Shown here in pieces: positions 1-64,000 of a stretch of 64,000 nt of DNA (its first letter is position 1; each line of letters begins with the position of its first letter). A program made the position numbers and the translations under genes. The notes below the pieces were generated by a model. The model had not been told where the DNA came from, did no database searches, and saw only the letters and a list, made by a program, of their open reading frames with translations. The DNA is taken from the IMG/VR virus record IMGVR_UViG_3300021399_000100; one strand, given 5' to 3'. Source of the DNA: a virus. Lineage: Duplodnaviria > Caudoviricetes.

Positions 1-66
1 GAACACTTTAGCGCCATCCTGTGCGCTTTTAAGTTCGAAATTTACGTATAATATTTCCTTTGCCAT
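1..66 (-). CDS. Partial ORF (5' end only), probable member of the 'PF-AEKAK-GAKV' paralog family
   Basis: Manual translation MAKEILYVNFELKSAQDGAKVF resembles the N-termini of 3229-3894, 3912-4343, 5245-6168 and 6195-7307; runs off the window edge. Confidence 0.55.
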   Translation of the reverse strand, partial: MAKEILYVNFELKSAQDGAKVF

Positions 67-72
67 GTTTAA

Positions 73-330
73 TTAGTTTTTAATGTTTGACATTTTAGAC
101 TCTGTTAGCTTTTTGGAACAGAGATATTGCCGGTGTATGTATACAATCAATATTATACCCCACGAGGTTGCTGTAAGCATTATAAGAGCCTGTATTATAA
201 AATACAAGTCTAATATTGAGGCTTTAATAGAGCATTCTTCTTTAATTCTTTGTCTCAAGAAGAAAATACCTCCTATGATACAAAGCACTAAAGAAAAAAT
301 GCATCCTATAAAATAAATTTTCATTATCAT
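73..330 (-). CDS. Small membrane protein (2 TM), paralog of 1529-1783
   Basis: KIYFIGCIFSL...TATSWGII shared with KVYLIGCAFSL...TAISWGVI. Confidence 0.7.
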   Translation of the reverse strand: MIMKIYFIGCIFSLVLCIIGGIFFLRQRIKEECSIKASILDLYFIIQALIMLTATSWGIILIVYIHRQYLCSKKLTESKMSNIKN

Positions 331-361
331 GTTGAATCGATTCTTTTAATTACCTGCATTT

Positions 362-952
362 TTATTCTGTTATTCTTATGAAAGGCTCTTTGCCTAAATT
401 CTGTAAATCAACAAATTCACCAAGAAATTCACGAGGAATCGATGATAACATGGACGTTGCTATGTTATTCAATTCAGCTAGTTTACCTAGAATAACGTCT
501 AAGTTTTCAAGCATCGACGTATATTTGGAGTTTTCTTCCTCCAAATAGTTGATTTTCCAGGTCAACGCCTCTTTTAATTTGTCGTATTTAAGTCTGTTAT
601 TTTCGACAATGTCGCGGGTTGGTATCATTGTGATATGATAGTCCGCATAAACCCATACGGGGTCGCATGTAATGATGCGCATTCTGGATGTGTTCTTGTT
701 TGAGCGAAAATACCAATAATCAGAATCAGTAATTAGCCAATGCGTTGTTTTTTGCGTTGCTGGATCTTTTTTAGTTGTAGCGTTTATTATTTTTTTGCTT
801 ACGGCCTTGTTATCGAACGGTTTTAACGCTTCTAATACATAATTCAAGTATTCAATTTTCTCGTCATTGAATCTAATCCTGAACTCGTATTTTTCAATGA
901 ATTCTGCTTTATGCATCATATTTTTATTTATTGTTGAGTACGTTCGTTTCAA
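362..952 (-). CDS. Hypothetical phage protein
   Basis: 196-aa ORF in a tightly packed - strand run. Confidence 0.65.
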   Translation of the reverse strand: MKRTYSTINKNMMHKAEFIEKYEFRIRFNDEKIEYLNYVLEALKPFDNKAVSKKIINATTKKDPATQKTTHWLITDSDYWYFRSNKNTSRMRIITCDPVWVYADYHITMIPTRDIVENNRLKYDKLKEALTWKINYLEEENSKYTSMLENLDVILGKLAELNNIATSMLSSIPREFLGEFVDLQNLGKEPFIRITE

Positions 953-1193
953 AAGAAACCAATTCCTTTACCATTTCATGGTAAAGATTACCAGTTTCAA
1001 ATTGTAAAAGACAACTACGAACTATAAGTTCGGAGTCTCCCTTATCTTTTCCGATGTACTCATCTGCTGATATGATTTTATATCTACATTCATGTTCATC
1101 TAAATATCTGCGCATTCTCAGATAAACATAGTACGAAACATCAAGAGAAAAATCATCCGATGCTGCTTGTAATGTGTAAGTTGTTTCAGCCAT
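924..1193 (-). CDS. Hypothetical phage protein
   Basis: ORF in co-oriented run with AT-rich leader. Confidence 0.6.
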   Translation of the reverse strand: MAETTYTLQAASDDFSLDVSYYVYLRMRRYLDEHECRYKIISADEYIGKDKGDSELIVRSCLLQFETGNLYHEMVKELVSFETNVLNNK

Positions 1194-1350
1194 GTTATTA
1201 TTGTTTTATTTTATTATCGTTCGGTACCAACGGCGTGTCAATCAAGCCACCAGATAAAGTGCCTCCAGTTTGATGTAACATCGACAAGCAATACAGACAA
1301 AAGCCCAACAATCATTCCCAATGTGAAATATACAGGTCCGTTCATAATGC

Positions 1351-1536
1351 TCAATCTTTTAAATTATTACCCCAACTTTGTCCAAACATGAGGGCGAATT
1401 TTATCAAAGCACCTGCAATATTATTCTTCTCTTTTGCAGAGAGCTCTTCTTCTGGATTCTTGACTGGTTTTCCTGCTTTCTTAAAAGTACAGTCTGCAAG
1501 ATTCTCCTTACCCAAATTAATCTCAATTTTAATCAT
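1351..1536 (-). CDS. Hypothetical protein
   Basis: Short ORF overlapping the upstream gene's stop. Confidence 0.55.
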   Translation of the reverse strand: MIKIEINLGKENLADCTFKKAGKPVKNPEEELSAKEKNNIAGALIKFALMFGQSWGNNLKD

Positions 1537-1783
1537 AATTTTTATCTTTTAAAGTAAATAATGTTTCGTCTTTGATTAGATATAAGAACAGTATAATTAC
1601 ACCCCATGATATCGCTGTCGTACCCATCACTGCAAGTATCACGCGAATCATGTCTCTTACTGAGACTTTAACAGAGCCCTCTTCTCGGATTTTTAGTCTT
1701 AAACCCAAAATAAAGATTATAACACTAAATATTAAAGAAAAGGCACATCCAATAAGATAAACTTTAATTACTGTCATAATCAA
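1529..1783 (-). CDS. Small membrane protein (2 TM)
   Basis: Hydrophobic segments; paralog of 73-330. Confidence 0.7.
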   Translation of the reverse strand: MIMTVIKVYLIGCAFSLIFSVIIFILGLRLKIREEGSVKVSVRDMIRVILAVMGTTAISWGVIILFLYLIKDETLFTLKDKNYD

Positions 1784-1809
1784 TTCTTTTAGTTTCTAAC
1801 GTTTTGCTT

Positions 1810-1950
1810 TCAATCAACCACATCGGGTTCATTATGAACTTTAATAAATACGCCTACTGATTCAGGAGCATATACCTTTTCAATTGTAGGATGTTTATCC
1901 GACCATGCAATTTTTATCACATCGCCGATATTTAAATCTCCAGCTTTCAT
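1810..1950 (-). CDS. Small hypothetical protein (start revised to MKAGDLNIG)
   Basis: ATG at 1950 lies downstream of the early promoter at 1987-1994. Confidence 0.5.
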   Translation of the reverse strand: MKAGDLNIGDVIKIAWSDKHPTIEKVYAPESVGVFIKVHNEPDVVD

Positions 1951-1986
1951 AACATTGATATTTTTATGTTCTTTTCTTTCATGACA

Positions 1987-1994
1987 TAAAGATA
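1987..1994 (-). promoter_or_regulatory. Early (host-RNAP, Bacteroidota-type) promoter -7 element TATCTTTA
   Basis: Resembles the Bacteroides TAnnTTTG consensus, with TGTGG upstream; recurs at 8 intergenic sites. Confidence 0.6.
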
Positions 1995-2075
1995 ATATAT
2001 TTTTACCAATATGCCACACATTTTCTGTAAAAAGTTTCAGTATAATGGATGTATGATTGTACAAATCTATATTTT

Positions 2076-2393
2076 TTATTTGAGTGCTTTTGCTTTTTCT
2101 AGCATCTTTTCAAAATACGCTTTGTTATCTTCATAATCAATTTGCAGATCCCTTAATGCGTCTGTACAATGTTTTATTGCAGCTTCTTTATCAACAGAGA
2201 CTAACAGATCTTCGCCACAATCATGAAGAGAAGATTCATCGCTCGGAACAACATATACTCCTCCATCGCTTGTATATATCTTGATATAATCATAATCTTC
2301 GAACAAAGGGTCTGGTTTAATATCAACGATACATTTCTTTTCTGCGTCGACATATATGGTATCGCCGGCGTTTAAGTCTTTAAATGTTTTCAT
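2076..2393 (-). CDS. Hypothetical protein, paralog of 4852-5175
   Basis: MKTFKDLNAGDTIY vs MKTFGELEVGDFVY. Confidence 0.7.
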   Translation of the reverse strand: MKTFKDLNAGDTIYVDAEKKCIVDIKPDPLFEDYDYIKIYTSDGGVYVVPSDESSLHDCGEDLLVSVDKEAAIKHCTDALRDLQIDYEDNKAYFEKMLEKAKALK

Positions 2394-2596
2394 ACCTCTT
2401 CAATTATTGTTTTCTTTGGGTTAAATCTTCTAATTGCAGTCCTTGCTTCTTCAAGATTTGAATAAGTATACGGGAAATCATGAGCATATCCACCTGTGGA
2501 ATTGAGACTAATCCACCAAAAGAACAAAAACCTCTTCTGTATGTGATAAGTTGAGCACTCATCGTAATCAAATTTTATAATTCTGTACTTTTTCAT
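2390..2596 (-). CDS. Hypothetical phage protein (KRFLFFW motif)
   Basis: Motif shared with 4340-4687; ATGA overlap with the next gene. Confidence 0.7.
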   Translation of the reverse strand: MKKYRIIKFDYDECSTYHIQKRFLFFWWISLNSTGGYAHDFPYTYSNLEEARTAIRRFNPKKTIIEEV

Positions 2597-2597
2597 T

Positions 2598-2661
2598 GTA
2601 TTTCAATTAGTTATTAAATACTTGCCAAATAAGCATGTTTTTTTTCGTCTTATTTGGTAAG
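2598..2661. repeat. Intergenic repeat with hairpin, copy 1
   Basis: GTATTTCAATTAGTTATTAAA..CTTGCCAAATAAG...CTTATTTGG(T/C)AAG is also present at 5177-5238. Confidence 0.85.
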
Positions 2662-2710
2662 CTTGATTAAATTCCAATATAGCACATACATATTATGATA
2701 AAGAAGACTA

Positions 2711-3016
2711 TTATGAGTGGCATTTCTTTGGTTTATAAGATATTACTTGTACTTCTTCATATTCAGAAGCTTCACAATTAACATCAAGGTCAGAAGGAAT
2801 TAAACACTCGTCTAATATTTCATGTAAACCTGACACTCCCACAAATCCATCTTCACACCGATAAATGTCAGTCGCATAAACAGCATCCTTATCTACCTCA
2901 ATGTCAATAGTCGCGACTTTCTTTGTCTTTTCGTCTACTGCATCTTCTACATCATATAATGCAATGAATGGGTTTTCGTAATTGTTTACAAGTTTAATGA
3001 ATTCTTGTGCTTTCAT
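2711..3016 (-). CDS. Hypothetical phage protein (start revised to MKAQEF)
   Basis: Revised start avoids overlap with 3030-3227. Confidence 0.65.
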   Translation of the reverse strand: MKAQEFIKLVNNYENPFIALYDVEDAVDEKTKKVATIDIEVDKDAVYATDIYRCEDGFVGVSGLHEILDECLIPSDLDVNCEASEYEEVQVISYKPKKCHS

Positions 3017-3029
3017 AAGTCTTTTGTTT

Positions 3030-3227
3030 TTAATTGTTTTTATTAAATAGTGATTTGACAGAATAAACGACAACGAGAATTGGCCAGAATACAATAAATT
3101 TCGGCAGCTTTCTTTTAAAACTTTCGTCCTCGTCATCTAGAAATAATAAGGCTAATATACAGCCTAACATCATATATACGGATGTCACAAGAAGTGCAAT
3201 TCCTATCAAAAATAATGCTTGTGCCAT
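3030..3227 (-). CDS. Small membrane protein
   Basis: Hydrophobic segments with FWP motif. Confidence 0.6.
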   Translation of the reverse strand: MAQALFLIGIALLVTSVYMMLGCILALLFLDDEDESFKRKLPKFIVFWPILVVVYSVKSLFNKNN

Positions 3228-3228
3228 A

Positions 3229-3894
3229 TTACTTTATATTAATTAAAGGCTCTTCCCACTCGCCTCCATTTCTGCGAATGTAAACCTCACCAATTTCTTC
3301 ATCAGCTTCATCAATTGGATAATTATAATCAGCAGTATAAGCTGTATGCCCACCTTTAACCATGTATTCCCTATGCTCTCCTGGGCAGTCTCTCAACCAC
3401 CAGGAAAACTCTTGCTGAGTCATTCTGCGAGTTTTGATCTCTTTTTCAACTTCATCAGCAGTATTCTTCTGACCTTGTTTTTGAAGCCAAGTAATCCAAG
3501 CATCTTTCCTTTTCAGAAAAAGTGGCATAGGGAGAGCATCATTATTCCATAGACCATTTATTGCATCTATGAGTTCTTCAATTATGCCTTTATCGTCTTT
3601 TGGCACAAAAATACTATCTGTTCCACTATATTCTCTTCTTGTTTTTTCTTGTTCTTCTTCTTCAATAAAGAGATCATAATCGCTGTCTACATCGAGTGCA
3701 TAATGTCTTCCTTCTTTTGTAAAAGAACGGATAACTTCTGTATTGTCTTCTTCTGTCACGGCACCTGCAATTGTAAATAATCTGCCTTTTATGTCATAAA
3801 AACCTATCCTTACAGGATAACCACATCGTGTTACAATTTTGGCTCCTTTCTTAGCTTTTTCAGCATCAAAAGGAATACGTTTTATTTTACTCAT
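3229..3894 (-). CDS. Modular paralog family protein (modules A-B-D)
   Basis: Shared N-terminal IPFDAEKAK..DLFIEEE and C-terminal RRMT..WLRD..GEWEEPLI blocks. Confidence 0.8.
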   Translation of the reverse strand: MSKIKRIPFDAEKAKKGAKIVTRCGYPVRIGFYDIKGRLFTIAGAVTEEDNTEVIRSFTKEGRHYALDVDSDYDLFIEEEEQEKTRREYSGTDSIFVPKDDKGIIEELIDAINGLWNNDALPMPLFLKRKDAWITWLQKQGQKNTADEVEKEIKTRRMTQQEFSWWLRDCPGEHREYMVKGGHTAYTADYNYPIDEADEEIGEVYIRRNGGEWEEPLINIK

Positions 3895-3911
3895 TTATTC
3901 TCCTTTCTTTA

Positions 3912-4343
3912 TTATTCTGTTATTGTTGGTCTATGCCATTCTCCTTTGTCTTCACGAATTAGAATGTCAGTAGCTTCCTCGTCTTTAGATTCCTCATTAT
4001 AACTAAAGTTTGTACTAATACATGAACCTCTAAACATCTTATATTGTCTATGAGGCATTTCAGTCAACCACAAAGCAACCTCTTCATAGGTCATCAATCT
4101 TTCTTTGACTTCCTCCTCAATGAAGAGGTCAAATCCATCCTCTTCTTTGTTAGGATAAAAGTTTCCCTCTATTGTAAATTGACCAGGAATTTCCTTTCCA
4201 TCTTTTTTTACAGCAGCAATGATAGGAAGCCTGCTATCCTCTAAATCATAACATAAAATTCTCACAGGATAGCCATATCTTGTGACTACCTTTGCTCCGT
4301 TCTTCGCCTTCTCTGCATCGAAAGGTATTAACTTTGTTTTCAT
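3912..4343 (-). CDS. Modular paralog family protein (modules A-D)
   Basis: Same N- and C-terminal blocks with no insert. Confidence 0.8.
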   Translation of the reverse strand: MKTKLIPFDAEKAKNGAKVVTRYGYPVRILCYDLEDSRLPIIAAVKKDGKEIPGQFTIEGNFYPNKEEDGFDLFIEEEVKERLMTYEEVALWLTEMPHRQYKMFRGSCISTNFSYNEESKDEEATDILIREDKGEWHRPTITE

Positions 4344-4687
4344 ATCTCTTCCTCCTTTTTTGCTTTAAAATTTGAAAAGTTAATAAGTTTTCTCTTTGTA
4401 AGCTTTTCTTCTTTGAGATCTTGTAGAAACTTTTGAATATAATCCATAGCTTCTTCTTCACTCCAAAATCTTTTATAATCACCATAAGAATCTTGTATTC
4501 TTACAAAGAAGATCCAAAGAAATCTTTTTTCAGGATAATATTTCTTATCTTGTTTTACTATACGAAAAGTTTGACTTTTATTATTCCAAATAAGTTTTCT
4601 CCAACTTTGATCAACAAATAGTTGAAAGATTAGAAAAGCAAAAATAATACAGATTGAGAGCCAAGCTAACATGTGAATAATCATCAT
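4340..4687 (-). CDS. Membrane-anchored hypothetical protein
   Basis: N-terminal TM plus KRFLWIFF motif. Confidence 0.65.
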   Translation of the reverse strand: MMIIHMLAWLSICIIFAFLIFQLFVDQSWRKLIWNNKSQTFRIVKQDKKYYPEKRFLWIFFVRIQDSYGDYKRFWSEEEAMDYIQKFLQDLKEEKLTKRKLINFSNFKAKKEEEI

Positions 4688-4851
4688 TTACCTCCTTTTT
4701 ATTTAGTTATCAATATATTCATACTTGCCTACAAAAATGTAATGCCCATTGTCTTCTTTGTCAAATAAGTCATTTGCCTTTTCTGCTAATAGCTGTGCTT
4801 GACTATATAATTGTTTTTCAGAAGCTGTTATTTTGTTACATTGGGCTGTTT

Positions 4852-5175
4852 CTATAAATTCTTTACTGTTTTATATTTTTCTCTAATTTCTTGAATTAGT
4901 TTTATACGACATGAGTGTCTATAATCTTCTTCTATTAGTTTTTGTGATAACCATTTCTCTATGACTTCCTCACAGGAGAAATATGCACCATCAATCGCCG
5001 TAGATATAGACTCATTTTTATGACATGTAAACCCATATTCATAATCAACACTTATTAGAATGGTTCCTTGTTCTTGATTAGTTATACCTACAATCTTGTA
5101 CATGTCAAAATAATCAAGACTATTTTGCATAAAATAAACAAAGTCACCAACTTCAAGTTCTCCAAATGTTTTCAT
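4852..5175 (-). CDS. Hypothetical protein, paralog of 2076-2393
   Basis: Shared N-terminal motif. Confidence 0.7.
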   Translation of the reverse strand: MKTFGELEVGDFVYFMQNSLDYFDMYKIVGITNQEQGTILISVDYEYGFTCHKNESISTAIDGAYFSCEEVIEKWLSQKLIEEDYRHSCRIKLIQEIREKYKTVKNL

Positions 5176-5176
5176 C

Positions 5177-5238
5177 GTATTTCAATTAGTTATTAAACAC
5201 TTGCCAAATAAGACTTTTGACACTGCTTATTTGGCAAG
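5177..5238. repeat. Intergenic repeat with hairpin, copy 2
   Basis: Near-identical to 2598-2661 except in the loop. Confidence 0.85.
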
Positions 5239-5244
5239 ATTAAA

Positions 5245-6168
5245 TTAGATTTCTACAAGTGGTTTCTCCCACTCACCATGATTCCGACGAATGAATACTT
5301 TTCCTTCTGGAGTATCTGCCTCATCTTCTGGATAATCGTAATTGCTATAAACGCTTTCACTGCATACATATCTAAACTCCCGATGCTCTTCTGGAGCGTC
5401 ACGCAACCAATCGGCGAGTTCTTGGCGGGTCATAAGCCGAGTTTTGCCCTCTTCTTCAGCCTTATCAGTGGCAATCTCTTTTAACTCGTTTCTTTCAGAA
5501 TCCCACTCATAGCCTTCTTCTTTCATCTTTTTAAAGATTTGAGAACATTGTTCTTTTGTTGCAGGTATGAAATAGTTATTAGCCCAACAATCGTCTCTTC
5601 TATGCTGCATGTTATAATAGGACGAAAAACTTGTGGCTGTATCTATTTGCTTAAAAATAAGAATGGTTGTCCTATTCTTTGAAGCAAGAATATCACCAGG
5701 TTTCGCATAGCAAATATTCCAAGGTTTGAAATACTTTTGATAGTACTTCGGTTCAAAACTTAAATTACATTTAAGAATATCAGATCCTGAATAAGGAACG
5801 CCTTCCATAAACGAAGTATAATTTATCCCATCTTCTAACCACAAGCAAGCTTCTCTCGTACAGAGATACCATTCGTCTGGCATTATTTCAAAATTATTAG
5901 GTTCTTCATCAACCTCCTCTTCAATGAAAAGGTCAAAAACATTTTTGAACGCATCATTTCTGGACTCTTCGTCTTCTACTGCGCGTCTTCCATCTTTTGT
6001 AAAAGAACATACGACTTCGCCCCCATCAGTTTCCACCGCGCCCACAATAGGGTGTTCTTCGTCCTTTAAGTCAAAGAAGCCTATTCGAACACGACGGCCA
6101 CATCTGGTTACGATTTTGGCACCTGCCTGCGCCGCTTCTATGTTGAAAGGTATTAATTTTGTTTTCAT
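5245..6168 (-). CDS. Modular paralog family protein (modules A-C-D)
   Basis: Start MKTKLIPF; shared blocks. Confidence 0.8.
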   Translation of the reverse strand: MKTKLIPFNIEAAQAGAKIVTRCGRRVRIGFFDLKDEEHPIVGAVETDGGEVVCSFTKDGRRAVEDEESRNDAFKNVFDLFIEEEVDEEPNNFEIMPDEWYLCTREACLWLEDGINYTSFMEGVPYSGSDILKCNLSFEPKYYQKYFKPWNICYAKPGDILASKNRTTILIFKQIDTATSFSSYYNMQHRRDDCWANNYFIPATKEQCSQIFKKMKEEGYEWDSERNELKEIATDKAEEEGKTRLMTRQELADWLRDAPEEHREFRYVCSESVYSNYDYPEDEADTPEGKVFIRRNHGEWEKPLVEI

Positions 6169-6194
6169 ATTATCATTCTTTTTATTAATGTTAA

Positions 6195-7307
6195 TCACTC
6201 TTCAATTAGAGGCTCCATCCAGTCGCCTCCATTCTTGCGAATTAATATGTCACCCGCAACTGGATTATGTTCTTTTTCTTCAGAATAACCTCTACTTGTA
6301 TAAACCTCGCTACGAGTCTTGAACTTCCATTCCCTGTGCTCTTCGGGATGTTCACGAAGCCACCAAGACAACTCTTTATAAGTCATTTTGCGAGTTTTAA
6401 TCTTCTTTTCAGCCGTATCAGCATCAATCTTCTTTAATTCTTTCGTATCAGGGTTCCATTCATACCCTGATTCTTTTATTTTCTGAAAGAGAGTATCACG
6501 CTGTTCTTTGGTAGCTGGAGTCACAGACATGAAGTCTTCTTTCCTTCCAAGTCTTGTTATCATTTTATAAAAACATCCATGAGAGACATAGCAAAAATGC
6601 GTAATTATAACATTTTCTTCATTTACAGAAGAAAACATAAATAAATACTCTTTGAAATCACGGCCTTTTGCACAAAGTACATCACCATCCTTTGCATCAG
6701 TGATGTTCCAAAGTCTTATATTTTTTACATTCTCACTAAAATAGCCGTAACTAAGAATGCCAAAACTATAAGAAATAGTATGATAGCCACAAGTGTGATT
6801 GGTGACATTTTCAGTAACATCGGTAATTCGCTGTACCCTGCCTTGTTCGCTTATCACCCAATCGCCTTCCTGGAACTTGGGCTTATTATCAGCAGGCTTC
6901 TCCTCACATTGTTTTTTAAGCCAAGCAAGCCAAGCATCTTTTCTTTTTATAGAAAGTGGCATAGGTAGAGCATCATTATCCCATAGGCCATTTATTGCAT
7001 CTATGAGTTCTTCCCGGATACCTTCGTCGTCTTTGGGAACATAAATGCTATCTGTGCCGCTGTATTCTCTCCGTGGTTTTTCTTTCTCTTCTTCTTCTAT
7101 GAAGAGGTCATATTCTGATTCATCTTCGTTAGAGATAAATTTTCCTTCTGCTGTAAAACTATATGTAAAAATACCATCCTCTGTTTTTACCCTAGCACGT
7201 ATAGGATATTTTTTATTTAAAATACATTCTTCTATTGTTACAGGATAACCACACCTTGTGACTATCCTTGCGCCAGCTTCGGCTTGCTCAATACTAAAAG
7301 GTATCAT
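6195..7307 (-). CDS. Modular paralog family protein (modules A-B-C-D)
   Basis: Contains both insert modules. Confidence 0.8.
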   Translation of the reverse strand: MIPFSIEQAEAGARIVTRCGYPVTIEECILNKKYPIRARVKTEDGIFTYSFTAEGKFISNEDESEYDLFIEEEEKEKPRREYSGTDSIYVPKDDEGIREELIDAINGLWDNDALPMPLSIKRKDAWLAWLKKQCEEKPADNKPKFQEGDWVISEQGRVQRITDVTENVTNHTCGYHTISYSFGILSYGYFSENVKNIRLWNITDAKDGDVLCAKGRDFKEYLFMFSSVNEENVIITHFCYVSHGCFYKMITRLGRKEDFMSVTPATKEQRDTLFQKIKESGYEWNPDTKELKKIDADTAEKKIKTRKMTYKELSWWLREHPEEHREWKFKTRSEVYTSRGYSEEKEHNPVAGDILIRKNGGDWMEPLIEE

Positions 7308-7326
7308 TTTCTTTTTTCATATTTTA

Positions 7327-7770
7327 TTATACTATAATCTCTTTTTCTATTCTTGCTGATCTTAAAATATTTTGTAGCTCATGAACATACAAGATATATC
7401 CTATGAATCCTCTTTGATTGCTTCTTTTTATATTACTTTCATCCATTTGCTCTACCCTAATAAAAAATTCGCCTTTCATTCGATGTCGATATCTTATTGA
7501 TATAGAGTAGCTAAAGTCTTTAGTTGCTTTTCTGTCAAAATATTCATTTTCGCCAATTAATTGATTCTTTACGAACCCGGACTTTATCAGAATTTCATCA
7601 GACAATGGAATAGGATAAGCCTCATCAGCGCATATATACGAGCAACCTCCATAACCATCATCCTCATAATTAATACGATCATCATCATTCGAGTCGTTAA
7701 TCCCGTAGACCATAATGGGCTCGTTTTTGTAAAAGACCCAATCACCAATCATTAATTCGCGTATGTCCAT
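7327..7770 (-). CDS. Phage protein of the 'ELMIGDWV...PIPL...YVHELQN' family (YopX-like neighbourhood)
   Basis: Motifs typical of Bacteroidetes phage proteins. Confidence 0.6.
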   Translation of the reverse strand: MDIRELMIGDWVFYKNEPIMVYGINDSNDDDRINYEDDGYGGCSYICADEAYPIPLSDEILIKSGFVKNQLIGENEYFDRKATKDFSYSISIRYRHRMKGEFFIRVEQMDESNIKRSNQRGFIGYILYVHELQNILRSARIEKEIIV

Positions 7771-7783
7771 AGAATGTATTTAA

Positions 7784-8374
7784 TTAGTCAATTAGTTCAA
7801 ATTCGTAAACAAATACATAGGGATTCGAATCCCATGTACCTTTACCACTTATCTTATCGATAAGTGCGGCGTATGCTTCTTTGGGTGTGAGCCAGCTTCT
7901 AAAGCTATTAGGAAACGTATAAGCAACTACTTCCTCTAAATTAGAATCCAAGACATCGTCTCGTCTATAGATTCCTTCAGCAAAGCAATCAGTATCACTT
8001 ATGTCTTGTAGACGTTCAGCATGTACGCCCGTGATACAGATATGATGGATCATGTATTCAGATTTGACGAACATCTTATTGTTCCAGCCTGCAGTACCAC
8101 GCACATTTTGCGACGTTTCTGTAGGGTGTCCATCTTTCATTATGTCTGAATAACGTTGCGCGATTGCGACGGTCTCGCCAATATGATATGATGATAAATC
8201 ATTATCATCGCTACCAAGTATATTATTGAGTGACACAATATGTTCGGACTCGAGAATATCGATTATAAAATTTAAATCATTTTTACCCTTGACCATTCTC
8301 CGAGTCTGTGTCTTCTTTCCATCTAATACGGCTTTAGTGAGTCCATATTGATCGTTGAACATAATCTTCTTCAT
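7784..8374 (-). CDS. ASCH/PUA-like phage protein
   Basis: AVLDGKKTQTRR...ERLQDIS...W..NPYVFVYEF pattern. Confidence 0.7.
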   Translation of the reverse strand: MKKIMFNDQYGLTKAVLDGKKTQTRRMVKGKNDLNFIIDILESEHIVSLNNILGSDDNDLSSYHIGETVAIAQRYSDIMKDGHPTETSQNVRGTAGWNNKMFVKSEYMIHHICITGVHAERLQDISDTDCFAEGIYRRDDVLDSNLEEVVAYTFPNSFRSWLTPKEAYAALIDKISGKGTWDSNPYVFVYEFELID

Positions 8375-8463
8375 TGCTTTCAGATTTTAGAGGTGTTAAT
8401 TATAGCAATGCTATTAAAAATGGGATGCTCATGATGGCTATCGTGAGCATTGCCCATTCAGGA

Positions 8464-8739
8464 TTACTCGATAGTCACCTTAAGGAACTTGAAAGAGAAA
8501 CCTTCCGGTAATGTTGTTGATCCTTCGGGCAATCGGCCACCCTGCAGTTGTGCGATGTAGGCAATATCTCCCTTTTCAAGTCTCACATTTATACGTGAGA
8601 ACTCTACGCCCAATACAGCAGCTGTGTCTTTGTGGCCAACTGCTGATTCCAAACCGGTTGGAAGCTCTTTAACTTCCTCAACTTTGATTGTTGCAGGAGT
8701 TGAAACCATCTGCAACGAAAACGCATTTAATAAGTACAT
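8464..8739 (-). CDS. DUF1874 / STIV B116-like protein
   Basis: YLLNAFSLQM, SAVGHxDTA and RLPEG motifs. Confidence 0.75.
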   Translation of the reverse strand: MYLLNAFSLQMVSTPATIKVEEVKELPTGLESAVGHKDTAAVLGVEFSRINVRLEKGDIAYIAQLQGGRLPEGSTTLPEGFSFKFLKVTIE

Positions 8740-8777
8740 ATATCCTCCTTTGTTAATGTTCTGTTTCTTTTATGACA

Positions 8778-8785
8778 TAAAGATA
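8778..8785 (-). promoter_or_regulatory. Early promoter -7 element TATCTTTA
   Basis: Same architecture as at 1987. Confidence 0.6.
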
Positions 8786-8888
8786 ATACATTTTTATCAA
8801 TACGCCACATATTTCTTATAAATAATTACTGTAAAGTAGCGTATTCACATAGAAACGCTGGTTTAATCAACCTTTTGGCATCTTTATA

Positions 8889-9443
8889 TTATATATCGTA
8901 TTGCTCCATATATTTTTTATGTGTGCCAGCAACGATAGTTTCCTGAAGTTCTATTAGTCTTTCGGTGTCGCCTGATTCTGAATAATCATATATTGCGTGA
9001 GACAACAGAACATTAATTACATCCACTTCTTTTATACATTTTCTCAGGTCCATGATGTTGCTCGCAGCAGATTTACTGCCATCTTGTAAGAGACTAATTA
9101 TCTTATTTATAATGAACACATAAGCGCCGTTGAATTTCTGCTTGGCCTCGCCATTTTCTGCTATCTTTGCTACATGCCCATTACGCGGTATTTCTATTTT
9201 AATTTTTTTGAATCTATATGCATAATCGATAATATTTTCTTGAAGTTCGATCAGCTCATCGATATAGTCAGTTTCTATATAATGATGTATTGCTTGCCGT
9301 AGCATAGATATGAAAACAATGGCAGCATACACATCATCATATATGTTAGCGTTGTCACTTGGAGTAGGTTTACCTGCGTCTCGCAAGAGGCTAGCTATCG
9401 TGCTTGTGATGCTCTCATAAGCATCATTAAAATTTCCTTGCAT
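8889..9443 (-). CDS. Hypothetical protein with internal duplication
   Basis: Two copies of FN.AY..I...I.SLL.D..K and LIELQE. Confidence 0.7.
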   Translation of the reverse strand: MQGNFNDAYESITSTIASLLRDAGKPTPSDNANIYDDVYAAIVFISMLRQAIHHYIETDYIDELIELQENIIDYAYRFKKIKIEIPRNGHVAKIAENGEAKQKFNGAYVFIINKIISLLQDGSKSAASNIMDLRKCIKEVDVINVLLSHAIYDYSESGDTERLIELQETIVAGTHKKYMEQYDI

Positions 9444-9484
9444 AGTCTGCTTTTATTATTGTGTTATTAATAATTGTATTTAGT

Positions 9485-9832
9485 TTAATGGCAGAATAGC
9501 ATCGTTTTGACCAGCCTTTTTGCTGCTGCTTCATTATATGGAGTCTTGTACACCCTTACACCTCTGTCTCCCTCTCCAAGAATGAAGAATAATTTATGGA
9601 TTCGTTTAACGCACGTATTGATATGATTGACACTATATGCATATTCATCATAATAACGGCAGATTTCATACGTGTCGGCACTTCTGATAATTAACTTGCC
9701 AGGATCACCAGGACTTGTTACGGGGTTACCCACTAGCAAAGTCTTATTTGGTTGTACGTCAATTCTTAAATACTGGTCGCCTTCGCGTTCCATGCATTCC
9801 TCGCACAATGCTTTAATTTCTTCAGTTGTCAT
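9485..9832 (-). CDS. Hypothetical protein
   Basis: ORF behind the early promoter at 9869-9876. Confidence 0.65.
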   Translation of the reverse strand: MTTEEIKALCEECMEREGDQYLRIDVQPNKTLLVGNPVTSPGDPGKLIIRSADTYEICRYYDEYAYSVNHINTCVKRIHKLFFILGEGDRGVRVYKTPYNEAAAKRLVKTMLFCH

Positions 9833-9948
9833 ATAGATGCCCTCCTATGTTTATGTTCTTTTATGGCATAAAATTACAACATTTTTACATATACATCACA
9901 CATTTCGTGTAAAAAGTTACATGATATATGTTATATACCTATATTAAT

Positions 9949-10143
9949 CTACGCCATAACGTAATAGAATATTGAATCAACCATGCTTTTCTGCGCATCG
10001 CTTAATGCATCTAGACTACATTCTACAATGTCGATATCGATGCCTTCTATCATCTCTATCTGCATGCTCATTGATTCTGCAAAACAAGGATTGCTAAAAA
10101 TATATCGGTCTTTCCCTGTAACCTTTTCTCTGACTATATACAT
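9949..10143 (-). CDS. Small hypothetical protein
   Basis: Preceded by the RTGATTATAT motif at 10186-10195. Confidence 0.5.
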   Translation of the reverse strand: MYIVREKVTGKDRYIFSNPCFAESMSMQIEMIEGIDIDIVECSLDALSDAQKSMVDSIFYYVMA

Positions 10144-10344
10144 AATATATCGTTATATAAGTTTCGGGCAATATCTCCCTTGAATATATAATCATGCATA
10201 AATAGCATATAATCGTATAAAAATGAAGAGATACTGTTTTCTATGTCTCTCTAATTATATGCGTTTATATCGCATATAACATATAAAAACAAAAAGGAAA
10301 GGCATATAGCCCTTCCTTACATTAGATATACGCTGCGAATCTAT

Positions 10345-10578
10345 TTAGTATACGCTACATATTTTTGAAATCGACATGGAAGATATCTTCCAATCAGCCA
10401 TAGTACCGTCCATCATCTGCGATACTTTATTCTCTACATCTGTAGGATTGACTGCATCCACTAGATGAATTTCCTTCACTGTCTTCGTACCGCCCTTCTC
10501 ACTGTCTATTTCAATTTCAACAGTGACTTGATAAAACCTGTACTCGGGCTCTTTGATACTTAAATTGTCTGCTGCCAT
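10345..10578 (-). CDS. DUF4494-like protein
   Basis: K.VKE.HLVDA...TDVE pattern resembles Bacteroidetes DUF4494. Confidence 0.55.
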   Translation of the reverse strand: MAADNLSIKEPEYRFYQVTVEIEIDSEKGGTKTVKEIHLVDAVNPTDVENKVSQMMDGTMADWKISSMSISKICSVY

Positions 10579-10588
10579 AATCTTTATT

Positions 10589-11164
10589 TTATTTTGTTTG
10601 GTGTTGTGTTAACTTATCAGTGATATCGTGCATCACTTCGTCTATGCTGACGGGCGTGCAGTTATGAGAATCCATTCCGACATTGTACATGAATGGATTA
10701 TCCATGAAGAACTTTTCTTTGCTGTGAGTGTGACCATGAAGATTTATCACAGTCTTATAGATATCTGAACTGTCGAAATTTGCAGTGTACGTAGGATAAT
10801 GGCTTAAATAAAACTGCTGGACATATGGTTTCCGCTCGTGCGTGCATTTGAGCTTGATAAGTCGCGGACCTACACATGTTGTATGTGGGACACATCCATA
10901 CTCCATGATTTTCTTATCAGTATCATGGTTTCCTGGAATTATAACCTTAAGGCCGTTCAATGAATGCAACAAATTCAGGCCATTAACATGATCGCTGCCC
11001 ATCACGACATCACCCAAAATATAGACCGCGTCCTCTTCACTTACTGTCTTGTTCCATCTGTCTACAATAGCAGCTTCCATTTCCTGGAGGCTATTGAATC
11101 CTCTAGCCTTCCAAATGAATTCCTTATCGTGTCCGAAATGTAGGTCGCTTGTAAAAAATATCAT
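10589..11164 (-). CDS. Calcineurin-like metallophosphoesterase
   Basis: DLHFGH, LGD, GNHD, HYP and HGHTH motifs. Confidence 0.9.
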   Translation of the reverse strand: MIFFTSDLHFGHDKEFIWKARGFNSLQEMEAAIVDRWNKTVSEEDAVYILGDVVMGSDHVNGLNLLHSLNGLKVIIPGNHDTDKKIMEYGCVPHTTCVGPRLIKLKCTHERKPYVQQFYLSHYPTYTANFDSSDIYKTVINLHGHTHSKEKFFMDNPFMYNVGMDSHNCTPVSIDEVMHDITDKLTQHQTK

Positions 11165-11171
11165 ATTAAAA

Positions 11172-11669
11172 TTATTTTATGTTAGCATTTAATTCAAGGA
11201 TAGCAGATATGCTCAGTGCGTCTGGCTTATCCTCATAAAAATATCTATATTTGTTATAGGTAGATATAATCACCTCTTCCTTGATATAATCATCACCTTT
11301 TCTTATGGCATTACGCTTCAGGCAATCTTCCAGAGATAGCTTGAAATCTTTGAATTCTATTTTGTAATCTGTGCCATATACTAACCCATTCTTATTCAAG
11401 AACTTAACCAACTTGCGTATCCCTTTCTTGTCGAGGTTCATGCAATCTAGTACAACATCTCTATGATGCTTCAAGCATATCATAACGGCATTATTTCCCA
11501 GAGTTGATATCAGATGCTCCCGAGAATCTACCCAATATGGTCCAGCCATCTTGCGTATATCATCAAGTGACACTCGGCATCTTCTGTCGGGGTCCTCTCC
11601 AACCCAAGCCTTAGCCCAAGTAGATTTCCCCGAACCCTGTATACCTCTAGTTAATATCAGTGTATTCAT
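11172..11669 (-). CDS. Polynucleotide kinase-like P-loop kinase (PseT kinase domain / AAA_33)
   Basis: RGIQGSGKSTWA, DDIR and lid CLKRNAIR. Confidence 0.85.
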   Translation of the reverse strand: MNTLILTRGIQGSGKSTWAKAWVGEDPDRRCRVSLDDIRKMAGPYWVDSREHLISTLGNNAVMICLKHHRDVVLDCMNLDKKGIRKLVKFLNKNGLVYGTDYKIEFKDFKLSLEDCLKRNAIRKGDDYIKEEVIISTYNKYRYFYEDKPDALSISAILELNANIK

Positions 11670-11887
11670 AAACTTGTGTTTGCGTTTTCAATAAAAAGCA
11701 GTACAGCAGAACCTATTATCAGAAGTATCACATAAAATACTACATTTGTCCTACTGAATCGCATATAGCGATTGGCTTCTCGTGTATTATGATGTTCTCT
11801 ATGCTTATGGGATAGCACGAATGGTACTGCTATGAATAATATAGCGAACTCTATAGAAATTATTCCAAATATTATTGGGACATTCAT
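11666..11887 (-). CDS. Small membrane protein
   Basis: 2 TM segments; ATGA overlap. Confidence 0.6.
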   Translation of the reverse strand: MNVPIIFGIISIEFAILFIAVPFVLSHKHREHHNTREANRYMRFSRTNVVFYVILLIIGSAVLLFIENANTSL

Positions 11888-11917
11888 ATTTTTTCTTTAT
11901 TATAGGTATATATGTAC

Positions 11918-12361
11918 TTAACCTGCTTCGGCATACAGAACATATTTGTCCCAGTCCACGATTTTATGAATGTGTATAGCATTATAATACGCATCAATCC
12001 ATGTAATAGCATATCCAAACTGATATTTGTTCGTTGTTTTGCACATAGCGGTCTTCATGGCCTTCCAGTTCAGCTTATCCTTAAAGGCATATGCCTTATT
12101 ATAAATGACTTCGGTCAACTTCAAGAAAGCACATTCATCAAGAACCCCAACGTAAATGTCCTCTTCTTCTTCTAGCTTCTGCTCAGTCAGCCGATGCACG
12201 CCTTTTGCAAAGTACAAGTCCTTGAATGCATCTATGCACCAATCATATACGACATCTTCTACAATATGGACGTTTAAGTCCTCCAGACTGGTACACTTGC
12301 TCTGCTTACAACGTTCCCATTCTGAACGTTCAATCAGCTGTAAAGAAAGTCTCATTCCCAT
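11918..12361 (-). CDS. Hypothetical protein
   Basis: ORF behind the early promoter at 12389-12396. Confidence 0.65.
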   Translation of the reverse strand: MGMRLSLQLIERSEWERCKQSKCTSLEDLNVHIVEDVVYDWCIDAFKDLYFAKGVHRLTEQKLEEEEDIYVGVLDECAFLKLTEVIYNKAYAFKDKLNWKAMKTAMCKTTNKYQFGYAITWIDAYYNAIHIHKIVDWDKYVLYAEAG

Positions 12362-12655
12362 TTCGTAATAATTTTAAAATTTCTGCACTAAAAATACTAA
12401 CAATTTCTTATATTACCACGTATTATCTGTAAAAAATGAGTTATATCAATTTCATATCAGTGAAAACATCTAGCCACGTATCTGCTATTAATGACTCTCC
12501 TAAATATTTATATGTGCATCCATCTTTCGAATACAAATGTCCATAAGAGACGTACATCCCTTCAACGAACGGCGTTACGTTATTGTTGTTCATAGTACAT
12601 GATGATATATAATATATTTAATGCTGCTGGCTATACTCTTATGATCAGATTACTA

Positions 12656-14425
12656 TCAACCTCCATAAGAGAACTTTCCTGTATTAGGCGTAGTGAATCG
12701 TGGAGTTGCCCTATCAATATATGACATAAGGTCATAATTAAATGATGCTATATTATTATCGGCATTAGGATCTATCAGATCTTCAACGAAATTCTGGAAT
12801 TGCCTGTTATTGAAAGCAGCAGCAGCCGTCACACAGCTCATAGCCATATCGTCGTGGCCAGTAATTGCAGCATATGACGACGAGCCTTCTTTTCTACTGA
12901 AATTAGCAAACTCGCCTACAGTATCTACATCTTGTATAACGAACTGTTTCTTACATTCATATAGTTTGAAGTCTTGGCAGCAGCTGGCTTTAGAATCTTT
13001 AGAAAGAACGATTCCTTTAATTGCCCCGTTGAGGTTATAATTAATAATATTAGAGCTCTCCATCTGGTTCATATCACCATCAACCATAAACAGATAGGTG
13101 TATAAGAGCTCTCCGTATTTGTTCCATTCTATATTAATCATATGGTTATATGACAACATAGTATATGTAGACAGATAATACATGACCTCGGCCATCTGCT
13201 TGATAGTCGCCTCGTTAGACTTCCAGTATCCACATTGGACTAGCTTGATCTTATCCCTAATATCATTAGAATTGTTAGTGATAAGAGATATATCGAATAT
13301 CTGTATCACAGAAGAGTCCTTCCCCGAGCCTTCTGCTATATCTACAGATAGCAAGAAACGCTTGTCTGGCCTGTTCAGTTCTATAGGGTCAAATCCAGGG
13401 TCCCATCTGAAAAGATCCATGAATGGTACATCGAATCGACCCGAGAAGGCTTTAGGGATAAACTTATGGGTTGTCTTCATGAGCTCTATCACTCTAGGGC
13501 CTAGAAGAGTATATCCAGAATCCATGAATGAGTTTCCATACTGCCTCATGAATGATGCTTCTCCGCCCACATCTTTAAGAGTAGCTTTCATCCAGGCCTC
13601 ATCTCTACCCGGCCGCTCCCACCAGTCCACTCTGATAGGTACATATGAATTTTCACCTTTACATGCTTCATCATATATATGATAGAACCTATTCAGGCCG
13701 TTTGGCGTAGACGTTATGATGATCTTAGAGTCAGACATGGACGAAATAGTAGGCATTGCATTCTCATAGAAGTTATCTAGAAGGTTCTTCTGTACATGAG
13801 CAAACTCGTCACAATACAGCACATGCACAGTAAATCCGATGAATGAGTTCTTAGTGGTACCCTGACATACTATACGTGAGCCATTATCGAACTTAATGTT
13901 CTTGCTACTCATGTTCACTACACCTGGCTGCAAGAAATAAGGGATACGCTGCATGATTTCTCGTATCTTGTCTGCAATTTCTTCAGCAGACTGTGCTTTA
14001 TTTGAAAGAAGACCTACTGTCTTTTCTGCATGAAATGTAGAATACCACAGCAGAAATATAGAGGCAGTTACGGTCTTACCCATCTGTCGCGATGTCAACA
14101 CCACATTGAATCTATTCGTCATGTAGTTCCTTAGCATCTTCTTCTGGTAAGGGAACAGCTTTACTTTCTTGTAGCCTTGTGTACCCGTCATGATATAGCA
14201 GTATGTCTCTGCATAATATATAATGTCGTTCTTGCACTTGTATATTTCTGCTATTTCATTCTGAGTGTACATAAAAGGCATATTGGCCCTGCGGAAGTCA
14301 CTGCTCTTGAAAAACGGAGACTTTCCTTTGATGATACCGTTTTCTGCATTTTCCTTCCACTGCTCGACCTTCTCAGTAGACCAGGTCACTACTTTGACTA
14401 CTTCCTTCTTCTTTTTAGAGGCCAT
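12656..14425 (-). CDS. terL: Terminase large subunit (T4 gp17-like)
   Basis: LFPYQK, SRQMGKT Walker A, CDEFAHV Walker B, TSTPNG, nuclease VDIAEG and GHDD. Confidence 0.95.
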   Translation of the reverse strand: MASKKKKEVVKVVTWSTEKVEQWKENAENGIIKGKSPFFKSSDFRRANMPFMYTQNEIAEIYKCKNDIIYYAETYCYIMTGTQGYKKVKLFPYQKKMLRNYMTNRFNVVLTSRQMGKTVTASIFLLWYSTFHAEKTVGLLSNKAQSAEEIADKIREIMQRIPYFLQPGVVNMSSKNIKFDNGSRIVCQGTTKNSFIGFTVHVLYCDEFAHVQKNLLDNFYENAMPTISSMSDSKIIITSTPNGLNRFYHIYDEACKGENSYVPIRVDWWERPGRDEAWMKATLKDVGGEASFMRQYGNSFMDSGYTLLGPRVIELMKTTHKFIPKAFSGRFDVPFMDLFRWDPGFDPIELNRPDKRFLLSVDIAEGSGKDSSVIQIFDISLITNNSNDIRDKIKLVQCGYWKSNEATIKQMAEVMYYLSTYTMLSYNHMINIEWNKYGELLYTYLFMVDGDMNQMESSNIINYNLNGAIKGIVLSKDSKASCCQDFKLYECKKQFVIQDVDTVGEFANFSRKEGSSSYAAITGHDDMAMSCVTAAAAFNNRQFQNFVEDLIDPNADNNIASFNYDLMSYIDRATPRFTTPNTGKFSYGG

Positions 14426-14472
14426 AGCATATGATGAGATATATAATATAATTTACATCCCATCATATCATA

Positions 14473-15315
14473 TTACATGTGTTCATCAGGAATCAGTGCC
14501 ATCAGCTCTTTTGCACTAGCGAACACGACGCCTTCTAATTCATTAGAGGTCTTTTCAATAGCTTGTGTGTCTAATTTAGTATTGTAGTCTGTATCGTCTA
14601 CTTTGTAATCTTCTGGGATTGAGAGTGTAGATGCGGGTGGGTTGACGGTGTTGTCCTCTTTTTCTTCTGTTGTATCAGATTCATTTTCAACAACTTCTGT
14701 TGGCACATCGTCTTTATGCTCATGCTCTGAAGGACTTGTTGTGTTCTCTTGCGAAGTTATGATAGCATTAGGAGATTTCTTTTTAGCCATACCCGAGCGG
14801 GCCACCACATCACTCATAATGTTCTCATATTCATCTTTCAGGTCGCATATCAACTGCGCTCTATACTTCAGTAGATCAATAAGGGACTTATTAAGATTAG
14901 ACAGCATGCCATATAGCTTAGGGTCTACTTCTACGCACTTGATGCTGTCTACTAGTGAATCACTTGCCGCAACAGTATTTTCAATTTGTGTACATAATAG
15001 AGTAAGCGCGTCTGAGTCTAATTCGCTACGGGAACGGATATAGTCTATCTCTGGAATGTTCTCAATCTCTTCAGCACTTGTGCATGTAAATACTTTTTTA
15101 ATGGCATTCACAAGCTTCTTGCACATAAAATTCGCATCAGAAATCTCCTCCTTGACTTTCTTAGCATCAGGAGTCTTTCCGTTCTTGATATCTTTATTAG
15201 CACTTCGTACAGTACCTAGCGTGCAATTATCTCTATCTATTGCATCAGGGAAATTGCCTTCCCCTAACATATCCATCATTCTATCAATAGTATGATTAGC
15301 TTGTTTGCTGTTCAT
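14473..15315 (-). CDS. Hypothetical protein (positional candidate for small terminase)
   Basis: Helical, directly upstream of terL; no diagnostic motif. Confidence 0.55.
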   Translation of the reverse strand: MNSKQANHTIDRMMDMLGEGNFPDAIDRDNCTLGTVRSANKDIKNGKTPDAKKVKEEISDANFMCKKLVNAIKKVFTCTSAEEIENIPEIDYIRSRSELDSDALTLLCTQIENTVAASDSLVDSIKCVEVDPKLYGMLSNLNKSLIDLLKYRAQLICDLKDEYENIMSDVVARSGMAKKKSPNAIITSQENTTSPSEHEHKDDVPTEVVENESDTTEEKEDNTVNPPASTLSIPEDYKVDDTDYNTKLDTQAIEKTSNELEGVVFASAKELMALIPDEHM

Positions 15316-15326
15316 GGCTGTTATAT

Positions 15327-16364
15327 TTAATACATGGAAGTGAAACTGTCCATAGTAGTATGGGTTCTTCCATGTCTTATATTATTTAGGGTGTTTGCAA
15401 GATCTTCAACAGATTCTGATGTCGTTGAAAGATTATCATCCTTACTCAATATAGATGATTCTTCAGCAGGCTGCATATCACCAGGCACAGAACCTTCAGT
15501 TTCTGCAGGGGTCTTGCTCTTCTTAGTCTTATTATTTCTAGATGTCTTCTTGGCCTTCTTAGCATTCTTGGATCCTGATGCTTTCTTAGCTTTCTTAGTC
15601 CATGATGTCTTCTTAGCCTTCTTAGTCACTGATGACTTCTTATCATCACCTTCAGATTCGTCTGTTGATACACTTACGGGATCCTCATGTGTATTATCGT
15701 CTGAATTAGTTTCTGGGATTGAACTTTCGTGAGAGTCTTCTGGGATGTCTGGGATGCTTGAAGATTCTTCTGATGTATCTGGTTGATTTTCAACAGGTTC
15801 TGATATTGAACTTTCTTGTGGTTGTTCGTTTGATTCGTCAGCGTCATCAGGAGAAGATTGTGCATCTTCTCTATTAGTATCAATACAATCTTTATTTTCT
15901 GATATATTTTCTGACTCATTATTAGACATTGTAATTGTATTATTTTCAATACTATTCCGTACTTCGTTCTGGATATATATCAATGATAGACAAATTGCAG
16001 GCAATACTCCTCCAGTTGCAAATGCAAGTATCCGTTTCTGATCAATAGCTTCCCAATCATCTAATGCAAACAACTCTGCGAAAGGTGATATATCTTCTAT
16101 ATGTATGTACGCAGAATATGTATTCGCACATATCTGGAATAAAGTTATGAAACCCAAGACATATATCACAGATTTCATACCAGGGGTAGATCTATTGATC
16201 ATCAGCAGTGCTGCAATACTTATCTCTATAGCGATGGACATAACCCATCCGAAACACAGATCAGGATGTGATAACTTGAATAAATCGACTGCACTTACTA
16301 GAGATACTATCATCATTAGTGCATATGCAATTAGTATCAAATTACTTAGGTTCTTCTGTTTCAT
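15327..16364 (-). CDS. Membrane protein with acidic linker and KKAKK repeats
   Basis: 4 N-terminal hydrophobic segments; low-complexity C-terminus. Confidence 0.75.
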   Translation of the reverse strand: MKQKNLSNLILIAYALMMIVSLVSAVDLFKLSHPDLCFGWVMSIAIEISIAALLMINRSTPGMKSVIYVLGFITLFQICANTYSAYIHIEDISPFAELFALDDWEAIDQKRILAFATGGVLPAICLSLIYIQNEVRNSIENNTITMSNNESENISENKDCIDTNREDAQSSPDDADESNEQPQESSISEPVENQPDTSEESSSIPDIPEDSHESSIPETNSDDNTHEDPVSVSTDESEGDDKKSSVTKKAKKTSWTKKAKKASGSKNAKKAKKTSRNNKTKKSKTPAETEGSVPGDMQPAEESSILSKDDNLSTTSESVEDLANTLNNIRHGRTHTTMDSFTSMY

Positions 16365-16562
16365 GTCTATTTTTTTTATATTTAATTTATGACATTTGTT
16401 TTATTTACACTGTATAAAATTTTCAGCATACCATTTTGCAAAATTACAGAGACCGTATTGTAGACTAGTACGTGGTGTGAAACCAGTACAGTCTCTCCAT
16501 TAAGAGATATATTTTTTGGTATCATATATTTACAACTTAGTCGATACATTACATTATTAATC

Positions 16563-16580
16563 ATATAATCACCGTAAATA
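16563..16580. promoter_or_regulatory. Back-to-back promoters: GTGATTATAT (-) and GTAAATA (+)
   Basis: Both motifs recur upstream of genes throughout the window. Confidence 0.6.
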
Positions 16581-16600
16581 ACATATAGTTACAGATTAAT

Positions 16601-17194
16601 ATGGCTAATACGGGAATAAATATGCTTATAGAGAATAGCCTTACTAATGGAGACACTGTATCTCTTTCTCCGCTTGGAGGCTATTACGCTTTCCGACTCA
16701 TGAATGTCGTCGGTGACGATGTCAGGAGTATAGACCTGACAGATAAGCCTGGAGTACAGCTGTTGTCTGATGATGCTGCTGTAGTTATTGATGAAACTCC
16801 ACATGCAGACATAAACAAGAGGGACGGCCAGTGCATGTTTGCTATAACTCCCCAAGAAGCAGCCGACCTGCTAGAAATACAGAATTTCTCTATAGTGTAT
16901 AACGTCGCAGGTATTTATGTAACTTTATTTAGGGGTGTGTTTGTAGATATCAATAAAAAGGACGATGAAGACTCCTCTTCGCTTGAAGATGCACTGCAGA
17001 GAGCAGCCAGTGCAGAATCCCTTGCAGCAGATTACCTGTCCAAGCTAAATGCATTGCAGGCGGATTATGATTCCCTATCGTCTTCGTCAGGGAGCACGAT
17101 ATCTGAACTACAGGCAAGAGTAGCAGAGCTTGAAGGTGAATTGGCAACATTACGAAACTCAATGATATCAGCGAACATTATAGACGAGTTGTAA
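16601..17194 (+). CDS. Hypothetical protein with C-terminal coiled coil (likely late/virion)
   Basis: 197-aa ORF; GTAAATA upstream. Confidence 0.7.
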   Translation: MANTGINMLIENSLTNGDTVSLSPLGGYYAFRLMNVVGDDVRSIDLTDKPGVQLLSDDAAVVIDETPHADINKRDGQCMFAITPQEAADLLEIQNFSIVYNVAGIYVTLFRGVFVDINKKDDEDSSSLEDALQRAASAESLAADYLSKLNALQADYDSLSSSSGSTISELQARVAELEGELATLRNSMISANIIDEL

Positions 17195-17231
17195 TATTAT
17201 AATTATAATTATTAATTAACTAATTAATCAT

Positions 17232-18356
17232 ATGAAAGATGTATTAACTTATACAGAAATAATGGCCAGCAGAAATGCTGCGTCCATTAACGAAGGGCTG
17301 TTGAGCAATATCAAGAACCTCTTCACGTCAGACTATACTATCAAGAACCCTATCCTTAAAGAGCTCTTGCGTGAAGTAGATTGTCCTATCTCATGGAAAG
17401 AGACTAAATTGCGTAACTCTATCCTCAAGTTGGTTGACGAGTTCGTGGCTACACAGGCCAAGACATATACAGAAGAGCTCATCGCTGCTAAAGATAAAGA
17501 TGACAAAGAAGGAGCGGGTGAAATTACTTTCGATAGCGAATCACACTTCGGTACCCTGAAGAGCAAGCGCCTGGTAGAAAAGGCATCGGCTACTCTTTCC
17601 GCACTGAAAGATCTTGCGTCGTCGTCAAAGACGGGAGGGGATGCCGTGACTAAATGGGTACAGATTGTGTATGATGAAGCTGTTATAGCAACTATACAGA
17701 CTGCTCTCAACAATACTGAGATAGACAGTACTCTCAAAGAAAAAGAGATGACTTCTCTTGAAAAGGCTCATGAACAGCTCCAGGAAGAAGTAAAAAAGAG
17801 CCATAAAGAGAATGCTGATGCATTCAAAGAAGCTGTCCAGAAGTACGCAAAGGATCAAACAATAGCTGATTACACTCCATTTATAGACAAGGGTGAGAGC
17901 ACTTTCAAGGTGTTCACAGAAATTGTCACCACAGGCAAAATAGCAGAGAAGCTCGGTAAGGGCGATAAGGCTCTGGGAATAGATAATGGAGATAATGCTA
18001 GCTTGAAGGCTGTCGTCGGCCTCGGCCTTTCTGCTGGTGCTGGCGAGCAGACTACTGCAGAGCTCATCAAGAATATTAAAAAAGAAGAGCAGGGCCGAGA
18101 CAAGGTCAACGTAGCCTTTACAGTAGCTGATAATGTCATCACGGAGCTGGCCCTAGCAGATAAATGCAATTGGGACAAGGTAAAGCAGCTCAAGCAGTTT
18201 ACAGGTCCGAAAGCATTTGGCCAGGTATCAAACCTTATAGACCGGCTCATAGCTGCAGGGTGCGATGTGCTCAGCGGCCAGCCTGACAAGGTGACTAATA
18301 ATATTGCTGAACTAGAAAAGTTCAAGCAGAATTATGAAAAATATCAGAAGATCTGA
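17232..18356 (+). CDS. Hypothetical protein (possible internal virion protein)
   Basis: 374-aa charged helical ORF followed by a terminator. Confidence 0.75.
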   Translation: MKDVLTYTEIMASRNAASINEGLLSNIKNLFTSDYTIKNPILKELLREVDCPISWKETKLRNSILKLVDEFVATQAKTYTEELIAAKDKDDKEGAGEITFDSESHFGTLKSKRLVEKASATLSALKDLASSSKTGGDAVTKWVQIVYDEAVIATIQTALNNTEIDSTLKEKEMTSLEKAHEQLQEEVKKSHKENADAFKEAVQKYAKDQTIADYTPFIDKGESTFKVFTEIVTTGKIAEKLGKGDKALGIDNGDNASLKAVVGLGLSAGAGEQTTAELIKNIKKEEQGRDKVNVAFTVADNVITELALADKCNWDKVKQLKQFTGPKAFGQVSNLIDRLIAAGCDVLSGQPDKVTNNIAELEKFKQNYEKYQKI

Positions 18357-18391
18357 TATAGCAACGTGGCATACATATAATCAATTCATAG

Positions 18392-18423
18392 AGCACTGTG
18401 CGGGAAACTGCGCAGTGCTTTTT
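18392..18423 (+). terminator. Rho-independent terminator
   Basis: AGCACTGTGCG-GGAAAC-TGCGCAGTGCT followed by a T tract. Confidence 0.8.
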
Positions 18424-18437
18424 GTATCTAAAATTCC

Positions 18438-18616
18438 TCCCCATATCCTTAATATTATATGAGGGGAATATATAATATAATGAAATAATTAGGGAAATTT
18501 CGGATTATTCTGGTTATTAGAAGCTATACAGAAGCTATATCCCCATATCCTTAAAGATATATGAGGGGAATATATAATATAGTGGAATAATTAGGGAAGT
18601 TTCGGATTATTCTGGT
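18438..18616. repeat. Two ~77-bp direct repeats (period 102 bp) in a long non-coding region; candidate origin
   Basis: TCCCCATATCCTTAA...GAGGGGAATATATAATAT...TTCGGATTATTCTGGT at 18438-18514 and 18540-18616. Confidence 0.85.
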
Positions 18617-19146
18617 ATATCTATGAGCTATTCATATAAAGATTCTGTTCCATTCTATATAGAGTCAAAAAATAAAACAAAAAATAAAACAGATATAATG
18701 GAACAGAGTTCCGTGAGGTGCGTCACCTTTAGGTGCGCACTTCACATTACTATATAGATTCTATAGATTCTATTTGGCTTATTGCATATCATTCATCTAG
18801 TATGCACTATAGATACAGAATAGAAATAATGGGGATCAATCCGTTTCAGCAGGGTTTCTAAATAAGTTCGAATAGCTATGCTATATAACTATGCATAACA
18901 TGCGATATTTGCTATGTTACTTCGCGTATAACGAAAGATCTTTCTAAAGTAATATAAGATATCAGAACAGAAAAAATATCGCGTTAAATCGCATTTATGA
19001 CAGTCTGATTAAAAATTTACTCTAATTATGAAAATAATCTGTAAAAATGTTTGGAGACAATTCAAAATAATCCTTATCTTTACAGCATAAAACATAAATT
19101 AATAAAAACAATTCAGCCCTACAGCATCACGGTTAAGCTGCTAAAC

Positions 19147-19881
19147 ATGGAGAAAGTTAAGCCTGAGGAAATTTTAAAGGTCATATCGGATTTCACATTT
19201 CCTATCTGTAAAGAAGATTACGATAGGGAGAGTGCGCCTTGGTTATTTGAAGACGAAGATGATGACGACTATGATGACGACGATGACGATGATGACGACT
19301 TCGGAGATGATGACGACTTCGGAGATGATGACGACGATGACGACGACGACTTCGGAGATGAGTACGATGAAGACGATGATGACGACGATGACGATGTTGT
19401 ATCGCCCTTCGTAATGGTTCCAAAAGACGAAGAAGCTGATGAGAAATACAAGTCAGCAGATAGCATCCGCATTCGCAGCCATATCGAAAAGATAAGAAAG
19501 TTCATGGAAGATACTGTTATCTCACATGAAGTAGAGATTTCTCTACAAGAATACATCAAAGACCTTCAAAAACAAGCAGATAACTACGAATGCGCTCTGC
19601 AGTATAAAGATCTGGAAGGTAAATACGCCAAGTATACAGATAACAGCCATATATACGAAGTCTGCCTGATGAAAATAAAAAAGATAGAAGGAGAAGACAT
19701 CTTTATGGATATCCTGGTAAGTAAAAGCAACTGGTGCAATTCCGACGAATTGCATATCTATCGTGACGCTCAGAGAAATTTGCACGCATATGACAATAGA
19801 AGCTGTTTTACTATTCTGACTAAAGAAGAGTTCGAGAAGGAATATAATAACATTGTAAAGATGGAAAATATTTCCAAGTAG
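19147..19881 (+). CDS. Protein with ~50-residue poly-Asp tract
   Basis: Start revised to MEKVK behind the early promoter at 19075-19082. Confidence 0.75.
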   Translation: MEKVKPEEILKVISDFTFPICKEDYDRESAPWLFEDEDDDDYDDDDDDDDDFGDDDDFGDDDDDDDDDFGDEYDEDDDDDDDDVVSPFVMVPKDEEADEKYKSADSIRIRSHIEKIRKFMEDTVISHEVEISLQEYIKDLQKQADNYECALQYKDLEGKYAKYTDNSHIYEVCLMKIKKIEGEDIFMDILVSKSNWCNSDELHIYRDAQRNLHAYDNRSCFTILTKEEFEKEYNNIVKMENISK

Positions 19882-20316
19882 GTGTAAAGAGATTGTTCAT
19901 GTGAACTACCCACGAACTAAAGATTTCGGGGTTTTCTTGCACTATTTAATATAAAAAGCAAATGCAGCTACTCTCCCGAGCGGCTGCATCTTTTATATAC
20001 ATTATCTTCAATATGAAAAATTATGTATTATTTACACCTCATATCATAATCTGTTTTTGTGATTATATGAGAAAAATAAACTTATAGTTTATATTCGGCA
20101 TGTAAATGCTTATAGCTTATATAACATTCTTCAAGATGGAAAAGAAACTCCATAGAACATATAGCAAGAGTGAGGGTGTGCGAATGATAGGTTCACCGAC
20201 CGGACGCTTTAGTACCTGTTCTACTATTAACGAAAGTATTAACAATCAAAAATATACGTATAACAAAAATGCAGCGACTCTCACGAGCAGCTGCATTAAA
20301 ACAGAATTTAATTTCT

Positions 20317-23300
20317 ATGAAATACACAAGTAAAAATGCCTTTACCGCGAACATCACTCGTGTATCTTATTTACCGAGCAAGAATAACTCTGTTTGGCAT
20401 ATTCTAGACAGAATCGCGGATGCTGACATAGAAACATCACCAGAAACTCCTATAGTTATAATTACCCCTAACTCAAAGAATCTGGATTTCTGTATAAAGT
20501 TATGCGGAATAGGCGCAGGTGTGACTAATATAGGTTCAGGGAAGGACGACTTCCAGAGAATGCATAGTTTTGCAAAGTTCAGGCACATCCGCCACAAAAA
20601 TAACCGGAAGCCACTATATGATGCTAGTACAAAAACATCTATACATGCAGATATTCTAGAGATATTCGGTGAAGCCTTCAGTTTCAAATCAGAAGAAGCT
20701 ATAGAGAGTTTCCTTCCAGTCGCTGATAAGATAAAGGATGGACTGTCTAAATGTGATCAATCTCTACAGCACATGATGGCCAAGTATACAGTAGAATGTA
20801 ACAAGGCTACATCGAAAGGAAACTGTGGAATCACTAGAAACTGCCGAAATATCTATACTATAGATTGCGACGAAAGAATAAGCCATGATGTGCTTATATC
20901 TATCATAAATGGTACTTATGTTGCTGATTCTCATAACGCTACAGAAGAAAGTCAAGTATCTAAAGGTATAGAGGAACTCGTAAAGCTCGTAAAGCAAATA
21001 CATTCATTGACAGGAGCCCTTCCCCATATCGTCTATAATAAGAAGACATCTCATTTCCAGATCCAGTATCTGATGAAGGATCCTATTTATGTAACCATAG
21101 AGTCGGCTGCTGCATCATTCAAGAGCTATAATGCTTCAAAGAAAGACGTATCTTTCTTCAGCAGCTATACCCTTCAGTGGAAGTCTGTATTCACTCGCGG
21201 ATTCAGTATACTGGAGAATGATGGAGCAGCATGCAGTCTGTATGATGCAGTATATGACCGTTTCTGGAAATATCGCGACGAATATGTTATTGTTGTTGTG
21301 CAGTCGTACGACCAACATATCGAATATGTAGATCTTGTAGATAAGGACACTTTTAAAGAACAACTGATGAATAATACACATCTGAAGAAAGTGAAAGATG
21401 TAGAGTTCGTCCCTACTCAGAATCTAGGTATCAAAATGTTCGATATAGCCAAGAACAGCAAGCTTCTGTTAAACACACCAGAATATATCTATTATGGCAA
21501 TGCTCATAAGAATATCGGATATGTAAATACGGGTGGGCACAAGTTTGCAGACATCAACTATAACTATTGCGCTAATAAATCATTGTCTATCGGAACACAC
21601 TTATCTCATGTATTCGATGTTGAAGAGGAAGACAGTTCCCTCACGCGAGAGCAGATTATATGCCTGCCTGATGGAGGATATGGTACTGATATGTTTAATA
21701 TGATGGACCTTAGCGCGTGGGAATACGCAGATAAATATGCTATAGATGCTAAATTTATAGCATTCATGGGTAGCCTTGATTCAGCAGAGCGCTTGTTCAA
21801 TAGCGAGGTACTTGCAGAATATGAAAAGTTCGTAGCAGGTCATACCTTCATGATGGATAAAAATGTACCCCTCCGTGAATGTAAAGAAGCATACGAGTTC
21901 AAGAATAGGCATAATCTTGACATATCAGAACATGCTGAAGCGACTGATGACGAATCATATGAATCATCTGTAAAAACAAAAGAAGAAAACACTAAGCAGT
22001 TAATAGAACATCTTAATAATCAATATGATAAAGGAGTATCAGATACTATTGATGCATTGAGCGAGAAATATCTAGGCGTTCCATATCTTGAATTGATATC
22101 TAATCTCGTCAATAAGATTGAAACACACGAGCATACTTCTCGCCATAAGTTCGATCATATATCAGGTCTGTACATTCTTTATAAGGCTATTTCGCACAAC
22201 ATTGAGTTCGCTGAAATATGCCGGGCATACAATCAGACCGCGGTTATTACTGAAGAAGGAAGCAATGCTTTCAATGAGGTTAATACTTTGATTGAGTATT
22301 CATTCAATGACGTGGTCAATAACATATATGATCGAACGCTGCCAGGTACATGCCATACAGGTGAATATGAACATAAATTTGACCTTCGCACAAATATCAT
22401 CCGTATGGACCCTTCTGCCTTATCTAAGAAAGCAGCTAGAATGACTAGGAGCTCAAGATGGGTTATTAATGGGTCACATGCCAAATCCTTATTATCTGGG
22501 TCTACTAAGCTAGATGTTATATATAATATGTTCAAGTTACTTCCAACATATATTCATAGTGAAGAATTAGCTAGAGAGTATACAGGAACTTCTAAATCAA
22601 CGAGTTACCGTACTCTCGTCAAATCAGCGTGGATGAAAGAGCTAGATGAATGCTTTGATCCTAATACTGCATCTAATCTGAGAAGTGTTAGTGTTTTATA
22701 TAAACCTACATCATATAAGAACAGCAACTGCCCTGGCAAAGGTATAAAATATATCACACTCAGAGAGCTGAAAGAACATGGAAGTTCTTATTATATAAAT
22801 AAAAACAAGCACATAGCAGACTTCTGTCTAGAGACCGCTACACATTTTAGAACCAAAGGTGATCCTCATGCGAATATAGACAGATATATATCTTCATTAG
22901 AGTACTTTATCGAACTTGTGAGAGGATTGCAATGCGAAGGTGATTGGTGTGCAGAAATTTCTGACGAGAATGTAGACCCTTCATTGGATGAAGATATCCA
23001 GAACAGCGGTATAGATACTCAGATTGAAGGCAAATACGTTGTCAAAGATAGAGAACTTATTCTAGCGCAAGTTAAGACATACAGATACTTCATGAAGATA
23101 TATACTCATATCAATGCAACATTGGATGCTGTAGATGAATATAGCGAAGAACCTCATATTATTAAATTGCAGTCTGTTACACATGAACTGCATAGAATAC
23201 TGGACGAGTTTCTGAGAGATATGTACCATGAACTGACGTCCTATACGAACACTGATTGTGTAACATCATGCAAAGACATATCATGTGTCCCCCATATTGA

Positions 23301-23436
23301 TGTAGAAGAAGCTATATCCGTGATGATGCATCATATTGAATTATATTATAATATGGTTGACTTCTTCGGCGACGATTACTTATGGGACATGGATTGGGGC
23401 GATGATAATGATAAGAAACTCCCGATAACATCATAG
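20317..23436 (+). CDS. Large protein with ColE2-Rep/AEP primase-like motifs (putative replication initiator)
   Basis: YTIDCD and LPHIVYNKKTSHFQIQYLMKDPI resemble the DxD and P..iv.N....H.h..y.L..Pv motifs of the Replicase (PF03090-type) family. Confidence 0.5.
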   Translation: MKYTSKNAFTANITRVSYLPSKNNSVWHILDRIADADIETSPETPIVIITPNSKNLDFCIKLCGIGAGVTNIGSGKDDFQRMHSFAKFRHIRHKNNRKPLYDASTKTSIHADILEIFGEAFSFKSEEAIESFLPVADKIKDGLSKCDQSLQHMMAKYTVECNKATSKGNCGITRNCRNIYTIDCDERISHDVLISIINGTYVADSHNATEESQVSKGIEELVKLVKQIHSLTGALPHIVYNKKTSHFQIQYLMKDPIYVTIESAAASFKSYNASKKDVSFFSSYTLQWKSVFTRGFSILENDGAACSLYDAVYDRFWKYRDEYVIVVVQSYDQHIEYVDLVDKDTFKEQLMNNTHLKKVKDVEFVPTQNLGIKMFDIAKNSKLLLNTPEYIYYGNAHKNIGYVNTGGHKFADINYNYCANKSLSIGTHLSHVFDVEEEDSSLTREQIICLPDGGYGTDMFNMMDLSAWEYADKYAIDAKFIAFMGSLDSAERLFNSEVLAEYEKFVAGHTFMMDKNVPLRECKEAYEFKNRHNLDISEHAEATDDESYESSVKTKEENTKQLIEHLNNQYDKGVSDTIDALSEKYLGVPYLELISNLVNKIETHEHTSRHKFDHISGLYILYKAISHNIEFAEICRAYNQTAVITEEGSNAFNEVNTLIEYSFNDVVNNIYDRTLPGTCHTGEYEHKFDLRTNIIRMDPSALSKKAARMTRSSRWVINGSHAKSLLSGSTKLDVIYNMFKLLPTYIHSEELAREYTGTSKSTSYRTLVKSAWMKELDECFDPNTASNLRSVSVLYKPTSYKNSNCPGKGIKYITLRELKEHGSSYYINKNKHIADFCLETATHFRTKGDPHANIDRYISSLEYFIELVRGLQCEGDWCAEISDENVDPSLDEDIQNSGIDTQIEGKYVVKDRELILAQVKTYRYFMKIYTHINATLDAVDEYSEEPHIIKLQSVTHELHRILDEFLRDMYHELTSYTNTDCVTSCKDISCVPHIDVEEAISVMMHHIELYYNMVDFFGDDYLWDMDWGDDNDKKLPITS

Positions 23437-23476
23437 ATATTTTGGTGATTATATAATAAATCTAAATTCAATAGTT

Positions 23477-24790
23477 ATGGATCAAATTAGACAAATTACT
23501 AATATATCAAGTCTTGCAGAATTAGGAGCTACCGTGCTGCCTGATACTTCTATAGCATTACTTGACCATTCGCAAGAAAAGATTCTTGCTGATATTATAT
23601 CTGCATGTGATATAGCACGTCTCAGCACAACAGATGTGTGTGATAACATATATACATTCTTGATCACAGGAGATGAACCGTTTGATCAGTCATGGGATGG
23701 CGAGGTGAAGCACTTTGGCGTTGAAGATAATATATGGAAAGTGACTGTAAGTGAGAGCAAAGACCGCAACAACGTCATGAGATTGATGCATATCACTAAC
23801 GTATCTAATGGATTCTTATGGGGCGAAACGTCTCTGTATCTAGAGGATGAATTTATTTATGCCAACGATGACGATCATTCATCTACTAAGATAAGTGCGG
23901 ACTGTAGTTTATTGTTAACACAGATCTATAACAAGATCATGGCAATACTAGCCACACCGAAGACCATTCAAGAGTATAATAACTCAATATCTGATATTCT
24001 TCCAGATTATAAGCTGACGTATTATGTCAAGAGATCAGATTTAAGAGATAACAATATACTCCGAATGCCTGTGTATATAGAAGATCCTGAGACTAAAGTC
24101 AAGGTAAAAAATATTTTGAAAGATAGCGCGCTTCTGGATAATGAAGAGGCAGATAATTATGATGTTATCCATACAATTACTCCACGTCAATATGTGTCTG
24201 CATGGTGTATAGCACACAAGAGTAGTTCCTCTCATTTGCATACCGCTAAATCAGAAGATACAAATGATATCGGTGATGATGAATATTTCAGAAAATATAA
24301 TTCTAAAGGGGATGAACTAATAGATATGCTGAAAGATGGTGGTTGGGACGACCCTTCAGTACTAAAGAAATGGGGTGAAGAACAATCGCCATATCATTGC
24401 TATGATGTAGTATATGCGAGAACACATTTGCAGCCATACGGCAAAAAACTGTACTACGCTAATTCCACTCATTATTACATAGACTTGTTCTTAACATCAA
24501 TAATACCTCTACATGAGTCTATTGGAGACTTATTGTGCATCATAGATGCATCTAAGTACATAGATATTCTTGATGAAAAAGATTACGTTCGTTTAGTACC
24601 TTCTTATGCAGACAAATACATGAGAAATTACAAACTAGATGAGGGCCCATGCTATATAGAGCAACGACACGACCCCTGCTTGATTCATGATATACGTGAT
24701 TGCAAATCTCTGATAAAGAAAAATGAATACTGTCCTCCAATAGTATCCACTAGAGAATTTATTATAAAATCAATACTACAAGAATCATGA
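23477..24790 (+). CDS. Hypothetical protein
   Basis: 437-aa ORF; GTGATTATAT at 23445-23454. Confidence 0.75.
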   Translation: MDQIRQITNISSLAELGATVLPDTSIALLDHSQEKILADIISACDIARLSTTDVCDNIYTFLITGDEPFDQSWDGEVKHFGVEDNIWKVTVSESKDRNNVMRLMHITNVSNGFLWGETSLYLEDEFIYANDDDHSSTKISADCSLLLTQIYNKIMAILATPKTIQEYNNSISDILPDYKLTYYVKRSDLRDNNILRMPVYIEDPETKVKVKNILKDSALLDNEEADNYDVIHTITPRQYVSAWCIAHKSSSSHLHTAKSEDTNDIGDDEYFRKYNSKGDELIDMLKDGGWDDPSVLKKWGEEQSPYHCYDVVYARTHLQPYGKKLYYANSTHYYIDLFLTSIIPLHESIGDLLCIIDASKYIDILDEKDYVRLVPSYADKYMRNYKLDEGPCYIEQRHDPCLIHDIRDCKSLIKKNEYCPPIVSTREFIIKSILQES

Positions 24791-25596
24791 AAGTAAAATA
24801 TATTTCTGATCTACATCTAGGCAGAGAGTACTCTAATTTATTGGTACTCAAGTATATACAGGAGCATCCGACTGATGATGCAGACGTTCTTGTGATAGCA
24901 GGTGATCTATGTCCTATATTACGCTTGAAAAATTTTGCATCTTGTGATGATGTATTATTTAAGTTTATCAATTGGTGTCATAATAATTTTCAGAAGACTA
25001 TAATTGTCCCCGGTAATCATGAGTTCTATGATGGCTCTGAATTGAGTGAATTTTCTGTGCATGGATACCGTCACGAGCTGACTGATAAAGTAATTATAGC
25101 TAATAATTCTACCGAAATGATTGGCAACGAAGTATTTTTTGTATGTTCTACAATGTGGAGTAACGTGAGCGAGCAGAATATTCCTTATGTCAATTCATAT
25201 ATGAACGATACGAGGTTGATTCGCTGGCACGGTGAGAAGTTCAGCGCAGATAGGTTCCAATGTGTACATGCAGAATGCCGTGATTCTATAGTAAGTGATC
25301 TGACTAATCTACGTAGAATGGGCGTCCCTGCCTGTAAAATTGTAGTAGTAACCCATCACTGTCCAAGTGTATTGTGTGAGAACCCTATTCATAAGGGTGG
25401 CAGATTAACTACTGCATTTATAGCAGACGACATGCAGGATATAATATCAGAATTTTCACCTGCATATTGGATATATGGGCATACTCACTACAATAAAGAT
25501 ATTGATCTCTGCGATACTCATATAGTATCTAATCAAATGGGATACAATCCTAAAGAATCTAATGATTTTAGTTTCGGTAAATGTTTCTTTATCTAA
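24787..25596 (+). CDS. Metallophosphoesterase
   Basis: SDLHL, AGD, GNHE, THHCP and YGHTH motifs. Confidence 0.9.
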   Translation: MKVKYISDLHLGREYSNLLVLKYIQEHPTDDADVLVIAGDLCPILRLKNFASCDDVLFKFINWCHNNFQKTIIVPGNHEFYDGSELSEFSVHGYRHELTDKVIIANNSTEMIGNEVFFVCSTMWSNVSEQNIPYVNSYMNDTRLIRWHGEKFSADRFQCVHAECRDSIVSDLTNLRRMGVPACKIVVVTHHCPSVLCENPIHKGGRLTTAFIADDMQDIISEFSPAYWIYGHTHYNKDIDLCDTHIVSNQMGYNPKESNDFSFGKCFFI

Positions 25597-25627
25597 TGCA
25601 TTAATAATTAAACAAAAAGATACTAAC

Positions 25628-26314
25628 ATGAATAAAAAAGTATTGATAGTACCTGATGTACATGGAAGACTTTTCTGGAAAGACGCTATGTCTAAAATAG
25701 ACGAAGTAGATCTGTGTGTATTCTTGGGCGATTATGTTGATCCATATGAATTTGAAGCAAATACTATATCAGGTTCAGAACCTGAGCGACTTGTAGATAA
25801 TGTGAAAGAGATTATCAAATTCGCAAGAGACTATTCTCCAAAAGTAGTTTTACTCTTAGGAAACCATGATGCTCACTATATATGCGATGCACTTTATATC
25901 AGGAGTTCTAGATACAATTCTGCAATTAAAAACGGATTGCTGCGTACTTTTGAACAGAATAAGGACCTCTTCCGTAAATGCCTAGCGTATAACGGTGTTC
26001 TGTTTTCGCATGCAGGTGTAACTAAAGCATGGCTGTGCTATAATGGATATACTGGGGATTTTGATAACATTAATGAAATAGCCTCTTTCATAGAAGGCAG
26101 TGCTATAGATGATATCGCGCAAGTCGGACGTGCTAGAGGAGGAAATTATCCGTCTGGAGGGCCTATGTGGGCTGATTTGGGTGAACATACTGGTAAAGAT
26201 TTCTCTTTTCCTCAAGCAGTAGGCCATACACAATTGAGACAAACTGGTTCAGTTGCATGTATAGGAAATGTTACCTGTTATGATTCAAGAAGTATACATA
26301 TTATAGAAATATAA
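25628..26314 (+). CDS. Metallophosphoesterase (Ser/Thr phosphatase-like)
   Basis: DVHG, LGDYVD, GNHD, HAG and GHT motifs. Confidence 0.9.
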   Translation: MNKKVLIVPDVHGRLFWKDAMSKIDEVDLCVFLGDYVDPYEFEANTISGSEPERLVDNVKEIIKFARDYSPKVVLLLGNHDAHYICDALYIRSSRYNSAIKNGLLRTFEQNKDLFRKCLAYNGVLFSHAGVTKAWLCYNGYTGDFDNINEIASFIEGSAIDDIAQVGRARGGNYPSGGPMWADLGEHTGKDFSFPQAVGHTQLRQTGSVACIGNVTCYDSRSIHIIEI

Positions 26315-26383
26315 CATCATTCTTTTTGGGGATGTGTGATTATATTATTGAACAATTATTAATTAATTATGCATAATATGAAC

Positions 26384-27064
26384 ATGAAAAAGAAACGAAT
26401 CGTTTCAGTAGAATCTGTTGGAGAGAGAGAAGTCTTCGATATCTCTACAACAGAAAACGTGTACATTACGGATAATGGTCTGATCAACCATAATTCGGGT
26501 ATAGTATACGGCTCATCCGTCATCATGAACCTGGCAAAGGCTCAACTGAAAGAATCTACAGAAGTAGTAGGCCAGCGTGTTATCGCTAAAGCACAGAAGA
26601 ACCGTTTCTGCAAGCCTACTCCATGCGAGTTTGAGATTCGATTTGACACATCGTTGAACCCATATAAAGGTCTACAGGACTATGTTACATGGGATTCATG
26701 CGGTGTAGGAAGAGGCAAGTTCATCGATGAAAAGGAGTACAGCAAACTGACGGCAGCAGCTCAAAGTGCATGTAGACTGTGTGCAGCGAACGGTCAATAC
26801 TTCATGCCAAACAATGGTAGGAATATCTGTAAAGAAGACGGGTCTGTCTATCCTATCGATGATTTTTTCACTCCTAAGATCTTTACACAAGATGTACTGG
26901 AGAGACTTGATAAAGTAATTTCTCCTCTGTTCACATATGGCTCTAATGAAACGACGGGTCTCGCAGAACTAGATCACGAGGTAGATGAGTCTGAAGAAGC
27001 TCAAAACGAGCTTAAAGCAGAAATGGACAGGCTATACGATGATTTTCCTCTAGATGAGAATTAA
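26384..27064 (+). CDS. uvsX: C-intein fused to the C-terminal part of a UvsX/RecA-like recombinase (split gene)
   Basis: MKKKRIVSVESVGEREVFDI...NGLINHN|S is an IntC; the extein SGIVY.S...K.QLKE...G......KNRF...IRFD...NPY.GL aligns by eye with the T4 UvsX C-terminal half. Confidence 0.85.
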   Translation: MKKKRIVSVESVGEREVFDISTTENVYITDNGLINHNSGIVYGSSVIMNLAKAQLKESTEVVGQRVIAKAQKNRFCKPTPCEFEIRFDTSLNPYKGLQDYVTWDSCGVGRGKFIDEKEYSKLTAAAQSACRLCAANGQYFMPNNGRNICKEDGSVYPIDDFFTPKIFTQDVLERLDKVISPLFTYGSNETTGLAELDHEVDESEEAQNELKAEMDRLYDDFPLDEN

Positions 27065-27077
27065 TACACATTGTAAA

Positions 27078-27122
27078 TATAGTGTCAGTACGAAAACACG
27101 AGTAAGTGCTGGCACTATTTTT
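27078..27122 (+). terminator. Hairpin terminator
   Basis: AATAGTGTCAGTAC...GTGCTGGCACTATT followed by Ts. Confidence 0.65.
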
Positions 27123-27145
27123 ATGTTTAATTATAAAAACTTTTT

Positions 27146-28183
27146 TTGATGAAACAGAAATTTTCTAATTTCGAAATCGACACACCTAAAGGTGTCAAGA
27201 TTCTTAACCCACGTCGTACAAAAGATATGACAGAAGCCCTTATGAATGTGTATTTGCGAACTGCAAGTTCCAAAGACATTGAGATTTATAAAGCGGCTGA
27301 ATCTAATGGCTCTATTTTCCGTGATGAAGAAGGGTGCGTAGTTTTGATTGACAATGGCAACGCGTACAACAGTCAAAAGACTGACATTGTGAAGGATGAT
27401 TCCTTTAACGAGGATCATTCTGTATGGGGCCATACTAAAGGCCAGCGCGGTGCTAAGCAGAAGGCTATGAAGAGCACTTTGTACACAATTTTATCTACAA
27501 TTAAAAACAACACGCCTTTGAAGGCTGTCGTCGTTAGACATGACAAGGAAAACAACCGGGTGTATATTGATATCCCGCAATATGAGCTCCGCAACATATT
27601 GCTATATCGCCCAATGTTTGACTATCGCGACGATATGTTAGACATGTACCCTATCGGAAGTAGCTTATATGTCTTCGCTGAGAATGACGCAACTGGTATC
27701 AAGATCTCTGATCATAATATGATCCCTGATATCTTTACTAGTATGCAATTACACACTAAAGTCAAATTCACTGTATTCAAGACAGGTCCTCATGGATGCA
27801 TTTGTGAGGCTGAATATGATGGAATCAAGTGTAGGGCATATGCAAGCGACATTGATAACACCATGAGAGTTGGAGACGTATTCATTGCTCCTATTGCATT
27901 CAATAAATCAGGCCTTACTGCGGTCCTCGATGCAGAACTGTGGGAAACATACACAAGCATCGTAGAAAAGGAGCCTAAACGCAAGCTCACAGTATACTCA
28001 ATTGCTCCTAGGGGCTATAAAGTATTTGAAACTGTTGTTGTAGACGGCGAGAAGAAGCGAATCACTTTGTTCGTTCCTCAGCGAGTTGTCAAAGGCCGAA
28101 CTGACATATCTGTCGGCACTGAACTGGAACTAGAAATCGCTGAAGTCCACCCAGAAAACGAATTGGTTATATTCAAAATCTAA
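27146..28183 (+). CDS. S1/OB-fold repeat protein (ribosomal protein bS1-like)
   Basis: Repeated beta patterns with VGD/VGT...I.EV..EN and V..I..HG/RG motifs. Confidence 0.6.
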   Translation: MMKQKFSNFEIDTPKGVKILNPRRTKDMTEALMNVYLRTASSKDIEIYKAAESNGSIFRDEEGCVVLIDNGNAYNSQKTDIVKDDSFNEDHSVWGHTKGQRGAKQKAMKSTLYTILSTIKNNTPLKAVVVRHDKENNRVYIDIPQYELRNILLYRPMFDYRDDMLDMYPIGSSLYVFAENDATGIKISDHNMIPDIFTSMQLHTKVKFTVFKTGPHGCICEAEYDGIKCRAYASDIDNTMRVGDVFIAPIAFNKSGLTAVLDAELWETYTSIVEKEPKRKLTVYSIAPRGYKVFETVVVDGEKKRITLFVPQRVVKGRTDISVGTELELEIAEVHPENELVIFKI

Positions 28184-28189
28184 AAGTAT

Positions 28190-29107
28190 ATGGCTAGAAA
28201 AACTACTAACATTGTAGAATCAGATGCTGCTGCTGTCTTGCAGCAGCGACTGGGTAGTCCTGTACAATCTCCTGATACAGAAGGACCTGCAAATGCTTCT
28301 GGCCCTATTACTGTGGGTGGGTGGACTAAAGTAGATAATGAGGACTTGCCTACGAAGGGTAAGTTCTATCAGGAAGTATGGGTGAAGCCTTTCGATGTAA
28401 AGACTGTAAGAGAAGTATCGTCAGTAGATCCTAATAATGCACTTGCTACTTTGAAGAGTATGTGCGATATTCTTTCTAGAAATTGCTATATTATTGATCT
28501 TCAAGGAAATAAAGTCGATGGGTCTAATCTGAAGCGTGCTGATTCCCTGTCTGTTCTGCTGGTAATACGTGCAATCACGTATATTGACGACTTCAAGCTT
28601 AATTTGACTCAGCCTGCAACATGTAGCGTGTGTGGAAAACCGATCGAACAGATTGTATGCGATGGCGCTTCTATTTTAGAGTGGCCTGCTAAGTTCGATG
28701 AGATCGCAAGTATTGAATCAGATGGTACTATCGTGTATAAGAATTTCCGGTTCCATCTTCCATCTATATCTGAAGTGCTCACGTTCATCACTGTGCTGCT
28801 ATCAGATGATCCAACTATGAAGCTTGACGAAACTACACGGAGTGATGCAAGTTCTCTCTTGTATATATGTCCTGTAGTCGGTACTACGTCGCAGATGCAC
28901 AAAGCAATTCTTGATGCAAGTACGTCTATGTACAGTATGAGCTTGAAAGATATTGCTGTATTCCGTAAATTTGTACAGTTCCTTGATAAAAACATAGGAA
29001 CTGAGCCTACAATCAATACAGAATGTCCTCATTGCGGTGCTGATATAAAGATTCCCTTTTCAGTGGGAATCGCTGACATATGTCTTGCCACTGTTGAGGA
29101 TCTCTGA
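28190..29107 (+). CDS. Baseplate hub / tail assembly protein (T4 gp26-like)
   Basis: LPTKG..Y, VKPF, IRAITY, CSVCG and CPHCG. Confidence 0.7.
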   Translation: MARKTTNIVESDAAAVLQQRLGSPVQSPDTEGPANASGPITVGGWTKVDNEDLPTKGKFYQEVWVKPFDVKTVREVSSVDPNNALATLKSMCDILSRNCYIIDLQGNKVDGSNLKRADSLSVLLVIRAITYIDDFKLNLTQPATCSVCGKPIEQIVCDGASILEWPAKFDEIASIESDGTIVYKNFRFHLPSISEVLTFITVLLSDDPTMKLDETTRSDASSLLYICPVVGTTSQMHKAILDASTSMYSMSLKDIAVFRKFVQFLDKNIGTEPTINTECPHCGADIKIPFSVGIADICLATVEDL

Positions 29108-29396
29108 TCTTCGAGGACTAGACCGACTGCTAGTTATATGTATGAAAGAGCTCAACCAGAGTTTATCAGATGTACTAGCATGGCCTTATCCGTTGTTCAG
29201 TGATATGATTGACGAGTATGTCAAATTGATGAAAGAAAGGGAAGAAACCGAAAAGGAGAAAGAGAAAGACTTCGATGCAGATATGCATTCTAAAATGTCT
29301 AGTATGCAGCGACAGTATTCACCTCCTGGGCTATCTAGCCTATCTAAAATGCCTAGTATGACAAACTTCCCTAGTCTGTCAAGTCTGAAGTTCTAA
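29085..29396 (+). CDS. Small baseplate-hub/tail-assembly partner protein (start uncertain)
   Basis: M....SLSDV..WPY..F..MI..Y motif typical of the small ORF that follows gp26-like genes. Confidence 0.55.
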   Translation: MPLLRISDLRGLDRLLVICMKELNQSLSDVLAWPYPLFSDMIDEYVKLMKEREETEKEKEKDFDADMHSKMSSMQRQYSPPGLSSLSKMPSMTNFPSLSSLKF

Positions 29397-29417
29397 ATTG
29401 AATGGGCCAACAATAAT

Positions 29418-29453
29418 GAAAGGGCGTGGAGTTAATAGTTCCACGCCCTTTCT
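29418..29453. terminator. Bidirectional terminator between convergent genes
   Basis: GAAAGGGCGTGGA...TCCACGCCCTTTC. Confidence 0.8.
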
Positions 29454-29480
29454 GTATTATGAGTGATGTTCTGTAATTGA

Positions 29481-30050
29481 TTAATAACCCAATTTCAATT
29501 CATCAGCCAAGTTAGCGCTCAGCGTCAATACAAGTCTAGCTGGATCAGTTGACGAAAAGTCTGCATCAGGAAGACCTGATATCTTTAGTGGGACAATGTC
29601 TATCAGATCCACTACTCTCCAAGGCGTACCGTCTCTATCGCACTGCTCTATATGACCTTCTGCAGCATAGTCTACTTTCAAGCCGAATTCGCCAGTATCT
29701 CTATTGTAAGACATATCGAACCAATGTCTGATTGTGTTGTAAATGTAGTTCTCGTGGGCGTTGTTCAAGTTCAACGTCAACTCTATCGTTATATCGAGAG
29801 ATGTCTGTTCAGGAACACCTGCATATGTACGATCGTGCAGGCCAGCTTTCTGTGTAACCTTATTCACTCCAGGATTCACACCTTCCAGACCTGTTATCTT
29901 ATCGATATGCTCTTGAAGAAGTTCTAGATTCTCTCCTGTAGGTAGGAAAAGGCTAGCACTATTATATGCACCTATCACTGGTTCGAATTTCTTAATAGAT
30001 GCAGTATAGTTTCTGTAATGATGTTTACGCATTGCCATTTCAAATATCAA
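29481..30050 (-). CDS. Tail tube protein (T4 gp19-like)
   Basis: W.D..YN..TG..GLK.DY....IEQ.DR.G pattern. Confidence 0.75.
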   Translation of the reverse strand: MIFEMAMRKHHYRNYTASIKKFEPVIGAYNSASLFLPTGENLELLQEHIDKITGLEGVNPGVNKVTQKAGLHDRTYAGVPEQTSLDITIELTLNLNNAHENYIYNTIRHWFDMSYNRDTGEFGLKVDYAAEGHIEQCDRDGTPWRVVDLIDIVPLKISGLPDADFSSTDPARLVLTLSANLADELKLGY

Positions 30051-30138
30051 TTCATTAATATATTATTATTTACTCCTGTATGGCGAACATGTATATGATA
30101 TTTTTGTGATTACATATATAAACAAACATTAGTATAGT

Positions 30139-31095
30139 ATGTCAGCATTAAAAATCACCGACGCATTCCGCATGTATATATCAAATGCGTGTCAGAATTA
30201 CAGAAAAGGATGGCAATATATACAGAAGTATGATCTTCTGGACAACGCATATTTTATGAAATGCATATATGATAACGACATGGATCCTAAGAAATGTTTA
30301 TATGCAGACATCATTGGTGAAGGATTCCCTCAAAGCGAATCTAAATGGAAGAACATATTGGCTGTCATCAAGACGTTGGAGAGTATGCAAGAAGATGTAC
30401 CTCATACAAAAAATAGTGATATCAATGCAGATACATCGCATGTAACAAAGGAAAACTCTTCATCAATAGAAATACTTGAAAAGCGAGTGCAACATCTTGA
30501 AAACAAGCTAGAACAATGTTTCTATGTAATTAATGAGTTGAGAGATATCATTCATACTATACAGACTCAATACAACGCTAGACCAGATGAACCCGATTTA
30601 GATGATAGTGTAGTGAAGATGGCAGATGCACTCGGCGTAGAACGTAAGCATTCTGATGAAGAATTGTCAGAAATGATCAATTCGAATATGGACGACTTCG
30701 AACATATGGTTCGTACTGGGAAGAAACTGTATACTAGCAGCAGTGCCGGAGTTACGGATACCTATACAGTTAATACTGCATCATCTCGTAGAGATAAAGA
30801 CAGTGATATATCTGCAGAGCCTGATACCATAACATCTGTAGTATATGATACATCAGATCCCTCAACTACTAAGAGAGAAGTAGAACTCCGAGAAGCCAAA
30901 GAGGCGGTCGCCAGGGCTAAACAAGAAAAGGGCGCTCTTTCTAAAGAACACCCGAATAATGATGATGAAAGAAAACAGAGATGGATTGAAGCTGTCCGTA
31001 AAGATAGAATCCGCAGGGGACTAGGTGTCGATATTACTGCCATACAGAAAGATGGCTTCGAATATGATGACCCTAATAATTCTATATTCAAATAG
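30139..31095 (+). CDS. Hypothetical protein
   Basis: 318-aa ORF; GTGATTACAT at 30106-30115. Confidence 0.7.
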   Translation: MSALKITDAFRMYISNACQNYRKGWQYIQKYDLLDNAYFMKCIYDNDMDPKKCLYADIIGEGFPQSESKWKNILAVIKTLESMQEDVPHTKNSDINADTSHVTKENSSSIEILEKRVQHLENKLEQCFYVINELRDIIHTIQTQYNARPDEPDLDDSVVKMADALGVERKHSDEELSEMINSNMDDFEHMVRTGKKLYTSSSAGVTDTYTVNTASSRRDKDSDISAEPDTITSVVYDTSDPSTTKREVELREAKEAVARAKQEKGALSKEHPNNDDERKQRWIEAVRKDRIRRGLGVDITAIQKDGFEYDDPNNSIFK

Positions 31096-31101
31096 CTTGC
31101 A

Positions 31102-31386
31102 TTATTGCTCTTCTTCATCAGTAGTATGTTCAGAATTATCTGAATCTACCTTTTTGTCTGTGGTTGACGAGAATCTGCGCTCCGCTAATCCCAGGCCTAG
31201 CAGACCCGCTCCAGTAATCAAAACCCATTCAAGCAATGAGTTTATAGATGGAAACGTAGGATCTGTAACGGCCAGGAAAAGGATCACGCAGGTTGACGAG
31301 ATAACACAAAACGCACCAGTTATTCTCTTAGAAGATAATCTCTGATTAGCTCCCGAGAACATTTCCCTTAGTATTCCCTTTCCCAT
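31102..31386 (-). CDS. Putative holin (2 TM)
   Basis: SSKR motif, two TM helices, charged tail. Confidence 0.55.
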   Translation of the reverse strand: MGKGILREMFSGANQRLSSKRITGAFCVISSTCVILFLAVTDPTFPSINSLLEWVLITGAGLLGLGLAERRFSSTTDKKVDSDNSEHTTDEEEQ

Positions 31387-31387
31387 A

Positions 31388-34126
31388 TTAAATCAGATCA
31401 TTTATATTTGTACTATTTACCTGTACACTTTTGATATCTTCAGATGTTTTGTTCTCGTCATTGAGATATACTGTCTTCTTTATAGAAAAATAAGTATATC
31501 CGGCGGACCCAGAAGGTATCTGTGTAGCAATAGCATCGTATCTGTTACATATCACTCTCCACGAGTCTATATTGTTGGCAAGGTCAGGGTGTTTCAAGTT
31601 ATCCACAACTATACAGTTATGAGAAACATTATCTATAATGGCCTTTTGCGCCTTGCTAGATGCACCGTTATTATAATAATTCAGTACAACCAACGAGTTC
31701 CCTGTCACTTCTTCAACAGTAGACCCTATATTATGATCTAATAGTACGGCATGTGCGTTTCTCAAGGATACATATTCTGACTTATATGTCCATGCATTGA
31801 ACGCATGTTGGAACGTACTATGTGAAGTATTCCATATTCTCAGATTATCGCTGTCTTCTATATCCAAATAAGCACAGCGTTTTGCGAATACATCGTTTGA
31901 ACGTTCTACTGTAGAATCAGTTGTCCATGTCAATATAATGTTATTACAATCATGTACACATACATTATGACAATTGGATATATGCATAATTGGCAATATG
32001 AACAATGCATCATTATGAGAACTTACATTAACTATCTCATTGCTGCTTATATCTATAGCAGGGAATTCTGTGGAATCATAATACATAGAATCTATTGCTT
32101 TGAGATTATCATTGCTGACCGAGCATATAGAACCTGTTATATTATTTGAAACGATCCACGGATCATAAGTTCCTCCTTGAAGGCTTTGTACAAATTCACC
32201 TGTTGTTCTTCTGAATGATATATCTGCATCTGATGTTTTCTTAACCGCGCAATGAATAAAATCAAAATCAGCAGAAATAGAATTATAATCGATTTGTGTA
32301 ATGTACCCCTTCTTCAGTCGACATCCAGTAGCTACTTCTGATTCTTCACGTGTCAGATAATATCGGCCCCATGAGCATACTCTACCTTTTTCTCTGGTAT
32401 TGAAGCTCATATATGCTCTAGTGTCAAAATGAGTTTTATCTGAAGGCTTCAAATATATACTTATAGCAATATCATTATTGATAGATACGAATCTAGTATC
32501 GCTTTCAGCAGGTTCAAATGCATAGTCTGTGATATAATACACTTTATTAAGGAGCAGAGCACCTTTGTTTCTTAGAGACACAGCTTCGCTATACGTCACA
32601 GGAATAACGCTATCGTCTCCAAATACACCTTCATATTTTGGATTAATACATCTAGACCAGAATGAACTTTGTGTCAATGTTCCGCCTTCATTGCTTCCAT
32701 TGTTAGACTCTACACATATGATTTCGAATATTGGGCACCCACATTGTATATCGTCTTTCGTGAAATGTCCTACTTGGACGTCTCCTACAAAGAGATTACA
32801 TCCGAATCCATTCCAGTTGATATTCTCTTTAATTACGAATTGGAAGCTTTGGCCTCGCCTGAATTTGAAATTAGGGACACTATTGAGATCTATAGAAAGT
32901 TTCAGGTCTGTATTGATTGGACCTCTTGCGCTGAGATATACAGGGAATATATTTGAGAATGTGGTAGGCGTGAAAGATGTGCCTTTCTGATTTGTGGTGA
33001 AGCCTGTTCCGTCAACGATATGATATCGCTGGTTAGCATTGTTAATAATATGCGAATCACTTGTCTTTCCCAAATATATACCATCACCTGCCTGTATAGG
33101 GACATTTATATTAAGCTCAGGGCCTGCTTCTCCATTCAGTATAGCCTGCATCTGCCTGTTTATATTAGCTATCATATTGAGCAGAGAATCTTTATCCTCA
33201 ATAGCCAACATATAGTTATCAACATACGCAGACAATGCATCTAACTTAGCCATCATTGTAGCTATTGTTGTCCCAGTATCGCATAATGCCTTGAGGTTCT
33301 CTATATCGTCATACATGTGCCCAATCGTATCTGACAAGCTCTTATGCTCAGACATAACCATCTGCATTCTAGCCAATGCGTCAGTGAACATACTCATTGC
33401 GAACGAATTAGCCTTTTCGTCTACTACCGTCTGTACCACAGAGCCAGACCCCGTATTATCAGAATCCTCGACTATTCTTAAATTGATACGGAAGCCGAAT
33501 GAGTTGCCTGACTGTACGATAGAACCTCCAGCAGCATAAGCATATTTGCTAATAGGCTCTGCATTATTAGATGGCACATATATACCATAGAGGGAATTAT
33601 ATGAACGTTCACCGTCGCTGATCCCTAGATAGATAGCTACCGCGTTGAATTCAAAATCCCTGCCATCATATGCATAATCTTTGAAGCTTGCAGGCTGCCC
33701 GCTATAATCTTCCAAGTTGAAATTGATCTCATTTACATTATTGAGCAATATTTTTTTGGAGCCAAATCGATTTGGTATATGTACGAATACTTCTGTAAAG
33801 TCTGCTGTTGGTGTGATCACATGATTAGTCATATCAATCTCTCCTACAGAAGTAACATTACCTGCTTCTACTAATCCTGTGAATGCATCTCTTTCAGTAA
33901 GAGTCTGCATAACTATAGACTTATCGCTATTGGTATATTCTGTTGTAGAGTTCACCATGTTTACAATGATCTCTTTCAGAGTATCTGGAGAAACGTTCAG
34001 GGTAGCGAAGTACTTAAATGTACAGCTGTATTCGCTGCTAGCTATGCATCTAGACAGCAGACGCACACCAGTCGGAGCCACAAACATGGCACCATTAGTG
34101 CCAAATGCTATATCTTCTATTTGCAT
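31388..34126 (-). CDS. Large putative virion structural protein with C-terminal beta-helix-like repeats
   Basis: 912 aa; late motif at 34153-34159. Confidence 0.65.
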   Translation of the reverse strand: MQIEDIAFGTNGAMFVAPTGVRLLSRCIASSEYSCTFKYFATLNVSPDTLKEIIVNMVNSTTEYTNSDKSIVMQTLTERDAFTGLVEAGNVTSVGEIDMTNHVITPTADFTEVFVHIPNRFGSKKILLNNVNEINFNLEDYSGQPASFKDYAYDGRDFEFNAVAIYLGISDGERSYNSLYGIYVPSNNAEPISKYAYAAGGSIVQSGNSFGFRINLRIVEDSDNTGSGSVVQTVVDEKANSFAMSMFTDALARMQMVMSEHKSLSDTIGHMYDDIENLKALCDTGTTIATMMAKLDALSAYVDNYMLAIEDKDSLLNMIANINRQMQAILNGEAGPELNINVPIQAGDGIYLGKTSDSHIINNANQRYHIVDGTGFTTNQKGTSFTPTTFSNIFPVYLSARGPINTDLKLSIDLNSVPNFKFRRGQSFQFVIKENINWNGFGCNLFVGDVQVGHFTKDDIQCGCPIFEIICVESNNGSNEGGTLTQSSFWSRCINPKYEGVFGDDSVIPVTYSEAVSLRNKGALLLNKVYYITDYAFEPAESDTRFVSINNDIAISIYLKPSDKTHFDTRAYMSFNTREKGRVCSWGRYYLTREESEVATGCRLKKGYITQIDYNSISADFDFIHCAVKKTSDADISFRRTTGEFVQSLQGGTYDPWIVSNNITGSICSVSNDNLKAIDSMYYDSTEFPAIDISSNEIVNVSSHNDALFILPIMHISNCHNVCVHDCNNIILTWTTDSTVERSNDVFAKRCAYLDIEDSDNLRIWNTSHSTFQHAFNAWTYKSEYVSLRNAHAVLLDHNIGSTVEEVTGNSLVVLNYYNNGASSKAQKAIIDNVSHNCIVVDNLKHPDLANNIDSWRVICNRYDAIATQIPSGSAGYTYFSIKKTVYLNDENKTSEDIKSVQVNSTNINDLI

Positions 34127-34225
34127 GTCAATCTAAAGATGTTTATTATATGTATTTACCGTGAGAATGCATTAATTCACGTGTGATTATATATATGTCA
34201 ATTTATTTAACATTTCATATTTTAT

Positions 34226-35143
34226 ATGGCAAAGAAAGAAACAAAACAGATCAAGTTGCCTAAGGTCAAGAATATCAGGCCTTCTAAGGCGCCTCAGCTG
34301 TCAACAAAAGCAATGGAGGAATCCTTACTGAGTGTAGGAAACGTAAAAGAGAACTTTCCTAAAATCGAAGCTCTTCTTTTTAAGTTAACTGGAATAGCTC
34401 CGTCAGAAAACACTATTGATGCGAGACTGCGATGCGCATTCACATCAGCGAACGCAAAATCCGTTACGAAAGTAACTCCAAGCACGTTGAGCACAATACG
34501 ACAGCTTATCGAAGCGAAGTTTAATCTAGTAATGTGCTATCCTATGGACTTGCTAGCAAAACATATTGATGAGCTCAGTGATGAGGAGTATGCATCAATA
34601 TATACTAAAGAAGACGCCAATAATGTCGAAGGCGTCATCAGAACCAGCTCTATTGCCAGTTTAGAAGCATTCCGTGCGTACGGTGTATTCACTAAAGAAG
34701 GCAAGAAATGGCCAGATTACTATGATGCAGAATATACCATGTGTGGTATGGCTGACGAATTGGTTGAATTTGCTGCTGCTACAGAAGAAGAGAAGTCTCA
34801 CGAACTAGGCGACGTTCTATGGTACTTTATGGCTATCGTAGCATTTTGGGATGCAACTGATGAAGACATCAACACCATCATTGAGGCTGGGAAGAATGCT
34901 GACAGCAACAACGAATACGACTATACCAAAGCATTCCATAAGTTCGTTAAACTTATGAGAGACGAACCTCATCTTATCGGAGATTTCTCTGTGATCACTC
35001 CAATGATGGCAGATGTATTCTGTACCCTTATCAAATATGCCGGAGGCATCGATAAGCTTTCTGAGGTTGCCCTTGAGAACATTGCAAAGATCCGAGACAG
35101 GATTGCACGCGGTGTTGTGAGAGGTAGTGGAGACAATCGTTAA
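34226..35143 (+). CDS. MazG-like NTP pyrophosphohydrolase domain protein
   Basis: ELGDVLWY and C-terminal N..K..DR..RG...GSGDNR. Confidence 0.8.
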   Translation: MAKKETKQIKLPKVKNIRPSKAPQLSTKAMEESLLSVGNVKENFPKIEALLFKLTGIAPSENTIDARLRCAFTSANAKSVTKVTPSTLSTIRQLIEAKFNLVMCYPMDLLAKHIDELSDEEYASIYTKEDANNVEGVIRTSSIASLEAFRAYGVFTKEGKKWPDYYDAEYTMCGMADELVEFAAATEEEKSHELGDVLWYFMAIVAFWDATDEDINTIIEAGKNADSNNEYDYTKAFHKFVKLMRDEPHLIGDFSVITPMMADVFCTLIKYAGGIDKLSEVALENIAKIRDRIARGVVRGSGDNR

Positions 35144-35159
35144 TCTTAAAACGTTAAAA

Positions 35160-36110
35160 ATGAAAGAGTTACTAATTAAGAAGCACGCACCTGTTGAGAT
35201 TGCTGAGTCATTCTGGCCTGAAGCCGTCCTTAAATCGTTGACTACAGCAGACCATAATCTTGTGATAGGGCCTCCTGGAACTGGCAAGTCTTCCACCATT
35301 CAGGCTTATTTGAAAGAGCATGGTTTTTCTTTCATTTATCTGAATGGTTCCGACAACCGTGGTCTAGACGCTGTCCGTACGACGATCCAGAACTATATCG
35401 ATTATGATACTGTCGGCGGCAGTGACAACCGTGCGGTGCTAATCGATGAGATAGATGGCTTTACTCCTGCAGCATTCAATGCATTGCGATCTGTGATGGA
35501 GCATGCTAATGGTGTGCGATTCTTCGCTACAGCCAATAATGGAAGAGTTATTCCTGCGCCTATCAAATCTAGGTTTAATGTGACAGAGATCGACATAAAC
35601 AATACTGAATTTAAACAGAAGTGGCTGCTTCGTATTCAGAAGATCCTGGAACTTGAAAATGTCACATTTAATAAGGATAACAATATGGCTCTCGCTCTGA
35701 AGAGCATATATCCTGATTTCAGAAAAGCATGCACTATACTGAGCCAAGCTATCAATGATGACAATGTTCTGGACTCTAAAACGCTGACTCAACTAGCTAA
35801 TAATAATGATATCGTCACTGACGAAGAGGCTACGTTTAAGTGGTTGATGGGTTCTGCTCCTGATAATATCTATCATACTCTGCGAAGCCTATCCTCGTAC
35901 GCAGAAATTATGCAGACATTCGCGTCGCCATTTATCAACTGGCTCCAGCCGAAGCTAGATCCTCATAAATGGAGTGAAGTCGCTTTCAAGATCAGCGCAT
36001 CTTATGGCCAACATATGGTACAGTATCAAGCAGCACCCGACCAGTTGTTAATTACTTATGCGTACTTATTGACTGTGAGGGGGTATGTGCTTCAAGCAAT
36101 GTCTAAGTGA
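35160..36110 (+). CDS. Sliding clamp loader ATPase (T4 gp44 / RFC small subunit-like)
   Basis: K(H)AP, GPPGTGKS, NGSD.RG, IDEID, PIKSRF and PDFRK. Confidence 0.9.
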   Translation: MKELLIKKHAPVEIAESFWPEAVLKSLTTADHNLVIGPPGTGKSSTIQAYLKEHGFSFIYLNGSDNRGLDAVRTTIQNYIDYDTVGGSDNRAVLIDEIDGFTPAAFNALRSVMEHANGVRFFATANNGRVIPAPIKSRFNVTEIDINNTEFKQKWLLRIQKILELENVTFNKDNNMALALKSIYPDFRKACTILSQAINDDNVLDSKTLTQLANNNDIVTDEEATFKWLMGSAPDNIYHTLRSLSSYAEIMQTFASPFINWLQPKLDPHKWSEVAFKISASYGQHMVQYQAAPDQLLITYAYLLTVRGYVLQAMSK

Positions 36111-36498
36111 TAACTTTGCCTAATATTATACATCTCACTTATCTTTGAGCCAAGTGAGCTGCGGCATGGACTGATAGATTGATAAATATCTGTTCCATGC
36201 TGCTTTTGTTTACATATAGAAATAGAGAATGCTACAAATTTTGCAAGAAAGTCATAAAAAATATGAACTACAACGAAAATATTTATAATTTTATGGCAGA
36301 AAACATGCAGATAGTTTGTTATGCAGATGTAAATATATTATTAATATCAGTACATCAATGAGAAAATATTTTACATATAATGTGTTCAACATGAGCTCCT
36401 TTGGATTTCATGCGAATTTCGCTACTACAGCCAATCCGCAAAGAGCATCTATGACATCATGAGCGCTACTGAATTAAAGATGATATACGCATTAATAT

Positions 36499-36528
36499 AA
36501 AAAGGTAGCACATAATACGCTACCTTTT
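36499..36528. terminator. Hairpin terminator upstream of the tRNA cluster
   Basis: AAAAGGTAGC-ACATAATAC-GCTACCTTTT. Confidence 0.65.
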
Positions 36529-36621
36529 GTTTTGTATAGGGGAATATTTTCAGAAATCGGATGATTATATAATTGAACGTAATAAGATAGTTCATGATAA
36601 TCATCATGGTTCTGTTACGAC

Positions 36622-37161
36622 GCCTTTTTAGCTCAGCTGGTAGAGCACGTGATTTGTTAAACAGATTCCGTACAATGTCATTGCTTATGGAAAAGAAACA
36701 AAAAGGTAATTTAGTTGAGTTGCAGTGCATCACTGCATTTTATGAATTAGGTTATCAAGTCAGCATTCCATACGGTGAAAATTCCAGGTATGATTTTGTA
36801 GCGGACATAGACAACAGACTTATAAGAGTTCAAGTCAAAGCATCTCATGAAGTTGATGAAAACTCTTTTCGATTCAGTTGTCAATCTGTTAAATCGAAAA
36901 GATCTGGGATTTCCAGACGTAAGTATACGAAAGATGAAATTGACTTTTTTTCAACTTTCTATAATGGTAAATGTTACTTGGTGCCAGTCGAAGAATGTTC
37001 AATATATAAAACACTTCGGACATCGGAGAGTAAAAATAACCAAATGCAAAACATAAATTTTGCAGATAGTTACGAGCTAGAAAAACAGATTGATAAAATT
37101 AAAAACCCGGAACATTGATTAACAAATCTCGGGGTCGTTGGTTCGAGTCCAACAAGAGGCT
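36622..37161 (+). tRNA. tRNA-Thr(UGU) interrupted by a 467-nt intron (36658-37124)
   Basis: 5' exon 36622-36657 (acceptor, D arm, CGTGA-TT-TGT) and 3' exon 37125-37161 (AA-TCTCG, T arm, AAGAGGC-T) join into a cloverleaf. Confidence 0.85.
36687..37118 (+). CDS. Intron-encoded PD-(D/E)XK homing endonuclease (I-Ssp6803I-like)
   Basis: KG...E......LG..VSIPYG.N.RYD.V.D......RVQVK...Y...EIDFF...YLVPV; alternative start at 36675. Confidence 0.85.
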   Translation: MEKKQKGNLVELQCITAFYELGYQVSIPYGENSRYDFVADIDNRLIRVQVKASHEVDENSFRFSCQSVKSKRSGISRRKYTKDEIDFFSTFYNGKCYLVPVEECSIYKTLRTSESKNNQMQNINFADSYELEKQIDKIKNPEH

Positions 37162-37200
37162 CATAAGAAATATAGATCTTTGACATGTTAAATTATATAT

Positions 37201-37272
37201 AGTCCTTTCGTATAGCGGCTAGTACACAAGATTTTGATTCTTGGAGGAGGCGTTCGAATCGCTTAGGGACTA
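37201..37272 (+). tRNA. tRNA-Gln(UUG)
   Basis: Cloverleaf; CAAGA-TT-TTG-AT-TCTTG. Confidence 0.9.
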
Positions 37273-37287
37273 CAAAATAAATTATAT

Positions 37288-37359
37288 AGTCCTTTCGTAT
37301 AGCGGCTAGTACACAAGATTCTGACTCTTGGAGGAGGCGTTCGAATCGCTTAGGGACTA
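37288..37359 (+). tRNA. tRNA-Gln(CUG)
   Basis: Near-identical duplicate; CAAGA-TT-CTG-AC-TCTTG. Confidence 0.9.
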
Positions 37360-37374
37360 CAAAACAATAATGTA

Positions 37375-37449
37375 TGCGGGGTGGACTGGAGTAGGTTCCA
37401 GCTTGGTCTCATAAGCCATATAACGTGGGTTCGAATCCCACCCCCGCCA
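37375..37449 (+). tRNA. tRNA-Met(CAU), initiator-like
   Basis: 1:72 mismatch; CTCATAA loop; lacks the canonical three G-C pairs. Confidence 0.8.
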
Positions 37450-37537
37450 CAATGATTCAGGGGGCGTGTCACATTGCTGTAGACACCATAATATAAATCC
37501 TGGAGGTTTGGAGATTTTACCATAAAATCTCCATAAT

Positions 37538-37610
37538 GGATCTGTAGCTCAGTTGGTAGAGCACTAGACTGAAGATCTAGGTCGCGACAGTTCGAATCTG
37601 TCTGGATCCA
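37538..37610 (+). tRNA. tRNA-Phe(GAA)
   Basis: Cloverleaf; CTAGA-CT-GAA-GA-TCTAG. Confidence 0.9.
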
Positions 37611-37619
37611 CATAAATAT

Positions 37620-37693
37620 GGGGCTGTAGTTCAGTTGGCTAGAACGTCTGCTTTGCACGCAGAAGGTCGTGGGTTCGAGTCCCACTAGCTCCA
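37620..37693 (+). tRNA. tRNA-Ala(UGC)
   Basis: Cloverleaf; G3:U70. Confidence 0.9.
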
Positions 37694-37700
37694 CATAAAT

Positions 37701-37773
37701 GGGGTTGTAGCTCAGTTGGTAGAGCGTGTGACTGTTAATCACAAGCGCGCAGGTTCGAGCCCTGTCTGCCCCG
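37701..37773 (+). tRNA. tRNA-Asn(GUU)
   Basis: TGTGA-CT-GTT-AA-TCACA. Confidence 0.9.
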
Positions 37774-37957
37774 CGCAATTGCCGCCTGACGCGTCTAGTA
37801 CACGCAGATAGAGTATCTATAGGAGAGAAACATGCCTATACGCTCTGTTTTGTCGGGAAAGCATCTTAGCGGCTATGGAAGTTGGCTAAGGAGGCTTGAT
37901 AGTAAGCCTTAACAGGATAAGTTGTTTCTGTGATGATTTCTATCACGTCATCACTAT

Positions 37958-38041
37958 GGATTGTTAGTTCAGTCGGTTAGAACGCATGCATCACACACAC
38001 AAAACATGCATGAGACACGGGTTCAAACCCCGTACTTTCCT
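37958..38041 (+). tRNA. tRNA-like RNA with an 18-nt AC-rich anticodon loop (undetermined; Asp-like body)
   Basis: D and T arms intact; CATGC-ATCACACACACAAAACAT-GCATG. Confidence 0.7.
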
Positions 38042-38063
38042 CAGGTCTATTTTTAGATTATAA

Positions 38064-38137
38064 CTAGGCATGGTGGAGTTGGTTAACACACCGCGTTTGG
38101 GACGCGGGGATCGGGAGTTCGAATCTCTCTGCCTAGA
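38064..38137 (+). tRNA. tRNA-Pro(UGG)
   Basis: CCGCG-TT-TGG-GA-CGCGG. Confidence 0.9.
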
Positions 38138-38147
38138 CATAAATTAC

Positions 38148-38220
38148 ATCGGGTTCATCTAGCGGTCTAGGATACCACCCTTTCACGGTGGCCACATGGA
38201 TTCAAATTCCATACCCGATA
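38148..38220 (+). tRNA. tRNA-Glu(UUC)
   Basis: CCACC-CT-TTC-AC-GGTGG. Confidence 0.9.
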
Positions 38221-38269
38221 CACAATAAAACTGTTGAAATATAAGACATAAGTCTAAAACAGTTCATAT

Positions 38270-38341
38270 GGGTATTTTAGCTCAACGGTAGAGCGCCTGA
38301 CTGTGGATCAGGATACGATGGTTCGACACCATCATTTACCC
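38270..38341 (+). tRNA. tRNA-His(GUG)
   Basis: CCTGA-CT-GTG-GA-TCAGG; G-1:C73. Confidence 0.85.
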
Positions 38342-38591
38342 CAAGTCTGGTGCGATGTATTGGGGCGCGGTAAGCAATGATACGTAATATGCTACATCAT
38401 ATGTAAGCCCGTGAAAAATGCCTCGGAGGGGGTGACTACAACCATGTATGAATAGGCATATATTAAGATATATGGAAGTACCACTGAGCAAGAGGTTCCA
38501 GTTAATACTGCGAGAAATCCTAACGCAGAGAACGTGACGACAGCGAATACATCAATCTATAGGTTGGCAGCTGGAAATAGACAGCAGAATA

Positions 38592-38676
38592 GGAAGTGTG
38601 GGTGAGTGGCTTAAACCGCATCTCTTGAAAAGATGAGGCCAGCAATGGTCCGGGGGTTCGAATCCCTCCGCTTCCG
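38592..38676 (+). tRNA. tRNA-Ser(UGA)
   Basis: CATCT-CT-TGA-AA-AGATG; long variable arm. Confidence 0.9.
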
Positions 38677-38904
38677 CGATAGGGCACAGCAACGTCAGCT
38701 GTGGAGATACGAGGGAGGGCAATAATAATAACCTTGTCATCGGTGTCTAAAATCTTACACAACCTCGTGCGATTACTGCGCACTCACTACGAAGGTATCG
38801 ATGACTTGATTGACTTAAATTCCGTATCCAGGTTGATCCTCGTTAAGACTTTGGATATCTATATACCTTACATAAGAGAGCCTATCACTGCTCTCTTTTT
38901 TAAT

Positions 38905-38976
38905 GGCTCCTTAGCTCAATGGATAGAGCACCAGACTTCTAATCTGATGATGATGGTTCGATTCCATCAGGAGTCA
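38905..38976 (+). tRNA. tRNA-Arg(UCU)
   Basis: CAGA-CT-TCT-AA-TCTG. Confidence 0.85.
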
Positions 38977-39077
38977 CTTGTATTTTGAATCAATTTAGTA
39001 CTTGTTTGGGGTAATCCATGCAGCATCTAGTGATTATATATATGTAAGAGTTCATTGATATAATAAATAAATAATAT

Positions 39078-39150
39078 GTACCTGTAGCTCAGCTGGTAGA
39101 GCTCCTGACTTTTAATCAGGAGGTCACAAGTTCGAATCTTGTCGGGTACA
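39078..39150 (+). tRNA. tRNA-Lys(UUU)
   Basis: CCTGA-CT-TTT-AA-TCAGG. Confidence 0.9.
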
Positions 39151-39379
39151 CAATGATGTGATTTACTGAATTATTTATACAATGTTGTTGGATGCATTGA
39201 AAAATATTCATAATTTCACATCATAATAAATAAGGCAATCCTCACAAGAGCTAGAATGTTGAGGTTTAATATGGACAAGTTCATCAATGACGTTTATGTA
39301 TGAATGAAGGCATGTTAGGTCGCACATTACGTAGGAGGCAGATGTAGGCCGAACGTATGATAACGGCATTGCCTTTTAA

Positions 39380-39453
39380 GGACCAATAGCTCAGCAGGTT
39401 AGAGCAACTGACTCATAATCAGTAGGTCGTAGGTTCAAGCCCTTCTTGGTCCA
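39380..39453 (+). tRNA. tRNA with CAU anticodon (elongator Met or Ile2)
   Basis: ACTGA-CT-CAT-AA-TCAGT. Confidence 0.85.
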
Positions 39454-39492
39454 CTTTATTATTAATGTTTAATTTTTCACATTTTATTAATT

Positions 39493-40308
39493 ATGATGAA
39501 AATGAATACGCTGCTTGGCGTTACAGACCACGCACAAGCTGTTGCAAACAAAGAGGTGTCTGAATATACATCGCTCTTCAAAAACAAGGGTGGCCAATTC
39601 ATTGGTGAGTTGAAAACGTACGAGCCTCACGAAGGTTACCCCGACAAGCCTGCAGAACACGTTAATCGCACTGTGGCTTCAACTGTGTCTGAGCAGTTCG
39701 ACTATATGTTGAACGATAAAGACCCGCACTGTGGCGCACTCCCTAAGTATTTGAAACTTCTGTTTCAGATTGAGGCCACCAATTCAATCGGTGCCAAACG
39801 CGTTCCATTGATTGTAGATGGTGTAAATTTAGGTAGTTTGACTGCGGTAGAGTTGATGCGTTTGAAGAACGTCCTCACATCAACGAACCTAGACGAAATG
39901 CTCAAGAATATCCCAGTTCGCAGTGACTCCAAGAGATGGACCCGAGCAGGCGGTGATTATTCTGACAGAGAGGTATATGAATCGGATGTCATCCGCTCAG
40001 TGGATAGAACCACTATCAAGACCCAGGAAATCTTGAAGGATCCAAATATTGATCCATCTAACATTCCAGCGAATTACCGCTCAACCGTAGTTGAAAGGGC
40101 GCAGATTGTCGAAATGGCTGACCAGACCCGTCAGGAGTTCACCGGTGAGTGGTCACAGACTCAGAAGGCCTATCTATTGAGCCGAAAGTCATTGCTGCTT
40201 AACGCAGTAATCGCAGCTCTTAAAGAGGTTAACGATATCGAAGCATCTCCAGCAAATTTGGACGTAGACACAATGCTGAAATATCTGTTCTTTGGCAACA
40301 AGGAATAA
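39493..40308 (+). CDS. Uncharacterised protein embedded in the tRNA cluster (recalled as DUF7873-like; unverified)
   Basis: F.G..KTY.P..., I.ATN...., L....L..L, IPVR...W, EF.G.W, AL...N pattern. Confidence 0.75.
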   Translation: MMKMNTLLGVTDHAQAVANKEVSEYTSLFKNKGGQFIGELKTYEPHEGYPDKPAEHVNRTVASTVSEQFDYMLNDKDPHCGALPKYLKLLFQIEATNSIGAKRVPLIVDGVNLGSLTAVELMRLKNVLTSTNLDEMLKNIPVRSDSKRWTRAGGDYSDREVYESDVIRSVDRTTIKTQEILKDPNIDPSNIPANYRSTVVERAQIVEMADQTRQEFTGEWSQTQKAYLLSRKSLLLNAVIAALKEVNDIEASPANLDVDTMLKYLFFGNKE

Positions 40309-40315
40309 TAAATAA

Positions 40316-40648
40316 GGGATAAGGTTATTGGGTTAGCCTTATCTCACAAATTGACTAAAGCTTTACTTTTACTCTTTACATTTAAGCTTAACAGTCCTAG
40401 AGTGTTAGCATTGAGTCAAGAGCATTACAGTATAGCTTTATTGCAAAGCCATAGCATGTTCGTGTAATTCTTCATGAATTGTAAACACTTAGGCGCGGGT
40501 TCGAATCCCGTCCTGCCCGCAATTTTTTGATATTATATATGGGCAGGTGGTGAAGGGGTTAACACGGGTGTTCCACAGCTTTAGCATAACTTGCTATAAA
40601 GGTATTTGCACAATTCTACGGATATGCAGCAGGGATAGCTGGTATCCT
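40316..40648 (+). ncRNA. Candidate ncRNA containing a circularly permuted tRNA-like domain (3' half 40484-40519, 5' half 40541-40572) and AGC(A/T)T repeats
   Basis: Perfect acceptor stem GGGCAGG/CCTGCCC in inverted order, canonical T arm and D arm; flanking hairpins. Confidence 0.75.
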
Positions 40649-40649
40649 A

Positions 40650-40722
40650 GGGGGAGTAGCTCAAAAGGGAGAGCACACGAATCTTAATCATGGAGTTGCC
40701 GGTTCGAGTCCGGTCTCCCCTG
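40650..40722 (+). tRNA. tRNA-Lys(CUU)
   Basis: Cloverleaf; loop ATCTTAA; one anticodon-stem mismatch. Confidence 0.75.
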
Positions 40723-40727
40723 CAAAC

Positions 40728-40807
40728 ATGGCGTTAGACAAATTGGTAAAGTCACACCCTTTATTCTAGGTTGGGTGAATTTGAAGGTTCGAATCCTTCA
40801 CGCCGTA
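40728..40807 (+). tRNA. tRNA-like RNA with a 13-nt anticodon loop (undetermined)
   Basis: All four stems intact; CACCC-TTTATTCTAGGTT-GGGTG. Confidence 0.7.
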
Positions 40808-40832
40808 CAAATTTTAGATAATATATGGAAAT

Positions 40833-40903
40833 GTATCCTTGGTCTAATGGTAAGACGGCGGTCTCCAAAACCGCTAATCGAGGTTCGATTCCTTGAGGAT
40901 ATG
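40833..40903 (+). tRNA. tRNA-Trp(CCA)
   Basis: GCGGT-CT-CCA-AA-ACCGC. Confidence 0.9.
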
Positions 40904-41070
40904 CCGCCAGCATACTAACTACAGGCATGATGTGAGGTATGCATGCTTTCCACTTGTTGCCTGCAATGGAGGAAAGTACAGTTGCTAGTAAGTGTACCAT
41001 ATCATAGGCAGGTTCCTATGTCTAGCTCATGGCCAGTACTGAACAATAAAGGATGCACAAGAAGCTGACC

Positions 41071-41217
41071 AGCGAAGTAGCTCAATAGGTAGAGCACAGT
41101 AATTCATATACGGGAAGATTGCCGTTCGAACATCGCGCGCGAAGTAGTTCAACGCCATTCAGCGAGAGCACCGTATCCATATAACTGAAGATGACAGTTC
41201 GAATCTGTTCTTCGCGC
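41071..41217 (+). tRNA. Nested/tandem tRNA-like structure (outer tRNA with a tRNA-derived insert)
   Basis: Two GCGAAGTAG 5' ends and two TTCGAA loops, with cross-paired anticodon stems. Confidence 0.65.
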
Positions 41218-41250
41218 ATAATGTAACTTGTATATTTGTGTTTTGATTGA

Positions 41251-41460
41251 ATGAATGCATATGTACCACATGAACATTACTCTAAAGGCGACTGTGTAGT
41301 TATTGATAGTACATGGGTTGTCAAAGGCTCTAAAACAATAAAAGCAAACGCGTCCGGTATAGGAATGTATGATTATCGCATATATACTATATCGAACGGT
41401 ACTGTTTCTATAGACGTTCCAGAGTGGCTCATATTGGGCAAGCTTGAAGATGATGTATAG
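41251..41460 (+). CDS. Small hypothetical protein
   Basis: ORF on the cluster strand. Confidence 0.5.
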   Translation: MNAYVPHEHYSKGDCVVIDSTWVVKGSKTIKANASGIGMYDYRIYTISNGTVSIDVPEWLILGKLEDDV

Positions 41461-41532
41461 AAATGATTAGCTATGTACATCTTGACTATATAGTTAATAA
41501 TTCAATAAGTATAAGTGTAGTATATTACAATA

Positions 41533-42072
41533 ATGAAAAACTTTTTAATGATTTTAATAACGGTGGCTCTTGCTTTTTTTGCACACCATTTTTTAAGCTC
41601 ACCATCGTATTCTGCAACTACAGAAATCACGGTAGACAATTTCCTTGATATTGCTAAAGCAGATCTTGCTACAGAGTCTTCGAAATCAGAAAACGTCGTG
41701 TTCTACGAGAGTCAAATCACATTCTCTAATTTCATTACATCAGATACTGTAGGCATCGAACGAGTTATGAATGTTATTCAGGATACTTCTATGTGCATAC
41801 AGTTTCACCATCGTGGAACTAAAACATATATTACTAAAACGCATTCGTATTGGCTAGAAGATATTCCTGTTAACTTGGATAGGTTGATTACATTGGATAG
41901 TGCTATTACTAGATTGAACATGGCAAACGTACCAAAGCCTAAGACACGTATATGTATATTGCGCAACGTCTTAGGACCGACGCCTACAACCCCAGCTTAT
42001 ATTTTTGGAACGCATGGTACTGGATTCGTAAGAGTTGACGGATATACCGGAGAGGTTAGTACTATAGAATAA
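41533..42072 (+). CDS. Secreted/membrane-anchored protein (PepSY-like C-terminus)
   Basis: Signal-like N-terminus; P.Y.F....V.VD..TGEV. Confidence 0.65.
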   Translation: MKNFLMILITVALAFFAHHFLSSPSYSATTEITVDNFLDIAKADLATESSKSENVVFYESQITFSNFITSDTVGIERVMNVIQDTSMCIQFHHRGTKTYITKTHSYWLEDIPVNLDRLITLDSAITRLNMANVPKPKTRICILRNVLGPTPTTPAYIFGTHGTGFVRVDGYTGEVSTIE

Positions 42073-42122
42073 TAAATATAGGGAAGCAATCAATACCATA
42101 GTGTTCTGATTGCTTTTCTTAT

Positions 42123-42193
42123 GTCAGGTTGGCCGAGTGGTTAGGTAATGGTCTGCAAAACCATTTACGCAGGTTCGATTCCTGTACCTGACT
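42123..42193 (+). tRNA. tRNA-Cys(GCA)
   Basis: ATGGT-CT-GCA-AA-ACCAT; U73. Confidence 0.9.
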
Positions 42194-42216
42194 CTTCATT
42201 TAAAATAATATATGTC

Positions 42217-42648
42217 ATGATAGATATAGATAAACTTATTCTTTCTGCAACAAAAGAAAGAGACATAGCTAGGCGAGAGAGCTATAAGATGGTAAAGTCA
42301 AAGTTCCAGGAATGGAAGACTTCTAAGGAGAATGCTGGTAAGAAGGAGATGACTGAGGCTGATCAAATTAAGATCCTCAAGAAGCTTAAAGCCGAATACG
42401 AAGCAGATGCTAGTATGTATCGTACAAAAATGTCAGGCCAAGACATTGCGAAGCAATACGAAGAAACTGCAGTTATTATTGGCAAGCTTATCCCTGCCGA
42501 AGCTAGTGAAGCCGATATAGAAGCGTATATTAGCGAGATAGTTGGCGGTTCAAATATGCAGTTGAAAGATGTGATATGTGCTACTAAAGCGAAGTTCCCT
42601 TCGACTGATGGTAAGATCATAGCCACATTGGTAAAGAAACATTTCTGA
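42217..42648 (+). CDS. GatB/YqeY domain protein
   Basis: A.KE.D..R....K.VK....., I..LIP..ASE.DI, DGK.IA.LVK. Confidence 0.8.
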   Translation: MIDIDKLILSATKERDIARRESYKMVKSKFQEWKTSKENAGKKEMTEADQIKILKKLKAEYEADASMYRTKMSGQDIAKQYEETAVIIGKLIPAEASEADIEAYISEIVGGSNMQLKDVICATKAKFPSTDGKIIATLVKKHF

Positions 42649-42731
42649 TATATAGACAAAAATGATTAAGGCTATCATACAAGATAGCCTTTTGTTTTAT
42701 ATCGTAAATAATTTGTATAACGCTACTCCAA

Positions 42732-43400
42732 GTGGCTTTAACTAAAACAGATATGATAGTAGATAATTTCGAAGCATTTGAGAAATGCATCATGAATTTC
42801 CAAACAGATGATTCTGGAGATCCTTATATTTACCAGATTGATCTAATTGAAAGGAAGAAAGACGGTGTGGATTGTATTGGTAGCAAAAATAGTTCGCGCC
42901 GCGTAGCATCTTTCTACCCTGAAGATATAGCTCAATGGCAGAAATACAAGAACCGTATTAAAGAGATGTGCACTAGCCGACCAGGATTGAGAGCTTACAT
43001 CAACCCATCTAGAAAGAAAGCATCTAAAGTTCTATTACATTTGAATACATTAATAGCCAAACGTTTATATGACAAGGCATATACAGGACTGAGCAAGTTG
43101 TACCCTTCTGCTATAGCATCATGCAAGCCATACAAACAGGATGCATTGTGGGTTCTTGACGTAGACGCGGATGATCCATTTTCTTCAGATGATATTTTAG
43201 AATATTTTGAAAGCGTAGGTCTTTCTTCAGTCATAGTAACATCATTGCCTTCTAAGAGTGGCTGTCATATAATAACAAAGGCTTTTGATCGACATAAATT
43301 TGACGAATGGCTAAATAATAAGTGGGGAGGAAAGAAAACTGGTGAATCTATAGTTCATATCAATTCCCTTACTAACCTGTATATTAATACAGGCATATAA
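42732..43400 (+). CDS. Conserved phage protein with AEP-like DxD / GxH motifs
   Basis: RAYIN, WVLDVD and PSKSGCHII. Confidence 0.6.
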   Translation: MALTKTDMIVDNFEAFEKCIMNFQTDDSGDPYIYQIDLIERKKDGVDCIGSKNSSRRVASFYPEDIAQWQKYKNRIKEMCTSRPGLRAYINPSRKKASKVLLHLNTLIAKRLYDKAYTGLSKLYPSAIASCKPYKQDALWVLDVDADDPFSSDDILEYFESVGLSSVIVTSLPSKSGCHIITKAFDRHKFDEWLNNKWGGKKTGESIVHINSLTNLYINTGI

Positions 43401-43437
43401 AGTTTCCTAAGATCATACTTAATTCATTTATATTATT

Positions 43438-43998
43438 ATGTTAGTATTGCATAGTGTTTCATTGGCTGCTCTTTTAGCAGTCTTAATTTATGTAGTGTGT
43501 TTTATTTGCAGATATAGAATCGTTCCGCAAAGCCTTTCTGTTACTGCAGAGTATAATGGCCGATATATATGGTGGCAGATAATGATATGTACTGTTATGG
43601 GCTGGTTGGGGTATTGGATACCTACTGTGTATGATTTTAGCACATATGGATATTGGCCCATTTTGGCTTCAGTAGGAGCTGCTGGATTGGCATTGGCTGG
43701 ATATTATTCATATTCACCAGATGAAGAGTCTAAGCATGATATGATGATACATAAGATAGGGTCTTTTTCAGGCGCGGTTCTCGTATGTCTGTTTTATGTA
43801 GCATGTTTGCATTGGTGGGCAGTACTATTTATATTGGCCATATGTGCTTTGCTAGGCCTTATCGTTCCAGGATGCAGATACGACGCTCATTATACTAGAG
43901 GTTATTCAATAAGCAACTCTATTGTCTTCTGGGAAGAGATTGGTATCATCGGCATTATAGGATTCGATATTGTCAATAGATTCATATCTTGTTTCTGA
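43438..43998 (+). CDS. Multi-pass membrane protein
   Basis: Several hydrophobic segments; SLS..A, IH..G and FWEE. Confidence 0.7.
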   Translation: MLVLHSVSLAALLAVLIYVVCFICRYRIVPQSLSVTAEYNGRYIWWQIMICTVMGWLGYWIPTVYDFSTYGYWPILASVGAAGLALAGYYSYSPDEESKHDMMIHKIGSFSGAVLVCLFYVACLHWWAVLFILAICALLGLIVPGCRYDAHYTRGYSISNSIVFWEEIGIIGIIGFDIVNRFISCF

Positions 43999-44086
43999 TT
44001 AGCAAATATATAGATGCAGCCATGTTCCTATGCAGCCTGCATCTATATTTGTAAATATACTATTAATAACAATTGATTATGCTCAC

Positions 44087-44752
44087 ATGAATATATTGCA
44101 CTTTAAGGAATGGCTTTATGTCCACGGTGGTTATAGACATACGCCCAAAACTAAAGAAGAACTATTGGATGCCATTGAAATCGAAATAAAGAAGCAAGGT
44201 CCTCATGCAAACTTAGGGTATATTGATGTATCAAATGTGACAGACATGAGCGAATTATTTATGAATAGAGAATCATTCGATTGTGATATTTCAAACTGGA
44301 ATACGTCAAAAGTAAAAGACATGTCCAGGATGTTCGCTAATACTAAGAACATAAAGGTGGATCTGTCAAGTTGGAACGTTTCTTCTGTCAAACATATGGA
44401 TGGTATGTTTGAACGCAGCGATTTCACCGGTGATTTACATAGCTGGAATGTCTCTAATGTTGTCAGCATGAGAGGAATGTTCATGTATTCTAAATTCAAT
44501 AGCAATATTTCGGATTGGGATACTTATAATGTAAAAGACATGGCCATGATGTTCATGTGTAGTGATTTCAATCGAGATATACACTGTTGGTGTATATCAA
44601 ATGTAAGAGACATGACCCGAATGTTCTACGGAGCGCATTCATTTGTTCACGATATCAGTAACTGGAATCTGAGTAAGGTCACTAATAAAGATGAGATGTT
44701 CGATGACAGTGAATATATTCGACAGCAGATAAAGATGCCATACGAAATATAA
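44087..44752 (+). CDS. BspA/DUF285-type repeat protein
   Basis: Tandem WNVS.V..M..MF repeats. Confidence 0.85.
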   Translation: MNILHFKEWLYVHGGYRHTPKTKEELLDAIEIEIKKQGPHANLGYIDVSNVTDMSELFMNRESFDCDISNWNTSKVKDMSRMFANTKNIKVDLSSWNVSSVKHMDGMFERSDFTGDLHSWNVSNVVSMRGMFMYSKFNSNISDWDTYNVKDMAMMFMCSDFNRDIHCWCISNVRDMTRMFYGAHSFVHDISNWNLSKVTNKDEMFDDSEYIRQQIKMPYEI

Positions 44753-44949
44753 AAAAAAGAGAAGGTTTCTATTGAGTACCTTCTCTTTATTATTTATACA
44801 ATAAATGCGATTTAACGCGATATCTTTTATAAATCGATATCTTATACAGTTTGTTATATATATGCGATTATATGCGCGTTTATGCACGGAATTTAATATA
44901 ATAGAGTAAAAAGGGTGTGACAAGAATCACACCCTTTTTAATAAGTTTA

Positions 44950-46644
44950 TTAGAAATACTTAACCGTCCAGTTTTCTGGTACAGCCTCTACTGGTAAGTT
45001 AAATCCCTGCACCACAACTGGGAAGTATATAACTCCACTAACTGTTGTGTTTGTAAATAAAAACTGTTGGAAAGTAAGAGCATTTGAAGGTGAAGTGATA
45101 TTTACTACCACTGTAGTTAGTGCTGAGCAAATTGATAACCCATTTTCCAGGCCCATAGACTTTGCTGAGTCAGCTTCAAGATAAGCATATTCCAAACCAC
45201 TACATCTAGAGAAAGCATTACTCAACATTCTTCTCATAATCTTAGATGGCAGGATAGGCAGTTTCTTTAGCCCTGTACAGTTAAACAAGAAGTAAGCAAA
45301 GGTATTAGTACCATCACTGTCTCCAGGATAAGCCATGTGTCTATTCATATCAAGCTTACTAGCATCTACAATAGCTGAGTTACTACTAAACAGATTCATG
45401 AAGCAGTTCTCGCAAGGATTGACAGTTGTATTTGTTCCGTTATTCATTAGAGAAGAAACGCAACCAACCAGATCCACTTTACCTGTCATTGAGAAATTCC
45501 AGTTACCTGAATTATAGCCAGTCGTAATACCTGCTGAATTATTTCCTCTAAAAAATACAGCTCTTCCTGCTAGCAAGGAAATGACTGTATTAGGAGTATA
45601 CTCATTCCATGTGCTGTTATTTAAGCTATACTCAAATGTTCTATTTAAATCTGCCCCAGAATAATCCTCGACATAATCTTTCATGTAAAGTTTTACAGTA
45701 GACGCTTCTCTTGCAATAATACCAATAGGAAGAGGATTTGATGCAGTATCTGTTATGTTTATAGCTAGCCAATTGGAAGGAAGGGTGAATTTGTCTACAA
45801 TACTTCCCTCTACATAAAAAGTACCCGTAGTAGACAATCCTGTCATTACATTAGTACTTGCACCTGCGGTTGTACTGCCATCTACATAAAGAGAAGCCTT
45901 TACTAAAGAAGTGCATCCTTTAAACAGATTGGAATGTCCAGTAAGATTACCACTTACTTTTAAATTCGCCTTCGCAAGAGATGTGCAATTTTCAAACCAA
46001 CCTGAGAGATTAACATTTCCTGGGAAAGTTACGTCTGCTTCGGTTAATCCTGTTAATCCAGAAAGACAAGGAATAGCTCCTGCTGTCGTAGGAAAGTCTA
46101 TTCCATCTATATTGCTTATAACTCCTGCTGAATCTACTATTGTTAGATTAGGGATAGAAGATAAGCTGCCTGAAAGTTTTGCATTTCCTGATAAAAATGT
46201 CAGTGTAACATTTCCTGATGTATTCCACAAATACATTTGTTTGCCAGAAGAAACGACAATATCAGAACCTGATGTTACTGCAGTAGCATTGTTAGTAACA
46301 GTAGTGGAACCTTGTTTTACATTGCTACCTGTTACTGTAATAACTGTTCTTGAAATAGCTGTTACACAAAAAGGACTGTTTGCTTTTGCGACGCTAAATC
46401 CCTTTGCTCTTGCTACGTCAATAGTGCTTTGACTAAGAGAATCAACAACACTTTCATTAAGAGTTATTGTTTTACCACTTACTGTTCCTGCGTTACTTAC
46501 AATACCTTCAACAGATTCTGGAGTTAAAGGAGAGTCTGGTGCAGAAAAATCACGAATCAACCCAGAAAAAGAGATACTTGTAACTGACTTTCCTGGATCA
46601 TTAATCGTTATGCTTGAATTTTTTGGAATGTTGTATGTACTCAT
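44950..46644 (-). CDS. Tail-fibre-associated / receptor-binding protein with LRR(BspA)-like repeats
   Basis: F.NCTSL..A repeats; EYSLN...W..YT motif; ATGA overlap with the upstream gene. Confidence 0.7.
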   Translation of the reverse strand: MSTYNIPKNSSITINDPGKSVTSISFSGLIRDFSAPDSPLTPESVEGIVSNAGTVSGKTITLNESVVDSLSQSTIDVARAKGFSVAKANSPFCVTAISRTVITVTGSNVKQGSTTVTNNATAVTSGSDIVVSSGKQMYLWNTSGNVTLTFLSGNAKLSGSLSSIPNLTIVDSAGVISNIDGIDFPTTAGAIPCLSGLTGLTEADVTFPGNVNLSGWFENCTSLAKANLKVSGNLTGHSNLFKGCTSLVKASLYVDGSTTAGASTNVMTGLSTTGTFYVEGSIVDKFTLPSNWLAINITDTASNPLPIGIIAREASTVKLYMKDYVEDYSGADLNRTFEYSLNNSTWNEYTPNTVISLLAGRAVFFRGNNSAGITTGYNSGNWNFSMTGKVDLVGCVSSLMNNGTNTTVNPCENCFMNLFSSNSAIVDASKLDMNRHMAYPGDSDGTNTFAYFLFNCTGLKKLPILPSKIMRRMLSNAFSRCSGLEYAYLEADSAKSMGLENGLSICSALTTVVVNITSPSNALTFQQFLFTNTTVSGVIYFPVVVQGFNLPVEAVPENWTVKYF

Positions 46645-48278
46645 TGTGCAGAAGTAATTTGAGATATACCTGAAGTTTTGAAGAAAGTCCATTGATTATT
46701 TAAACAGATGCACTTTACAACACTTTCATTGCATCCATTCAAATCTGTATTTGTATTACCATCTTTAATTGTTAGTGTATTACCACTTGTAATTGTTAAT
46801 TCGATTTCTTTTCCAGTCACTTTTGTTATATTAGTAAAGTCCAAAATAGAATTGGATCCATAAGAGTAAGTAACAATTATCTTTGGTTTATCTTCTGCTG
46901 TTATCGTCTCTCCAGAATAATTGGTAAATGTTACTATTTGTGGTTTCAAAAAATCGAACATTTTAGCAGTGACATAATCTTTCACTACTTTTAGTGAAGC
47001 CAAATAATTAGGAGCATTTGCTGAGGACATTAAATCTTCCATTATTGAGAAAGTAGATATTGATTTCACATATTCAATATCACTTCCTAATGTTACCTCA
47101 AGGGCTCCTCCAGCAATACCAAAAGTTCCTACTTCATATTGTATCGAAGCATTATCTCCAAAAGATGTATAACCAGAACGTTTCCCTTGCAAAGGATTAC
47201 TGTCACCATTTGCTGTTATCCATGAAGTTCCATTCCACCATTTAGGTATCTTTTTGAGTGCAGAGCCATCGAAAACCATATCTCCAACTTTAGGTTCCGC
47301 AGGAAATGATTCTCCTGATTTAACAACATGAGGATAAGTCAATACATAGTCAGGCAAATCCTCTCCTCTAAACTCAAAGCTTTCCAAAGTTGCATCTTGA
47401 CCTATAAATATATATAGCCAATCAGCATCGTGTTCAGCAACAAAGCTCCAAGTTCCGGCACCTGAGTCTCCTGAATTATTAACTTGTTTCAATCGGTTAT
47501 CGGGATTCTGTGTACTTTTAGCTCCTTTACCATAACCTATGTAGAAAGAACGTGCTGTTTTAGTATAATAGTACCTTTTACCCTTTTCAATAGGAAATGT
47601 TATGAACTTATATTGGTCTGTCATATTGGTTACTTTAACAGGCTCAATAGCACTTCCAAGGTCTGTAAGGGTAATGTCTACAAGATTAGAAGAGGAACCA
47701 GTGGTGAAATAGAAATACTTAGCATCGTCTACCATACAAATAAACTCATAAGTACCTGCACCGCTAGAAAAAGACGTTCTTACATCCTGTGCAATATCAG
47801 TTCTAGAATTATTAGTTCTAGTCATAAAGCCAGTGAAAGGACTCTGAGTTTTTGTTAATGAGTATTTTTCATACTTCTTAAAGTTGTATGGAATCCAAAA
47901 TTCACCACCAACATCTGTTCTAACAACAGGTTCTTCTACTGGATAGTCAGTTCTAGGATGGAAGATTTCTATGAGGTCTGGTTTATTTATGTTATTCAGG
48001 CCGCCAATATTCTTCCAACCGGCACCTGTATTCATCCAAAGTTTACCTGTATCAAGAGATGTCCATATAGCACCTTTTGCTACAGGACCTTCTTTCGTAA
48101 AAAGTTTACCTGCTTTGATAATTGGTTTATCTACTTCATTACCAAACAAATAGCGTTGATTAAACTCCCATTGGACACTGTTTAAAGCATCCAATGAGGT
48201 TCTTTTTAAGATAGCTTTAATATCTGCAACAATCTTATCTAAAGATTGTTTGTCAATTAATTCTACGTTGTCGCTCAT
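46641..48278 (-). CDS. Tail-fibre module protein
   Basis: P.VGDM.FD....P.WWNGTSWI motif; internal GAGT repeat. Confidence 0.65.
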   Translation of the reverse strand: MSDNVELIDKQSLDKIVADIKAILKRTSLDALNSVQWEFNQRYLFGNEVDKPIIKAGKLFTKEGPVAKGAIWTSLDTGKLWMNTGAGWKNIGGLNNINKPDLIEIFHPRTDYPVEEPVVRTDVGGEFWIPYNFKKYEKYSLTKTQSPFTGFMTRTNNSRTDIAQDVRTSFSSGAGTYEFICMVDDAKYFYFTTGSSSNLVDITLTDLGSAIEPVKVTNMTDQYKFITFPIEKGKRYYYTKTARSFYIGYGKGAKSTQNPDNRLKQVNNSGDSGAGTWSFVAEHDADWLYIFIGQDATLESFEFRGEDLPDYVLTYPHVVKSGESFPAEPKVGDMVFDGSALKKIPKWWNGTSWITANGDSNPLQGKRSGYTSFGDNASIQYEVGTFGIAGGALEVTLGSDIEYVKSISTFSIMEDLMSSANAPNYLASLKVVKDYVTAKMFDFLKPQIVTFTNYSGETITAEDKPKIIVTYSYGSNSILDFTNITKVTGKEIELTITSGNTLTIKDGNTNTDLNGCNESVVKCICLNNQWTFFKTSGISQITSAQ

Positions 48279-48291
48279 AATTGTCAATTAA

Positions 48292-51200
48292 TTAATCTTT
48301 ATTGTGTGAATAGAACGTACAATAGAAATCTTTTAGCTTCCAGTATGGAGCATTACATGCTTGAACTGCATCAAAGATGTATCTATCCATATACATAGAA
48401 ACAGCTTTAGGCATATCAATCTGACTCTTAGGTGAGTTTGAATCAGCTGACTCTATATTAGTAGGACAATAGTCCAAAGTGTTTTCTTTGTAGTACTGTA
48501 CATTACCACTTTCATCAGTTAACTTCAATTCGAGATAACCTACACCTTTAGGTCCTACTTTTACAGCTATTTCTACATCAACCCATTGATCTAATGGGAA
48601 ATAGATGTGAGGATTTGCTGGAATAACATAACCTTGTTCATTGTAATGCTCATCAGTAGAGTAATCAAGGTCACGAACTCCAAAATAAATTTCACCGTTT
48701 CTTCTCCATGAGATGTATGCTGTAAATGATTTACCACCATTATTTAAACTCAAAGCAGAAGGGAACTTAATCTCGGTCAATTGCCACCATGAAGATAGAT
48801 GATCATCCCATCTTGATTCAAGAGTAGCTATTGCAGCATCATGGAATGCTTTTGGTAAATACATCTTAAAGCTCTCGTGGAACTCGTCGCATTTTAAGTC
48901 GTAGATACTTCCTGGCAAATTAGTATTATCAAAGCTTGCATACTCCAAAGAGATTTCTGCCCTTTCGAGATTTTGATCAAGTGTTTTAACTATTTCGAAT
49001 TTACCGCAAGTGCCATCCCAACTCAAATACAAACTATCTCCAAGCTGGTCGTATGCTCTGTACCACAAACCGTACATATTAGAACGGAATGGAATAGAAC
49101 AAACTTGTTCGAGTCTTGATACAAGTTTATATTCAGCTTCTATTCTTGCAGGATAAGGTGCTGTAAATGAAGAACCTAGATGTACTAATCCTTGAGGCAA
49201 TGTAGTGAAATCATTAGTTTCAACTCCGTCAACATAAACCTTAACTGTATCATTAGTCAGGAAAGGATATGAGAATTGATACCAACCATCCGCATGTGCT
49301 ACATTGCATATTACGTTCTGCTCTCTGATTACCCGACTACCAGTAATAGGAACTAAAGATTCACGAAGAACATTGTCGGCATAATTTTCATCTACAACAT
49401 TAAGGTTTGCCGAAGACTCTGAATTAATCTCAATCTCAACAGGGGTCGTTGCAGCGTCAATCGCTGATTTTATACCCTTAGATTTCACAGGATTATCACT
49501 GCCTGCTGTAGGAGCATTGTCAAAAGTCAATGCAGATTGGTAACCTGTTAGATCAATATTGACAACTCCACTTGTAGGAGTTAAAGCTGCATTGTTGACT
49601 TTTACACCAGTAATACCAACATTCAGATCAGTAATCTCACTTGCTGTATGGGTATGAGAGGCATTAGCTTTCCCTGATAAAGCAGATGCAAGAGCATAAT
49701 CTTCAAGAGAAGAAGCTAATGCATAACCACTCAAATCAATGTTCGCAGTACCATTAGCATTTAAGACCGTCGTGCCATTTACTTTAACGTCTTTAACCTT
49801 TCCCAAGTCATCTGCATCGAAATCTGTAATCTCACTCAAAGTATGAGTATGTGATACATTTGCTTTGCCTGCGAGAGCTGTATATGTACCTCCAGAAGAT
49901 ACTGCATCAGTAGAACCTTGTGTAGGAGTTTCATCTATGCTGATATTACTTCCTCCACCTTGAGTAGTCACATTAAGCGTTACAGGAGTAGTTGCAGTAG
50001 CCAATTCTTGATCAGTAGCATAACCACTAAGGTCTGATGCTGTTACATAGCCAGCCGACTGTATTTCTGATTTGGTAGCAAAACCACTGGTATCTATATT
50101 AGCAACACCGTTGTTTACAACAGATTCGTTATTAACTGTGACGTCAGATACAGCTCCAAATTGGCTTGGATCCAAATCGGTAATATCTGATACAGTATGA
50201 GTATGACCTACATTAGATTTTCCTGCTAATGCAGTATATGTACCTCCTGACGACACTGCATTAGCAGAACCTGATGTAGGAGCTTCATCAATATCAATAT
50301 TGCTACCTCCGCCACCTTGAGTAGTAACATTAAGTGTTACAGGAGTAGTAGCCTGAGCTAATTCTGCATCAGTAACAAAATCACTTATGTCTGTTATATC
50401 TGCAGAAGTATGTTTATGCCCAACATCCGCCTTACCGCTAATGTCCTGATGTTCAGTCAGATAATTACCAATAGGCTGATATCTTTCATCTGCTTCAGTA
50501 ACAGTGAGGACACCTTCAGGAACTTCACTACCAGCAGAAACACTGCTCCATTCGGTGCCGTTATACCAACAAGGGTTATCTGTTGTAGTATTATACCAAG
50601 TAGCACCTTCGGCAACATCCCATTTAATACCGATATTCAACGAGGCAAGTCCTGCTAATTCATTTGATGTACCAGAACCAGACAGCAAGCTTAATTTACC
50701 GTTTTTGCCGAGACATACAAATGTAGCAGTGCCATCAACTAAGAATGCATTAAAGCTTGTTGGATAAGATGCAGGTTCCTCACTTCCTGTAGTACCATTA
50801 GAAACACAGTAATAAACATATTCAGAACCATTTACTGTCTTGGTAAAGTAATTATAGTTACCAAAATTGACAAAATGATTCATCCAGGTCATGTCATTAC
50901 AACTATAAGATTTGCTTGCCTCTCTTGGTGATGGAGCAAATAAAATACCACATCCACCCATATCTGTAACGGCAAAGACCATAGGTTTATTTCTATTATT
51001 CTCCCCTTGCAAGGTAGAATCCAGGTTCTTCTTAAAATCTAGATAGTACTTCTTACCAAGATGTGCATTAAACAAGATCTTCTCATTACCAGTAAGTTGA
51101 TCCAAAGAGCCCTTAAGGAACTTATACATAAAGCCCTTTTCAATATCAACACTAGCAGTTGCTTTAGGAAGCAAGGTGTAAATTCTGTCTACTAAGCCAT

Positions 51201-53703
51201 CTATATTCCATGTACTCTTTATACGAATAGCGAATCTTGTATCATTTTTAATTGATACATTTCTACGCATATCGAACGACGAGTTACCAAATCCTCCTAT
51301 CTGCATGCCAAGCCATCCGCTTCCCAAACATCTCTTGGTATTAGTTAAATCTGCAGTATAATCAGTTACAGAGAACTTAGTATCGCCACAGATATTGAAC
51401 AAACCGCTATTGTTCTTTGGGAAAGAGATACCAAAGTATGTATAGAAGTTCTGGTTATTCTTGTTGAAAGCTTCATTCAGAATTGGCTCCAGAGTATTAA
51501 GATTAATATCGAAATAATCTCTTGCAGAAGTATTCGAGATTATTCTCAATGGATTTCTCTCTCCTTCGAACGAAACATACTGCGTTCCATTCTGATGATC
51601 AAATGTTCTCTTGTAGTCAAGATAAGAATTTGGACCTACAACAGAACACTCAGACTCTTTAGTTGCATTAAATGTATTCTTAATAGTAGAAGGAGTGTTA
51701 TTGAAGAAGTTCTTCGACTGTACACACACATAATGTGTATAGCCTAAATCAGTATTATTCAGGTCGCCACACAGTATACAATGTGATGTAGTAATCAAAG
51801 GATGCTCGAAGCTATCATAAACGCCGTGGAATCTATTACCGATCAGTCTCAATACCAATCTACAGTTGTTCTCTGCAGTTTTGCCAGGAACATCTTCCGT
51901 ATAGAAGAAGTAAGCCTGCTCCCTGCCATTATTCTCTACATGGCAGTAAGAAACTTCAAGCTCAGAGAATGCCAAAGATTGACTTTCGCACCAGATGAAG
52001 TAATTACATTTTCTACCATAGTTCCACGCTACATTAGAGATCTTACCAATAACACCGCATTGGTCTCTGTAGGTATTGTTCATGTTACCAGGAACAGTAC
52101 TAAAACCAATCAGTGCTTTATAAGGTCTAGCTGGAGTTTCATTTGAACTTGGGCTTCCATCTTCATTTTGAGCGTGATCCGAGAATTGATACAAATCCTT
52201 ATATGACTTGTAGTAATCCGAAATGTTGTTGAATACCGCGGTTGTACTCATTACATTATTAAATGCTATACAAGCGGCACCTGGAACAACCATAATGTCT
52301 TCGAACGTAGACTTATTGATAACTACATTTGATATTATCTTTGTGTTATCCTCTTCCAGTTCATCCAAGTAAGCAGGAGAATCCACGCAGTTACCTCTAA
52401 TAGCAATCAACATCAATTCTCTGAATGACATACATCCTGGAGAATGTTGTCCGTGAGACTCAAACGAGATACATGCTCGAATTGAAGTTATACATAGCGA
52501 CGATATGTCAAATATAAATGAGTTTTCAATAATGATACCTTTATCCAAGAAAGCTAAACATGTTTTAGTTCTACCTACACCTTCCAGCTTACAGTTCTGG
52601 GTCCAATAGAACTCTTTGATTCTTTCTTTGAATGGATAAATTCTACGACCAAACTTAATAACCATTTGGTCACCATTGCGCTGAGTATTACCATATCTAT
52701 TGCTTATGGTGCCATAATATCTATCTCCTATAACACCTTCAACAATACATCTGATAATAGTATTATTTGTAGTAGAGACTCTATTTAACTTTTGGTAATA
52801 AGTACTTGCACTTTGTTCCCCTGCAAAAGGATTAACAGTAGTTTCCTCTCTTAAAGCAGCATACAATGATTTGTCATAATTAGATTTATGCTCATTATAA
52901 TACGTTTTCCAATTATCATAAGCAACAGAAGTAGGAACGTATTCATCATCTTTCAACTGGAATACTGTTCTACAGAAAGTAGTATAATCACTATCAGACC
53001 ATTCTTCGAACTGCCACCAATCAAAGTTTACAGTACCGCCCTTTTCAGCGAAGAAGGTAAGAGTTGTAGTAAAGCTTCGGTAGGCATTTACAAATACGAC
53101 GCTTGGGTCCTGCAACAACTGCAATCTACCATTAGTAATAGTATGGCCATTCAGGTCAATTTGAACGCCTGGATTAATAAGGAGTCTCTTTCCGTCCAGG
53201 TCGATGTCCTCAGTTAAAAGATAATGACCATTTGCTATCTGATACAAAGTGAAATTAGCATCGCCAGAACCAGGCATAAAGCCAATATAGTTCTCTGCTT
53301 CAAGAGAATCAATATAGTCCTGAGTGATTCTTACTCTATCATGATCAGCATAAGCTTTCGTAGCGTAAGTAGATAAATCAACTTCTCCACCTCCTCCTAA
53401 CTGAGCTTGTGCTATCTGCTCATTAACATAGGTTTCAGTAGCTAGTCCTGTTATAGATGGCACCGTTATATTTGCATTACCATTATTATCCACAACAGAA
53501 GAGCCATTTACTTTAACGTCTTTTACTGCATCATCACCACTGCCTTCATTGGCAACTAATTCATCAAGGGTGTCTTGTACACTTTGCTGTCTTACTTCAT
53601 CATAAACAGCAATAGCAGAGGTTAGCATCCCATCTTTAGTCTGAGGAAGAAGGTGGGAGCCAATTTTTATAGGGTTGGTTAAAGCCGATTCTGTAACTGC
53701 CAT
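48292..53703 (-). CDS. Large tail fibre / tailspike (1803 aa)
   Basis: HTH/H.H repeats, VKDVKVNG repeats and a beta-helix-like middle. Confidence 0.8.
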   Translation of the reverse strand: MAVTESALTNPIKIGSHLLPQTKDGMLTSAIAVYDEVRQQSVQDTLDELVANEGSGDDAVKDVKVNGSSVVDNNGNANITVPSITGLATETYVNEQIAQAQLGGGGEVDLSTYATKAYADHDRVRITQDYIDSLEAENYIGFMPGSGDANFTLYQIANGHYLLTEDIDLDGKRLLINPGVQIDLNGHTITNGRLQLLQDPSVVFVNAYRSFTTTLTFFAEKGGTVNFDWWQFEEWSDSDYTTFCRTVFQLKDDEYVPTSVAYDNWKTYYNEHKSNYDKSLYAALREETTVNPFAGEQSASTYYQKLNRVSTTNNTIIRCIVEGVIGDRYYGTISNRYGNTQRNGDQMVIKFGRRIYPFKERIKEFYWTQNCKLEGVGRTKTCLAFLDKGIIIENSFIFDISSLCITSIRACISFESHGQHSPGCMSFRELMLIAIRGNCVDSPAYLDELEEDNTKIISNVVINKSTFEDIMVVPGAACIAFNNVMSTTAVFNNISDYYKSYKDLYQFSDHAQNEDGSPSSNETPARPYKALIGFSTVPGNMNNTYRDQCGVIGKISNVAWNYGRKCNYFIWCESQSLAFSELEVSYCHVENNGREQAYFFYTEDVPGKTAENNCRLVLRLIGNRFHGVYDSFEHPLITTSHCILCGDLNNTDLGYTHYVCVQSKNFFNNTPSTIKNTFNATKESECSVVGPNSYLDYKRTFDHQNGTQYVSFEGERNPLRIISNTSARDYFDINLNTLEPILNEAFNKNNQNFYTYFGISFPKNNSGLFNICGDTKFSVTDYTADLTNTKRCLGSGWLGMQIGGFGNSSFDMRRNVSIKNDTRFAIRIKSTWNIDGLVDRIYTLLPKATASVDIEKGFMYKFLKGSLDQLTGNEKILFNAHLGKKYYLDFKKNLDSTLQGENNRNKPMVFAVTDMGGCGILFAPSPREASKSYSCNDMTWMNHFVNFGNYNYFTKTVNGSEYVYYCVSNGTTGSEEPASYPTSFNAFLVDGTATFVCLGKNGKLSLLSGSGTSNELAGLASLNIGIKWDVAEGATWYNTTTDNPCWYNGTEWSSVSAGSEVPEGVLTVTEADERYQPIGNYLTEHQDISGKADVGHKHTSADITDISDFVTDAELAQATTPVTLNVTTQGGGGSNIDIDEAPTSGSANAVSSGGTYTALAGKSNVGHTHTVSDITDLDPSQFGAVSDVTVNNESVVNNGVANIDTSGFATKSEIQSAGYVTASDLSGYATDQELATATTPVTLNVTTQGGGSNISIDETPTQGSTDAVSSGGTYTALAGKANVSHTHTLSEITDFDADDLGKVKDVKVNGTTVLNANGTANIDLSGYALASSLEDYALASALSGKANASHTHTASEITDLNVGITGVKVNNAALTPTSGVVNIDLTGYQSALTFDNAPTAGSDNPVKSKGIKSAIDAATTPVEIEINSESSANLNVVDENYADNVLRESLVPITGSRVIREQNVICNVAHADGWYQFSYPFLTNDTVKVYVDGVETNDFTTLPQGLVHLGSSFTAPYPARIEAEYKLVSRLEQVCSIPFRSNMYGLWYRAYDQLGDSLYLSWDGTCGKFEIVKTLDQNLERAEISLEYASFDNTNLPGSIYDLKCDEFHESFKMYLPKAFHDAAIATLESRWDDHLSSWWQLTEIKFPSALSLNNGGKSFTAYISWRRNGEIYFGVRDLDYSTDEHYNEQGYVIPANPHIYFPLDQWVDVEIAVKVGPKGVGYLELKLTDESGNVQYYKENTLDYCPTNIESADSNSPKSQIDMPKAVSMYMDRYIFDAVQACNAPYWKLKDFYCTFYSHNKD

Positions 53704-53746
53704 ATTTAATTGATTCTGAAGTTTATATATTTAATTGATTAATTGA

Positions 53747-54679
53747 TTAATTGATTTTGAGATTAAACAGGAATTGCCCTGCACTTAATCTTTCACCCCA
53801 TCTATAAATACTGTAAGTACCGAGACCCGTCTCAGAAGGAGTGTACTTTGCAGTAGAAGACTCTAATGCGCTAAGGCCTACGATATTGTTGGCATCTCCC
53901 ATCGTTCTCGTATTAGGAATTGCAAACCACAAATAATCCTTAGTCATTGTAACAGGAGTATTACTTTCATCAATAGCATTTCTTCCAGTCTTTAAGTTAG
54001 TCCGTGTTCCGGAAATAAGATCCATAACAACCTGAGCAGGATCAGCTAAAGTTCCAGATGCATCTTCGAATACAAACCAAGGTTTAGAGAAACTAACCTT
54101 CTTCGAACTTCCTGTGGCCGTCCCAGTCTTGTCATCTGAGTTAGTTACTGAAGCTGTAATAGCACCAGAAGAAGCTGATGTTGCTGTAGGGTCTACTGTA
54201 ACTGTTTTAGTATATGTATTGCCACTCTTAGTCCATCCAGAAGTGCTTGATGTTACACTGCTGACGCTTACTGGCTGGCTTCCCGAATCATTGGATTTGG
54301 TAACAGAAAAGCTTGCAGTGAAGGTAATCTGAGTTGTAGCACTTGGTAAGCTCAAAGATGCTGGATTAGCAGCTATAGAACACGCATATCCGTATGTGTA
54401 GCTCAGCTTTCCTTCAAGATAAGCAATCATATCCGCTGTGATTCTTGGGTCTGAACCTGAAGTTTCTACATTAAGGTTGATGTTTCCGGTCTGGTCTATA
54501 CCCTGTTTTGTTCCGTCGTTTATAGACGCGGTTCTAGCATAACGAGAATCAGACTCTGCTTTTGTATATGCATCTATTGAAGATCCACTTCCTGCACCAG
54601 CATTTTGCGAATCAATATATTGCTTGATAGCCACAACAGTCTGGCGTAACTGATCGGCAGACGTGAATTTCTTCTTCAT
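53747..54679 (-). CDS. Tail-fibre module protein (Ser/Thr-rich, Ig-like)
   Basis: DAYTKAESDSRY fibre motif; late motif at 54708-54714. Confidence 0.7.
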   Translation of the reverse strand: MKKKFTSADQLRQTVVAIKQYIDSQNAGAGSGSSIDAYTKAESDSRYARTASINDGTKQGIDQTGNINLNVETSGSDPRITADMIAYLEGKLSYTYGYACSIAANPASLSLPSATTQITFTASFSVTKSNDSGSQPVSVSSVTSSTSGWTKSGNTYTKTVTVDPTATSASSGAITASVTNSDDKTGTATGSSKKVSFSKPWFVFEDASGTLADPAQVVMDLISGTRTNLKTGRNAIDESNTPVTMTKDYLWFAIPNTRTMGDANNIVGLSALESSTAKYTPSETGLGTYSIYRWGERLSAGQFLFNLKIN

Positions 54680-54743
54680 ATCATATGTTCAAATATATTC
54701 TATATATTATTTACATATAACGCGAAGATATTCTTATGCTCTA

Positions 54744-55184
54744 TCAGAAATGGACAATTATTTTCTTATACAATCCGTCAGCACTCTTATAAACAATGTA
54801 TGGCTTCTTCCTCATATCATATGATATCTTGACACCTGCAGTTATCTCTCCACTTCCGTCTGTTGATATCACTGTAGCATCTATGATCGCCCTTCTATCA
54901 TCTTTATCTATCGGTGGATAGAGGTCTGACGTAGCAATTGCCTGCCATATAGGGCACGTGTTGTCTAGCTCACATTTAATAAAGCAGTTGCATCCGCATA
55001 CTCTGCAAGTATCATTTCTCCGAGCTTTGCACGCTTTGCATCTAGTTATTCTATCATATACTTTGTCAAAGCTTCTAGCTTCTCCACTCTCCATTGTGAG
55101 ATTATCTGCTATACTGTGGTATATTGCTTTTAGAAATTTCCATGCGGCTCTGGGAATTATAGCAATTGCTTCTTGAATTTTCAT
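54744..55184 (-). CDS. Cys-rich protein (DUF6171-like)
   Basis: R...C..C......C..CGC....K......CP. Confidence 0.6.
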   Translation of the reverse strand: MKIQEAIAIIPRAAWKFLKAIYHSIADNLTMESGEARSFDKVYDRITRCKACKARRNDTCRVCGCNCFIKCELDNTCPIWQAIATSDLYPPIDKDDRRAIIDATVISTDGSGEITAGVKISYDMRKKPYIVYKSADGLYKKIIVHF

Positions 55185-55221
55185 TTTAATGTTACATGTT
55201 ATGCGTTATTTACGACCGTGG

Positions 55222-55674
55222 TTACATTCCAACTACTTTCATAAATAGTTCATTGCTTGCTTTGCGAACTTGCTCCATCGATTTGACGATGTCGTTGCGA
55301 GTTTCCTCTACTTCATCTGACATATGCATAGACTTCTGCCATCTATGAATGAGTTCATCCATAGTCTTTGAAGTGTAATTTACTAGAGGCAACATGTCAC
55401 GTGCTTTCTCTTGTGCACGTACAAATTCTCTGTAATAATCTTGCATTGTGCGGATAACATCGTCTACATTATCAGTTACCTTGTCGCAGAAGGTTGCAGT
55501 TCTTCCGTCATTTAGATGGAAGAAATGCTTAATGACATATTGGCACGATGCATCGTCATAAAATACAGTAACACCTTCGGTGTGTTCTGAATTGTACACT
55601 GTGTACATCATATTATTATTAGCAGAGACGCTCATTCCTAAGGCCTCTGCTGTTGTGATCACTGTCTCATCCAT
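55222..55674 (-). CDS. Hypothetical protein
   Basis: 150-aa ORF. Confidence 0.65.
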   Translation of the reverse strand: MDETVITTAEALGMSVSANNNMMYTVYNSEHTEGVTVFYDDASCQYVIKHFFHLNDGRTATFCDKVTDNVDDVIRTMQDYYREFVRAQEKARDMLPLVNYTSKTMDELIHRWQKSMHMSDEVEETRNDIVKSMEQVRKASNELFMKVVGM

Positions 55675-55988
55675 ACTGGTACAAATATTGTTGGTCTGGC
55701 TGACTCGCCAGCCATTATTTTTGAAATCAGTTCCTTTTCGGTGTGGCCGAAAAACCGTCTACCGTTGATTATGACCTCAACATCAATCATAGGTCTATCA
55801 AACTCTTGGCCTCCGATATTTGAACAGAGTACCTTTTTATGTTATTCGTCACTTTCATAACCCTGTGTTTTAATTATATCTTAAAGATACGCTAATTATT
55901 TCACATATCCACTCCTTATGCAACGAATTTTTTAATATACATGTGAAAATATATAGGATGTATCAACTATATACTAATAGAATCACTA

Positions 55989-57614
55989 CTATTCCTGAGA
56001 TGGAGTAGGGTCGTATTCTATATTTTTCCATTTTATACCAGTATACATTTCTGAAGGTATATGCCTAGTATATGGGTCGTTGTCACCTTCATAATATTTG
56101 ATCTTTCCGAACATATTGAAAAATATTACGTGCGACGTCAGATAATGATACTCATCCCGAATAGGCCAGTCATATAGGGTATATTCATAATTCTCCCTAG
56201 TAGGGACTTCTGTAGACGCATATATTTTATACTGCATGGTGATGCTGTTAGGTGAACCATCGTATGACTGAGGCCCTTCTGCACGGGTTCCTCCTTCTCT
56301 AAAAGAATTGCAGTAATCATTTTCATAGCCCCATGAGTTGTCGTATAGCATAGAAGATACTAACTCTGACGTACATATAACAGCATTGTTATTATGTACA
56401 ACGACATAAATGTCCATTCGATGCCCCATGCTTATTACTGCATGGATTCGGCTTGCTGCCTCTTCTGTAGCAGCATTTGCGTCAAGAACTTCTGATGAAC
56501 CATTGAAATAATGAACATTGCTGAACTCAACTCTAGGTTCATGGAACCCTCTAGAGTACATTATAAAGCAATCTGCTGATAAGTATTTATTACCATCCCA
56601 AAGCTGTATGTTGACCCAATCCCATCTAGTACCCTCCATCAGATATCTATACTCATTATTGATGCCTTCACTGTTACCAAACACACTGTTGTCAAATACA
56701 CTGCATACGTATACTCTATATCCTTCTGGGCACGATGAATCATCTACTTCTGGTCTGAATCCGACAGTTTCCGATTCAGCATCAATTACGCATCCGTTGC
56801 AACGTCGGTCAAGCCAGAAATCAGAAGAATAATACTCGTGCTCTATAGTATATGTATAATCATTGAGAGACATATTCTTCGATGTAGAATCCTCTTCTAT
56901 AAGGGCGAATTCATTAGGGAGAGCTCTTCCAGATGTGCTTATTGCTTTTTTATCATCGTCTCCGGTGATTATATGATATTTAGCAGGGTCACACGGAGTG
57001 AGCTTGCTAACATCTATCCAATGAGACATTCCTATATGATATATGTCAATATCAGGGCCGTTTACGTTCTTTGACATTATATTATATGTATTCATATATC
57101 TCAATGTCCTCACGTATGGCCCATAGACTGTTGTGAACAATCCTGCAGCCAGCATATAGTCGGTTACTTTAATATCATGGGTATACCCTAGACTGGTTGG
57201 GATAATATTTGACTGGGATAGATCTATGTATTCTTCCACTAAGCCACAATATGACAAATAATAATTATTAGACACATTATATGGCTTGCTCGGTGTATTA
57301 TATACAGTAGATCCAGATGATGAAGACACTAGCATGTGTGGTGTCCTGTCGGCTTCTGTGCTCACGCTAGATATACCGCTACATAGATAAAGTCTCAGGC
57401 ACTGAGACTCTCCTAGACTGCTCAGGCCTTTCCATGTAGTGCTAAACTTAGACGTCTCTGGATTATATATGCTATCATCTACAGCATATCTCATGCCTGC
57501 TGAGTATCCTGATGAAGGGATATCAATATCTAATGAAGAAGATATATAAGGGAACTCTATATCATCTTTAGCGTTCTGGTTTTCGAATATTCGTAATCTG
57601 TGGTATACTTCCAT
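55989..57614 (-). CDS. Hypothetical late protein (start revised to MEVYHRL)
   Basis: GTAAATA at 57640-57646 (-). Confidence 0.7.
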   Translation of the reverse strand: MEVYHRLRIFENQNAKDDIEFPYISSSLDIDIPSSGYSAGMRYAVDDSIYNPETSKFSTTWKGLSSLGESQCLRLYLCSGISSVSTEADRTPHMLVSSSSGSTVYNTPSKPYNVSNNYYLSYCGLVEEYIDLSQSNIIPTSLGYTHDIKVTDYMLAAGLFTTVYGPYVRTLRYMNTYNIMSKNVNGPDIDIYHIGMSHWIDVSKLTPCDPAKYHIITGDDDKKAISTSGRALPNEFALIEEDSTSKNMSLNDYTYTIEHEYYSSDFWLDRRCNGCVIDAESETVGFRPEVDDSSCPEGYRVYVCSVFDNSVFGNSEGINNEYRYLMEGTRWDWVNIQLWDGNKYLSADCFIMYSRGFHEPRVEFSNVHYFNGSSEVLDANAATEEAASRIHAVISMGHRMDIYVVVHNNNAVICTSELVSSMLYDNSWGYENDYCNSFREGGTRAEGPQSYDGSPNSITMQYKIYASTEVPTRENYEYTLYDWPIRDEYHYLTSHVIFFNMFGKIKYYEGDNDPYTRHIPSEMYTGIKWKNIEYDPTPSQE

Positions 57615-57787
57615 ATGGATAAGTATTATTCTTATGTCATATTTACGATAGTATACCCATAATCGAGCACAATCTACCAAATAATGTAAAAATTTCTACA
57701 AAAGATTTGGCAAATATCAAAATAATTAGTATTTTTATATCATAAGAAAACGAGATAGTATTAACATTAAATTTTGGAGGACAGAAT

Positions 57788-58108
57788 ATGAAACCGATGG
57801 ATTTAGCACGAATAGCAGCGCACGAGTCAATCATGACGTTGATATTTATAAAGAAAGATGGCAGCATAAGAAAAGTGCTTGCTTCTAGGAGTAATTTAAT
57901 GTATGACGCAGCAAATGTAGCAGCAGGTCATACCTGGATGCACGAAGGCACTCCTTCAGGTTGCTTTTCTTTCGTAGATGTGAAAGAAAACAAATGGAAG
58001 AGGTTGACTATTGAAAATTTGATAGCAGTCAAAAGAGCAGATGGTACAGTATTTTGCACCACAAAGAAAGCTTTGAAAGCTGCTGAGAAGGTTGTAGGAA
58101 GAATCTGA
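57788..58108 (+). CDS. WYL_2 / SH3 beta-barrel-like small protein
   Basis: F.KKDGSIR...A and F.D.....WK motifs; early promoter at 57730-57737. Confidence 0.65.
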   Translation: MKPMDLARIAAHESIMTLIFIKKDGSIRKVLASRSNLMYDAANVAAGHTWMHEGTPSGCFSFVDVKENKWKRLTIENLIAVKRADGTVFCTTKKALKAAEKVVGRI

Positions 58109-58129
58109 TTCATTTTGATATATTATTTT

Positions 58130-58166
58130 AAAAGGCCGTATCTTGTTTATGAGATGCGGCCTTTTT
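58130..58166. terminator. Bidirectional terminator
   Basis: AAAAGGCCGTATCT...AGATGCGGCCTTTT. Confidence 0.8.
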
Positions 58167-58182
58167 ATGAGGGGTTACTTTG

Positions 58183-58368
58183 TTATTTTACCTTACATGA
58201 TGCTTCATGATAAGGAACTGTCTTGAATGGCACTTTTTGATATATATGCTTTTTGTCCACCAATTCAGCCCTAGACTTCTCTAATGATGTCTCAACATAC
58301 CAGTTGCCCCATAGAAGCATTGCTATCCCTGCTAAAATAAATAATACTGTCATATTTCTTGAATGCAC
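58183..58368 (-). CDS. Small membrane-anchored protein
   Basis: N-terminal TM; follows the ligase. Confidence 0.5.
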   Translation of the reverse strand: MHSRNMTVLFILAGIAMLLWGNWYVETSLEKSRAELVDKKHIYQKVPFKTVPYHEASCKVK

Positions 58369-58372
58369 TATA

Positions 58373-59692
58373 TTAGTCGAATCTACCTGTCTTGTCGTAC
58401 AAGAACACTTTGATAGGGAATCTCATGCTTTTCTCACCCTTATCATTAGTTGTCTCTTCAAAGTATTTAACTTTAAGGACTCTACCAATGAGTTGTTCTG
58501 GCTCTGATGCATAATTCTTGCGCTCATCTAAAGACCATCCAGACCCTACCGAACAAGTGTATCCCTTGTAGTATACTTCAACAGAGGCTAGTACATTATG
58601 AAGGACGGTGTTCTTGTAACGGAAATCACCTAATGTGTAACCTGTAATGGTAAACTCACCATCTTCGAAAGATTTGATTTTCAACAAGTTATCAGTCCGC
58701 TTACCTTCCCATGAAACATCCTTACGGATCATCAGGCCTTCCCAGCCAGCATCCTCTGCCTTGTTGAACTCTTCCATGAGCATGTCTTCATCAACCACCT
58801 TCTTTTGGTCAACAATAATAACATTGTCTCCTAAAACCTCTTTATTGCGATTGAAGAACTCTTGGAGTGTTTTATATCTTTCAGAGAATATAGCACTAGT
58901 CTCTTCACCATATGCGACCTCTAGTGAATACATATCGAATACCATCATAACTGGGTCAGGGATAGTGTAATCCTTTCTCTTGACTTGGGATACGATAGAT
59001 TTGAAATCATCGTGATCCAAGCCACTTTTGGTTATGACTTCTCCATCTAAGACGAAATCGCCAGGGATTTGTTGGAATATATTTTTGAGGACTTCTAGAG
59101 TAGTGAACTCTTTACCCGTACGGGAAAGGGTCAGTACCTTGTCGCTCTGCTTAATTATATTTAATCGGCAGCCGTCCAATTTGCGAGACATGTACCAGTC
59201 GTCCTTTTCGAAGTTGACCTTCTTCTTTTTGTTAAAATATGAGTTTGCTAAAGATACCCCAAGTGTCTTGTTAGTCTTGACACATGCCTTATATGTAGCA
59301 GAAGATACTCCACATTTCAGATCCTTGTCCAAGATGCATTCTAGTACTTCTGCTGCACCTTTGCTAAGAGCTTCGTGATATGTTTTCAGCAAATCCTTTT
59401 TCTGAGAAGCACTGATGCTTTGTATCTGCAAAGTGGCTAACGCAGCAGATACCTCTATGTCACTTACAGAGGATTCCTTATTATCAGTACGGGAAGAGGC
59501 TGGATGCTCAAAGATTTTAGAGGTCAGGGAGAACTTCTCAGAATTGAATATCATATCGAGAACAGTCATGACTGCCTTGTTATCTTTGTACATGCTGACA
59601 AATTCACGGAGCTTAGCCTTTTTATTGTTCGCGGAGTTATCCTCAAGCAGATCCTGTCGCAATGAGGCTACAATGTCTAATTGGTTTTCCAT
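58373..59692 (-). CDS. lig: ATP-dependent DNA ligase
   Basis: KLDGCR, LDGE, FD, EGLMIR, LLKIK, VGSG and SMRFP. Confidence 0.95.
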   Translation of the reverse strand: MENQLDIVASLRQDLLEDNSANNKKAKLREFVSMYKDNKAVMTVLDMIFNSEKFSLTSKIFEHPASSRTDNKESSVSDIEVSAALATLQIQSISASQKKDLLKTYHEALSKGAAEVLECILDKDLKCGVSSATYKACVKTNKTLGVSLANSYFNKKKKVNFEKDDWYMSRKLDGCRLNIIKQSDKVLTLSRTGKEFTTLEVLKNIFQQIPGDFVLDGEVITKSGLDHDDFKSIVSQVKRKDYTIPDPVMMVFDMYSLEVAYGEETSAIFSERYKTLQEFFNRNKEVLGDNVIIVDQKKVVDEDMLMEEFNKAEDAGWEGLMIRKDVSWEGKRTDNLLKIKSFEDGEFTITGYTLGDFRYKNTVLHNVLASVEVYYKGYTCSVGSGWSLDERKNYASEPEQLIGRVLKVKYFEETTNDKGEKSMRFPIKVFLYDKTGRFD

Positions 59693-59693
59693 A

Positions 59694-60605
59694 TTAAATT
59701 TTGCACTCTGATATTAATTTGTTAAATTGATCAAGATTCAATCGGCCTCCGGCAGCCCCCTTATGGCCACCACCTCCGTAATTATCTTTCATGTATTGCC
59801 CGCATGAGAAATCAGTATCCTTATCTTCCATGTACATAGATACATTAAAGGTGCCTTCGATCTTATTGCTGCGTTCTACTACTACACACACGTCATAATC
59901 TTGAAAGACAGACTGGAATACTATTGATGAGAATACAGGGCATATCATAGCTATACCTCTCAGATGCCCGTCTACTTCTACTTCAAACGCAAACCGTTCT
60001 ATCCAACTCTTATATTGGGCATCAGTATATTCTATAATATCTGTACCCTTTTTAATTATGCGTGTAGGGTCTTTCATCAGCTCAGGCCATATTCCCCAAA
60101 GCTTTTCGGGGCCTATACCAACCACGGCTTGCAGACCCGTCTGCATAGGTCGTGTTTCTTTTTCCCAGTCGAATGTGCTCTTATCCCAAATGTCATATGC
60201 ACCTAGAAGCCTGATGCTGTACGGCGTTTCTGAATTAGAGACATTATGAAAATATTCATACGTAAGAACACATGCAGCTTTTGAAGTGTCTCTGACACCT
60301 TGCAGGCCATCATATTTATATTTCACAGAATCTTCTATGGCAGTGATATGATGATCAATCCAGATGGTTCTATCTGAATAATGCGACCATAGGAATTTCA
60401 TGATATCAACTGACAGTGATATGTCGCATAATACAATGTGGCAGTATTCCTCCCAATGAGGTAGCTCTACCTGATCATTATAATTGAAACCAAAGCCCTC
60501 TACAGTATATCCCTGTGATTCATAGAAATCTTTGGCCGTACAGAAACTTGACAACCCATCAAAATCTACTCTGTGATAGACAATGAGTACTTTTTCTTTA
60601 TCCAT
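59694..60605 (-). CDS. DHH/DHHA1 phosphoesterase (NrnB-like)
   Basis: YH..DFDG, CDIS, WIDHH and GGGGHKGAAG. Confidence 0.9.
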   Translation of the reverse strand: MDKEKVLIVYHRVDFDGLSSFCTAKDFYESQGYTVEGFGFNYNDQVELPHWEEYCHIVLCDISLSVDIMKFLWSHYSDRTIWIDHHITAIEDSVKYKYDGLQGVRDTSKAACVLTYEYFHNVSNSETPYSIRLLGAYDIWDKSTFDWEKETRPMQTGLQAVVGIGPEKLWGIWPELMKDPTRIIKKGTDIIEYTDAQYKSWIERFAFEVEVDGHLRGIAMICPVFSSIVFQSVFQDYDVCVVVERSNKIEGTFNVSMYMEDKDTDFSCGQYMKDNYGGGGHKGAAGGRLNLDQFNKLISECKI

Positions 60606-60616
60606 ATTGATTTTAT

Positions 60617-61084
60617 TTATAGTAAGTTTATATAACTGACGAGAGTATCAAACTCAACACTACGGTTATGCTCTTCGCTATAGAACGTCTGTAGCTTTGA
60701 TAGAGCATATTCGATCTTACTTATTCTTTGTTTATATAAAACCGTCTTGGTTAATATACCTAAATCGGTTTTCCATTCTGCAATTGTGTACCCTTCGTAT
60801 GTGTACGGTTCTGCAGGATATAAGTTGGCGATGTCCTTGTCCGCAGCCAGCCCGTGTTCACATAAGAATGACAAGAAAGAATCATGCTTCATCTCTTCGT
60901 CATAAATAATCTTATAATACTTTTCGACATCAGCAATATTAGATACTGCACGCAGACTCTCGCGCCCCATCTTCATATTAGTGGTGTACTTTGGTAGGGC
61001 GTTCAGCTTGTCCTCCAATTCATTCTTTTGTGCCGTGAGTTTATCTACATAGCTCTGTACGGCAGAATCATTTATTTTTCCCAT
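60617..61084 (-). CDS. Hypothetical protein
   Basis: Helical ORF in operon. Confidence 0.7.
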   Translation of the reverse strand: MGKINDSAVQSYVDKLTAQKNELEDKLNALPKYTTNMKMGRESLRAVSNIADVEKYYKIIYDEEMKHDSFLSFLCEHGLAADKDIANLYPAEPYTYEGYTIAEWKTDLGILTKTVLYKQRISKIEYALSKLQTFYSEEHNRSVEFDTLVSYINLL

Positions 61085-61096
61085 AATGATATAATT

Positions 61097-62368
61097 TTAT
61101 TTTTCTAATGTTGGTAGATCGAATTTAGATGGTTGTTCTTTTGATACGTGCACCATATAAATGTACTTGTCTAGGCTTTTACTGCGGTACCCGTCTTTAG
61201 TAATATATTCTATTGCCGGATATTTCCAACTATGAACAGATGACGGATCTGGGGCGGGCTCAAGAGACTCAAACATGGCATTGATTCCTTCTCGGGTCAA
61301 TCCGGGGTACATGTGGAAATAATAATTATATTCGTCACAAGAATAATAGTCAGCTAGTGCTCTTCCAGCTGACATTTTCAGATAATCATTTATAATTTCA
61401 TATGACATGCCTCTGTCGAACCTACAATATGTGTAATAACCTGCAATTTTATAATACCAACTTCTGCAAGTGTGTGCCAATTTTTGTGCAGCCTTCTTAA
61501 CGAAGAATCCCTTACCATCGTCAGTAACTACAGTATATGGACGTCCTTCGTTGTAACCGATTGTATAATTCTGTTCAAAATGGTCTATGATATTAGACGT
61601 AGTCCAGAACTCCTTGCTAAACGCAGTCAAATTGAATCTATACATAATATCCTGAATCTCGTCAGCTGAAAGAACGTTGTCTGATACTTTATATAGAATG
61701 CGGCTAGGATCCTTCTTATATACGATATTATGATCAGTCGGATCTGCAAACAGGCATTTAGACTCGAACTGGGTACCGTAGACGTCTGTTTTAGCTTTAG
61801 CAATCTTTGTCTTTCCAACATATACTAAATCATGAGAAGGCGCATCCCAATAATATCCTTCTTTAAATTTATACAATGAGCCCTCTATCATGTCAGATGC
61901 CTTGAAAGATGCTTTTTCGAACATCTTTGACTGTTCGCTAACATATTTGCTGTAGTCATCTGTACAGCATGGAATCAGAAACAGGTCGGTGCCATCCCAA
62001 CCATATACGAACTTCCCGTCTAGACCTTTGCCATGATAGCAATCTACCCAGTCCAAGATATATAGAAGGTTTTCTATTGAGATTTCAATCTCAAACCCTC
62101 TTGGGTCAAAGACACGGCAATAGCTCTGCCTGAAATTCCAATCAGATTTATAACCGCCCACGTGCTTATTAAGGACGAATCCCTCTGTAGGAACGTTGTC
62201 AAAATCCTGAGGATCTATCTTAGAATCTCTCCAGGAATCCCATGATTTCTGTTTGTGCAGAACACCTTTCTGGTCGTAGTATATAACGTACGCCAGCTTA
62301 TTTGTATAAGTGCCCTCCCTGTGTTGATATCCTGCCTTGATCTTTTTAGGGATAAACATATTACGCAT
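61097..62368 (-). CDS. Conserved phage hypothetical protein
   Basis: KLAYVIYYD..., RVFDPRGFEIEI..ENL. Confidence 0.75.
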   Translation of the reverse strand: MRNMFIPKKIKAGYQHREGTYTNKLAYVIYYDQKGVLHKQKSWDSWRDSKIDPQDFDNVPTEGFVLNKHVGGYKSDWNFRQSYCRVFDPRGFEIEISIENLLYILDWVDCYHGKGLDGKFVYGWDGTDLFLIPCCTDDYSKYVSEQSKMFEKASFKASDMIEGSLYKFKEGYYWDAPSHDLVYVGKTKIAKAKTDVYGTQFESKCLFADPTDHNIVYKKDPSRILYKVSDNVLSADEIQDIMYRFNLTAFSKEFWTTSNIIDHFEQNYTIGYNEGRPYTVVTDDGKGFFVKKAAQKLAHTCRSWYYKIAGYYTYCRFDRGMSYEIINDYLKMSAGRALADYYSCDEYNYYFHMYPGLTREGINAMFESLEPAPDPSSVHSWKYPAIEYITKDGYRSKSLDKYIYMVHVSKEQPSKFDLPTLEK

Positions 62369-62378
62369 ATTTTCGAAA

Positions 62379-62846
62379 TTAACTAAATTGACTTTTTATT
62401 AAATCTACAACATACGAAGATATCTCGTCATCTGCGAGGTTCGAGACTATACAGTATTTTTTATTAACAACAATGATACCCTTTCCTTTTGTAAAGTACT
62501 CGTGCCAGCAGTACCCTTCTGGTTTAGCATTGAACGATAAATAAAAGTCTTCGTCCTTATCCCATAAAGGCATATTATTGGTGTTATGGGTGTTGTATAA
62601 ATTTTCATTACCCGCAATACCCTTATATTTTGGTTTCATTTCGCCGGTAGACTCCCACCATTTGAGGAGTTCAAACCTGTTCAGGTTTGGTATACTCTCA
62701 GGTCTCTTAACAAATGGCTCGTTTTCATCACGGCACAGAATGCCATGATCCTTCGCGAATTTGAATACGTCGTCGGCATTGCTACCATTATATATAATAT
62801 AATCATATTCAATGTCTACATTTATATGTGCATTCATCGTTTTCAT
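62379..62846 (-). CDS. Hypothetical protein
   Basis: Behind the early promoter at 62894-62901. Confidence 0.65.
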   Translation of the reverse strand: MKTMNAHINVDIEYDYIIYNGSNADDVFKFAKDHGILCRDENEPFVKRPESIPNLNRFELLKWWESTGEMKPKYKGIAGNENLYNTHNTNNMPLWDKDEDFYLSFNAKPEGYCWHEYFTKGKGIIVVNKKYCIVSNLADDEISSYVVDLIKSQFS

Positions 62847-62951
62847 ATGCGTTCTGTTTTAGTAATTAATATGTCTGTTTCCTTTCTATGACATAAAATT
62901 ACTAACATTTTTATATATTAGCAACTAAAGCACATAAAATTTTATATGATT

Positions 62952-63149
62952 TTAATCCCAGAAATTCTGACATTGTATCTCTTTCCATTTAGTTGCACGG
63001 AATACTTTGCCGTAAAATGGGCACGATTGAGGGTTATCAAAATGGTCGCAAGAACCACAGAACTCTTCAAAATAGTATAAATTCTGCCTATTGATGTATT
63101 CTTCCAGAGAGTCTTCATCCATAGCGTCTTCTATTCTTATTTTTGGCAT
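62952..63149 (-). CDS. Small Cys-containing protein (start revised to MPKIRI)
   Basis: C..C......CP...C. Confidence 0.55.
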   Translation of the reverse strand: MPKIRIEDAMDEDSLEEYINRQNLYYFEEFCGSCDHFDNPQSCPFYGKVFRATKWKEIQCQNFWD

Positions 63150-63270
63150 GATGCAATAATTTAAATAAGTTGTGTATTTGATAGTTTTAATGCGATTTAA
63201 CACAGGTAATCATATTTACTGCTTATTTATGCGCCTTGTAAAATATCCTGTGTTAAATCGCTTATTTTTA

Positions 63271-63819
63271 CTAAGCATGGAAAGGACCTATCTTCATGCT
63301 CAGTGCAGCTATTATATCCATCACCGCGCTAGTGGTTTTAGATGTCCTATATGGTATATCATTGGTGTCCAGTATTTCTTTAAGTGCCTTGTCTATGTTC
63401 ACCGCCTCTTCTTCAGTCTGCATCCTTCCCGTGTTCTGATATTGGGTCTCCCTCTCTATGAAGAATGTCATAGGGTTGAACCTCTTGTATTGCTCAATGA
63501 CGAAGTCATCAAACAGTTCGCTCTCTAATTTATTATAGAATACAGACAGTATGATAGGAGAATCTGTAATGATGACGTCATTATCGTCTATCAGCCTCCA
63601 TATCTTATGGAACTGCTTGCCGAATATATAGAACTGATCGGCCAAAGTCTTAAATGATTTTTCATATACCATGTCTTTGGCATATTCTGTAGCAAGCTCG
63701 ACTTTGACACCTGCCATCTTGAGGAAATAGAATACTCCAGCCGCAATAGTGCTCTTGCCAGACCCAGGTCCACCTATTAGGTTCACGACGATTGGCATCT
63801 TCTTGTTATTATTAATCAT
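63271..63819 (-). CDS. P-loop kinase/ATPase (AAA_28/NadR-like)
   Basis: NLIGGPGSGKST, EYAKD, ITDSP and GR.Q. Confidence 0.85.
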   Translation of the reverse strand: MINNNKKMPIVVNLIGGPGSGKSTIAAGVFYFLKMAGVKVELATEYAKDMVYEKSFKTLADQFYIFGKQFHKIWRLIDDNDVIITDSPIILSVFYNKLESELFDDFVIEQYKRFNPMTFFIERETQYQNTGRMQTEEEAVNIDKALKEILDTNDIPYRTSKTTSAVMDIIAALSMKIGPFHA

Positions 63820-63853
63820 ATCTGTACGTAATAGAATATATATTATAATATAA

Positions 63854-64000
63854 TCACTGCTTCATCAGCGCTGCAAGGTTAAAAGCTTCGACTGGAGAGA
63901 TATATAGTGCGGCGTCAAATGACTTTCGCTTCCACCTAGTATTCGTCTTGAAAGCAAACGTCTCTATAAGAGGTCCCACTTTCTTGTCAATGCCATTAGG
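63854..64000 (-). CDS. Partial ORF (3' end only)
   Basis: Open frame ...PNGIDKK...LMKQ* running in from the window edge. Confidence 0.5.
   Translation of the reverse strand, partial: PNGIDKKVGPLIETFAFKTNTRWKRKSFDAALYISPVEAFNLAALMKQ

Follow-up and report, generated by a model that had tools for sequence, protein, structure and literature searches.

The stretch of DNA analysed here (hereafter referred to as the window; 64,000 nucleotides of the IMG/VR virus record IMGVR_UViG_3300021399_000100) comes from a rumen phage and carries a phage tRNA array, with 17–19 tRNA genes at 37.2–42.2 kb as counted with ARAGORN and Rfam. The two programs found no intact tRNA at 36622–37161; with its intron option, ARAGORN reported a tRNA-Thr(UGU) gene containing a 467-nt intron. 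When the two exons (Table 1) are joined, they form a 73-nt tRNA-Thr(UGU) with all four cloverleaf arms, whose single mismatch, U29.U41, is shared by many intron-less tRNA-Thr genes. By scanning for the joined-exon sequence, we found an IMG/VR contig from a sister phage (L116), the flanks of which are 97.5% identical to those of the window over 2621 bp upstream and 96% identical over 2757 bp downstream. Its tRNA-Thr gene is uninterrupted and identical to the window exons at 73 of 73 bases. Thus, the insert corresponds exactly to 36658–37124, and neither duplication nor loss of target sequence accompanied it. The cloverleaf and this empty site confirm the first-pass annotation, which had placed a 467-nt insert between tRNA positions 36 and 37 and had noted that it ends in A (base 37124) rather than in omega-G. 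The comparison with an intron-less allele, which the annotation had proposed, fixed both boundaries unambiguously, as L116 reads GATTTGT/AATCTC across the joint.

The insert consists almost entirely of an ORF, and its assignment to the I-Ssp6803I type of PD-(D/E)XK endonuclease in the first-pass annotation was borne out. The product matched PF11645 (PDDEXK_5) with 99.3 bits (E 2.5e-28; cut-off 26.1) over model positions 1–137 of 138, matched PHROG 5018, and could be aligned to I-Ssp6803I (PDB 2OST; E 4e-7) such that the D...QxK motifs coincide (RYDFVADI...RVQVK with SYDLVFDV...KVQVK). Residues D40, Q53 and K55 are invariant across 33 homologues. The annotation had offered two starts, 36675 and 36687. 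The second is more likely, since the homologues start at the equivalent methionine and one strain variant (36675 A>T) lacks the upstream ATG; a start at 36687 leaves 29 nt of non-coding insert sequence 5′ and 6 nt 3′ of the ORF. The statement that this endonuclease family normally resides in group I introns of bacterial tRNA genes proved to be overstated: there is one characterised case, the tRNA-fMet gene of Synechocystis, and the relatives that we found in phages are ribozyme-less inserts in some cases and free-standing genes in the others.

Table 1. Features at the split tRNA-Thr gene (positions in the window)
Feature	Coordinates	Strand	Evidence
Promoter-like site TTGAAC-17-GATAAT, 20 nt 5′ of the tRNA	36573..36601	+	weak consensus match only
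5′ exon, tRNA-Thr positions 1–36; anticodon UGU at 36655–36657	36622..36657	+	identical to uninterrupted gene of L116
Rod helix 1, 5′ strand: anticodon stem 36648–52, loop 32–33, anticodon 36655–57, intron +1 to +8	36648..36665	+	cofold, covariation
Mobile insert, 467 nt, between tRNA positions 36 and 37	36658..37124	+	L116 empty site; family inserts at same position
Rod helix 2, 5′ strand TTCCG	36666..36670	+	cofold
PD-(D/E)XK homing-endonuclease ORF, 143 aa; alternative ATG 36675; stop TGA 37116–37118 inside rod	36687..37118	+	
Rod helix 2, 3′ strand CGGAA	37108..37112	+	cofold
CATTG motif (CA unpaired, TTG paired), then helix 1 3′ strand; last ACA pairs with anticodon	37113..37124	+	cofold, covariation
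3′ exon, tRNA positions 37–73: A37, A38, anticodon stem 3′ strand, T arm, acceptor, discriminator	37125..37161	+	

Promoter-like sites were not enriched (3 found against 6.1 expected, not significant), and RNA contigs begin upstream of the one listed in Table 1. Elsewhere in the array, the tandem tRNA-Gln(UUG) and tRNA-Gln(CUG) genes at 37201–37360 differ by few bases and have a single Gln gene as their counterpart in L116 (an 87-nt indel), so that the pair represents a recent duplication with a change of anticodon. Three tRNA-like genes (37958–38042, 40728–40808 and 41071–41217) have oversized or odd anticodon regions; ARAGORN reports 'introns' of 11 nt and 72 nt among them, and Rfam gives tRNA matches of 84 and 147 nt.

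A family of inserts at one tRNA position

Homologues of the protein are abundant in metagenomes (436 at E<=1e-5, mostly 55–84% identical). A profile search recovered 49 IMG/VR loci, in nearly all of which the ORF lies inside a split tRNA as part of an insert of 454–488 nt; a few inserts are longer (652–804 nt). The Enterococcus phage EFP01 has a member in a tRNA-Asn gene (KY549443, 105242–105777), at a site for which its record annotates no tRNA. With the register of the split tRNAs taken from their D and T arms, cloverleaf criteria gave 23–25 out of 25 for almost all of the distinct split genes parsed, and all are split between positions 36 and 37. The 30 distinct junctions (including those of L058 and L060) represent tRNAs for Thr, Asn, Lys, Met and Ile with six anticodons (UGU, AGU, GUU, UUU, CAU and UAU). 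In every one of them the anticodon ends in U and is followed by A37 and A38; the Met-type members have the context GGCTCAT/AACC. The ORFs are intact in all of the approximately 30 distinct copies, and the cloverleaves are near-perfect in nearly all. Full-text literature searches turned up no description of such ribozyme-less endonuclease inserts in split tRNAs. The element represents a new kind of homing-endonuclease insert that is widespread in phage tRNA genes and specialised for the position between 36 and 37 of those whose anticodon ends in U. PF11645 homologues in Pectobacterium phage My1 and Vibrio phage phi-pp2 are free-standing and adjoin intact tRNAs, and an association with tRNA processing is thus a habit of the protein family.

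A complete phage genome of 190 kb (G003; IMGVR_UViG_3300045988_112927) has four PF11645 inserts of different clades within 121438–131887, which split its tRNA-Met gene, its sole tRNA-Thr(UGU) gene and both of its (different) tRNA-Lys(UUU) genes, while 35 intact tRNAs are kept. In the whole carrier genomes G001, G002, G003 and EFP01, as well as within the 64-kb window, no gene other than the split one serves the anticodon concerned, and the tRNAs split by the inserts read common codons.

Several observations were made in passing on these loci. The ORFs of L017 (1423–1983), L005 (1440–1976), L004 (1454–1988) and L025 (1435–2330) contain in-frame TAG codons at positions where relatives have Gln, in L017 even at the Gln of the catalytic QxK. 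These phages appear, from the sequence, to read TAG as Gln, with the ORFs intact. We had considered the seemingly truncated ORFs of L017, L005 and L004 as a sign of long residence in intact tRNAs, an idea that we discarded because the 'stops' are these TAG codons. In L007 (1440–1989) and L045 (1435–2184), the insert lies in tRNAs with a UGU anticodon arm and a long, class II-like variable arm, which is unusual for tRNA-Thr. The EFP01 tRNA cluster is adjoined by a ROOL RNA (265 bits; L001:2442–3028), and another array by a phage-encoded tmRNA (102 bits; L025:3114–3394). A tRNA-like gene with good acceptor and T arms and a conserved middle of about 50 nt (GACAGCAAT...TTGCATGAGGAGCACG) recurs in phage arrays (L005:556–679, L012:589–705, L052:755–871 and L051:6–130); Rfam sees in it a weak tRNA of 38–50 bits.

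Comparison of insert and exon sequences revealed that their histories disagree. The intron closest to that of the window, in L058, is 88% identical at the nucleotide level and is flanked by exons only 73% identical, whereas the intron of L060 is 76% identical and its exons 92%. Among strains in rumen metagenomes, we counted 1 difference in 540 nt of exons plus insert, as opposed to 8 in 279 nt just upstream. This uniformity and the disagreement of histories, together with the empty site of L116, point to active homing into diverged tRNA-Thr genes, and the spread of the insert by DNA homing between tRNA-Thr genes is well supported by these alignments. At the level of sequence, the comparisons show a currently mobile, ribozyme-less homing-endonuclease element whose entry into an intact tRNA-Thr(UGU) gene was precise. 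Its target without the intron (GAGCACGTGATTTGTAATCTCG.GGTCG) was found in 66 viral contigs and in more than 119 from metagenomes, among them bacterial contigs of Mb size; targets are thus plentiful, and the host has a copy of nearly the same tRNA. Because the exons are recent acquisitions, their intactness does not require that the insert be spliced out.

The RNA rod at the insert ends and the search for a ribozyme

Cofolding predicted that the insert ends and the anticodon arm form one imperfect rod of about 25 bp (36648–36670 with 37108–37131). Two helices described in the first-pass annotation, a perfect one of 10 bp (36651–60 with 37119–28) and a second one (36666–70 with 37108–12), were both recovered as parts of this single structure. 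The rods of the family share a common order: the anticodon stem, the pairs 32:38 and 33:37, the anticodon paired with the last three intron bases, 5–8 further pairs, an internal loop that is small and conserved, a helix of 4–8 bp and then the ORF. Helix 2 occupies the same place in the relatives with other base pairs (CTCAGT with ACTGAG, CCTTAG with CTAAGG). In the internal loop of the Thr-type members, an A of the 5′ strand faces CA of the 3′ strand, and CATTG lies 12 nt before the 3′ junction in nearly all of them (ATATG in L017); the Asn/Lys-type loop has YUGAC opposite CUGAUG, and the Met-type loop is different again.

We examined covariation over the 30 junctions. Base pairs were present in 190 of 210 cells, compared with 120 +/- 7.5 in 2000 shuffles (maximum 147), a figure that is not to be read as a probability because the sequences are related. 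The pairs 34:-1, 35:-2, +1:-4, +2:-5 and +3:-6 each occur as 3–5 standard pair types, and it was observed directly that all six anticodons are matched by their complements at the intron 3′ end. Outside the anticodon stem, we counted 52 G.U pairs, and A.C is seen solely as the C32.A38 opposition that belongs to the tRNA itself; this asymmetry indicates selection on the sense RNA rather than on DNA. Positions 32, 33, 37 and 38 (Y32, U33, A37 and A38) never covary, and C32.A38 weakens the rod in 16 of the 30 junctions. The predicted rod, which buries the anticodon, is thereby shown to be a selected RNA structure and not a product of chance. A DNA-level inverted repeat, such as transposon-like ends or a substrate for cruciform resolution, was rejected both on the G.U versus A.C asymmetry and because cuts at the two ends would leave non-complementary overhangs. 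The loop of the Asn/Lys-type rods (L032–L043 and L044:2174–2716) permits tandem sheared G.A pairs and resembles box D and box C; a k-turn was nevertheless dismissed for it, as the bulge lengths are off the consensus.

The first-pass annotation had also argued that there is no room for a ribozyme outside the ORF, and the 29 + 6 nt of non-coding sequence and our searches agree with it. A permissive Rfam scan of 36500–37300 returned no intron or ribozyme family, and no RF00028 match even at E<=10. Neither did the inserts of 20 related loci contain any such family at gathering thresholds, nor those of three long-insert loci any RNA family at E<=1. As a positive control, the same search detected a group I intron in a phage tRNA-Leu(UAA) gene (L019:360–578; 61.5 bits), which represents a genuine 227-nt RF00028 intron at L019:335–648. 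The last intron base complements base 34 throughout the family, as A, C, G or T, and is not omega-G, and U36, present in 30 of the 30 junctions, is paired with an A at intron position -3 rather than with G. The long inserts of L045, L048 and L025, which we considered as ribozyme-bearing intermediates, turned out to have longer ORFs with a C-terminal extension and no RNA family match. These results show that the insert, as far as its sequence can tell, is unable to splice itself out in the manner of a group I intron.

An RNA that splices or cleaves itself might still be hidden within the coding sequence or the rod. The 5′ exon always ends in U, as it does at group I 5′ splice sites, and the related I-Ssp6803I sits in a 655-nt group I intron with a 150-aa ORF. 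Against this stand the absence of Rfam ribozymes at the locus and in the inserts of the 23 related loci with a control that scored 61.5 bits, the identity of the last base and the U36–A pair just described, and the mere 35 nt of non-coding sequence; the 652–804-nt inserts owe their length to longer ORFs. In addition, the ORFs are only 45–60% identical and the rod motifs differ between clades. We regard a ribozyme of this kind as very improbable.

The fate of the split tRNA

The insert ORF region is transcribed in metatranscriptomes of two studies. One RNA contig of 499 nt spans both junctions in unspliced form without a mismatch, which means that insert and exons are co-transcribed, and this unspliced form is the only phage-exact RNA to span the junctions. 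Two RNA and two DNA runs gave no report of a joint across the insert; stretches without RNA cover are uninformative on splicing. Contigs reading GATTTGT/AATCTC, with depths of 1000–19000x, exist in both the DNA and the RNA data, and two of their letters are not those of the phage exon. Phage-specific exon bases lie in the acceptor (GCCTTTT/AAGAGGC) and the T stem (GTTGG/CCAAC). The contigs cannot be taken for the spliced phage tRNA; being equally present in DNA and carrying the 2 mismatches, they represent ordinary tRNA-Thr genes of other organisms. The first-pass annotation had left two outcomes, protein-dependent cutting and ligation or inactivation of the tRNA by a selfish insert. This proved to be the right pair of options, and we lean no more than slightly towards the second.

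We give about an even chance to the reading that the tRNA is not restored, and that the insert is an unspliced selfish element whose rod serves the element itself; this estimate includes the RNase III variant described below. Loss of the phage tRNA-Thr would be tolerated because the host supplies a nearly identical one. The rod would let the acceptor, D and T arms fold, so that tRNA-processing enzymes could release the transcript from the polycistronic array. It would also hold the two termini of the endonuclease mRNA, which has no promoter of its own, together within a stable RNA shaped like a tRNA. What argues for this reading is, on the side of mobility, the precise empty site in L116, the uniformity of the insert relative to its flanks, the disagreement of exon and intron histories, and the abundance of targets and of a near-identical host tRNA. 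On the side of RNA, there are the unspliced contig and the lack of a ribozyme. The tRNA-splicing endonuclease EndA (PF01974) was absent from the 5 carrier phage genomes searched, with matches in 4 archaea as the control. As the first-pass annotation had stated, there is no bulge-helix-bulge: both junctions lie three pairs apart inside the continuous, perfect 10-bp helix, and we know of no RNA-splicing endonuclease that cuts a continuous helix of this sort. The free-standing homologues next to tRNA genes in My1 and phi-pp2 are also consistent with an unspliced insert.

An RNase III-type excision without religation, in which the rod would be cut, the endonuclease mRNA freed and the tRNA halves discarded, is a sub-case of the unspliced reading with the same outcome for the tRNA. 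An imperfect duplex of about 25 bp is long enough for RNase III, but this enzyme leaves 2-nt overhangs and its action would not explain the conserved single-stranded motifs, and we consider the variant unlikely. Bacterial rRNA intervening sequences are excised by RNase III without religation (PMC3984707).

Some features do not fit an unspliced insert well. The ORFs are intact in about 30 copies, and the cloverleaves are near-perfect in nearly all of them. Y32, U33, A37 and A38 stay constant even though C32.A38 weakens the rod in more than half of the junctions. The split gene is the sole one for its anticodon in four whole carriers and in the window, G003 has endured four inserts, and the tRNAs lost would read common codons. 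The conserved internal loop, at a fixed distance from the junctions, looks more like a recognition element than a clamp, and every complete or near-complete carrier genome checked has an RtcB or Rnl-type ligase.

The main rival is a protein-spliced tRNA intron that yields a working tRNA-Thr, a reading to which we give roughly a third of our confidence. The rod would present both junctions three base pairs apart, an endonuclease (possibly the encoded PD-(D/E)XK protein) would cut on each side of the anticodon, and an RtcB of phage or host, or an Rnl ligase together with end-healing enzymes, would reseal the anticodon loop. Without exception, the 3′ end of the intron is complementary to the anticodon, whichever of the six it is, and archaeal and eukaryal pre-tRNAs show a similar pairing of intron and anticodon. 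The pairing is maintained at the level of the sense-strand RNA, as the 52 G.U pairs and the restriction of A.C to C32.A38 indicate, and the universal bases of the tRNA loop are kept at the cost of rod stability while exons and ORFs remain intact. The split of sole genes and the four inserts in G003 also favour restoration of the tRNA. As to ligases, in a survey of carriers only, RtcB was found in EFP01 and G007, Rnl-type ligases in G002 and G008, and weaker matches in G001, G003, G004 and G006.

On the other side, the sole junction-spanning phage RNA contig is unspliced, and the spliced-looking contigs also occur in DNA and differ from the phage exon. The junctions have no bulges and the carriers no EndA homologue. 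The first-pass annotation had looked to a phage PNK and RNA ligase elsewhere in the genome; within the 64-kb window, no RNA ligase or RtcB was detected with Pfam on ten plus ten ORFs or by tblastn with five phage ligases. Recent homing accounts for the intact exons. The ligase types differ between carriers, and such ligases, whose accepted role in phages is tRNA repair, are common in tRNA-rich phages. We set aside the endonuclease as the RNA cutter, acting on a rod that mimics its DNA target, and retain it as a minor variant: the rod contains only the left half-site plus intron sequence, and the metal-dependent chemistry gives ends unsuited to RtcB, which two carrier phages encode. The boldest formulation, that tailed phages have mobile, ribozyme-less tRNA introns removed by proteins through a cut of the rod with a 3-nt stagger and resealing by RtcB or Rnl, as the first protein-dependent tRNA splicing outside archaea and eukaryotes, is put forward only tentatively.

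Significance and relation to known systems

Hundreds of members of the family occur in phages of the gut and rumen, and one in a cultured Enterococcus phage. They break the common rule that a homing endonuclease residing within a gene depends on a carrier able to splice itself. In the textbook view, bacterial and phage tRNA introns are group I ribozymes, and to our knowledge protein-dependent tRNA splicing is unknown for bacteria and phages. According to a 2014 review, introns of phages had not been observed in any tRNA gene (PMC3984707). If the split tRNA is restored, bacteria or phages own a protein-based route of tRNA splicing, which would bear on the origin of bulge-helix-bulge introns. 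If it is not, a selfish gene repeatedly destroys useful phage tRNAs and reuses the tRNA shell as the packaging of its mRNA. Under either reading, tRNA finders and annotators miss the split genes.

One of the nearest known counterparts is the group I intron in tRNA-fMet of Synechocystis PCC 6803, which encodes I-Ssp6803I (PF11645; 2OST). The two share a homologous endonuclease with the same catalytic motif, a location in a tRNA anticodon loop and, for the Met-type members, the context GGCTCAT/AACC. However, the Synechocystis intron has 655 nt with about 200 nt of ribozyme, whereas the phage insert has 35 nt of non-coding sequence, no catalytic core and no omega-G, and its ends form a rod with the anticodon in place of P1/P10. 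Bonocora and Shub (2001) reportedly found that I-Ssp6803I cuts to either side of the anticodon, with 3-nt 3′ overhangs; this stagger equals the spacing of the two junctions on the phage rod.

Free-standing endonucleases in phage tRNA clusters, such as the PF11645 genes of My1 and phi-pp2, share the protein family and the genomic niche. They lie between tRNAs, or extend a few bases into the end of one, and the tRNAs stay whole, in contrast to the insert, which lies inside the anticodon loop. T4 SegB, a free-standing homing endonuclease, spreads by cutting the tRNA-region DNA of rival phages (PMC13096335). The intervening sequences of bacterial rRNA resemble the insert as non-catalytic elements with a long closing stem in a stable RNA gene, but they are devoid of an ORF, and mobility through homing is not known for them. 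Their fragments work without religation; a tRNA cut in its anticodon loop, unlike a split rRNA, could not.

Archaeal bulge-helix-bulge introns with homing-endonuclease genes (rRNA introns, I-DmoI) are likewise ribozyme-less, and some are mobile by means of the encoded endonuclease. The introns of archaeal and eukaryal pre-tRNAs pair with the anticodon region and are removed by a protein endonuclease and an RtcB-type ligase. A bulge-helix-bulge has a 3-nt bulge at each junction, with a 4-bp helix between the two. The phage insert is without this motif, lies between positions 36 and 37 instead of 37 and 38, and resides in carriers in which no EndA was found; it also differs from archaeal introns in having bacterial hosts and a PD-(D/E)XK rather than a LAGLIDADG endonuclease. 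By analogy, intron removal in archaea and eukaryotes would be the nearest working model if the insert is spliced.

What the first reader, a model, noticed from the sequence alone, without database searches (positions are those of the whole stretch)
39493..40648. Candidate new protein-RNA system: uncharacterised gene followed by a circularly permuted tRNA inside an AGC(A/T)T-repeat RNA
Seen: the 3' half of a tRNA comes first: AACACT (40484-89), variable loop TAGGC, T arm GCGGG-TTCGAAT-CCCGT, acceptor 3' strand CCTGCCC-G (40512-19). A ~21-nt AT-rich linker follows, then the 5' half: GGGCAGG (40541-47), D arm GTG..GG..CAC and GGTGTT (40567-72). The acceptor stem (7/7) and anticodon stem (GGTGTT/AACACT) pair only in permuted order, so the anticodon end opens into the flanking RNA. 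The flanks carry 8 copies of AGC(A/T)T (40359, 40385, 40407, 40421, 40434, 40453, 40577, 40583) and are bracketed by hairpins at 40316-40345 and ~40620-40647. GAATTGT (40476-82) can pair with ACAATTC (40610-16) across the element. The RNA starts a few nt after the stop of a 271-aa unknown protein, which is itself preceded by a normal tRNA. Established: permuted tRNA genes are known from some algae and archaea, and permuted two-piece tmRNAs from some bacteria. This element lacks G3:U70 and has a D stem, so it is not a tmRNA. Inference: RNase P and 3'-end processing would remove the linker and give a two-piece RNA, or an mRNA whose 3' end is a tRNA acceptor. The AGCWT repeats could be binding sites for oligomers of the upstream protein, forming an RNP such as a tRNA decoy, a sensor or antitoxin-type RNA, or a translation regulator.
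Basis: partly seen in the sequence, partly recalled or inferred. Interest (0 to 1): 0.92.

Follow-up and report, generated by a model that had tools for sequence, protein, structure and literature searches.

The report
Phage tRNA-mimic RNA beside DUF7873 gene
A Lak-like megaphage carries, inside its tRNA gene island, a conserved 303-base folded RNA built around a back-to-front, anticodon-less tRNA look-alike. It almost always travels with one protein gene of unknown function (DUF7873), so the two probably form an undescribed RNA-protein unit that resembles bacterial Y RNAs but lacks their Ro60 partner.

Summary
Window 40484-40572 holds a complete tRNA body in permuted order: T arm, a 7-bp acceptor stem joined by a 21-nt linker, a D arm, and an anticodon-like stem that opens outward. 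It is one domain of a 303-nt RNA (about 40347-40649).

I found this RNA in more than 12 lineages: Lak-A/B/C, 100-190-kb gut and rumen phages, and contigs assigned to bacteria. Nearly every pair of the acceptor, T, D and three stalk helices shows compensatory changes. The AGCWT enrichment is real: 8 copies against 1.6 expected.

The topology is that of YrlA-type Y RNAs, which gave the best but sub-threshold Rfam hit. It is not a YrlA member: there is no Ro60 gene and no Ro-binding motif. It is not a tmRNA either: there is no G3:U70, and these phages have their own canonical tmRNA and SmpB.

The DUF7873 gene lies at most 1.4 kb upstream, on the same strand, in all 10 lineages picked by the protein (13 loci) except Lak-A/B/C. 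Binding, RNase P processing and function remain untested. No paper or Rfam family that I could search describes this RNA. The same gene-RNA pair has been noted repeatedly on other DNA by this scan.

Verdict: a real, new variant of the tRNA-mimic Y-like RNA kind.

The parts
39493..40308 (+). DUF7873 gene (271 aa), the conserved upstream neighbour of the RNA. Predicted to form a homodimer.
   Evidence: Pfam PF25283, E 2.6e-24. 417 homologues, none named. AF2 model pLDDT 88.6 with no informative fold match. Homodimer ipSAE 0.84 against a best control of 0.00. Adjacent to the RNA in all lineages except Lak-A/B/C.
40311..40336 (+). Hairpin GATAAGG/CCTTATC between the stop codon and the RNA. It occurs only in the window's own clade.
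   Evidence: It covaries in L062 (GATATGGC/GCCATATC) and is absent from the G002-type phages. No T-run follows it.
40347..40649 (+). The whole structured RNA (303 nt). The 5' end is provisional. The 3' end is set by the 5' end of the next tRNA.
   Evidence: Conserved block from AAATTGACTAAAGC to the tRNA in all lineages. Present in contigs of four metatranscriptome studies; in one run the RNA is covered while the DUF7873 gene has zero depth.
40351..40419 (+). 5' domain closed by helix P0 (TTGACT 40351-56 / AGTCAA 40414-19). It contains an AAGCTT/AAGCTT hairpin and a CUA-loop hairpin (40392-40404).
   Evidence: The sixth P0 pair is U-A, A-U, U-G or C-G in different lineages, and P0 becomes UCGACA/UGUCGA and CAGAC/GUCUG in far relatives. 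The inner structure is unresolved.
40407..40423 (+). Near-invariant 17-mer AGCATTGAGTCAAGAGC. I used it as the family signature.
   Evidence: One copy per genome in Lak-A1, A2, B5, C1 and G002. 33 viral contigs hold it. Metagenome scan.
40442..40456 (+). 5' strands of stalk helices P2c (TGCAAA 40442-47) and P2b (ATAGCA 40451-56).
   Evidence: Per-lineage folds. Covariation: P2b 78/78 and P2c 67/72 cells paired, with double changes at every pair. Also present in the window's own MFE fold.
40466..40480 (+). Local hairpin Hx (AATTC-TTCAT-GAATT) on the 5' strand of the junction.
   Evidence: A hairpin occupies this position in every lineage.
40484..40519 (+). 3' half of the tRNA-like domain: anticodon-like stem 3' strand (40485-89), variable loop (40490-94), T arm (40495-40511), acceptor 3' strand (40512-18) and N73 (40519).
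   Evidence: The T loop is TTCGAAT and C48 is conserved.
40520..40540 (+). AT-rich linker that closes the acceptor stem. It is either a dispensable loop or an excised spacer.
   Evidence: 17-130 nt long and not conserved, with a 67-130-nt hairpin insert in the G002-type phages. The last base is U in 29 of 32 sequences. It is spanned uncut by an RNA-library contig, 40387-40682.
40541..40572 (+). 5' half of the tRNA-like domain: acceptor 5' strand (40541-47), U8 G9, D arm (40550-65, with A14, G15, G18, G19, A21) and anticodon-like stem 5' strand (40567-71).
   Evidence: The D stem covaries: GUG/CAC, GCA/UGC, CUG/CAG.
40577..40610 (+). 3' strand of the stalk: conserved AGCWTTAGC motif (40577-87), P2b 3' strand TGCTAT (40592-97), a 7-nt internal loop, and P2c 3' strand TTTGCA (40605-10).
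40616..40649 (+). 3' terminal hairpin that abuts the next tRNA.
   Evidence: Present in all lineages with different sequences.
40650..40723 (+). tRNA-Lys(CUU) directly downstream. Its RNase P site would define the 3' end of the RNA.
   Evidence: A tRNA, usually Lys-type, starts at this position in every lineage whose sequence reaches it.

Best explanation
The locus encodes a trans-acting, stable, structured RNA of about 303 nt. It belongs to an undescribed family that is linked to the DUF7873 gene.

Shown:
- The RNA has a conserved 5' domain closed by helix P0.
- It has a long three-part stalk (P2c, P2b, P2a) formed by its 5' and 3' parts.
- On top of the stalk sits a full tRNA elbow and acceptor arm written in permuted order: T arm, acceptor stem closed by a variable linker, D arm. 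There is no anticodon loop.
- This is the topology of YrlA-type Y RNAs.

Inferred mechanism:
- The RNA is made within the phage's tRNA transcription units. Host RNase P frees its 3' end by cutting at the next tRNA.
- The tRNA-like domain folds into an L-shape and is handled by tRNA enzymes.
- RNase P probably also cuts before G40541. With 3' trimming and CCA addition at G40519, this would give a nicked two-piece RNA held together by the acceptor and stalk helices, as shown for Mycobacterium smegmatis YrlA.
- The invariant 5' domain and stalk serve as the platform for a protein partner. The best candidate is a dimer of DUF7873.
- Together they would form a Ro60-independent particle that presents a tRNA mimic, possibly for tRNA or RNA surveillance, repair or counter-defence during infection.
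For: Structure:
- Every helix of the tRNA-like domain and stalk is kept through compensatory changes in 12 lineages. Cells paired: acceptor 84/84, T 60/60, D 36/36, P2a 60/60, P2b 78/78, P2c 67/72.
- RNAalifold independently gave 17 of 30 pairs with both-sides changes.
- tRNA tertiary-contact bases are kept: U8, A14, G15:C48, G18, G19, A21 and the T loop TTCGAAT.

Likeness to YrlA:
- The best Rfam hit is YrlA, full length 1-114, with the correct assignment of T, acceptor and D.

Processing:
- The acceptor stem is 7 bp, the feature that makes M. smegmatis YrlA an RNase P and CCA-addition substrate (PMC4201824).
- U is at -1 in 29 of 32 sequences.
- The linker varies from 17 to 130 nt.

Linkage to DUF7873:
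- In lineages chosen by the RNA signature, every non-Lak locus has DUF7873 ending 65-118 nt (318 nt in L064) before the 17-mer.
- In lineages chosen by the protein (L006, L061-L064, L203-L210), all 13 loci have the RNA at most 1.4 kb downstream on the same strand, down to 39% identity in a Cyclobacteriaceae chromosome.
- No other neighbouring protein gene of the window is conserved across these loci.

Trans action:
- In Lak-B the RNA follows a divergently oriented gene, so it must have its own promoter.
- In one RNA run the RNA is covered while the gene has zero depth.

Partner:
- A DUF7873 homodimer is predicted with ipSAE 0.84 against a best control of 0.00. In calibration, 20 of 30 true homo-pairs and 1 of 23 single chains reached that mark. 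The runs agree in at least 98% of contacts and the partner pLDDT is at least 90.
Against: - There are no binding, processing or end-mapping data.
- DUF7873 is acidic (pI 5.6-6.2) and its model matches no RNA-binding fold.
- In Lak-A/B/C the gene and the RNA are about 160 kb apart, so adjacency is not required.
- These phages are related to each other, so part of the synteny may be inherited gene order.
- A contig from an RNA library spans the linker uncut (X17, 40387-40682). So an unprocessed form exists, or DNA contaminates that library.
- The discriminator base differs between clades (G or U), and the linker does not encode CCA.
- The strands of P2a-c were picked per lineage by eye and by folding, which favours pairing.
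Confidence: 0.45

Rival explanations
1. The RNA works without DUF7873, as a free tRNA mimic. It would be a decoy, sponge or competitor for a host factor that recognises the tRNA elbow or acceptor. Candidates include a tRNA-targeting toxin or defence nuclease, a nucleotidyltransferase, RNase P, the CCA enzyme or a modification enzyme. The gene would be only a co-inherited or co-expressed neighbour.
For: - The RNA sits in a tRNA island, always in front of a tRNA that is usually Lys-type.
- Lak-A/B/C keep both the gene and the RNA but have them unlinked.
- DUF7873 is acidic and has no RNA-binding fold match.
- The tRNA-like domain keeps all elbow contacts.
Against: - A plain decoy does not need a near-invariant roughly 100-nt 5' domain and a conserved stalk.
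- Without an anticodon loop it cannot distract anticodon nucleases.
- The gene-RNA adjacency holds down to 39% protein identity, and across insertions of other genes between the two, while other neighbours change.
Confidence: 0.27
2. The RNA is a cis-acting 3' element of the DUF7873 mRNA, comparable to MALAT1-mascRNA. RNase P cleavage at the tRNA-like domain would make the mRNA 3' end, and the structured part would stabilise or regulate the message.
For: - Only 22-45 nt separate the stop codon from the RNA in most lineages.
- No promoter or terminator signal lies between them in the window.
- One RNA-library contig covers the gene plus the RNA in one piece (X4, 39350-40670).
Against: - In Lak-A/B/C the RNA lies about 160 kb from the gene, behind a divergent gene.
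- In L063, L204 and L210 another gene sits between them.
- In run X20 the RNA is covered while the gene has zero depth.
Confidence: 0.1
3. It is a Y RNA for a host Ro60/Rsr protein. The phage would supply a YrlA-like RNA that binds or hijacks the Rsr of its Bacteroidota host.
For: - The topology is identical to YrlA, which is the best Rfam hit.
- The Bacteroides thetaiotaomicron control genome has a TROVE protein.
- Phage YrlA RNAs are known (PMC4201824).
Against: - The score is 20.2 bits against a gathering score of 69.
- No GNCGAAN0-1G Ro-module motif occurs in any lineage.
- No TROVE gene occurs in Lak-A1, B5, C1 or the complete 178-kb phage.
- The conserved partner gene is DUF7873, not rsr.
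Confidence: 0.07
4. It is a novel two-piece (permuted) tmRNA-like rescue RNA. The Ala/Leu-rich frame after the 17-mer (GCN UUA ... stop) would act as the tag.
For: - There are weak local Rfam hits to tmRNA and tmRNA_permuted (11.6 and 13.7 bits).
- A long stalk links the tRNA-like domain to the rest.
- Short frames such as ALALALL-stop occur in the G002-type phages, with one in-frame 6-nt deletion.
- Lak phages encode SmpB.
Against: - Position 3:70 is G-C or C-G and never G-U.
- A proper D stem is present.
- The 'stop codons' are part of covarying helix P2c, and the frame stays open in L061 and L064.
- Lak-A1, B5, C1 and G002 already have canonical one-piece tmRNAs above the Rfam threshold. 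G002's has G3:U70 and a tag ending MAA-stop-stop.
Confidence: 0.03
5. It is a true circularly permuted tRNA gene, as in Cyanidioschyzon or Thermofilum. The flanks would be removed and the ends joined to make a working tRNA. Alternatively it is a dead remnant of two tandem tRNA genes.
For: - The order of the halves and the 20-nt spacer resemble a 3' half plus spacer plus 5' half of tandem tRNAs.
- The cluster holds other aberrant tRNAs.
Against: - There are no conserved anticodon-loop bases at the open end.
- There is no omega-G or group I core, and no Rfam intron hit.
- The flanks are the most conserved part and form their own covarying helices.
- Conservation with covariation across more than 12 lineages rules out a pseudogene.
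Confidence: 0.02

Closest known systems
YrlA-type bacterial and phage Y RNAs, partners of Ro60/Rsr (Rfam RF02553; Chen et al. 2014, PMC4201824; Wang et al. 2018, bioRxiv 10.1101/312249)
   Same: - The module order is the same: closing stem, variable region, T arm, acceptor-like stem-loop, D arm, closing stem.
- tRNA tertiary-contact bases are kept.
- The M. smegmatis member, which also has a 7-bp acceptor stem, is cut by RNase P and receives CCA.
- Members occur in phages.
   Different: - There is no rsr/TROVE gene in these phages.
- There is no GNCGAAN0-1G Ro-binding motif.
- The score is 20 bits against a threshold of 69.
- The RNA is three times longer, with a near-invariant 5' domain, a three-part stalk and a 3' hairpin.
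- The linker is 17-130 nt instead of a short loop.
- The conserved neighbour is DUF7873.
Two-piece (circularly permuted) tmRNA of alphaproteobacteria, some betaproteobacteria and cyanobacteria (Rfam RF04321)
   Same: - The 3' acceptor/T-arm part is encoded upstream of the 5' acceptor part.
- A spacer lies between them that is excised in tmRNA.
- The tRNA-like domain sits on a long helix.
   Different: - There is no G3:U70 and no recognisable tag frame or pseudoknots.
- A D stem is present.
- The large conserved domain lies on the acceptor-piece side.
- The same phages carry ordinary one-piece tmRNAs and SmpB.
Circularly permuted tRNA genes of Cyanidioschyzon merolae, other algae and Thermofilum pendens
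   Same: The 3' half lies before the 5' half, joined by a short linker that RNase P and RNase Z would remove.
   Different: - Those genes give functional tRNAs through a circular intermediate made by the splicing endonuclease and ligase at a bulge-helix-bulge motif.
- Here there is no anticodon loop to restore, and the flanks are conserved functional structure.
Large ornate phage-associated RNAs found next to tRNA genes (GOLLD, ROOL). This comparison rests on my own knowledge and was not tested beyond the Rfam scan.
   Same: These are also long structured RNAs of gut, rumen and phage origin that lie in or beside tRNA clusters and have no known function.
   Different: There is no Rfam match to either family. 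This RNA is smaller and contains an explicit tRNA body.

Membership tests
YrlA (Rfam RF02553) | Scores at or above the Rfam gathering threshold (69 bits) | tested here: not met
   20.2 bits, E 0.088 on a 451-nt search. 12.5-13 bits in Lak-C1 and Lak-A1. No hit when the linker is long.
YrlA (Rfam RF02553) | T arm, acceptor-like stem-loop and D arm in that order, enclosed by a stem made of the RNA's 5' and 3' parts | tested here: met
   cmscan alignment. Covariation of all four helices.
YrlA (Rfam RF02553) | Encoded next to, and bound by, a Ro60/Rsr (TROVE) protein | tested here: not met
   PF05731 search of Lak-B5, C1, A1 and the complete 178-kb phage found no match, while the control genomes did match. 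None of the ten largest window ORFs is TROVE. Binding itself cannot be tested with these tools.
YrlA (Rfam RF02553) | Ro-binding module with the conserved GNCGAAN0-1G motif (Chen et al. 2014) | tested here: not met
   A regex search over 12 lineages found no occurrence.
tmRNA, one-piece or permuted (RF00023, RF04321) | G3:U70 alanine identity pair in the acceptor stem | tested here: not met
   Pair 3 is C-G in 8 lineages and G-C in 4, never G-U.
tmRNA, one-piece or permuted (RF00023, RF04321) | Conserved tag reading frame with a resume codon and stop | tested here: not met
   The candidate frame is open beyond the stalk in L061 and L064. The stops coincide with covarying helix P2c.
tmRNA, one-piece or permuted (RF00023, RF04321) | Scores at or above the Rfam gathering threshold (47 bits) | tested here: not met
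   11.6 and 13.7 bits. The true tmRNAs of these phages score 48-76 bits elsewhere in their genomes.
Circularly permuted tRNA genes | Halves rejoin to give an intact anticodon stem-loop with a usable anticodon | tested here: not met
   There are no conserved U33 or anticodon-like bases at the open end. Instead 24-70 nt of conserved junction and stalk follow.
Circularly permuted tRNA genes | 3' half, then linker, then 5' half, with a complementary 7-bp acceptor stem | tested here: met
DUF7873-linked tRNA-mimic RNA (unnamed; noted earlier by this scan) | A permuted tRNA-like RNA within about 1.5 kb downstream of a DUF7873 gene on the same strand | tested here: met
   True for the window, L005, L061-L064, L203-L210, the G002 group, L053 and L174. 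Lak-A/B/C is the exception.

The most novel reading that the evidence does not exclude
DUF7873 dimers and this RNA form a Ro60-independent ribonucleoprotein. Its RNA is matured like a tRNA: RNase P nicks it, and the acceptor end receives CCA and may even be charged or tagged. The particle would act on tRNAs or the translation apparatus during infection, for example in tRNA repair or surveillance, or to counter host systems that attack tRNA. It would be a second, independent invention of the Y-RNA principle, spread through megaphages, smaller phages and bacteria.
Probability: 0.3. Interest if true: 0.8.

Novelty: new variant of a known kind. Interest (0 to 1): 0.66.

Why it matters
tRNA mimicry by non-coding RNAs is known from tmRNA and from Ro60-bound YrlA RNAs, and the function of the tRNA-like module of Y RNAs is still open.

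This RNA uses the same module with a different conserved domain and a different conserved neighbour gene, in phages that lack Ro60. It therefore offers an independent system in which to ask what a displayed, anticodon-less tRNA body is for.

It also gives a first functional lead for DUF7873, a family of several hundred mostly viral proteins. And it adds a conserved non-coding gene to the tRNA islands of Lak-type megaphages, which have so far been annotated for tRNAs only.

Tried and rejected
- **Permuted group I intron.** I considered that the flanks are halves of a permuted group I intron that would circularise the tRNA. Rejected: no omega-G before the 3' half, no P7-like core, no Rfam intron hit.
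- **tmRNA.** Rejected after finding canonical tmRNA and SmpB in the same phages.
- **'YrlA' hits in whole Lak genomes.** Two of the top rows were tandem-tRNA artefacts (T arm of one tRNA plus D arm of the next); the true elements scored lower.
- **D-arm pattern search (TGGTGAAGRGGTTAACAC).** It mostly retrieved ordinary tRNAs (His, Glu, Gln) with the same D arm.
- **Origin of the tRNA body.** No tRNA of the window is a clear source.
- **Inner structure of the 5' domain.** RNAalifold and single folds disagree. The proposed GCUU/AAGC pairing is not compensated in Lak, and only P0 and the CUA-loop hairpin look consistent.
- **Fold of DUF7873.** Foldseek against PDB and BFVD, VIA-align wide, ESM Atlas by shape and ESM Atlas by features gave nothing beyond its own family. 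The best Z was 6.0, on helical channels.
- **PHROGs.** No hit.
- **Promoter and terminator scan.** Counts were no higher than in shuffled sequence.
- **Reverse complement of the 17-mer.** No target site elsewhere in the window.
- **RNA-library contigs.** They cannot give ends, strand or level. The shared start at 40366 in two studies coincides with the boundary between a conserved and a variable stretch, so I do not read it as an RNA 5' end.
- **MAFFT alignment A3.** It misaligns the stalk between clades, so the P2a-c counts come from per-lineage strand assignment, not from the tool's alignment.
- **Not done.** I did not build a covariance model (the RNA exceeds the practical size limit). I did not run the count of structure pairs, because that would have required typing a 453-character structure string.
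Full report
**What the window is.** The 271-aa ORF (39493-40308) is a DUF7873 protein (Pfam PF25283, E 2.6e-24). Its only relatives among deposited phage genomes are the 15 Prevotella Lak megaphage records, at 52% identity. The window also holds a T4-type terminase and a ligase, and an island of about 19 tRNA genes at 37.2-42.2 kb. It is therefore part of a Lak-like phage. By the runs that hold it, the phage comes from ruminant gut samples. No whole genome is held for it.

**Checking the observation.**
- The stretch 40484-40572 reads: anticodon-like stem 3' strand, 5-nt variable loop, T arm with loop TTCGAAT, 7-nt acceptor 3' strand plus one base, 21-nt AT-rich linker, acceptor 5' strand, U8 G9, D arm with A14, G15, G18, G19 and A21, then anticodon-like stem 5' strand.
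- ARAGORN and the Rfam gathering search call nothing there.
- AGC(A/T)T occurs 8 times in the 303 nt against 1.6 expected. None of 2000 shuffles reached 8, and only 2 of 1274 sliding windows of the 64 kb do.

**What it resembles.** A permissive Rfam search gave YrlA (Y RNA-like, RF02553) as the best hit. According to Chen et al. 2014 (PMC4201824):
- YrlA RNAs carry exactly this permuted tRNA-like module.
- They occur in bacteria and phages next to Ro60/Rsr.
- The M. smegmatis member, the one with a 7-bp acceptor stem, is cut by RNase P and receives CCA in vivo.

**Relatives.**
- The Lak-A/B/C DUF7873 genes are followed by a terminator and a convergent gene, with no element.
- I found the element elsewhere in Lak-B5, again in front of a tRNA-Lys.
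- The alignment revealed a near-invariant 17-mer, AGCATTGAGTCAAGAGC, about 60 nt upstream of the tRNA-like domain. It occurs once in each of Lak-A1, A2, B5, C1 and a complete 178-kb phage, G002.
- The 17-mer also occurs in 33 IMG/VR contigs and in a few metagenome contigs.
- Together with loci reached through the protein, this gives more than 12 distinct lineages.
- The RNA runs from AAATTGACTAAAGC to the base before the next tRNA. It is 303-318 nt long, or up to 423 nt where the linker carries a 67-130-nt hairpin insert.

**Structure.** RNAalifold on 24 sequences predicts the T stem, the acceptor stem across the linker, the D stem and a 5' helix P0 (TTGACN/NGTCAA). No pair is broken, and 14 of the 15 tRNA-domain pairs have both-sides changes.

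I folded each lineage with the tRNA-like domain replaced by a tetraloop. Twelve of the 13 folds gave the same stalk: P2a (the anticodon-like stem), a junction with a local hairpin on the 5' strand and a conserved AGCWUUAGC stretch on the 3' strand, then P2b, a 3-nt/7-nt internal loop, and P2c. The window's truncated fold differed, but its full-length fold has P2b and P2c.

Cells paired across 12 lineages, with double changes at almost every position:

| Helix | Cells paired |
|---|---|
| Acceptor | 84/84 |
| T stem | 60/60 |
| D stem | 36/36 |
| P2a | 60/60 |
| P2b | 78/78 |
| P2c | 67/72 |

In the window, P2b is 40451-56/40592-97 and P2c is 40442-47/40605-10. P0 covaries further in distant relatives (UCGACA/UGUCGA, CAGAC/GUCUG, TTGACC/GGTCAA). 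The inside of the 5' domain is not resolved. Some AGCWT copies are helix strands, and others lie in the invariant 17-mer or in the junction.

**Is it a tmRNA?** No.
- Pair 3:70 is never G-U.
- A D stem is present.
- The short Ala/Leu frames after the 17-mer end in 'stops' that are part of covarying P2c, and the frame is open in L061 and L064.
- Lak-A1, B5 and C1 encode SmpB.
- Like G002, they also carry a canonical one-piece tmRNA above the Rfam threshold. G002's has G3:U70 and a tag ending MAA-stop-stop.

**Is it a YrlA?** Not as a member.
- It scores below threshold.
- There is no TROVE gene in three Lak genomes or in G002.
- There is no GNCGAAN0-1G motif.
- It does, however, share the architecture.

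**The gene-RNA link.**
- Among loci found through the RNA signature, every non-Lak locus has DUF7873 ending 65-118 nt before the 17-mer. In L064, which has a small ORF in between, the gap is 318 nt.
- Among loci found through the protein, all have the RNA downstream on the same strand. These are L006 and L061-L064 (57-79% identity), L203-L206 (39-50%, including a 6.5-Mb Cyclobacteriaceae chromosome) and L207-L210 (46-55%).
- In three of these loci (L063, L204, L210) one extra gene lies between the two.
- Other neighbours of the window's gene are not conserved across these loci.
- Only Lak-A/B/C have separated the pair. There the RNA follows a divergent gene and must have its own promoter.

**DUF7873 itself.**
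- It gave a confident model (pLDDT 88.6) but no informative fold match.
- It is acidic.
- It is predicted to homodimerise: ipSAE 0.84 against a best control of 0.00. In calibration, 20 of 30 true pairs and 1 of 23 single chains reached that mark. The runs agree in at least 98% of contacts and pLDDT is at least 90.
- In other phages, RNA-repair genes (Tpt1/KptA, RlaP) lie beside DUF7873.

**Expression.** The stretch is present in contigs of metatranscriptome runs from four studies.
- In X20 the RNA region is covered while the gene has zero depth, which fits a stable RNA.
- In X17 a contig (40387-40682) crosses the linker uncut.
- Contigs cannot give ends or strand, and DNA carry-over cannot be excluded.

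**Processing.** RNase P cleavage before G40541 is favoured by three features:
- the 7-bp acceptor stem plus 5-bp T stem;
- U at -1 in 29 of 32 sequences;
- the free variation of the linker.

It is not shown, and uncut molecules seem to exist.

**Prior knowledge.**
- No paper in the searchable library mentions DUF7873.
- The Lak papers do not mention this RNA, tmRNA or SmpB.
- Rfam 15 has no family for it.
- This scan's earlier notes report the same DUF7873/tRNA-mimic pair many times on other DNA, often with two tRNA-like heads. I treated these as leads only and tested the linkage here independently. The window's RNA is a one-headed form with a conserved 5' domain.

**Verdict.** This is a real, conserved, apparently undescribed structured RNA with YrlA-like tRNA mimicry, linked to DUF7873 and independent of Ro60. 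Mechanism and function are inferred, not shown.

Noticed in passing
window 40650-40723 versus L005:4159-4232: In a 99%-identical relative (IMGVR_UViG_3300032007_000203), the tRNA right after the RNA has anticodon CTA (a TAG suppressor) where the window has CTT (Lys). The following base also differs. This looks like a recent switch between Lys and suppressor identity in a phage group known for TAG recoding.
   Followed up: no
Lak-B5 MK250024.1 112449-112880 and 409798-410207; Lak-A1 MK250016.1 507053-507484 and 223026-223421; L192:1501-2050 (-): Lak megaphages encode SmpB (184-186 bits) and a one-piece tmRNA above the Rfam threshold. ARAGORN does not detect this tmRNA, and the Lak papers I read do not mention it. 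The 178-kb phage G002 has a 550-nt tmRNA with G3:U70 and a tag ending MAA-stop-stop.
   Followed up: partly
L192:2544-2691 (-): A Hatchet ribozyme (91.5 bits, threshold 51) lies about 500 nt from the tmRNA gene of the 178-kb phage.
   Followed up: no
L008 (-) about 1700-1560 versus L010 (-) 1626-1555: In Lak-A1, a tRNA carries an insert of about 120 nt in its anticodon loop. The otherwise identical Lak-C1 gene lacks it, and the insert itself contains tRNA-like arms.
   Followed up: no
window 41071-41217: Rfam calls one 147-nt 'tRNA' here. It is a second case in this island of tRNA halves in unusual order.
   Followed up: no
window 42148-42648 (+): An ORF with a YqeY/GatB-like domain (PF09424, E 1e-8) lies inside the tRNA island. 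By my own knowledge this domain family binds tRNA. The ORF is not conserved next to the RNA in other lineages.
   Followed up: partly
window 36594-37118 (+): A PD-(D/E)XK endonuclease ORF (PF11645, E 4e-28) sits at the head of the tRNA island.
   Followed up: no
L063:402-908 and L208:355-1533: RNA-repair genes lie just upstream of DUF7873 in two other phages: an RNA 2'-phosphotransferase (Tpt1/KptA, PF01885) and an RlaP nucleotidyltransferase (PF10127).
   Followed up: no
L006:3994-4123 and equivalents: The 67-130-nt insert in the linker of the G002-type RNAs is itself a conserved long hairpin (AAAGGTGAGA...TCTCACCTTT). It may be an added domain rather than junk.
   Followed up: no
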